Source of the DNA: Candidatus Odinarchaeota archaeon
Lineage (GTDB): Archaea; Asgardarchaeota; Odinarchaeia; Odinarchaeales; Odinarchaeaceae
Direction of reading: 5' to 3'
DNA: 32,000 bases
Assembly: GCA_016839265.1 (NCBI GenBank)
Contig: JAEOUO010000002.1
Coordinates: 120,001-152,000, forward strand
In this document: positions 1 to 32,000 of the stretch, piece by piece
Layout of the letters: each line of letters opens with the position of its first letter
Position numbering within the stretch: the stretch's first letter is position 1
The notes under the pieces: generated by a model
Database searches by the model: none
Seen by the model: only the letters and a program-made list of their open reading frames with translations
Told to the model about the DNA's origin: nothing
Made by a program: the position numbers and the translations under genes

Positions 1-1
1 C

Positions 2-649
2 TTCTATAATGAAGACCAGGTAAGCGCTCGCGTTGTTAAACCTTGCCCTGTAGTTCTCACAGTCGGCTTAATAGAAGACTGCTCATATATTACTACTATG
101 AGTTTTAAACAACCCGGTGATAGAATTCTTATGATCGGTTTAACTTATCGTGAAATGGGTGGTTCTGAATACTATACGTTTTATCATAATATTCAAGGCG
201 GTCGTGCGCCTGTCGTAAACCTTGATCTTGAAGCAGTTACATTGAAAACAGTTTTAAAAGCTGTTAGAACAGGTAAAATTTCAGCAGCGCATGACTGTTT
301 CAGGGGTGGTATAGCTGTAAGCTTGATTGAAATGGGTATGGAGAATAATCTTTCAGCTAGTGTTAACTTAGACGGGTTAAGTGACCTTGATTTAAAATTT
401 GATGAGCTTTTATTCTCTGAAAGTCACAGCCGTTACATTCTCACGACTAGAGAAGAATATTTAAATGATATTATTGAAATCTTCACTCAAAATAATATTC
501 CAGTTAAAGAAATAGGTGTGGTTACTGATTCAGGTAGATTTGAATTCGAATATAAGAATAGAAGGGTATCCTGTTCTATGAGTAAGCTTAGAAAACTATA
601 TTATGAGACGATACCCAAGTATATGGGTGTTACTGAATGGATGAAGTGA
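2..649 (+). CDS. purL: Phosphoribosylformylglycinamidine synthase subunit PurL, C-terminal part (5' truncated by window edge)
   Basis: Frame is open from position 2 (FYNEDQVSARVVKPCPVVLTVGLIED-..-TMSFKQPGD), then SAHDCFRGGIAVSLIEM and LLFSESHSRY, typical of the PurL C-terminal AIRS domain. The ORF-track start at 98 is internal. Overlaps the purF start. Confidence 0.93.
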   Translation, partial: FYNEDQVSARVVKPCPVVLTVGLIEDCSYITTMSFKQPGDRILMIGLTYREMGGSEYYTFYHNIQGGRAPVVNLDLEAVTLKTVLKAVRTGKISAAHDCFRGGIAVSLIEMGMENNLSASVNLDGLSDLDLKFDELLFSESHSRYILTTREEYLNDIIEIFTQNNIPVKEIGVVTDSGRFEFEYKNRRVSCSMSKLRKLYYETIPKYMGVTEWMK

Positions 650-2112
650 AAGAGGCTTGCGGTGTAGTCGGCGTTTACTCTTTAAGCCGTGATTTCAACG
701 TAGCTCATCTACTATATGATGGTTTACTTATCTTGCAGCATAGAGGTCAGGAATCAGCTGGTATAAGCGTGCTCACCGGTAAAAGCATCCGCTCCATTAA
801 AGGGATGGGTGGAGTTGATGAAGCTATACCTGAAGAAAGCTTGGCTAAATTATTCGGTAATATAGGTATAGGACACACCAGGTACTCTACAGCAGGCTCC
901 AGTAATGAAGCTAATATTCAACCTTACACTATTGATATAGGTGACACACAGTTCGCTTTAGCCTTCAACGGTAATATTACAAATCATTTAGAGCTTAAAA
1001 AAAACCTCATACGCCGCGGGCACACTTTTACATCAGACGCAGACACTGAAGTTATCGCTCATCTTATGATATCTTATCTACTAGAATCTGATTTAAACTA
1101 TAATAAAGCGATTGAACGAACTATGGAGCTTCTTGAAGGAGCTTACTCTCTTGTATTAATAAATAACAGCGGTCAGCTTTACGCGATCCGGGACCCTCTC
1201 GGCTTCAGACCTTTATCTATAGGTGAACTAGATAAAGGCTCTTATGTTATCTCATCTGAAACCGTGGTTTTCGACATTCTTGAAATAAATTATCTCCGTG
1301 ATATTCAACCGGGTGAAATTCTATTAATCAACAACGGTCGCCTTGAACCACGCCGCGTATTCGAGTCATCTAATTCAGCTCAACCCACCGCTCACTGCAT
1401 GTTCGAATACGTATACTTTGCTAGACCTGATTCGATTGTTAACGGTATCTCCGTTCATGATGTTCGTATGAAACTTGGTATGAATTTAGCTAAATTTCAC
1501 CCTGTGGAAGCGGATGTCGTGGTGCCGATACCGGATTCAGGTAGAGTCGCCGCGATCGGATACTCTCAACAATCAGGTATCCCTTTAGTTGAAGGGCTTA
1601 TAAGGAACAGGTCTATTTGGCGTACATTTATACTTCCATATCCTGAGCTTCGTGAAAGATATGTGAAATTGAAGATTAACCCTGTTAAAGAGGCTATTAA
1701 AGGGAAGAGAGTGGTTTTAATCGATGATAGTATTGTTAGAAGTACAACGTCAAGGCGTATAGTTAACATTGTCAGAAAGGCTGGAGCTAAAGAAGTTCAT
1801 TTCAGAGTAAGCTGTCCGCCTATAATCTCACCCTGCTATATGGGGATTGATTTTCCGCGTAAAGAGGAGCTTGTAGCCGCTAATAAATCAGTTGAAGAGA
1901 TAAAAGAAGAGATAGGGGTTGACAGCTTAGGTTATCAGCCTTTAGAAGGTTTAATTGAGGCTATCGGTCTTGATCGAAGCCGTCTTTGTATGGCTTGTCT
2001 TACAGGATTCTACCCGAATATGAAAGCTAAGAATATTAAACAGAAAAAACTTATACATAAAGAGAATGGTGGTTTTATTGATGAAAGTTCTCTTAATCGG
2101 TCAAGGTGCTAG
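637..2112 (+). CDS. purF: Amidophosphoribosyltransferase (glutamine PRPP amidotransferase), propeptide/[4Fe-4S] type
   Basis: Short propeptide then Ntn nucleophile (EA-CGVVG), QHRGQES, GHTRYST, PRT loop DDSIVRSTT, Fe-S cysteines CMFEY, SCPP..SPC, CMAC. Confidence 0.97.
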   Translation: MDEVKEACGVVGVYSLSRDFNVAHLLYDGLLILQHRGQESAGISVLTGKSIRSIKGMGGVDEAIPEESLAKLFGNIGIGHTRYSTAGSSNEANIQPYTIDIGDTQFALAFNGNITNHLELKKNLIRRGHTFTSDADTEVIAHLMISYLLESDLNYNKAIERTMELLEGAYSLVLINNSGQLYAIRDPLGFRPLSIGELDKGSYVISSETVVFDILEINYLRDIQPGEILLINNGRLEPRRVFESSNSAQPTAHCMFEYVYFARPDSIVNGISVHDVRMKLGMNLAKFHPVEADVVVPIPDSGRVAAIGYSQQSGIPLVEGLIRNRSIWRTFILPYPELRERYVKLKINPVKEAIKGKRVVLIDDSIVRSTTSRRIVNIVRKAGAKEVHFRVSCPPIISPCYMGIDFPRKEELVAANKSVEEIKEEIGVDSLGYQPLEGLIEAIGLDRSRLCMACLTGFYPNMKAKNIKQKKLIHKENGGFIDESSLNRSRC

Positions 2113-3382
2113 AGAGCATGTTATAGCTGAAAGCGTGGTTAAAAGCAACGGGGTTTTATACGCTTATATGAAGACACGTAACCCTGGTATAGCTAAACTT
2201 TCTAAAGAGGTTAAAATAGGCTCACTTAACGATTTTAATAATATAGTTGATTTCGCTAAAAAAGTAGATTTCTGTATTATCGGCCCTGAAGATCCTTTAG
2301 CTGAGGGTGTGGTTGACAGGCTTGAAGACGCAGGGATTCCTTGTATAGGCCCTCACAGTTCAACGGCTAGATTAGAATCAAGTAAATCTTTTACACGTCT
2401 TCTTTTAACTAAGTATATGATTCCGGGTAACCCTGATTATAAAGTATTCGAAGATATGAATGATGTTAGGGAGTATCTTCAAACTCATAGTAATATTGTT
2501 GTAAAACCGGATGGTTTAACAGGCGGTAAAGGTGTGAAAGTTTGGGGTGAACATTTAAGTAATATAAATGAAGCTGAAACGTATATTAGAGAATTAATTG
2601 AGAAAGACGGTAAAGTTGTTGTGGAAGAGAAATTAGACGGTGAAGAATTCACGCTTCAAGCGTTCGTTGACGGTGTAAATGTAGTTGGCAGCCCTCTTGT
2701 TCAAGATCATAAAAGAGCTTATGAAGGTGATCAAGGCCCGAACACAGGCGGCATGGGTTCATATAGTTTTCCAGATCACGGTCTCCCTTTCATAAATAGA
2801 GAGTATATACCGCAGGCTTTAGATATTTTAAAGAAGACTGTGAACGCTGTTAAAAAAGAGACCGGTATACCTTATAAAGGGATTTTATACGGTCAATTCA
2901 TGCTTACAAGAAACGGGCTTAAACTTGTTGAATTTAACTGCAGGTTCGGGGACCCTGAGGCGATAAATATTTTACCTATTCTAGAAACCAGTTTCACAGA
3001 TATATGTCTAAGAATACTAGACGGGAATCTATCAGAGAAACACGTATTATTCGATGATAAAGCTACCGTCGTTAAATATCTAGCTCCGGTAGGCTACCCG
3101 GTGAGCCCGGTGCCTACTGAAGTGACGGTTAGCGAAGATGATATTAGAAAACTTGGGGGAAGAGTCTACTATGCGTCGGTTTCTGAGAAGGATGGGAAAA
3201 TTTTAACAACAACTTCTAGAAGTATCGCGGTGTTAGGTGTAGGTTCAACGATAGAGGAGGCTGAGCGTATAGCTGAAAACTCTATATGCTATATCGGCGG
3301 AGAGTTATTCCATAGACGTGATATAGGAACCCGTAAACTGATTCAGAAGAGAATAGACCATGTTAAACAGCTTCTAAGTTAA
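2081..3382 (+). CDS. purD: Phosphoribosylamine-glycine ligase (GAR synthetase)
   Basis: MKVLLIGQGAREH, KPDGLTGGKGV, GPNTGGMG, EFNCRFGDPE. Start placed at ATG 2081 (GGTGGT at 2068-2073) rather than the ORF-track 2066. Confidence 0.97.
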   Translation: MKVLLIGQGAREHVIAESVVKSNGVLYAYMKTRNPGIAKLSKEVKIGSLNDFNNIVDFAKKVDFCIIGPEDPLAEGVVDRLEDAGIPCIGPHSSTARLESSKSFTRLLLTKYMIPGNPDYKVFEDMNDVREYLQTHSNIVVKPDGLTGGKGVKVWGEHLSNINEAETYIRELIEKDGKVVVEEKLDGEEFTLQAFVDGVNVVGSPLVQDHKRAYEGDQGPNTGGMGSYSFPDHGLPFINREYIPQALDILKKTVNAVKKETGIPYKGILYGQFMLTRNGLKLVEFNCRFGDPEAINILPILETSFTDICLRILDGNLSEKHVLFDDKATVVKYLAPVGYPVSPVPTEVTVSEDDIRKLGGRVYYASVSEKDGKILTTTSRSIAVLGVGSTIEEAERIAENSICYIGGELFHRRDIGTRKLIQKRIDHVKQLLS

Positions 3383-3404
3383 ATAAAACTTGAGGGGTGG
3401 GTGA

Positions 3405-4484
3405 TTGAAGCTAACTGTGTGGGATCTTGAAGGACCTATAAGCTACGTGGATTTCGCTGCTGATCTTTTTAAAAAACTGGAGGAGAGATTAAACCGGTCT
3501 AATCTTGATTTATTCTATCAGATGATAAGCAACTATGATGATTATCTTATAGAGAACCCTCAAGTAATTCATTCACTAGGCGTGGAAAGCTATGAGCCTG
3601 GGGATACTCTGAGGCTTTTAGCACCTTTTTACGCTTATTACTTTACAGATGAAGAGCTTATAACTCTCTCTAAAAGTAATCCGGGTCTTATCCCCGGTAG
3701 TGTAGAAGTGTTTAAAAGATTATACGAGAGTTGGCGGGTATACGTTATATCTACAAGTTACACTCAACACGCATATAATATTGCGTCTCTTATCGGGTTA
3801 CCTTTAGAGAACGTGTACTGTACGGATTTCCCTGTGAAAGATTTAAAAAATACTTTAGGGGATATAACTTTCGCTGTTCAAATTTTAATCGACACTATTT
3901 TTCCTAAATATATCTCTGAAGGGTTAACCGGTGTATTAGACGATTTGAATGAATTCTTTTTTAAAACATGTTCAAAATATACTGAAACAATGATGAAGGT
4001 TACCGTTAGAGGCGGTCGTAGAAAAGAGAAGGCGATGCTTGAAATAGCTGAAAAACACGGTTATCCTTTAAACCAGTTAATCGCGGTAGGGGACTCGATT
4101 ACTGATATTAACATGTTGAAGCGTGTTAGAGATGAAGGGGGTGTAGCTGTAAGCTTTAACGGTAACCAGTACTCTGTTCCAAACGCTAATATTGCTGTAA
4201 CCTCTCCTAACCAAATGGGATCCTATCTTTTATTCGAGAATTATGATCGGATCTGGGATTGGTTGCAGGAATGGTGTAGAGAATACCCTAACTTTAAAAA
4301 CAATCCGGAGAGAATACCAAGCCACCTTATTTCAGAGTCTACTAAAAAATATTTTATTCAACATAATTTTATCCCTCGCATAGATGATTTAAGAGACGCG
4401 GATTCGAATTTAATTAACGAGGTTGTAAACGTGCAGAAGGATATGAGGAAAAAAGTTAGAGGATGGGTTGGAGTTTTAGGTTGA
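3405..4484 (+). CDS. HAD-superfamily hydrolase, AF1437/COG4030-like (sometimes labelled EhaR-like)
   Basis: HAD motifs WDLEGP, ISTSY and GDSITD, plus SNYDDYL, YEPGDTLRLL, FNGNQY and C-terminal MRKKVRG..G.LG, which match my recollection of the Archaeoglobus AF1437 family. TTG start after GAGGGGTGGGTG. Confidence 0.75.
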   Translation: MKLTVWDLEGPISYVDFAADLFKKLEERLNRSNLDLFYQMISNYDDYLIENPQVIHSLGVESYEPGDTLRLLAPFYAYYFTDEELITLSKSNPGLIPGSVEVFKRLYESWRVYVISTSYTQHAYNIASLIGLPLENVYCTDFPVKDLKNTLGDITFAVQILIDTIFPKYISEGLTGVLDDLNEFFFKTCSKYTETMMKVTVRGGRRKEKAMLEIAEKHGYPLNQLIAVGDSITDINMLKRVRDEGGVAVSFNGNQYSVPNANIAVTSPNQMGSYLLFENYDRIWDWLQEWCREYPNFKNNPERIPSHLISESTKKYFIQHNFIPRIDDLRDADSNLINEVVNVQKDMRKKVRGWVGVLG

Positions 4485-4506
4485 GGTCTGGAAAGGAGTG
4501 TTAAAC

Positions 4507-5439
4507 TTGAAATTCGATTTAATATCAGTAGGAGCCTCTCTAATAGATTTAGTTGCTTTAGTTAACCGTTTCCCAGAATCGGATGATGAAATTTATATTC
4601 CTGATTTAAGAATCGAGTACGGTGGTTCAGCGGCTAACACCGCTGTAGCTTGTTCAAGACTAGGTTTGAAAGTGGCTTTTCTAGGTAAAATCGGATTAGA
4701 TTATTTTGGAGACTTAATATTGAAGAAATTCGCTGAGGAGAAAGTTGACACTTCTCTGATTCTAAGAACATCCGCTACTCCTACAGGTTTATGTTTCATC
4801 GCTGTGGATGCAGCTGGGGATAGGAGAATGTTCGCTTTCTCTGGGGCGGCTAATCAACTATCTATTAGCGAGTTAAATATTAACAGTCTTCTAGAATCTC
4901 GTTTAATATATATGGCTAGTCTTGAAAACACTGTTTTTCTAGCAGAGTTTTCGAAAAAGATTAGGGAGCACGGTTTAAAAACGGCTTTAAACCCTGGTGC
5001 TTTAATCGCGAACCAGGGTTTAGAGAAAGCTAAACCTATAATCGAAAACACGGATATCTATATTTCCTCTTATAATGAAGCTGTTAAAATACTACGTGTG
5101 GAAGGCTTAGATAATATTAAAAAAGTATTATTTAAGCAAGGTGTATCTAAGATCGCGATTACCTTAGGATCTGAAGGATGTATGGTTGCTGATCAATCTG
5201 AAACTTATATGATTCCCGCTGTGAAAGTTAACGTGAAAGATACTACAGGCGCCGGTGACGCTTTCACTGCAGGTTTTCTCACAGGCTTATTAACTAGTAA
5301 ACCTTTATTGGAAGCAGGTTTTATGGGGGTTTCAGCGGCTGCTTTAAAAATTCAACATATCGGTGCGCGGGGTGGTTTACCCAGCTTGCAGGAGCTTGAA
5401 AACTTTATGAAAGCTCATAGAGTAAAATATTTAACGTAA
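4507..5439 (+). CDS. PfkB/ribokinase-family carbohydrate or nucleoside kinase
   Basis: GGSAANTAVACSRLG and DTTGAGDAF PfkB signatures. Start probably TTG 4507 (GGAGTG 6 nt upstream); GTG 4498 is the alternative. Confidence 0.9.
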   Translation: MKFDLISVGASLIDLVALVNRFPESDDEIYIPDLRIEYGGSAANTAVACSRLGLKVAFLGKIGLDYFGDLILKKFAEEKVDTSLILRTSATPTGLCFIAVDAAGDRRMFAFSGAANQLSISELNINSLLESRLIYMASLENTVFLAEFSKKIREHGLKTALNPGALIANQGLEKAKPIIENTDIYISSYNEAVKILRVEGLDNIKKVLFKQGVSKIAITLGSEGCMVADQSETYMIPAVKVNVKDTTGAGDAFTAGFLTGLLTSKPLLEAGFMGVSAAALKIQHIGARGGLPSLQELENFMKAHRVKYLT

Positions 5440-5480
5440 TTGAACACTTATTTTTTAAAGTTAGTTGAGGAGGAGATTAT

Positions 5481-5882
5481 ATGGGTGAAATAGATGTAGC
5501 GGTTTTAGCCGGCTCTAAATCTGATAGTGAAGTCGTTGAGAAAGTTACTTCTACGCTTGAAGAAGAGAAGATAAGTTATGAAGTTAACTATATTAGCGCT
5601 CACCGTGAACCTGAGAAGCTTCGAGCTTATATTAAAGAAAACGATGAGCGGATTAAAATATATGTCTGCATCGCAGGGCTGGCTGCAGCTTTACCTGGAG
5701 TAGTAGCCTCTTACACGAGTAAACCTGTTATAGGTGTGCCTGTTTCAGCTAAACTAGGCGGCTTAGACGCTTTACTGTCTATTGTTCAAACACCTGCAGG
5801 GATCCCTGTAGCTACGGTTGGTATAGATAACGGTCGAAACGCTGCTCTACTAGCTAAAAGAATACTCAGCTTATCTAAATAG
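5481..5882 (+). CDS. purE: AIR carboxylase / N5-CAIR mutase PurE
   Basis: [45 protein letters not shown]; GAGGAGG SD. Confidence 0.95.
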
Positions 5883-5899
5883 TATAGGAGGATGAAAAA

Positions 5900-7255
5900 T
5901 TGTATGTTCACCCTATTGAATACCGGTATTTTTACCCTGAAATGAAGTCGCTGTTCACGGAAGAGTATCGTTTACAGAAATGGCTTGAAGTTGAAGCTGC
6001 TTTAGCTCAAGCTCACGCTGAAGTAGGCGATATCCCCCGTGAAGCAGCTGAAGAGATAACTAGGAAAGCCTCAGTTAAATATGTGAAGCTGGAGAGAGTT
6101 AAAGAAATAGAAGATCAAATCCACCATGATCTTATGGCTATGGTTAAAGCGTTCACAGAGGTTTGTGAAGGCTACGCTGGAGCTTACATTCATTTAGGCG
6201 CTACAAGTTATGACATAGAGGATACAGCTACCGCGCTTCAATTAAAAGATGCGATTAAAATAATTATGGAGGATTTAATAAATTTAAAAAATGTAGTGGT
6301 GGATTTAGCGGATAAATATAAGTCTGTGATTTGTGTAGGTAGAACTCACGGTCAACACGCTTTACCAATCACTTACGGGTTAAAATTCGCTATATGGGCT
6401 TATGAAATTCACAGACATATAATTCGCTTAATGCAGTTGACACCCCGTGTTTTAGTCGGTAAAATGACTGGTGCTGTTGGAACTATGGCGGGTTTCGGAG
6501 AGAAAGGCTTTCAGATACAGGAACTGGTGATGAAGAAACTTGGGTTGAAACCTGCTGAAACATCGAATCAAATAGTTCAACGTGATAGAATAGCTGAGCT
6601 TATCTTGTTTACTAGTCTTGTAGCTGCTTCTCTTAATAAAATCGGTAAAGAACTTCGAAACCTTCAGCGAACAGAGATAGGCGAGGTCTGGGAGGAGTTT
6701 AAGGAAACCCAGGTCGGTTCATCAACTATGCCTCATAAAAGGAATCCTCATAAATCTGAGAGAATATGCGGTTTATCGAGAATTCTCATCGGTAACGTTT
6801 TTCCTGCTCTTGAAAACGTTGCTTTAGAGCATGAACGTGACCTTACGAATTCAGCTCCGGAACGCATTATCATCCCTGAGAATCTGATTCTATTAGATTA
6901 CATGCTTAAACAACTAACACAGATATTGAAAGGTTTAAAACTAGACGAGCAGAATATTACACGAAACCTCGGTTTAACAAGAGGGTTTATAATGGCTGAA
7001 AAAATTATGTTAGAGTTGGTTAACAAAGGTTTAGGAAGACAGCAAGCTCACGAGCTTTTAAGAAAATGCGCTATGCAGTCGTGGAGTCAAAGAGTAGAAT
7101 TTAAACAAGCTCTTTTAAATGAGCCTACTATTGCAAAAATAGTGTCATCGACTGAGCTAGATGAATGGTTGAATCCAGCAGCTTATATTGGAACAAGTGT
7201 TCAACAAGTAGAGAAAGCTGTAGCTGAACTGAGAGGCTATAAATATGAATTTTAA
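5900..7255 (+). CDS. purB: Adenylosuccinate lyase
   Basis: HLGATSYD, GRTHGQHA, fumarase-family signature GSSTMPHKRNP, HERDLTNS; TTG start after GGAGGA. Confidence 0.97.
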   Translation: MYVHPIEYRYFYPEMKSLFTEEYRLQKWLEVEAALAQAHAEVGDIPREAAEEITRKASVKYVKLERVKEIEDQIHHDLMAMVKAFTEVCEGYAGAYIHLGATSYDIEDTATALQLKDAIKIIMEDLINLKNVVVDLADKYKSVICVGRTHGQHALPITYGLKFAIWAYEIHRHIIRLMQLTPRVLVGKMTGAVGTMAGFGEKGFQIQELVMKKLGLKPAETSNQIVQRDRIAELILFTSLVAASLNKIGKELRNLQRTEIGEVWEEFKETQVGSSTMPHKRNPHKSERICGLSRILIGNVFPALENVALEHERDLTNSAPERIIIPENLILLDYMLKQLTQILKGLKLDEQNITRNLGLTRGFIMAEKIMLELVNKGLGRQQAHELLRKCAMQSWSQRVEFKQALLNEPTIAKIVSSTELDEWLNPAAYIGTSVQQVEKAVAELRGYKYEF

Positions 7256-8309
7256 AATGACGTATAAGAATGCGGGTGTAGATATTATTAAAGCGAAAGA
7301 CGCTCATAAAAGAATCGGTCGGCTTATCGCCTCCACTTTCAACTTGAGAAGAAACCGGTTCGGCCAGCTTTTAAACGAGTACGGTCACTACGCTGCTCTC
7401 CTAGACATATCTGAAAGCTCCGCTATAGCTTTACACGCTGACGGTGTTGGTACAAAAGTGCTTCTCGCTCAAATGCTAGGTAAATATGATACTGTTGGAG
7501 TTGACTGCGTAGCGATGAATGTGAATGATCTAATATGTTGCGGAGCTGAACCTGTAGCTTTAGTCGACTACATCGCTTTAGAGTCATCTAACCCTCTGTT
7601 AGCTGAAGAGTTGGTTAAAGGTTTAGTTAAAGGAGCTAAAAAATCAGGTGCAGCTGTCGTCGGCGGGGAAACCGCTATAATGCCTGATGTGATTAAAGGT
7701 GTGAAACCTGGATTCGGTTTCGATCTAGCAGCGCTCAGCGTAGGTGTTGTAGAGAAAAAAAATATTATTTTAGGGGACGGTATTAAACCAGGTGATATAG
7801 TAATCGGTTTACCTAGCAGCGGGCCTCACTCGAACGGTTACACTCTGATTCGAAGGATTCTGGAAGCTAGAAAAATCCTGTTAGATTCGAAGCCTTTAAA
7901 CGGTTCTAAAACCTTAGGTGAACTTCTTTTAACACCTACTAGAATATATGTTAAAGAGGTTTTGAAACTGGTTGAGAACCGCCTCGTATCCGGTTTAGCT
8001 CATATAACCGGCGGCGCTTTCACCAAGCTTATGAGGTTAACTAAAAACAAACTCGGATTCCATCTTAAAATGCCTAAACCCCCGGAGATATTTACGCTTA
8101 TACAACAGTGGGGTAACGTGGACAGTTATGAAATGTATAAGACGTTTAATATGGGTGTAGGCTTCTGTATTATTACTTCTCCTGAAAATGAAAGCGAGGT
8201 TATTCGTTTATGCAGACGCCCAGGTTTGAAACCTGTAGTGTTAGGTTACGTGTTAAAGGAGCGGAAAGTAAAATTAGAGACGTATACAGGTGAAATCTTA
8301 TCCTACTAG
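7245..8309 (+). CDS. purM: Phosphoribosylformylglycinamidine cyclo-ligase (AIR synthetase)
   Basis: TYKNAGVD, DGVGTK, DCVAMNVND, GGETA, SSGPHSNG, HITGG, TFNMGVG. Confidence 0.97.
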   Translation: MNFKMTYKNAGVDIIKAKDAHKRIGRLIASTFNLRRNRFGQLLNEYGHYAALLDISESSAIALHADGVGTKVLLAQMLGKYDTVGVDCVAMNVNDLICCGAEPVALVDYIALESSNPLLAEELVKGLVKGAKKSGAAVVGGETAIMPDVIKGVKPGFGFDLAALSVGVVEKKNIILGDGIKPGDIVIGLPSSGPHSNGYTLIRRILEARKILLDSKPLNGSKTLGELLLTPTRIYVKEVLKLVENRLVSGLAHITGGAFTKLMRLTKNKLGFHLKMPKPPEIFTLIQQWGNVDSYEMYKTFNMGVGFCIITSPENESEVIRLCRRPGLKPVVLGYVLKERKVKLETYTGEILSY

Positions 8310-8321
8310 AGGTTGAAGAAT

Positions 8322-9407
8322 ATGATTCTCAGAGAGACTGTTCTAAAAACGGTTGAAGAATATGATGCTAAAAACATTCACATAACCACGATTGGAAGCC
8401 ACTCTGCTTTAAATATTTTTAAAGGAGCTAAAGATGAAGGTTTTCAAACTATCTGTATTTGCGAGCGTGGCAGGGAGACTGTCTATCAACGTTTCCCGTT
8501 AGTTGACCGTTATATTATATTAGATAAATTATCTAATCTTTTAGATGATGATATTCAACGGCGACTGCTCTCTTTAAACTCTTTGATAATCCCTCACGGT
8601 TCTTTTAACGCTTATATAGGCTCTGAGCGTATTGAAGAATCTTTTAATCTACCTATTTTCGGTAACCGGGCTCTTCTAACATGGGAGTCTCACCGGGAAA
8701 TGCAGGATAAATGGCTTAAACTAGCCGGGGTGCCTGTTCCTAAAACTTACAGTAAACCTGACGAAATCGACACTTTAACGATTACTAAGTTTCCTAGAGC
8801 TAAAGGCGGTAGAGGCTATTTTCTAGCTAACAGCTTAGATGTTTACGAGAGGAAGGCTGATGAAATGTTGAAGAAGGGTTTAATATCTGAAGATGATTTA
8901 AAGGAGCCTCAAATACAGGAATATATAACTGGTGCACCTGTATACTTGCATTATTTTTACTCTCCTTTAAGTAACCGGCTTGAATTTCTAGGCGCGGATA
9001 GAAGATATGAATCGAATGTGGACGGTTTATCTAGGATACCCGCCGCTGATCAGCTTGAAGCTAAACTAGACGCAACTTTCACGGTGATGGGGAATTTCAT
9101 GATAGTTCTCCGTGAGTCTCTGTTATCTCAAGTTTACGATTTAGGTGAAAAAGTCTTGGAGGCTTCTCGTAGAATCGCTCCGCCTGGTTTAATAGGGCCT
9201 TTCTGTTTGGAGACTATTTGCACAGAAAACCTTAAACTAATCGTGTTTGAAATCTCTTGTAGAATAGTCGCTGGCTGTAATGTAGCTATAGGATACTCTC
9301 CGTACACTTATCTATTATACGGTGAGCCTATGTATATGGGGAGGCGTATCGCACGTGAAATAAAAGAGGCGATTCACCAGGGTAAGTTGAATTCTCTAAT
9401 CACATAG
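8322..9407 (+). CDS. purP: Formate-dependent FAICAR synthetase PurP (archaeal ATP-grasp family)
   Basis: IGSHSALNI, PHGSF, KGGRGYF, HYFYS, RYE, GPFCLE, FEISCRI. Start moved to ATG 8322 (GAGGT at 8309-8313). PurP versus PurP-like paralogue not resolved. Confidence 0.88.
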   Translation: MILRETVLKTVEEYDAKNIHITTIGSHSALNIFKGAKDEGFQTICICERGRETVYQRFPLVDRYIILDKLSNLLDDDIQRRLLSLNSLIIPHGSFNAYIGSERIEESFNLPIFGNRALLTWESHREMQDKWLKLAGVPVPKTYSKPDEIDTLTITKFPRAKGGRGYFLANSLDVYERKADEMLKKGLISEDDLKEPQIQEYITGAPVYLHYFYSPLSNRLEFLGADRRYESNVDGLSRIPAADQLEAKLDATFTVMGNFMIVLRESLLSQVYDLGEKVLEASRRIAPPGLIGPFCLETICTENLKLIVFEISCRIVAGCNVAIGYSPYTYLLYGEPMYMGRRIAREIKEAIHQGKLNSLIT

Positions 9408-9417
9408 GTGGTTAACT

Positions 9418-10095
9418 ATGCAAGATGCATCTCATCTACTTGTTGAAAAACCAGATAAAATTAAAGTCTCCATGATCATGGATAAACATATAATTAATCG
9501 GGAGAAACTAGATATAGCTGTGCTGGATTTCGGAGGCCAATATACTCATCTGATTAAGAGAATGCTGGATGAACTTGACGTTGACGTGGAGATTCTCCCC
9601 TATAATGTAAACTATCGGCAGCTGCTCGACTTTCATGTGAAAGGTGTTGTTTTCGGGGGTGGACCTAACTCTGTTTACGAGGAGAACGCTCCGCGTTGTG
9701 ATTTAAATATTCTTCGCAACAATCAGTTGAAGATTCTAGGTATCTGCTACGGTCACCAGCTTATCGCGCATCAGCTAGACGGTGTTGTTAAGAAAGGTGT
9801 TAGATGCGAGTATGGTTTAGCTGAGTTAATTATTGATGATGTTAATGATCCTTTATTTCAAGGGTTACCGGATAGGATTCAAGTTTGGGCCTCTCACACT
9901 GATGAAGTTGAGAGGCTTCCGTTAGGTGGGAAAACTATCGCTCATAGTTTAAACTGTAGTATTGAAGCGTTTAATATTCATAATAGAATCTGGGGGGTTC
10001 AATTTCACCCTGAAGTCTCGCAGACCGAGCACGGTTATGAACTGCTTGAAAACTTTGCTGTTAAAATATGTAAATGTAATAGGATTCAACTTTAA
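9418..10095 (+). CDS. guaAA: GMP synthase glutamine amidotransferase subunit A
   Basis: VLDFGGQYTHLI, GGPNSV, GICYGHQL, QFHPEV (class I GATase triad); GGTGGT SD before ATG 9418. Confidence 0.9.
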   Translation: MQDASHLLVEKPDKIKVSMIMDKHIINREKLDIAVLDFGGQYTHLIKRMLDELDVDVEILPYNVNYRQLLDFHVKGVVFGGGPNSVYEENAPRCDLNILRNNQLKILGICYGHQLIAHQLDGVVKKGVRCEYGLAELIIDDVNDPLFQGLPDRIQVWASHTDEVERLPLGGKTIAHSLNCSIEAFNIHNRIWGVQFHPEVSQTEHGYELLENFAVKICKCNRIQL

Positions 10096-10103
10096 CTATT
10101 AAG

Positions 10104-10131
10104 TTTTTTTTAAAAATATCTAAATACTTTT
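10104..10131 (+). terminator. Candidate oligo-T terminator of the purine operon
   Basis: T8 run at 10104-10111 and a second T-run near 10127-10131 directly after the guaAA stop; archaeal intrinsic terminators are oligo-T tracts. Confidence 0.45.
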
Positions 10132-10213
10132 TTACAAATAGTATATTACGCTTATTAATATAGCTTTACTACATATATTATATTTATTTATAGGATTTTT
10201 GGAGGTGTTTTAA

Positions 10214-10723
10214 ACGGAAACATTTTGCAATGAATTATTTAAACACCTAAATAATCTTATGAAGATTTTAGACGCTCCTGATCTTTTAAAATTCGACTGT
10301 GTTAAAGATAAAATCAGCTATATTGATGACCTTATTTTTAATCTTGAAACTTTTATCAGAAACTATTTTAAACTGTTTGATAAAATCAGCCGATTCGCTT
10401 CCAACACTATTAGACTCCTCGAAACACTTAAAGGTTTACTAGTTTTACTGCAGGGGTTGCTTGATCAGCCGGATCAACTTTATGAAAGAAATGTTTTCAA
10501 TAATTTAGCTTTATCGAATATACTATACGCCGAGGAACTTACTGATAAGCTTATGAATCTTATAAATGAGTTAAGTAATATTAAACTAGGCACTGTTCAA
10601 AAATCGCTGATCGGGAATATACGCTCATCTTTTAAAGTTTTTCTTGATCCTTTACAGAATTTAAAAATCGAATTAACTGTTTGCGAAAAATTTTTTAAAA
10701 AAAATTGTAAGTGTTCTAAATAA
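10214..10723 (+). CDS. Hypothetical alpha-helical protein (169 aa if started at ACG 10214; 154 aa from ATG 10259)
   Basis: Open frame with amphipathic Leu-rich sequence; strong GGAGGTG at 10201-10207. Confidence 0.65.
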   Translation, partial: TETFCNELFKHLNNLMKILDAPDLLKFDCVKDKISYIDDLIFNLETFIRNYFKLFDKISRFASNTIRLLETLKGLLVLLQGLLDQPDQLYERNVFNNLALSNILYAEELTDKLMNLINELSNIKLGTVQKSLIGNIRSSFKVFLDPLQNLKIELTVCEKFFKKNCKCSK

Positions 10724-10730
10724 TTTCCCA

Positions 10731-12668
10731 TCAACCGTTTTTATTCAACTTTTTAACATAATTTAATAACCCGCCTGAAAGTATTATTTTCACCTGTCGC
10801 GGTGTTAAATCATATTTCACTTTGAAGATTAATTTTTTACTCACATTAACAGCGTCCAAGATTTGTATACTGCCGGCTAACTTTTCTCTAATATTTTCTA
10901 TGTTAACTATATCTCCCTGCTCTATTTTATTATAATCTGACTGGTTCACTAACTGTAAAGGTATGATGCCGAAGTTTACAAGGTTAGCTTTATGGATTCG
11001 AGCGTATGATTTCGCGATAACAGTTTTAATTCCAAGATACATCGGAGCGATCGCGGCATGCTCTCGACTAGAGCCTTGCCCGTAGTTTTCTCCAGCTAAT
11101 ATTAAACCGCCTTTCTTCTTCTTCACTCGGTCTATAAAAGTTGGATCAATATTTTTAAACACGTATTCGCTTATCGCAGGTATATTGCTTCTTAAAGGCA
11201 GTATTTTAGCACCGGCTGGTAGAATATCATCTGTTGATATGTTATCGCCTAGTTTTATAACCACTTCCATGTTAATACGGTCAGGTAGAGGGGTGTTTAC
11301 AGGAAGCGGTTTTATATTCGGACCTCTTACCACTCGAATTTTAGATGAATCCACCGGGGGTTTAACTATTAAATTATCGTTTACGCGGATTCTCTCAGGC
11401 AGTTTTATAATCGGATAAGCTCCTAGCTTTCGCGGATCTGTGATCTCCCCGTGTAAGGCTGAAGCGGCGGCTACTTCAGGGCTGGCTAAAAACACTTGAG
11501 CGTCTTCAGTTCCGCTTCTTCCTTTAAAATTCCTGTTAAATGTTCTAAGAGATACTCCTCCGCTTCTAGGCGCCTGCCCCATGCCGATGCATGGACCGCA
11601 CGCTGATTCCAGGATTCTGGCTCCAGCTGCTATTAAATCAGCTAAAGCCCCGTTTCTAGCTATCTCTTCTAATACTTGTTTAGAGCCTGGGGAGATAGTT
11701 AAACTCACATCCGGGTGAATGGTTTTACCTTTAAGTATCGCTGCAACCGTCATTAAATCTTTTAACGATGAATTCGTGCAGCTTCCTATTGCAACCTGTT
11801 CTACAGGTGTTCCTTCAACTTCGCTTATTTTTTTAACGTTTCCTGGGCTGTGCGGTAGAGCTATCATCGGCTCTAATTCATTTAAATTCACAGTCATATA
11901 TTCATCGTATTCGCATCCCTGGTCAGCTTCCAACTTCACCCAGTCTCCGAGTCTTCTCTGAAGCTTGAAGAAATCTCTTGTAATCTCATCTGAGGGGAAG
12001 ATAGAGCTTGTCGCACCTGTTTCAGCACCCATATTAGTTATAGTTGCTCGTTCATAGACATCCAGGTTTTTAACACCCTCCCCGTAATATTCGATTATTT
12101 TACCTACTCCTCCTTTAACTGTTAACCTCTTTAAAACTTCTAATATCACGTCTTTAGCGGAAACCCATGGTTTTCTCTCCCCTACCAGTTCTACACCTAA
12201 AACAGCAGGAGTGTTTAAATAGAATAAGCCTCCGCCCATCGCGACAGCTACATCTAAACCTCCGGCGCCGATGCCTAGCATTCCAACACCGCCGCATGTA
12301 GGGGTGTGTGAGTCTGATCCTAGTAGTGTTTTACCTGGTTTACTGAATCTTTCTAAATTAACTTGATGACATATTCCGTTTCCAGGTTTAGAGAAGTATA
12401 CGCCGTATTTAGCGGCTACTGTTTGCAAATATTTATGATCGTCAGCGTTCATGTGATCTGTTTGAAGCGTGTTATGGTCGACGTAGCTGACTGAAAGCTC
12501 TGTTTTAACTTTATCTAAACCTAAAGCTTCAAATTGTAGATATGTTAATGTTCCTGTAGCATCCTGGGTTAGAGTCCGATCTATTCTTATACCTATCTCT
12601 TCGCCTTTAACCAGGCTGCCTTCCACTAAATGATTTTTTAGAATTTTATAAGTTAAATTTAAAGGCAT
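10731..12668 (-). CDS. Aconitate hydratase (short single-chain, Aquifex-type aconitase family)
   Basis: TQDATG, DHN, GICHQ, DSHT, Fe-S ligands GSCTN and CGPCIG, NRNF, C-terminal swivel domain ISTDDI and YGQGSSREHA. Confidence 0.92.
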   Translation of the reverse strand: MPLNLTYKILKNHLVEGSLVKGEEIGIRIDRTLTQDATGTLTYLQFEALGLDKVKTELSVSYVDHNTLQTDHMNADDHKYLQTVAAKYGVYFSKPGNGICHQVNLERFSKPGKTLLGSDSHTPTCGGVGMLGIGAGGLDVAVAMGGGLFYLNTPAVLGVELVGERKPWVSAKDVILEVLKRLTVKGGVGKIIEYYGEGVKNLDVYERATITNMGAETGATSSIFPSDEITRDFFKLQRRLGDWVKLEADQGCEYDEYMTVNLNELEPMIALPHSPGNVKKISEVEGTPVEQVAIGSCTNSSLKDLMTVAAILKGKTIHPDVSLTISPGSKQVLEEIARNGALADLIAAGARILESACGPCIGMGQAPRSGGVSLRTFNRNFKGRSGTEDAQVFLASPEVAAASALHGEITDPRKLGAYPIIKLPERIRVNDNLIVKPPVDSSKIRVVRGPNIKPLPVNTPLPDRINMEVVIKLGDNISTDDILPAGAKILPLRSNIPAISEYVFKNIDPTFIDRVKKKKGGLILAGENYGQGSSREHAAIAPMYLGIKTVIAKSYARIHKANLVNFGIIPLQLVNQSDYNKIEQGDIVNIENIREKLAGSIQILDAVNVSKKLIFKVKYDLTPRQVKIILSGGLLNYVKKLNKNG

Positions 12669-12752
12669 GTTTTTAAAATAATGTTAAACAACTTTTTAAT
12701 ATTATGGATTACACGCTTTAACTCTTAGATGAATATTTAATTTTTTTAAAGC

Positions 12753-14930
12753 TTAAACTATTCTCTCTACTAGTTTTTCCCTAAACTTTAATAATTCATC
12801 TTCTAGCGATTTTTCGCCTGTATATTTTATTATCATTGTTAACGCGTTAAACATCCAATCCATATAATTTAATAGTTTTCTGAAATCCCCTGGTTCGAAA
12901 CCAGCCGGATGCTCCTCAGCTACGTTAGCTAAGTATTCTAACGCTAACCTGCTTTTAACACTCGAGTAAGGTAACTCCACTAAACTGTTTTCTATAATCG
13001 CTGTTAAACATTGAAGGAATCTTTCACTGTTATCGATTTTCTTATCTGTTATTATCTGAATCAACTTGTTTAAAAGTTCAGGTTGAATACTAGTATACGC
13101 GGATAGTTTCCCTTTATCTGTGATTTTTAAACTGTTTTCGTTTATACTTATGTAACTGTTAAAGGCGAGTTTTAAAAGCAGGCTATCCGGGTTTAAAGCT
13201 TTCAACACATTGTTATATGCTGTCTCTGATATTTTACCAGCTTCCGCTATTAGCATTAACGCAGCCAGATGCTTGCAAATTTTTCTTTCTTTAAATGCTT
13301 TAAACCTCCAATACTCGCAGTCACAGCTTATATAACCGTTTTCATTAACCTGGATTTTATGCTCTCTCATACTAGTCGGACTTATTACAATAGCTTCTAA
13401 TCTGTTTTTCTCGCATTTAATATTCTTTAACATGTTTAAACTCGTTTTCTCAGCGTTTAAGATAATTGTGTAATCAGCTTTCTCTTTTAAAAATTTTTTA
13501 ACTGTTTTAACTTGTAGAAGCTGTTTTAATCTTTCTTTCTCTTCAGGTGTGCTTTGACGGTAATATAATGATTTCTGAAAATGTTCTATTAACTTTTTCA
13601 CGTTAATATCCTGATATAACGTTATTAAATATAATAGCATGTATTCTATTTGATTGTTTTTTAAAAGTATGCTTTTCAAATACTCGTATCGGGGTAGAAG
13701 CTGCCCTTTAATATTTTTTTTAAAGAAATATTTCTCAACTCTCTCTTTTTCTAACTTGTTTTCAACTAGTATTATTCCGTAAGCTTCTCTATCATACTTA
13801 TAGTTTCCCGCTTTACCGAAAATATTGTGAACAATATTCGTATTTAATATTTCGCTCTCCTTTTTTTCACTGTTTTCAGCTCTCGTCTTATAATAAATGT
13901 TTTCGAAGATGATGACTCGTGGATGCATGTTCACTGCGGAGCTGATCTCCGGTGTTGAAACAATAATTTTCAATATTTTAGCGTTAAATAATTCTTCTAC
14001 TATTAATTTTTCAAGCGGGGATAAACCTGGAATATGGAAACCTATCCCCCGTTTAATATAATAACTTAAATGCTCTCTAGTGTAAGTGTTCTCCCCTTTC
14101 TCTCTGAGCGTATTAATTTTTATTTGAACAGTGTTTAACTGGCTTTCACTTATTAAATTTTTAAAATATTTCTCTAATTCACCACACAGTTTTAACACTT
14201 GATTTACGCTTTCTGTGAATACGAGAACCTGCCCGTTGGATTTAATAGTCTCCTCTATTATGTTTTTTAAAACATTATTATTCTTTTTAACTAATACACT
14301 GTAACGGACAGGTAGCATTGTTGTGAATGTCTGCGCTAACTCTGCGTTCAACCACTCAGAGACTTCGAAAGCGTTACCTATAATATCTGAGAGGTATAGG
14401 AACTGAGCGTTTTTAAATCGTTCATTTAACACGATGATGAGGTTTTCTAAAAGTCCCCCTTTCTCATGCTGGCCGAGTAACTGGAATTCATCTACTATAA
14501 TCACTGATATGTCTGTGAACCATTTATAATTCACTAATAACGCTTCATCTGTTTCTTTGAATGTTGCGATAATAATATTCGCGTCCGCTAATCTGCTCGG
14601 GTCTTTCTCAGCTAACCTTACAATATTTACTCCTAAACTTCCGTAAATTCGATTTAAATAAACATGTACTTCATCGGCTTGACTTCTTAAAGGAAGCAAT
14701 ATTAATGCTTTAGATTTAGGTTCTCTTAACGCCATAGCTAAAACAACTATATGACTTAACAGAGTTTTACCGGAGGAGGCTGGAGCGCATATGAAAATGT
14801 TTTTTCTCCTGAAGACTCCTTTTCTAATCGTTAACTCCTGTATCGGGGTTAGATTTTCAACACCTGTATCTAAAAGTCTTCTTATAATTCTCTGATCGAC
14901 TCCGGCTACTTCAAGGCTTTTCAACGTCAT
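12753..14930 (-). CDS. Ski2/Hel308-like SF2 helicase homologue with degenerate motifs III/VI and an internal SWIM zinc finger
   Basis: Q motif LTPIQ, APASSGKT, PLRSQA, DEFQ, GIGFHIPG, winged-helix-like ITDKGK, and CDC-x13-CKH. Confidence 0.8.
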   Translation of the reverse strand: MTLKSLEVAGVDQRIIRRLLDTGVENLTPIQELTIRKGVFRRKNIFICAPASSGKTLLSHIVVLAMALREPKSKALILLPLRSQADEVHVYLNRIYGSLGVNIVRLAEKDPSRLADANIIIATFKETDEALLVNYKWFTDISVIIVDEFQLLGQHEKGGLLENLIIVLNERFKNAQFLYLSDIIGNAFEVSEWLNAELAQTFTTMLPVRYSVLVKKNNNVLKNIIEETIKSNGQVLVFTESVNQVLKLCGELEKYFKNLISESQLNTVQIKINTLREKGENTYTREHLSYYIKRGIGFHIPGLSPLEKLIVEELFNAKILKIIVSTPEISSAVNMHPRVIIFENIYYKTRAENSEKKESEILNTNIVHNIFGKAGNYKYDREAYGIILVENKLEKERVEKYFFKKNIKGQLLPRYEYLKSILLKNNQIEYMLLYLITLYQDINVKKLIEHFQKSLYYRQSTPEEKERLKQLLQVKTVKKFLKEKADYTIILNAEKTSLNMLKNIKCEKNRLEAIVISPTSMREHKIQVNENGYISCDCEYWRFKAFKERKICKHLAALMLIAEAGKISETAYNNVLKALNPDSLLLKLAFNSYISINENSLKITDKGKLSAYTSIQPELLNKLIQIITDKKIDNSERFLQCLTAIIENSLVELPYSSVKSRLALEYLANVAEEHPAGFEPGDFRKLLNYMDWMFNALTMIIKYTGEKSLEDELLKFREKLVERIV

Positions 14931-15136
14931 CTAATTCTGTCCCCTTCTACTATAATATACAGGTTAATTTTTAAAAAATATTTTTAAAATAAATTTGAAA
15001 CTAAGCTTCACTTTTTTCAACTCTACGTTTAACTAAGTATACGTTTATGTTTTAAAATCTTGATTTTTCTTGAACTCTCTAATTTACTGCTGTATTCAGT
15101 GATATTTTTATTAGAGTTCTCTGAAACTTATATTAT

Positions 15137-15979
15137 ATGTGTTCTCATAATAAATCGGATACATCCGGTAATGTTGAAAAATATTTGAAGTTGATTCTGA
15201 AAATTTTTAAAAATAGACTCGGATTAACCCCGAATTCGATTATTCTATTCGGATCCGCTGCTAAAGGCGGTTTAACTAGTAGAATTAGCGATGTTGATTT
15301 TCTAATTGTTTTAGATGACCGGGTTGCCTCGTCAGCTATACGTGCAGCCGTATCTTTTATGTTTACGCTTCAAAAATATTTTTTCAAATCTGATGATTCT
15401 AGTTCACTATCACGTTTACTGTATTTTTTCGAAGCAGGCACAGGTATGTTTAAATCTTTTTTCATATGTTTTGAACGTGATCTCTTATCAACATGTTTTC
15501 ACAGAATTTTCGATGTGAACAGATTTTTATCCTGGTTTATGGTTCCCAGTAAACTTGTTTTAAACTCTATTTTCTCTCACAGTAGGGTTGTATATGGTAA
15601 AAACTATGATTTTAAAAATTTTATAAGAGAAACCACTTTTTTTCAAATCGTTAAATCTTTTATTCTATGCAGTTTCTTATACTTGTTTTTCATTATAGTG
15701 AACTGTTTTAAACCTGTTCGAAGATATTTATATGAATCAGTTAAATGGTCGCTGCTTAACTGTCATTTTTATTTAACCGGTCGAAGTGTTAAAGTTAAAG
15801 ATACCGTATCTTTTTTCAAAAAAATTTTAGATAACCCGGTTTTAGAAAAAATCGCATCTTATAACATTGACTTATCTGATTTTAATGTTAAAGACTACTT
15901 TAAACTTTTTAACTTAATTTTTAACCTTCATTTTAAGGCTCCACGTTTATTCTATAAGAAATATTCTAAACGGGTTTAA
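15137..15979 (+). CDS. Pol-beta-like nucleotidyltransferase domain protein with helical C-terminal region
   Basis: ILFGSAAKGG..SDVDFLIV matches the GS-x-DxD nucleotidyltransferase motif. Confidence 0.75.
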   Translation: MCSHNKSDTSGNVEKYLKLILKIFKNRLGLTPNSIILFGSAAKGGLTSRISDVDFLIVLDDRVASSAIRAAVSFMFTLQKYFFKSDDSSSLSRLLYFFEAGTGMFKSFFICFERDLLSTCFHRIFDVNRFLSWFMVPSKLVLNSIFSHSRVVYGKNYDFKNFIRETTFFQIVKSFILCSFLYLFFIIVNCFKPVRRYLYESVKWSLLNCHFYLTGRSVKVKDTVSFFKKILDNPVLEKIASYNIDLSDFNVKDYFKLFNLIFNLHFKAPRLFYKKYSKRV

Positions 15980-16198
15980 CTTATTATTTAAAGCTCTTCT
16001 TTTTCAAACCCGGTGCTGAATTCTTTAAAATCGTCTTTTTTTAAAAAGTTAAAGAACGCTTCTGCGATTTAACTTCTACCCGTGTTTTCACGTCATGTGA
16101 ATAAACTTTTCTTATTTCACCGCTGCCTATTTTAAATAATTTTTATAATTGTTTAAACATATTATTTTTTATAAATATTATTTAACGGTGGTTTAGTT

Positions 16199-16957
16199 TT
16201 GTTCGAAGCTGATTTTCAACCTTTAGGGATAGAGGGGCTTGACGCTGCTTTAGGTGGTGGTGTTCTAACCAACGGCGTGATTCTTATATCGTTTGATCCG
16301 GGTTCAGATGAATGGGTTTTCAGTTCAGAGATTATTAGAAACAGTTTATTTAAAGGAGAGTATGTGATTCAAATGGATTTCGATCACTCTCCTGAATATT
16401 CCTTGAACAGTATTATCGGTTTAGGTGTGGAATCTGATATTTTAAAAGATAAGCTTAGAGCAGAATATAAGACTGGTAAACTGCGTTTCATCGACTGTTT
16501 CACCGCTGAATCCTCTCAGGATAAAATTAAACCAACACGTTTCACCGTGATTTTAGATAACCCTTACAATCTTTCAAAACTTTTATTCACTATGAAACAG
16601 GTGCGTGAATCTATTCCTTCAGGTTTCAAAGTTAAATGGTTTTTCTCTAATTTAACTTCTCTAAGCATTAACCTTCCTGTTCAGGATGTGATCCGTTTCT
16701 GTAGATCTGCTTTTCGAATTCATAAACAGTTTAACGATCAAGCGGTTTACTATGTTAACAGAGGCGCCCACTCCTCTGAATTTCTATCTATCATATATCA
16801 GCTGGTGGACGCTGTGGTGGAGTTGAGAACACGTGAAGTGAATAATAGGGTGCTGCGTTTTCTCCGCGTTGTTAAAAACCAATTTAAAGATCACATTTCA
16901 TCTGATTTAACTTATAAAGTTGATAAGGGTAAAATTATAATAAGCTTATTAAAATGA
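16199..16957 (+). CDS. KaiC/RAD55-like RecA-fold protein with inactivated Walker A
   Basis: GIEGLDAALGGG, RFIDCF, YQLVDAVVEL and RFLRVVKN match KaiC-like domains, but the P-loop reads FDPGSDEW. TTG start after GGTGGT; stop overlaps the next start (ATGA). Confidence 0.8.
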   Translation: MFEADFQPLGIEGLDAALGGGVLTNGVILISFDPGSDEWVFSSEIIRNSLFKGEYVIQMDFDHSPEYSLNSIIGLGVESDILKDKLRAEYKTGKLRFIDCFTAESSQDKIKPTRFTVILDNPYNLSKLLFTMKQVRESIPSGFKVKWFFSNLTSLSINLPVQDVIRFCRSAFRIHKQFNDQAVYYVNRGAHSSEFLSIIYQLVDAVVELRTREVNNRVLRFLRVVKNQFKDHISSDLTYKVDKGKIIISLLK

Positions 16958-18588
16958 ATATGGCGGGTTTTATGAGCGCTGATCTTAATAAACTTGAATT
17001 AAACTTGAAGCAGGCGGCTGAATTTATTCAAACAATGCTTTCTAAAGCATCCTGTATTTTACAGGAATCCTCTGAAACCTTAGAGTTCACTAAACTATTA
17101 TTGAATGAGGTTGAAAAACTGAAATTAGAGTTGAAACTTGGGATTGAGTCAAGCGGCGGTATTAAAGGCTTATTCGGCGCTAAAAAGAAATACGCTAAGC
17201 TGTTATCTGATAAATTTTCTAAGCTAGAAAATAATATGGTTGAAGCTCAGAATAAAATCTATAATTCCTATTTAGACTATCTTTCTAGTTTTGAAGATCA
17301 ACTTAAAAATATTGATCGCGATTACACGCTTGTGAAAGATGAGACAGCTAAGCGTAAAATGAACTGGAGTAGTCTAATTAAAATAAAGTTTGCTTTTGAA
17401 GAATTAAAATCAGAGCAATCTAATCTAATAAATTATGTTGATAAACTCAGGTTTTCAAAAACTTTTAATATTGTTGAACTCGGTGCTGTAACTGATAATA
17501 TTATAAGCTGGCGTGAACGCTTTGAAGAATTAAAAAAGAGTTTAGATGATATTCAGCGTAGAATCGCTTTTCGAAATATTGTTTTCGCTAAGATTATGGA
17601 TATTCAAGGCGGTTTAGACGGTCACATCACCGACTTCTTTAAAAGTATAGGGGTTGACTTCAATAATTTTCTAGATAGACTGGCTTCTAAAACAGTTGCT
17701 GAGGAGACCGAGGAAATATTTTTAGAGGCGACTCTTCAGTTAATGGATCCTATCAGTGAATGTTTTAAGAATCTGAATAATATTATCTTTCTACTCCACG
17801 ATGCTGGTGTTCCTTTAAACGTGGTGCTAGAGCAGGCTGATGTTAAAAACTCTTTAACTCTTTTCAAAATAATATTAGAGAAGTTTAAAATAGGTTTTAA
17901 AGAATACGTTGAACAAGAGTTTTTATTCACTGATAAACTTAAACAAATCTGCTTGGAGATTCATCCTATAATCAAAAATATTCTCTCATATTTAGAGAGG
18001 CTTGGGGACTCTTATAAAAATTTCAGAAACCGAGTGTTAGAGATACTCTCCTCCTGGCTTATTAATTTTAAACAGAAAGGCGGCTGGGACGCTGTTAAAA
18101 AACTGTTTATTACATTAGAGAATTTTCTTTTAAACCATTACCCTGCTATAAATGAATGTATTCGAAACAGGCTTAGAGGCGTTAACCCTAATGCGATTCG
18201 CGGAGCTGCATTATTTCAAAACTGTATTCCCACTGAATACGTTAAAGAACAGTTTATTTATGATACGATTCTGCCGATTATTCTAGAAGGGGAGGGTGTT
18301 CATGTCTTATTGAATGTTCTTCAAGCCTACGGTGAGCGTGGATGGATTAAACGAACAGAGGTTAAAAATATCTCCGACGAGTATATTGAAAACTATATTA
18401 AAGCGAATTCATCTATTAAACTTATGAACGTTGACGGTTACGAGTTTTTATTTTCACCTGAGATTCTAGTTAAAAAAATAAAGAATATTTCAAAAGAATC
18501 TTTATATAATTACTTTAATAAATATTTATCGAACAGCGAGCTTTGCAGAAAAATAGCTGAAGAAATATTCAAACAATTTTCACCTTAA
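16954..18588 (+). CDS. Uncharacterised 544-aa coiled-coil/helical protein
   Basis: Long ORF coupled by ATGA overlap to the upstream gene; heptad-rich Leu/Glu/Lys N-terminal half; no transmembrane segment seen. Confidence 0.8.
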   Translation: MNMAGFMSADLNKLELNLKQAAEFIQTMLSKASCILQESSETLEFTKLLLNEVEKLKLELKLGIESSGGIKGLFGAKKKYAKLLSDKFSKLENNMVEAQNKIYNSYLDYLSSFEDQLKNIDRDYTLVKDETAKRKMNWSSLIKIKFAFEELKSEQSNLINYVDKLRFSKTFNIVELGAVTDNIISWRERFEELKKSLDDIQRRIAFRNIVFAKIMDIQGGLDGHITDFFKSIGVDFNNFLDRLASKTVAEETEEIFLEATLQLMDPISECFKNLNNIIFLLHDAGVPLNVVLEQADVKNSLTLFKIILEKFKIGFKEYVEQEFLFTDKLKQICLEIHPIIKNILSYLERLGDSYKNFRNRVLEILSSWLINFKQKGGWDAVKKLFITLENFLLNHYPAINECIRNRLRGVNPNAIRGAALFQNCIPTEYVKEQFIYDTILPIILEGEGVHVLLNVLQAYGERGWIKRTEVKNISDEYIENYIKANSSIKLMNVDGYEFLFSPEILVKKIKNISKESLYNYFNKYLSNSELCRKIAEEIFKQFSP

Positions 18589-18592
18589 CATG

Positions 18593-18605
18593 GAAAGTTT
18601 AAAAA
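18593..18605 (+). promoter_or_regulatory. Candidate BRE/TATA promoter for a leaderless tubulin transcript
   Basis: GAAAG followed by TTTAAAAA (18598-18605), ending 23 nt before ATG 18629; no GGTG/GGAGG-type SD before the ATG. Confidence 0.5.
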
Positions 18606-18628
18606 CCGTAATTAGGATTTGATTTAAT

Positions 18629-19906
18629 ATGCCTGGAAGAGAAATATTAGTTTTACATGTAGGCCAAGGCGGTAATCAGATAGGTTATAACTTCTGGAAA
18701 ACTATCTGTGAAGAACATAATATTGATATTCATAATACTCAGAAGAAACCTGTTGAAGAGAATAAAGTCGACTATAAATCTGTTTTCCTAGTGGAAGCCC
18801 CTGACGGTTTTCACCCTCGCGCTCTTTTTATCGATTTAGAGCCTTTAGCTGTAGAGTTTCTTGTAAAAGAGACGAAACTAGGATCGTTTTTCTCAGAAGA
18901 TCTGATGGTTTTAAGCTATTCAGGTGCGCATAATGTTTGGTCTATCGGCTATCAGACTGGTAAGAAGCTTATTCCTGTAATTTTAGAGAAGATTAGGGAT
19001 ACTATGCCGGAGACGCTTCAAGGCTTTCTAATTATTCATACGCTTGGCGGTGGAACTGGAAGCGGTTTCGGTTCTCTTATAACTGAAACTCTTAAAAAAG
19101 AATTCCCTGATAAAGGTGTTCTCAACTTTAGTATTCTCCCCTCTGAAGTTAACGATATTACTTTAGCTCCTTATAATACGGTTTTAAGCTTAAACCATTT
19201 ATCTAAATTCTCGGATCTGGTGGTTTTATTCGATAACACAGCGCTTATAAGAATTGTTAAAGACCAGTTAAATTATCCGGTGATTAAACAATTCTCAGAT
19301 CTTAATTTTCTTATAGGTCGTGTGATGGCTTCTATAACCGCTTCTCTAAGGTTCCCGGGGCCTCTTAACATGGATTTAATGGAGATGGCTCATAATCTTG
19401 TAGCTTTACCTGAAACAAAATTCATCATACCATCCGTAGCACCTTTAACAAAAGAGGAGAGTGAGATGTCAACTGAACTAGACTTGGTTGAAAGATGCTT
19501 CGACCCAACTCACTACATGGTGAACTGCAGCGGGCAAGGTAAAACTATATCCTCAGTTTTAATGTTCCGCGGGAATATCGCGATCGAGAACGCATTCGCC
19601 ATTATGAGCGATATTAAATCCAACGTACCCTTCGCTCCAGGAGTTCACCCTGATCTAGGTTTAAAATACGGTATCTGCGAGAGCGCTCCAGTTGAATTCG
19701 ATAAAGAGATCACGCTTTTAACGAATAACACGATCATCGCCGAGCCTTTTAACCGGATTCTGGAGAGATTCGACTCGCTGTTCAACCGTGACTGGTATAC
19801 TAGCCACTACGTGAATGCGGGTACATCTAAATCTAATTTAAAAGAGGCCCGTGACAACTTTGAGCGAATTATTAAAATATACAAGGAGATCGAAGGCTCA
19901 CAGTGA
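18629..19906 (+). CDS. Eukaryote-like tubulin (OdinTubulin-type Asgard tubulin)
   Basis: REILVLHVGQGGNQIG, PRALFIDLEP, GAHNVWSIGY, tubulin signature GGGTGSG, PYNTVLS, DNTAL, LRFPGPLNMDL. These are tubulin rather than FtsZ motifs. Confidence 0.97.
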   Translation: MPGREILVLHVGQGGNQIGYNFWKTICEEHNIDIHNTQKKPVEENKVDYKSVFLVEAPDGFHPRALFIDLEPLAVEFLVKETKLGSFFSEDLMVLSYSGAHNVWSIGYQTGKKLIPVILEKIRDTMPETLQGFLIIHTLGGGTGSGFGSLITETLKKEFPDKGVLNFSILPSEVNDITLAPYNTVLSLNHLSKFSDLVVLFDNTALIRIVKDQLNYPVIKQFSDLNFLIGRVMASITASLRFPGPLNMDLMEMAHNLVALPETKFIIPSVAPLTKEESEMSTELDLVERCFDPTHYMVNCSGQGKTISSVLMFRGNIAIENAFAIMSDIKSNVPFAPGVHPDLGLKYGICESAPVEFDKEITLLTNNTIIAEPFNRILERFDSLFNRDWYTSHYVNAGTSKSNLKEARDNFERIIKIYKEIEGSQ

Positions 19907-19916
19907 AGAAAATAAG

Positions 19917-21365
19917 ATGATTTCTATGAGTGATGAGTTTATTGAAGAGTTCACCGCCACATTTGACGCGTTAATTCAGAAAATCACCTCTACACTAGAC
20001 CAGTTAATAATCGAAATGAACACTATTCTCAGCGGATTCGATAAGCAGACAGTGGACGTTAACCGGTTAAAACTACTCTTAGAAAACACCTCTAAAACAT
20101 CTAGTTTAAACGACTCCGAGTTCACTCTTCTAGTAGAATTCTCAAACAAGTTAAACGAGCTATTAAAAATTCACGCCGACGATCTCAGTGAACTCTACAA
20201 CTCCTATCAGAAACTTTTAGACACAGCTAATATTCTCAAAGAAAACTTTAAATCAGCTTTAACCTCTGTGCAAAAAAACTTCAATCTCATATTAAAAGAT
20301 TGGAGGAGTGAGCGCAAAAAACTATTTGAAGAAAAAACTTCTCTAAGCGAAGAGAAAACCCGTCTACTAGGCGAAAACAAAACTTTAAAAGAGAGGCTTG
20401 AAGAGCTTCAAACCGCTTATAACTCTTTAAATAAACAATTCAACGAATTGCAACACGACTATAATATAAGCGTGGATAAACTGAACTCTCTTCAACAATC
20501 TCATCTTCAACTTGAAAGAGACTTCAAAAACCTGCAAACCAGTTTCGAAACTATTATGAGCGGATTCAAAAACGCTTATAGTTTTTTTAAGAACCTCCCT
20601 GAGGCAAATCTAAAACTTCCCTCACATCTTTTACTAAACTCTATTAGAGAACCGCTAAACGTCGATCAATTGAATTCTTTTTTAAAAAATCTGGAGTCAC
20701 TTATCGAACTAGACCAGTCTCTTATAAAATCTCACGTTCACAGTAAATCTTTCACCACAGCTTTAACAAATAACTCTTACACGGAGATTTTAAACCAGGC
20801 TTTCAAAAACATTTTGGACGTTGAAGAAAGAGAAAGAAATGAAATAGAGCGTAGAATCTGCGAAGTGGAAGCGTTAATAAACGACGCTCAACTATCCCGC
20901 TACATTCACACCGAGCTTTTCAAACCTTTCACTGAAACCGCTCGAAACCTACTAGACTCTAATCAAAGACTTCTAGGAGAAGCCGCTATGAAACTCATCG
21001 AGCAAGTGAAACTTAAATTCGAGGACGTGGAGTTGCGGAAGACTTTAATAAGGAGAACAGGCATCCGCGGCTTAAACCTAGGTGACTGCGTGGTTGAAAG
21101 CTGTGAGTTGCCCTTAGACGTCGAGCGCGTGGATTTGTCCTTAAATAATTTATTGGAATCCTTGAACACGGAGTTATTCGAGAAACGCCGTGAGCTCTCT
21201 ACTTTCTTCTTCGAGTCATGGCGTGATACTGCTTTAAAAATAGTATCTGAAAATAAACTCGTCTCCTATATTATTTTATTGATTGTTAAAAAACTTGTGG
21301 AGAAAGCTAATCTGAAAGACTCTGATTTACGTAAGCTTTTTAAGAAGAGTCTATTTCTAGTTTGA
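19917..21365 (+). CDS. Uncharacterised long coiled-coil protein (~482 aa)
   Basis: About 11 consecutive heptads (EEKTSLS EEKTRLL GENKTLK ERLEELQ TAYNSLN KQFNELQ ...). Start most simply ATG 19917 or 19926, just after the tubulin stop, rather than GTG 19851. Confidence 0.85.
   Translation: MISMSDEFIEEFTATFDALIQKITSTLDQLIIEMNTILSGFDKQTVDVNRLKLLLENTSKTSSLNDSEFTLLVEFSNKLNELLKIHADDLSELYNSYQKLLDTANILKENFKSALTSVQKNFNLILKDWRSERKKLFEEKTSLSEEKTRLLGENKTLKERLEELQTAYNSLNKQFNELQHDYNISVDKLNSLQQSHLQLERDFKNLQTSFETIMSGFKNAYSFFKNLPEANLKLPSHLLLNSIREPLNVDQLNSFLKNLESLIELDQSLIKSHVHSKSFTTALTNNSYTEILNQAFKNILDVEERERNEIERRICEVEALINDAQLSRYIHTELFKPFTETARNLLDSNQRLLGEAAMKLIEQVKLKFEDVELRKTLIRRTGIRGLNLGDCVVESCELPLDVERVDLSLNNLLESLNTELFEKRRELSTFFFESWRDTALKIVSENKLVSYIILLIVKKLVEKANLKDSDLRKLFKKSLFLV
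20328..20390 (+). repeat. Three degenerate 21-bp tandem units encoding heptads
   Basis: GAAGAAAAAACTTCTCTAAGC / GAAGAGAAAACCCGTCTACTA / GGCGAAAACAAAACTTTAAAA. Confidence 0.5.
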
Positions 21366-21405
21366 ATGTGAAACTATAATTTTATTAAGGTTTAAAGGTG
21401 TTTAA

Positions 21406-22011
21406 TTGGCAACTAATAAAATCACAGAGAAAAAGATTCCTGTGCGCGGGGTTAACTGCGCTAAATGTAGATTAGACATTGAGAATATTCTAGGCAAGGT
21501 TACAGGTGTAGAAGACGCTAAAATGGATTATATGAGCGGCGTAGTTTCCGTTAAATACGATTACACTCGTGTAGATTTACCTGAAATAGAGAAAATACTC
21601 GAAAACTTAGGTTATAATGTCGCTTACAAAGACTATGAAAGCGGTTTAACCAAGCTTAAAGGATTATTTAAAAAGAAGAAATCTTTGAGAAAAATCGACG
21701 ATCACACCTTTCCAGGTCTCGTTTTAGAAACACTGAAACCAGTTATCCTACTAGTTTACAAAGGTGACTGCGATGAATGCGAGCGTCTAGAAGCTGCTTT
21801 AACTAAATTAGCTGTAGAATTCAAAGATAGAGTCTACTTCTATAAAGCTGACTGCAATCTATCCTCTATTTGCAGCCGATATAATATCAATCAAACACCT
21901 GTAATATTACTCATTCAAAACGGAGTTCTAAAGCAATCTCTACCCCCATCCGCGTTAGATGAAGAAATCAGAAAACATGTTATCGATGTACTGAAATCCA
22001 CTTCACTTTAA
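21406..22011 (+). CDS. HMA (CopZ-like) domain fused to a thioredoxin-fold domain
   Basis: GVNCAKC metal-binding loop in a ~70-aa HMA fold; C-terminal CDEC, FYKADC, YNINQTPVILL (thioredoxin pattern). TTG start after AGGTG. Confidence 0.85.
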   Translation: MATNKITEKKIPVRGVNCAKCRLDIENILGKVTGVEDAKMDYMSGVVSVKYDYTRVDLPEIEKILENLGYNVAYKDYESGLTKLKGLFKKKKSLRKIDDHTFPGLVLETLKPVILLVYKGDCDECERLEAALTKLAVEFKDRVYFYKADCNLSSICSRYNINQTPVILLIQNGVLKQSLPPSALDEEIRKHVIDVLKSTSL

Positions 22012-22215
22012 ATATAAAATCTCGATAAGGCTCATATTATTCGCTGCGAAAAACGTTTAAATATAAAATTTTACGCTAAGCTGACGATATTTAATATTAC
22101 CTTGAATAATTTATGAGCTGCTGCTAAAATTTTCACTTTAGTGCACGATGGCTTAAACTAGATGCTGTATATCTGGTGAAATTCTTCTCTCTAACAGTTA
22201 AAGCTTCCGCCAGTC

Positions 22216-22740
22216 TTATGTTTTATCTTTTTTAAGTTTCTCTAATTCGTTTCGAGCTGTTTTCAACAATTCTATGGCTGTTTCGAGTCTTTCCTCCATT
22301 ACTTGATGATTGTTCTCAATGTATTCTATTAACTCCGAGGCGGTTTTAGCGTTTTCAGACTGCTTGGCTTGTTTAATCAACTGGTTTATTCGCTCACATA
22401 TTCGGAGGGCTTCATTAAGCTTGGCTTCCGATTCTTTTAAAAATAGGTTTTTCATCTCCGCTGGTAGTTCTCGATCGCAAAGCGCTTTTATAGAGATCAT
22501 ATGCTCGGCGGCTTCTTTAAACGCTTTACGGCGGAGAGCGTTTATTTCCTGGTATAATTGTAGGAGGTCGCTGAGTTTTCTATCATGTTCGATAAACCTG
22601 TTGAGCATGCGTTCTATGATTTGGATTTTCTCCTCGTTGCTCTCCGCTTCCTTCTCCTGGGGGTCGCTGAAGCCTAATCTTAGAAAACTATACATTAAAT
22701 TCACGTATTCGCAGGCTAGTCTTCTCTCCTCCTCTCCCAT
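22216..22740 (-). CDS. Hypothetical charged alpha-helical protein (~174 aa)
   Basis: E/K/R/L-rich helical ORF; ATG 22740 has GGTGG 5 nt upstream (the ORF-track GTG 22749 lies within that SD). Confidence 0.75.
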   Translation of the reverse strand: MGEEERRLACEYVNLMYSFLRLGFSDPQEKEAESNEEKIQIIERMLNRFIEHDRKLSDLLQLYQEINALRRKAFKEAAEHMISIKALCDRELPAEMKNLFLKESEAKLNEALRICERINQLIKQAKQSENAKTASELIEYIENNHQVMEERLETAIELLKTARNELEKLKKDKT

Positions 22741-22993
22741 GAAAGCCACCGTAACAATTTATGTAGCAGTACTATAATATAAGTGAATAAAGAATATAAG
22801 AATTACCGGCTATATTAAACATCTTACTTGTAGTTTATTGTCGGATATTGTAACCACTGTTATACATTGGTTCCGCTTGTAAGCTGTCTCTTATTAAATC
22901 TGGCTAAACTGGTATAGCTATTATTGTTTTCTATGAGGGTTTTTTAATAATGGTGGTGGTCTGCTCTGCGTCTTTTAGTTAACTTTATATTTC

Positions 22994-23006
22994 ATAACAT
23001 TGTTAT
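22994..23006. promoter_or_regulatory. Perfect palindrome ATAACA-T-TGTTAT, candidate operator for copA
   Basis: Lies between a TATA-like CTTTATATTT (22983-22992) and the copA ATG (23014). Confidence 0.4.
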
Positions 23007-23013
23007 ACTATTC

Positions 23014-25119
23014 ATGGTTCGAGACCCTGTCTGCGGCATGGAAGTAGACCCTGAGAAAACACCTTTCAAAACACAGGTTAACGGTAGAACATACTATTTT
23101 TGCAGTGAAACATGCCTTCGCATCTTCGAATCACCTGAAAGAGAGCTTAAATCAATGCGTAAAAGAATGAGTGTAGCGATAACCGGCGCTGTATTTTTAG
23201 CTGTTCTCAGAGCTGCAGCTTTTCTAGTTTTAGCTGCTGGTGTGACTTTTTTCACATGGGCGCCTATTAGCTTACTCCCATGGTTAAACTACGGGGTTAT
23301 TTTATTTATTATTACAACGCCGATTCAGTTTATCGGCGGCTGGACCTTCTATAAGGGAGCGGTTAAAGCGATAAAAAACCGTGTCGCGAACATGGATTTA
23401 CTGATAACTGTCGGAACTTTAACCGCTTACATATACAGTTCAATCGTTATATTCGCTCCCGGAATTCTCCCGTTCACTCCTAAAGATGTTTATTTTGATG
23501 TAGCAGCTATTATCATCGCTTTTGTGCTGTTAGGTAAATACTTAGAGGAGTCTATTAAAAAACGCAGCTCAGCTACTATACGTAAATTAATGGATTTATC
23601 TCCTACCATGGCCAGGGTTATTCGAAACGGTGAAGAGAAAACTATTCCCGCTTCTAATATTCAACTAAATGAGTTAATTATTGTATCGCCTGGTGAGAAA
23701 ATACCGGCTGACGGGGTGATAGTTGAAGGCTCCTCGTCTATAGATGAGAAGATGATCACCGGGGAGAGTGTGCCTGTTGATAAAACAGTCGGTGACCCTG
23801 TGATCGGGGCTACAGTTAACTTGACTAGTTTTCTTAAAATTAAAGCAACTAAGGTAGGGGCTGAAACAACTTTAAACCAGATTATTCGTATGGTTGAAGA
23901 AGCTCAAGCCTCTACAGCTCCTATTCAGAGGATAGCTGATAAGGTTGCAGCTAGATTTGTTCCAAGCGTTATTTTAGCAGCTGTCATCTCCCTTCTCACC
24001 TGGACCTTTCTCTTAGACAATTATAGTTTAGGGTTACTGTCTTTTATCGCTGTTATGATCATCGCCTGCCCGTGTGCTTTAGGAATCGCTACACCCACCG
24101 CTCTAATAGTGGGTGTAGGTAAAGGAGCTGAAACCGGTATTCTAATTCGTGGCGCTGAATACTTGGAGGCTGCGCAAAGCCTTACAACAATTGTTTTCGA
24201 TAAAACCGGTACTTTAACTAAAGGTGAACCTTCAGTTACTGATGTAATAGTTTTTAATAGTTCTGAAAAAGATATTCTCTTATTAGCTACTATAGCTGAG
24301 AAACACTCTCAGCATCCTTTATCTAAAGCTGTTCACCGGAAGGCATCAGAATATTTTAAAAATATCCCTGACCCGGTTGAATTCAAATATATTCCAGGAG
24401 CAGGTAACATGGCGGTTTACGATTCTAAGAAGATTTTAAGCGGTGGTCGACGACTGCTATCCGAGTTTAATATTTTAATCTCTTCAGATGTTGAACAGGC
24501 TTTAACTAGACTTGAAGAGCAGGGTAAAACTGTTTCAATTATATGCGTAGATGACGCTGTTAAAGGTTTAATCGCGTTCTCTGATGAGCTTAAACCTTAC
24601 GCTTTAGAAGCTGTAAACCAGCTTAAACAAATAGGTTTAGAGACATATATTTTAAGCGGGGATAATGAGCGTACTGTTAGATATATCGCTTCTAAACTCG
24701 GGGTTGACGGTTATAAAGCGAATATTCCTCCTTGGGAGAAAGCTAATGTTATTAAAAAACTTCAGTCTGAAGGTAAAATTGTAGCGATGGTCGGTGACGG
24801 AATAAATGATGCTCCTTCACTAGCTCAAGCGAATATCGGTATCGCTTTAGGAAGCGGCTCTGATATCGCTAAGGAAACCGGAGGCATTATTCTAGTTAAA
24901 GATGATCTGAGAGATGTTGTTAAAGCTATTAAGTTAAGTAGGAAAACGATGAAAACGATTAAACAGAATCTTTTCTGGGCGTTCATCTATAATGTTATCG
25001 GTATACCTGTAGCTGCGTTAGGTTTATTGAACCCGATTTTCGCTGCTGCAGTTATGTCTTTCAGTTCTCTCTTCGTGGTAAGTAACTCTGCTAGACTTAA
25101 AAAATATCGTTTAGAATAA
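23014..25119 (+). CDS. copA: Cu(I)-translocating P1B-type ATPase with N-terminal YHS/TRASH domain
   Basis: DPVCGM..YYFCS (YHS), TGES, CPC, DKTGT, HP, GDGIND, YN and MSFSS (P1B-1 copper signature). Confidence 0.94.
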
Positions 25120-25170
25120 TCTTAAAAAATTTTATTAAAAACCAGCTTCAACATTTACTAGGTGATTAAT

Positions 25171-26214
25171 ATGTTCACTGACGATGAGTTGGAGCGATAC
25201 TCTAGGCAGCTTGTTTTACCGAATATCGGTCGAGAAGGTCAGATTAAACTTAAAAACAGCCGTGTCTGCATTATCGGAGTAGGTGGTTTAGGTTGGCTTA
25301 CTGCTCTTCAACTAGGCGCGATGGGTGTCGGTTATCTTAAACTAGTAGACAGGGATATCGTGGAGCTTTCAAACTTGCAAAGACAGCTTATCTTTGAAGT
25401 GGATGATATAAACAAGTCTAAAGCTGAAGCGGCTGCTAGACGGATTAAACACGTTAACCCTAATATTCACGTTGAACCGGTTATGGTTTCAATCTCACTA
25501 GAGAATATTCACGATATTATAGAAAACATGGATGTAGTGGTGGATTGTCTTGACAATTTTAAAGCTCGAATGATATTAAACTACGCTTGCGTTAAAGCTA
25601 ATACGCCTTTAGTTTACTCTTCCGCGATAAAATTATACGGTGCTGTTCACACAGTTTTACCGAACCAGTCCGCCTGCTTAGAATGCTTGTACGGTGATGT
25701 TGAAACTCTTGAAGCTGAAAGCTGCGCTGAAGCCGGTGTTCTCCCAACTGTTTTAGGCGTCACATCCAGTATTGCATCCCAAGAGGTTTTAAATATTCTT
25801 TTAAAAAATAAACCCTCTCTCGCCGAATCTATGCTTATAATAGATTTAGAAAGCTATCAATTTGATAGAATAGTTTTAGAACGGAACCCGAACTGTCGAA
25901 TCTGCGGTGTAAACCGCGTGGATTTAAAACCTACAGGGGAGATACCTGTTGAAAGACTTTGCGCAGACGGATCGTTCATGATCTCGCCTTTTAAACCTGT
26001 TAAACTCGATCTTAAAAAACTTGAAGCTCAACTTAAACCAAAATATAATATTCAAAAAACGACACCTATATTCATTGAATTCTATTACACTCCTAAAATC
26101 ACTGTTACAGTTGTTAGAAGCGGTGGAATCTTGTTTAAAGGAATAGAAACCGAGGATGAAGCTAGAAGAATCTACTCGGAGATTCAGCCTTTAATAAACG
26201 CTTCTAAGAGCTGA
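25171..26214 (+). CDS. ThiF/MoeB/E1-family adenylyltransferase
   Basis: RYSRQ, GVGGLG, DRDIVELSNLQRQ, Zn pairs CLEC and CRIC, SCAEAGVL. Start ATG 25171 (GGTGA 5 nt upstream). Confidence 0.9.
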   Translation: MFTDDELERYSRQLVLPNIGREGQIKLKNSRVCIIGVGGLGWLTALQLGAMGVGYLKLVDRDIVELSNLQRQLIFEVDDINKSKAEAAARRIKHVNPNIHVEPVMVSISLENIHDIIENMDVVVDCLDNFKARMILNYACVKANTPLVYSSAIKLYGAVHTVLPNQSACLECLYGDVETLEAESCAEAGVLPTVLGVTSSIASQEVLNILLKNKPSLAESMLIIDLESYQFDRIVLERNPNCRICGVNRVDLKPTGEIPVERLCADGSFMISPFKPVKLDLKKLEAQLKPKYNIQKTTPIFIEFYYTPKITVTVVRSGGILFKGIETEDEARRIYSEIQPLINASKS

Positions 26215-27634
26215 AAGCCGCTGTAAGCTGGTTATAAAAACTTCTACTAGACTTTAAATTCGAGGTTACCAGTTTCAACCTGTATATGCTTCTTAAAGTT
26301 CTAAACACTTCTTTAACTATAAACTCTTTCCGTAAAGCAAACTCCTTGTAATATTTTAATATAAGCTTGTTAAGTGTTTTCTCTGGTACACAACCCGGGT
26401 GAAGTGAAGCTACATTCGGCGCTGTCTCCCAGTTTTCCTCCACGTTAATATACCCTTGCGCAGCTAAATCATCATATATTTTCGCCCCTGGAATCGCTGC
26501 TAAAATATTAAACTGGGGGAAATCTATATCAAGTTTCTGCGCGAATTTTAACGTGTTCGCGACCTCTCTAACTGTTTCACCGGGGGCTCCTACTATAAAC
26601 GTGGCTGTTATAATATCGATTCCAACTCGCCTAGCTTTTTCAACAGCATCCACCGCCTGCTCAACTCGTGTCCCCTTCCTATAATAATCTAATATTCTCT
26701 GGTTTCCACTCTCCACCCCGTAATATATGATTTTACACCCTGCATCCGCCATCATCTTCAACATATCAAAGTAACCTGAATCCACACGCCCTTCAGCTAT
26801 CCAGTTTAAATCAACTTTTCTCTTCCTCATACCTTTACATAACTGGATAACTCTTTTCCGATTCACAGTGAAATTATCATCAGTAAACAAAACGTTCCGG
26901 TAACCTAAGCTTTCAATCTCCTCCAACTCATCTAAAACATTCTCCACGCTTCTCATATTTATTCTCCGCTTCGTGAAGGCAGCGCAACTGCAGTAAGTGC
27001 AATTATAAGGGCAGCCGCGTGATGTTAAAATAAACGTGAACTTCGGCATCTTCATCCCTGAAATATATCCATAATCATTATCTAAAATCCGTCTTCTATC
27101 AGGGAAAGGCAGCTCATCCAGATTCTTCACACCGCGCTCAGCAGCCCCATACTTCACAACCCCTCTCTCCCTGTAAATAATACCCGGAACCTCTCTAATA
27201 TCACTGACCTGTTCACCCTTCCTCACAGCTTCAACGAAAACCGGTAAACTAATCTCCCCCTCCCCTCTAATTACGTAATCTATAAATGAGTATTTCCCTA
27301 ATACACGGTGACCGTTAATAGTCGCATGATACCCTCCGAAAACAATCCGTAGATTCGGATTCCACTCCTTCAACTTAGCAGCCTGCCTAGCCGCTACAAC
27401 CCCGTTCGCTGTAAGCGTGGAGAACCCCACAATATCTGGATTAAACCTTTTAACTTTCTCTATTAAAGCGGAATCCGTCAACCACTCCCCGGCTTGATCC
27501 ACTACTTGAACCTCAATCCCTTCTCTATCTAAAACACTAGCTAAATATAATACTCCTAAAGGCGGCCCCGCAGCCCGGGAATCATAAGCTTGACCGAACT
27601 CATGCACAACAGGATTAACTAAGCTAACCTTCAT
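26204..27634 (-). CDS. Cobalamin-binding radical SAM protein
   Basis: N-terminal B12-binding domain (PPLGVLYLAS, DIVGFS, GGYHAT, DYVIRGEGE), SRGCPYNCTYC, DDNF, GVESG. Confidence 0.92.
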   Translation of the reverse strand: MKVSLVNPVVHEFGQAYDSRAAGPPLGVLYLASVLDREGIEVQVVDQAGEWLTDSALIEKVKRFNPDIVGFSTLTANGVVAARQAAKLKEWNPNLRIVFGGYHATINGHRVLGKYSFIDYVIRGEGEISLPVFVEAVRKGEQVSDIREVPGIIYRERGVVKYGAAERGVKNLDELPFPDRRRILDNDYGYISGMKMPKFTFILTSRGCPYNCTYCSCAAFTKRRINMRSVENVLDELEEIESLGYRNVLFTDDNFTVNRKRVIQLCKGMRKRKVDLNWIAEGRVDSGYFDMLKMMADAGCKIIYYGVESGNQRILDYYRKGTRVEQAVDAVEKARRVGIDIITATFIVGAPGETVREVANTLKFAQKLDIDFPQFNILAAIPGAKIYDDLAAQGYINVEENWETAPNVASLHPGCVPEKTLNKLILKYYKEFALRKEFIVKEVFRTLRSIYRLKLVTSNLKSSRSFYNQLTAAFSS

Positions 27635-27730
27635 ACCCGAACCTCTTAAAAAATGAAAACCTATAAAAACCTAAAAAAATATTATCTAAAACTATTTAAA
27701 ACAATTACTAAAAGCACAGGGGAATAACCA

Positions 27731-27943
27731 ATGCAAGTTCGAACTGTTTGCAACAGATGCGGTAAAAACATTTACTTAAACATTGAACCAGAACATTTAA
27801 ACGAGGAGAAAGGCGGAATATTCCGCGCAGCTACTCAACACACCTGTAACGGTACACCTAGAATCCTCCTCCTATTCATAGATCAAAACCTATCCGTTAG
27901 AGGAGTAGAAAACGCCCCCCTAGTCACCTCCGAGGAAAAATAA
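27731..27943 (+). CDS. Small putative zinc-binding protein (70 aa)
   Basis: CNRC ... QHTC ... LFIDQNLSVRGVE; clean isolated ORF with AT-rich upstream region. Confidence 0.7.
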   Translation: MQVRTVCNRCGKNIYLNIEPEHLNEEKGGIFRAATQHTCNGTPRILLLFIDQNLSVRGVENAPLVTSEEK

Positions 27944-28018
27944 AACACCACGCCTCTCTGCTTTCACAAGCATCAGACAACATCACTTATATTATCAAAC
28001 TATAAAGTATAAAATAAG

Positions 28019-28546
28019 ATGTATATGATCCGTAGATGTGTCGAAAACGATTTTGAAGCCATTTATAACGTTATTAATGACGCTGCTAAAGCCTATAAAA
28101 ATATAATCCCCTCCACCTGTTACAGTGAACCATACATGTCTAGGGAAAAACTGAGGCGTGAAATTGAAAGCGGCGTAATCTTCTACGCATATGAATTAAA
28201 CAGTGAAGTACTAGCTGTGATGGGTCTTCAACACGTTGAAAACATATCTCTCATAAGACATGCCTATGTTCGAACAGATCATCAAAGACAAGGATTAGGC
28301 GGCAAACTCTTAGCATATCTTTTAAAACAGACCAGTAAACCTATATTAGTAGGAACCTGGCTGAAAGCCACTTGGGCGATCAACTTCTACCTGAAACACG
28401 GATTCACCCAACTACCAGTAGGAGAAAAAAAAAACAAGCTTTTAAAAAACTACTGGGAGATTCTGGAAATTCAAATCGAAAACTCCACAGTTCTCGCAGA
28501 TCAAAAATGGCTCAACGAGAAGAATAAAAATAAACATAACCTGTAA
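28019..28546 (+). CDS. GNAT family N-acetyltransferase
   Basis: Acetyl-CoA motif A (YVRTDHQRQGLGGKLL) and motif B (WAINFYLKHGF). Confidence 0.92.
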   Translation: MYMIRRCVENDFEAIYNVINDAAKAYKNIIPSTCYSEPYMSREKLRREIESGVIFYAYELNSEVLAVMGLQHVENISLIRHAYVRTDHQRQGLGGKLLAYLLKQTSKPILVGTWLKATWAINFYLKHGFTQLPVGEKKNKLLKNYWEILEIQIENSTVLADQKWLNEKNKNKHNL

Positions 28547-28651
28547 ATTATCAAAACACGTAAATATTAAAATCACTTGTAAACGGCTTACCGTCAACTA
28601 AAAAGAATACGCTAACATACTCACAGTCTAAAAAATAATCTTTTCTTTAAC

Positions 28652-28993
28652 TTATCTTAAACACTTTAACCCATCATATACTATTTTACCGTCTTCGAGC
28701 ATTTTTTTAATCACAGGGGTCTCTAACTCTTCAGGGGTGACGATGACAGCGTCAGCTGGAAGCTCCCCAGGTTTCAATTGATATACAACCTGATGGTCTC
28801 CGCTTGTTTTCTCTCTTAAAATAACTAACACGTCAAAATCACTCGACTCCCTGTTATCACCCCTCCCTCTGCTACCGAATAAAATAATCGACACCTCTCC
28901 ATTATATTCCTTTATCACTCTCTCCGTGAACTCTTCAAACATTCTCTGATAATCTAGTACACGCCGCCTTCTATAAGCGAAAATATCTGTCAA
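28652..28993 (-). CDS. Minimal nucleotidyltransferase (MNT), antitoxin-type
   Basis: ILFGSRGRGD..SSDFDVLVI; 113 aa; TTG start overlaps the HEPN stop (TTGA). Confidence 0.9.
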   Translation of the reverse strand: MTDIFAYRRRRVLDYQRMFEEFTERVIKEYNGEVSIILFGSRGRGDNRESSDFDVLVILREKTSGDHQVVYQLKPGELPADAVIVTPEELETPVIKKMLEDGKIVYDGLKCLR

Positions 28994-29361
28994 AGCTTTT
29001 CAACCCAGTTAATGATTTTTTTACACATCTCCAAACAGTTTTCAGCAAGACTTTTATCATAATTTACCCCTTTACTCCCAGGATACCTGCTCTCAATATA
29101 ATGAGGGGTTAAAAACTGAGCTGCAAACAAGATATCCTTAGGCAAATCAACGGATAAACACATACACAACTCGTTTAATAAAACTGCAAGATCATGTGTA
29201 AACGTGAAAGCCCCGCATCTATCTAATAATTTACCTTTCAAAAAAAACTCAGCCGCTTGATGAGCGTTAAAACAAGTAAACCAATATTTCCCTCTACTAA
29301 ACCCGCTTTCAGACTCCTCTAAAAACTCTCTACCCTTCCTAAGCCAACCACCTGAACTCAT
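28990..29361 (-). CDS. HEPN domain protein (archaeal HEPN-MNT pair)
   Basis: CFNAHQAAEFFLKG, FTHDL, YIESRYP; adjacent to MNT. Start probably ATG 29361; TTG 29379 is the alternative. Confidence 0.88.
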   Translation of the reverse strand: MSSGGWLRKGREFLEESESGFSRGKYWFTCFNAHQAAEFFLKGKLLDRCGAFTFTHDLAVLLNELCMCLSVDLPKDILFAAQFLTPHYIESRYPGSKGVNYDKSLAENCLEMCKKIINWVEKL

Positions 29362-29366
29362 ATAAA

Positions 29367-29531
29367 TCACTTTAAACAAGTAACTATAATAAATTCACCA
29401 ACACCACCATATAAACCCTCAACCTCACCTTCCACACCGCTTCCGCTGTACGGAGACCCCGCCGGCTCAGCTCTAATAAACCTGTAAAAAAACGCCAGAT
29501 AAGCGCACGCCAGCCGCTTCTCCTCCACCAT
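29367..29531 (-). pseudogene. 54-codon ORF whose first ~20 codons and upstream region are paralogous to the 22216-22740 gene (truncated paralogue or small protein)
   Basis: MVEEKRLACAYLAFFYRFIR versus MGEEERRLACEYVNLMYSFLR; same GGTGG SD 5 nt upstream. Not in the ORF track because it is too short. Confidence 0.6.
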
Positions 29532-29697
29532 CAAAACCACCGTTACAGTTATGTACGATTATTTGCGAAAACACCAATCTTTTATTTATTTTTTGGGATA
29601 TAACATTTACTTACTTGTGAGGCTGGCTTAATAAGCCCCCGCTTGCAGGTAACTATTCTCCTAAAGTTTTCAACGCTTAAATATCTTTTACTTTACC

Positions 29698-31896
29698 TTA
29701 AATTTTTAAATCAAACCGGTCAAGGTTCATAACTTTATCCCATGCTTTTATGAAATCTTGGATGAACTTCTCCTGTGCGTCGTCACTGGCGTAGACTTCG
29801 GCAACAGCTCTAAGTTCGTCATGATGTCCGAAAATAAGATCAACTCTGGTTGCACTCCACTTTAAAGAATTAGCTTCTCTTTCATATCCTTTAAACAGAT
29901 AACCGTTAGCATCCGCTCTTTCCCATTCTATTCTCATGTCAAGTAGGTTTACAAAGAAATCATTTGTTAAGACGCCGTGTGTTTCGGTTAGGACGCCGTG
30001 TTCTTTATATTTATAAGTGGCTCCTAAAACTCTTAAACCGCCTACCAGAACAGTCATCTCTGGAATAGTGAGAGTGAGTAGCTGCGCTTTATCTACAAGG
30101 AAGTATTCTGGAGTGGTGTAAACATCGTTTTCATCAATTGAACTAGGATCTTTGAAGTAGTTTCTGAACCCGTCGGCAAACGGTTCTATTTCTTTATAGA
30201 ATTCTTCTTCAACGTTTCCCTGCTCCGCGTCAACTCTTCCAGGAGTGAACGAGACTTTGATGTTAAACCCTGCTTTCCTAGCCGCTTCTTCTATCGCAGC
30301 GTAGCCTCCTAGAACTATTAAATCTGCAATTGAGACTTTTTTACCGCTGTCATTACTCTCTTGTTTTTCATTGAATTCTTTCTGAATTCTCTCATAAACT
30401 GATATTATATTCTTCAAGTCTTCTGGGTGGTTTACCTCCCACTGGTTCATTGGATATAATCTGATCCGTGCTCCGTTAGCACCACCTCTTCTATCAGAGT
30501 CTCTATAAGTTGAAGCTGAAGACCATGCAGTGTAAACAAGTTGGGGTATGCTAAGATTTAATTCGAGAATTCTTTTTTTAAGAACTTTAATATCGTTTTC
30601 ATCTATCAAATTATAGTCTCCTGCGGGAAGTGGATCCTGCCAGATGAACTCCTCTTTAGGAACATAGGTTCCAATATAACATCTTTTCGGCCCCATGTCT
30701 CTGTGAGTGAGTTTAAACCATGCTACTGCGAAAGCTCTCTCGAATTCCTCCGGGTTTTCGAGAAATCTTCTAGCTATCTTTGAATACTCTCTGTCGAATC
30801 GTAAAGCTAGATCCGCTGTAAGCATCCTAGGTTTATGTTTCTTATTCAAGTCAAACGGATCGGGGATTATCTCAGGAGCGTCCTTGGCAACCCACTGGTT
30901 TTTCCCATCCGGGCTCTTCTCTAACTCCCAATCATATTTAAAAAGAAAATTTAAATATTGGATACCAAATTTCGTCGGCTTCGGAGACCAGATAACTTCA
31001 AAACCGGAAGTATAAGTGTCTGAGCCTTTACCGCTTTTATACTTATATCTCCATCCGAGACCCATCTGTTCTACCGGCGAAGAACTAGGATCTTTACCAA
31101 GCTCTCTGCTTGAACCTGCACCGTGACATTTTCCAAACGCGTGGCCGCCTGCGATTAACGCAACCGTCTCCTCATCGCTCATACCCATCCTGGCGAAGGC
31201 GAGTCTAATCTCCTTCGCAGACTCCACCGGATTCGGATCCCCTCCCGGCCCCTCAGGGTTCACGTAAATAAGCCCCATCTCTGTAGCCGCAAACGGTTTT
31301 CTAAGCCCCCCATCCTTAAAACGCTCTCTACCTGTGAGCATCCGCTCCTCCGGACCCCAATCCGGGCTTTCATCCGGCCCAAAGATATCCTCTCTCCCAA
31401 GAGAGAAACCATATACTCTCACACCCATATCTTCAAGGGCAACAGTTCCAGCGAGAATAATAAGATCCGCCCAAGATAGTTTCCTCCCATACTTCTTTTT
31501 AATAGGCCAAAGCAACCTTATAGCTTTATCAAGCCCTATATTATCCGGCCAATTTATTCTCGGCGGAAACCTTATACCCCCACTTCTAGCACCACCCCTC
31601 CCATCATGAATCCTATAGCTACCCGCACTATGCCATGCTAAACGAATAAAAAGCGGACCGTAATGCCCAAAATCAGCCGGCCACCACCCCTTAGATTCCT
31701 TCATAAGCTTTTTCAAATCACTTACAACCGAATCAACATCAAGCGATTGAACCTCTCTCACATAATCATACCCAAACCCATACAAATCCTTATACCAACA
31801 ATCCTGATACAAAACCCTTAAATTCAACCGATTAGGCCACCAATCACTCACCCACCTTTTTCTCAAACCAATCCGCCACCCATATTTTACCCACAT
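29698..31896 (-). CDS. katG: Catalase-peroxidase
   Basis: WWPNRLNL, WWPADFGHYGPLFIRLAWHSAG, MGLIYVNPEG, AGGHAFGKCHG, WFKLTHRDMGP, WQDP, duplicated C-terminal domain. Confidence 0.98.
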   Translation of the reverse strand: MWVKYGWRIGLRKRWVSDWWPNRLNLRVLYQDCWYKDLYGFGYDYVREVQSLDVDSVVSDLKKLMKESKGWWPADFGHYGPLFIRLAWHSAGSYRIHDGRGGARSGGIRFPPRINWPDNIGLDKAIRLLWPIKKKYGRKLSWADLIILAGTVALEDMGVRVYGFSLGREDIFGPDESPDWGPEERMLTGRERFKDGGLRKPFAATEMGLIYVNPEGPGGDPNPVESAKEIRLAFARMGMSDEETVALIAGGHAFGKCHGAGSSRELGKDPSSSPVEQMGLGWRYKYKSGKGSDTYTSGFEVIWSPKPTKFGIQYLNFLFKYDWELEKSPDGKNQWVAKDAPEIIPDPFDLNKKHKPRMLTADLALRFDREYSKIARRFLENPEEFERAFAVAWFKLTHRDMGPKRCYIGTYVPKEEFIWQDPLPAGDYNLIDENDIKVLKKRILELNLSIPQLVYTAWSSASTYRDSDRRGGANGARIRLYPMNQWEVNHPEDLKNIISVYERIQKEFNEKQESNDSGKKVSIADLIVLGGYAAIEEAARKAGFNIKVSFTPGRVDAEQGNVEEEFYKEIEPFADGFRNYFKDPSSIDENDVYTTPEYFLVDKAQLLTLTIPEMTVLVGGLRVLGATYKYKEHGVLTETHGVLTNDFFVNLLDMRIEWERADANGYLFKGYEREANSLKWSATRVDLIFGHHDELRAVAEVYASDDAQEKFIQDFIKAWDKVMNLDRFDLKI

Positions 31897-32000
31897 TATT
31901 ATTAATCCCCATGTAAATTTAAATCTACTCTAAACAATCCCGCTAACCACAATAAACCTAAAATTAAAAAATACACAATCCCTCAAAAATACACCAACAA

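Follow-up and report, generated by a model that had tools for sequence, protein, structure and literature searches.

A conserved tubulin cassette in Odinarchaeia and two candidate tubulin-associated proteins

Introduction

The tubulin of Odinarchaeia is basal within the eukaryote-like tubulin clade (PMC13371889). The question taken up here is which genes beside it encode proteins dedicated to it. Akil et al. 2022 (PMC8956254) do not discuss the neighbour genes of OdinTubulin. Santana-Molina et al. 2023 (PMC9871819), using HHpred on one genome, described the upstream gene as 'Prc1-Snf8-like' and the downstream gene as 'ATG16-like / Smc-annotated', called both specific to one genome, and proposed that OdinTubulin acts with the upstream protein.

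The window analysed here is a 32,000-nucleotide stretch of a contig from a Candidatus Odinarchaeota archaeon. A first-pass annotation had proposed that it holds a four-gene module in which a dead KaiC-like ATPase and two coiled-coil proteins, here called CC1 (upstream) and CC2 (downstream), all serve as dedicated tubulin partners, and had stated that no characterisation of these partners was known. That statement is right for experiments, and our literature search found no archaeal tubulin-associated protein described; it is wrong for the genes, since CC1 and CC2 are orthologues of the flanking genes already described in PMC9871819 (P0002 and P0013 in the LCB_4 genome).

Results

Reading of the open reading frames confirmed four co-oriented genes, the first two overlapping by 4 nt and the following ones separated by 40 nt and 10 nt. 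These genes, their upstream neighbour and the elements within them are as follows.

15137..15979, + strand: Pol-beta-type nucleotidyltransferase, 280 aa; upstream neighbour of the cassette
15980..16198, + strand: AT-rich intergenic region, 219 nt; probable promoter, read from the sequence
16199..16957, + strand: KaiC/RAD55-family RecA-fold pseudo-ATPase, 252 aa, TTG start; clade-specific addition to the cassette
16292..16315, + strand: degenerate Walker A, FDPGSDEW in place of GxxGxGKT, from alignment to PDB KaiC chains
16954..18588, + strand: CC1, orphan all-helical protein, 544 aa; core cassette member
17158..17190, + strand: conserved basic glycine-rich loop of CC1, residues 69-79, G-[IL]-[KR]-G-x-x-G-x-x-K-K
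18629..19906, + strand: Odinarchaeal eukaryote-like tubulin, 425 aa; Pfam Tubulin and Tubulin_C
19917..21365, + strand: CC2, orphan protein, 482 aa; core cassette member
21321..21362, + strand: last 14 residues of CC2, S-[DE]-L-[RK]-K-L-F-x-K-x-L-x-L-[IV], conserved in all lineages

The longest open reading frame for CC2 opens at GTG 19851, and the alignment of orthologues favours ATG 19917 or the second ATG, 19926, as its start. The intergenic region at 15980-16198 contains T-runs past the nucleotidyltransferase stop codon together with TATA-like boxes, and a Shine-Dalgarno-like motif, GGTGG, lies 6 nt upstream of the KaiC-like TTG start. This region is the probable promoter of a unit comprising the KaiC-like gene, CC1, tubulin and CC2, and in the window's genome the nucleotidyltransferase is probably a separate transcription unit. 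At the 3' end an HMA-thioredoxin fusion gene in the same orientation follows at 21406, likewise just 40 nt past CC2, so spacing by itself cannot fix the boundary of the cassette, which is set here by comparing lineages.

The tubulin matches the Pfam families Tubulin (PF00091, 159.2 bits, cut-off 33) and Tubulin_C (PF03953, 52.7 bits, cut-off 26.6), carries the nucleotide-binding signature GGGTGSG at residues 140-146, and is ~95% identical, though not identical, to crystallised OdinTubulin (PDB 7EVB) across residues 1-425. The crystallised protein comes from Candidatus Odinarchaeum yellowstonii LCB_4 (7EVB; PMC8956254), a different Odinarchaeum species from that of the window. In our tree the window tubulin falls within a monophyletic Odin tubulin clade (support 100/99). 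The gene was found in six of the seven Odinarchaeia genomes searched, the seventh being broken at a contig end, and is under purifying selection (dN/dS 0.03-0.04). The Odinarchaeia hosts are uncultured; DNA of the window's Odinarchaeum species is present in oil-field metagenome runs.

The first-pass annotation had named neighbours unconserved beside tubulin as one of the outcomes that together would tell against its module. We find that the order CC1-tubulin-CC2 is kept in all four Odinarchaeia lineages sampled, namely the window's genus (G301-G303), the Logan contig L022, a second GTDB family (G298, G299) and a fourth lineage (L055-L058). CC1 lies directly 5' and CC2 directly 3' of tubulin in every lineage, with a CC1-to-tubulin gap of 6-84 nt and a tubulin-to-CC2 gap of -4 to 29 nt, the stop and start codons overlapping in one case. 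In the second genus and the fourth lineage the outer flanks have been rearranged around an unbroken triad with gaps of at most 84 nt. On the downstream side the window and its relatives carry HMA-thioredoxin/CopA genes, the second genus has a convergent ThiF gene and the fourth lineage an aconitase gene; 5' of the nucleotidyltransferase stand, respectively, a gene for a Hel308-like helicase, one for a helical protein and a cation-efflux gene. The arrangement is seen again in independent lineages and is therefore not due to chance. Since CC1 and CC2 are conserved in four lineages, the description of both genes as specific to one genome (PMC9871819) fails. The three core genes are very probably co-transcribed.

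The distribution of CC1 and CC2 follows that of the tubulin. Profile searches of 400 Asgard genomes recovered full-length CC1 in six of the seven Odinarchaeia genomes and full-length CC2 likewise in six; the seventh has the CC1 N-terminus alone, at a contig end, and a weak coiled-coil match to CC2. Neither protein was found in the 393 other Asgard genomes, and both were undetectable at Loki- and Heimdallarchaeial tubulin loci. Searched against 1.84 billion representative proteins, the CC1 profile gave six matches at E < 1e-10 (four full-length proteins, two fragments), of which four were traced to Odinarchaeia-type contexts, and the CC2 profile gave six matches among 5.8 billion proteins, with full-length members in Odinarchaeia only. 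No CC1 or CC2 without tubulin was found in the profile searches of the Asgard genomes and the large protein sets, and the phyletic range of both equals that of Odin tubulin exactly. Purifying selection acts on both (dN/dS 0.16-0.20). Between families CC1 and CC2 are 24-32% identical, versus 71-73% for tubulin. CC1 and CC2 thus evolve much faster than tubulin, an observation that speaks against reading them as its partners.

Neither CC1 nor CC2 matched a Pfam family or, in structure searches, a known fold past generic helical bundles, and the C-terminal halves of both hold invariant motifs despite their low inter-lineage identity. The AlphaFold2 model of CC1 (pLDDT 90.3, pTM 0.73) consists of three-helix bundles and a small C-terminal alpha/beta domain, which, with its succession of helix, strand, helix and two strands, may be winged-helix-like; with a pI of 5.9 and a net charge of -1, this domain is acidic to neutral. 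The basic loop of CC1, where all four lineages share G69, K78 and K79, has low pLDDT and, over residues 64-84, a net charge of +4. CC2 is modelled with a pLDDT of 77.7 as a long antiparallel helical hairpin (residues 4-225) followed by a conserved helical C-terminal domain with LIRRTGIR and RY-HTE-F-P motifs. Its tail is amphipathic and cationic (hydrophobic moment 0.43-0.65, net charge +2 to +3), is modelled as flexible (pLDDT < 50), and could be a helix that targets the membrane or a docking peptide; its hydrophobic moment is no outlier within an already helical protein.

The published similarity of the CC1 N-terminus to Prc1 and of its C-terminus to Snf8 was not reproduced in our Pfam, hhalign and structure searches. 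Searching the seven Odinarchaeia genomes with Pfam EAP30 (PF04157) found the true ESCRT-II genes (e.g. G000:C1:959264) and not CC1, and direct Pfam scans of CC1 at E up to 1 gave no EAP30 match. Aligned by hhalign to an Odinarchaeial Vps22 profile, CC1 reached a probability of 0.2% (E 0.27) over a short GERGWIKR / KGWVT stretch; Foldseek returned the ESCRT-II chain 3cuq_A as a weak, insignificant row (E 0.77), and PRC1 was absent from the matches listed in the structure searches. The ATG16 match of CC2 is that of a generic coiled coil.

The KaiC-like protein matches Pfam PF06745 over residues 9-248 (43.1 bits, cut-off 26.6). Its P-loop reads PGSDEW against G(C/T)GKT in PDB KaiC chains, a degeneration conserved in all five orthologues, and its Walker B position reads WFFSN against VVDS in paralogues. 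The protein thus lacks the Walker A lysine and threonine as well as the aspartate of Walker B, in agreement with the proposal of a dead ATPase. The orthologues are 69-84% identical, or 58-62% in two further metagenomic lineages, and the gene is under purifying selection (dN/dS 0.12-0.13). Its adjacency to tubulin is confined to a single clade, made up of the window's genus and L022 (99/100 support), where its distance to CC1 ranges between an overlap of 4 nt and a gap of 43 nt; L059 and L080 have the same KaiC-like upstream arrangement on contigs that end before the tubulin gene. From the cassette of the second genus and the fourth lineage, two of three deep lineages, it is missing, and therefore the tubulin cassette works without it. 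Its closest relatives in the second genus, which also have a degenerate P-loop and are its reciprocal best hits, lie downstream of Top6B-Top6A, and the window's own genome has no KaiC-like gene after the Top6BA pair. Because the gene stands beside tubulin in one clade and its second-genus relative follows topoisomerase VI genes, it is not core. The claim that all three flanking proteins are dedicated partners therefore survives in part, for CC1 and CC2 by their conserved order and spacing, and not for the KaiC-like protein.

The upstream nucleotidyltransferase, overlooked by the first-pass annotation, is a syntenic fourth gene. It matches Pfam NTP_transf_2 (35 bits, cut-off 21) and carries the hG[GS] ... 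DxD motif, with F38-G39-S40, D52 and D54 invariant and a third acidic residue at ~114 conserved, and it adjoins CC1 or the KaiC-like gene in every Odinarchaeia lineage. The family is full-length in at least ~150 of 400 Asgard genomes, most of them without tubulin, and in genomes without tubulin it has unrelated neighbours; it is a general Asgard family whose tie to this locus is one of synteny.

Discussion

Our comparison points to a real, Odinarchaeia-specific and vertically inherited tubulin cassette in which CC1 and CC2 are dedicated tubulin-associated proteins, a functional reading that we infer and hold with a probability of roughly 55%. Both would presumably bind tubulin. CC1 could then serve as an adaptor or bundler built of helical bundles, with a winged-helix-like end that binds proteins, and CC2 as a rod-shaped, probably dimeric spacer, engaging tubulin or CC1 through its conserved C-terminal domain and tethering the assembly to the membrane by its basic amphipathic tail. 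The KaiC-like pseudo-ATPase entered the cassette in one clade only, probably by relocation, and is no more than an addition specific to that lineage.

Shared descent may account for part of the conserved adjacency, because all lineages come from one order. CC1 and CC2 could on that account be structural or coiled-coil proteins of Odinarchaeia unrelated to tubulin, kept in place by small, streamlined genomes that are little rearranged. We regard this as possible, if on the unlikely side. The nucleotidyltransferase is syntenic in all lineages and its family is widespread in Asgard genomes that mostly lack tubulin; being equally syntenic yet not tubulin-specific, it makes adjacency in Odinarchaeia no proof of function alone. 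A wider synteny that takes in the helicase, HMA-thioredoxin, CopA, ThiF and aconitase genes also persists in closer lineages. Descent by itself, however, sits poorly with a triad that stays intact and tightly spaced where the outer flanks have been reshuffled, and with the exact match between the phyletic distribution of CC1 and CC2 and that of Odin tubulin.

Two further readings assign more specific roles. A role for the dead KaiC-like ATPase as a dedicated regulator or scaffold of tubulin, alongside CC1 and CC2, would fit its tight linkage to CC1 in the window's clade, its sequence conservation, better than that of CC1 and CC2, and a degenerate P-loop that is itself conserved; its absence from the cassette of the second genus and fourth lineage, the Top6-linked position of its degenerate reciprocal best hits and the lack of a copy after Top6BA in the window's genome make this quite improbable. 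Very improbable is a DNA segregation system of the TubZRC kind, in which the CC1 winged helix would bind a centromere-like site, tubulin would move the DNA and CC2 would modulate filaments as TubY does. The modelled secondary structure of the CC1 C-terminus is compatible with a winged helix, and the coiled coil and basic tail of CC2 may resemble the layout of TubY; that CC1 domain, however, has the pI and charge given above, unlike typical DNA-binding winged helices, no TubR or TubY homology was found in Pfam or the PDB, and the cassette is chromosomal and single-copy.

A bolder reading would make CC1 a PRC1-like filament cross-linker coupling tubulin, by its winged-helix end, to ESCRT-type or other membrane machinery and CC2 a coiled-coil membrane tether, the two being the first archaeal microtubule-associated proteins (MAPs). 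We consider it a long shot. If true, the amphipathic helix of CC2 would fix tubulin rings or tubules to the membrane, and CC1, CC2 and tubulin would constitute a membrane-shaping or division apparatus older than eukaryotic MAPs. More generally, CC1 and CC2 are concrete, expressible partner candidates for a tubulin whose polymerisation assays are already established, and binding, if true, would reveal the way in which an Asgard cell anchors or organises a proto-tubulin, and whether MAP-like regulation predates eukaryotes. The analysis also brings two corrections, in that the neighbours of OdinTubulin are not unique to one genome and the KaiC-like gene lies outside the core.

Comparison with known systems

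TubZ/TubR/TubY type III partition systems place a tubulin-superfamily GTPase beside small adaptor and modulator genes, as the Odin cassette may do, and the coiled coil with basic tail of CC2 presumably corresponds to a TubY-like layout. The Odin cassette differs in having no sequence or fold match to these proteins, a chromosomal, single-copy location and a CC1 winged-helix-like domain that is not basic. The KaiC-like protein shares with archaeal single-domain RecA-fold proteins of the KaiC/RAD55/ArlH type a Pfam KaiC match above the cut-off, and has weak matches to PH0284 (PDB 2DR3) and ArlH/FlaH models; it differs from them in the loss of lysine and threonine from Walker A and of the aspartate from Walker B.

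BtubA/BtubB/BtubC of Prosthecobacter likewise join tubulin genes and an accessory gene in one co-oriented cluster (PMC9871819). That system has two tubulins and one partner, whereas the Odin cassette has one tubulin and two flanking partners, in which Pfam searches showed no TPR domain or other BtubC homology. Co-orientation, adjacency to tubulin and conservation across lineages, as expected of accessory genes in operons of the BtubABC/TubZRC type, hold for CC1 and CC2 in four lineages and not for the KaiC-like gene. Among possible partners of archaeal tubulin, CC1 and CC2 are the strongest candidates, because they tightly flank the gene in every Odinarchaeia lineage sampled.

Organization of the tubulin locus

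The tubulin gene examined here lies within a 1.35-Mb Odinarchaeum-type genome (window at G000:C2:120001-152000) and is flanked by genes for two orphan helical proteins, which we call CC1 and CC2. The first-pass annotation had described four co-oriented genes, the first two overlapping by 4 nt and the next two junctions having gaps of 40 nt and 10 nt, and the spacing is exactly so.

Features at the tubulin locus (window positions)
15137-15979: nucleotidyltransferase (NTase), GS...DxD catalytic signature kept, syntenic in all lineages
16199-16957: KaiC-like gene, 252 aa, TTG start, co-oriented with the next three (ORF call)
16954-18588: CC1, 544 aa, co-oriented (ORF call)
18629-19906: tubulin, 425 aa, co-oriented (ORF call, Pfam Tubulin and Tubulin_C)
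19917-21365: CC2, 482 aa, co-oriented (ORF call)

The longest CC2 reading frame starts at GTG 19851, and comparison with orthologues favors ATG 19917 or 19926 as the probable real start. The encoded tubulin is approximately 95% identical, not 100%, to crystallized OdinTubulin (PDB 7EVB) from Candidatus Odinarchaeum yellowstonii LCB_4, whose closed genome is G303 in our set. Sequencing runs that contain 93-100% of the sampled words of window 16199-21365 are labelled as oil-field metagenomes, a label that differs from the LCB_4 habitat, a Yellowstone hot spring; two hydrocarbon metagenome runs contain parts of the same segment.

Outside these genes, a 725-aa Hel308-like helicase with a weak SWIM zinc-finger match at residues 534-560 is encoded on the minus strand (12753-14930), divergent from the NTase gene, and is kept in the window's clade. 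Directly 3' of CC2, after a 40-nt gap and in the window's clade only, lies a copper-handling pair (21406-25119): a fusion of HMA (CopZ-like) and thioredoxin, then a CopA P-type ATPase with a YHS domain.

Conservation of the neighborhood across Odinarchaeia

Tubulin homologues are present in 8 of the 400 Asgard genomes searched: six Odinarchaeia, one Lokiarchaeial and one Heimdallarchaeial. The tubulin flanks were fetched and compared, and this neighborhood comparison, which the first-pass annotation had suggested, places CC1 and CC2 beside tubulin in four Odinarchaeia lineages.

Gene order around tubulin in four Odinarchaeia lineages
Window's own genus (G301-G303): Hel308-like (opposite strand), NTase, KaiC-like, CC1, tubulin, CC2, HMA-thioredoxin, CopA
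Logan contig L022 (CC1 44% identical): order as in the window's genus; fragments L059 and L080 match its upstream part
Second GTDB family, here the second genus (G298, G299; tubulin 71-73% identical): two lineage-specific genes, NTase, CC1, tubulin, CC2, convergent ThiF; no KaiC-like gene and no HMA-thioredoxin/CopA
Fourth lineage (contigs L055-L058): Zip, two ParA/ferredoxin genes, cation efflux, NTase, CC1, tubulin, CC2, aconitase; no KaiC-like gene

Comparison of these orders therefore defines NTase–CC1–tubulin–CC2 as the invariant unit, with rearranged outer flanks. Across the four lineages the gap from CC1 to tubulin is 6-84 nt and that from tubulin to CC2 is -4 to 29 nt; in a further Odinarchaeial genome (G300) the contig stops inside CC1, directly after the NTase gene. 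In the tubulin tree the Odin tubulins form one clade (100/99 support) with three lines: the fourth lineage, the second genus, and a line that unites the window's genus with L022 (99/100 support). The cassette of the second genus is preceded by two proteins specific to that lineage (L016 12492-14723; L017 13210-15297), a helical protein of 203-224 aa that Pfam matches only weakly and below threshold (SesA and GCP_N_terminal, E 0.0085), and a 428-aa protein with a possible C-terminal winged helix.

The distribution of both orphan proteins follows the same boundary. A CC1 profile (A1) gave full-length matches in six Odinarchaeia genomes, as well as the N-terminus cut by the contig end in G300, and no full-length match in the other 393 Asgard genomes. 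Weak matches in another Asgard genus, covering approximately 50 residues of a protein that looks HEAT-repeat-like from its sequence, were rejected. Against 1.84 billion representative proteins this profile returned six matches at E < 1e-10, four full-length and two fragments, and four of the six were traced to Odinarchaeia-type contexts. The CC2 profile (A2) matched at full length only in six Odinarchaeia genomes, with all remaining matches confined to the coiled-coil segment (roughly positions 100-230), and in a 5.8-billion-protein collection it found six proteins, unnamed or annotated as 'hypothetical protein'. Neither CC1 nor CC2 was found at the Lokiarchaeial and Heimdallarchaeial tubulin loci, and the Lokiarchaeum AtubC gene instead adjoins an archaellum-like gene cluster. 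In a Lokiarchaeum-type genome (G138; L021 3404-10555) the AtubC-type tubulin gene is divergent to this archaellum or type IV pilus-like cluster, which holds two flagellin-like genes, a KaiC/ArlH-like ATPase, T2SSE and T2SSF.

The KaiC-like pseudo-ATPase and the nucleotidyltransferase

The first-pass annotation had proposed a four-gene module that included a dead KaiC-like ATPase. The CC1–tubulin–CC2 part of this proposal stands as a conserved, Odinarchaeia-restricted unit; the KaiC-like gene is a clade-specific addition, missing from the second-genus and fourth-lineage loci and found beside tubulin only in the line formed by the window's genus and L022. The protein matches Pfam KaiC at 43.1 bits (cut-off 26.6), and its relatives carry source annotations as RAD55/KaiC-family ATPases. 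Its Walker A site reads PGSDEW versus G-x-GKT in KaiC, its Walker B position reads FFSN versus VVDS in paralogues, and both changes are kept in orthologues that are 69-84% identical. The closest second-genus relatives are 25-28% identical, have a degenerate P-loop (PAGSGW), share an FDHSP motif with the window protein and are its reciprocal best hits, at an E-value of only ~1e-9. Their genes lie directly downstream of Top6B-Top6A on the same strand (L065 8215-11888, G299:C96), and nothing comparable follows the Top6BA pair of the window's own genome (L071, G000:C1:146500-156500). The simplest reading is that, in one clade, the pseudo-ATPase gene relocated to sit beside tubulin; the cassettes of the other lineages do without it. 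The window's genome also carries a second Top6A/Spo11-like gene, 320 aa and 34% identical to the second-genus Top6A (L070 4972-5934; G000:C1, about 567477-568307), with no Top6B match in the surrounding 9 kb examined.

The NTase, which is as constant a neighbor as CC1, was considered as a tubulin-modifying enzyme and downgraded, as its family is widespread in tubulin-less Asgard archaea. Full-length, mostly single matches (about E 1e-48 to 1e-70) occur in at least ~150 of the 400 Asgard genomes, most without tubulin, and the neighboring genes there are unrelated. In the window, 219 nt with T-runs and TATA-like boxes separate it from the KaiC-like gene. Given the widespread family, the unrelated neighbors elsewhere and this spacer, the NTase probably constitutes a separate transcription unit that is not tubulin-specific. 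A strongly hydrophobic segment (residues 171-189; Kyte-Doolittle 19-residue mean 2.17) was noted, and in two Lokiarchaeial genomes (among loci L060-L064) an NTase-family gene overlaps a PAP2 phosphatase gene. We regard the NTase as an uncharacterized conserved Asgard enzyme, possibly membrane-associated. Its conserved adjacency is a warning that synteny inside this order alone is no proof of a functional link.

Sequence and structural features of CC1 and CC2

Purifying selection acts on both orphan proteins (dN/dS 0.16-0.20 versus 0.03-0.04 for tubulin). Invariant over the four lineages in CC1 are a basic glycine-rich loop (residues 69-79), GERGWIK and Y-x-Y-F-x-K-Y; its C-terminal domain is not basic (pI 5.9), which argues against DNA binding. 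In the CC2 model (pLDDT 77.7), residues 4-60 and 66-225 form a long hairpin of helices, and the C-terminal domain after it is also helical; the invariant motifs of CC2 are LIRRTGIR and RY-HTE-F-P. Its final 14 residues, S-[DE]-L-[RK]-K-L-F-x-K-x-L-x-L-[IV], are strongly conserved and amphipathic (hydrophobic moment 0.43-0.65, net charge +2 to +3) and were modelled as flexible, making this tail a plausible candidate for a membrane-targeting helix or docking peptide.

Neither protein matched Pfam or NCBIfam above any cut-off, and matches to ATG17_like, ATG16, FPP, Smc and the like were set aside as coiled-coil noise. Paralogy between CC1 and CC2 was ruled out by hhalign (probability 23% over 74 coiled-coil columns). 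Fold searches with models of more than 400 residues returned only generic helical bundles, designed proteins and vinculin/catenin bundles for CC1 (Foldseek against the PDB, VIA wide, AlphaFold DB clusters, ESM Atlas and a second VIA look), and only coiled-coil hairpins for CC2 (VIA wide, AlphaFold DB clusters). EzrA, among the CC1 fold matches, was discarded because its rmsd was meaningless. CC1 residues 410-544 gave no usable match in a language-model atlas, and the CC1 profile found nothing relevant among PDB sequences. Complex prediction of tubulin with CC1 residues 230-544 and CC2 residues 232-482, using 7-row alignments and without controls, gave a median score of 0.07 (runs 0.40, 0.01 and 0.07), a result that weighs on neither side of the question of binding.

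Discussion

CC1–tubulin–CC2 is a real, conserved cassette restricted to Odinarchaeia, and the KaiC-like pseudo-ATPase is a clade-specific addition to it. Because they stay next to tubulin at close spacing and share its distribution, all within a single order, CC1 and CC2 can reasonably be read as candidate tubulin partners. The observation behind the first-pass annotation is thus confirmed, and its interpretation is supported in part.

Earlier work has touched on this locus from several directions. The OdinTubulin structure paper does not mention neighboring genes (PMC8956254), and a 2026 paper presents gene maps of tubulin neighborhoods and states that this context is not maintained from one taxonomic group to another (PMC13394414). 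Santana-Molina et al. (2023) annotated the LCB_4 context by HHpred, likening the upstream protein to Prc1 at its N-terminus and to Snf8 at its C-terminus, assigning the downstream coiled-coil protein, annotated Smc, a weak relation to ATG16, and describing both flanking genes as without homologues anywhere (PMC9871819). The Prc1 and Snf8 assignments of CC1 were not reproduced in our searches, whose structure comparisons used the full-length CC1 model: the EAP30 Pfam model picked out the true ESCRT-II genes of these genomes and gave no match to CC1, an hhalign comparison between CC1 and a profile of Odinarchaeial Vps22 yielded a probability of 0.2%, and no PRC1 chain appeared among the CC1 fold or sequence matches. 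In the accessible papers we found nothing on how the neighborhood is conserved across Odinarchaeia, on leaving the KaiC-like gene out of the core or on the conserved motifs. Santana-Molina et al. did propose that the tubulin and the 'Prc1-Snf8' protein act together (PMC9871819), and the proposal of partner genes is therefore a published one.
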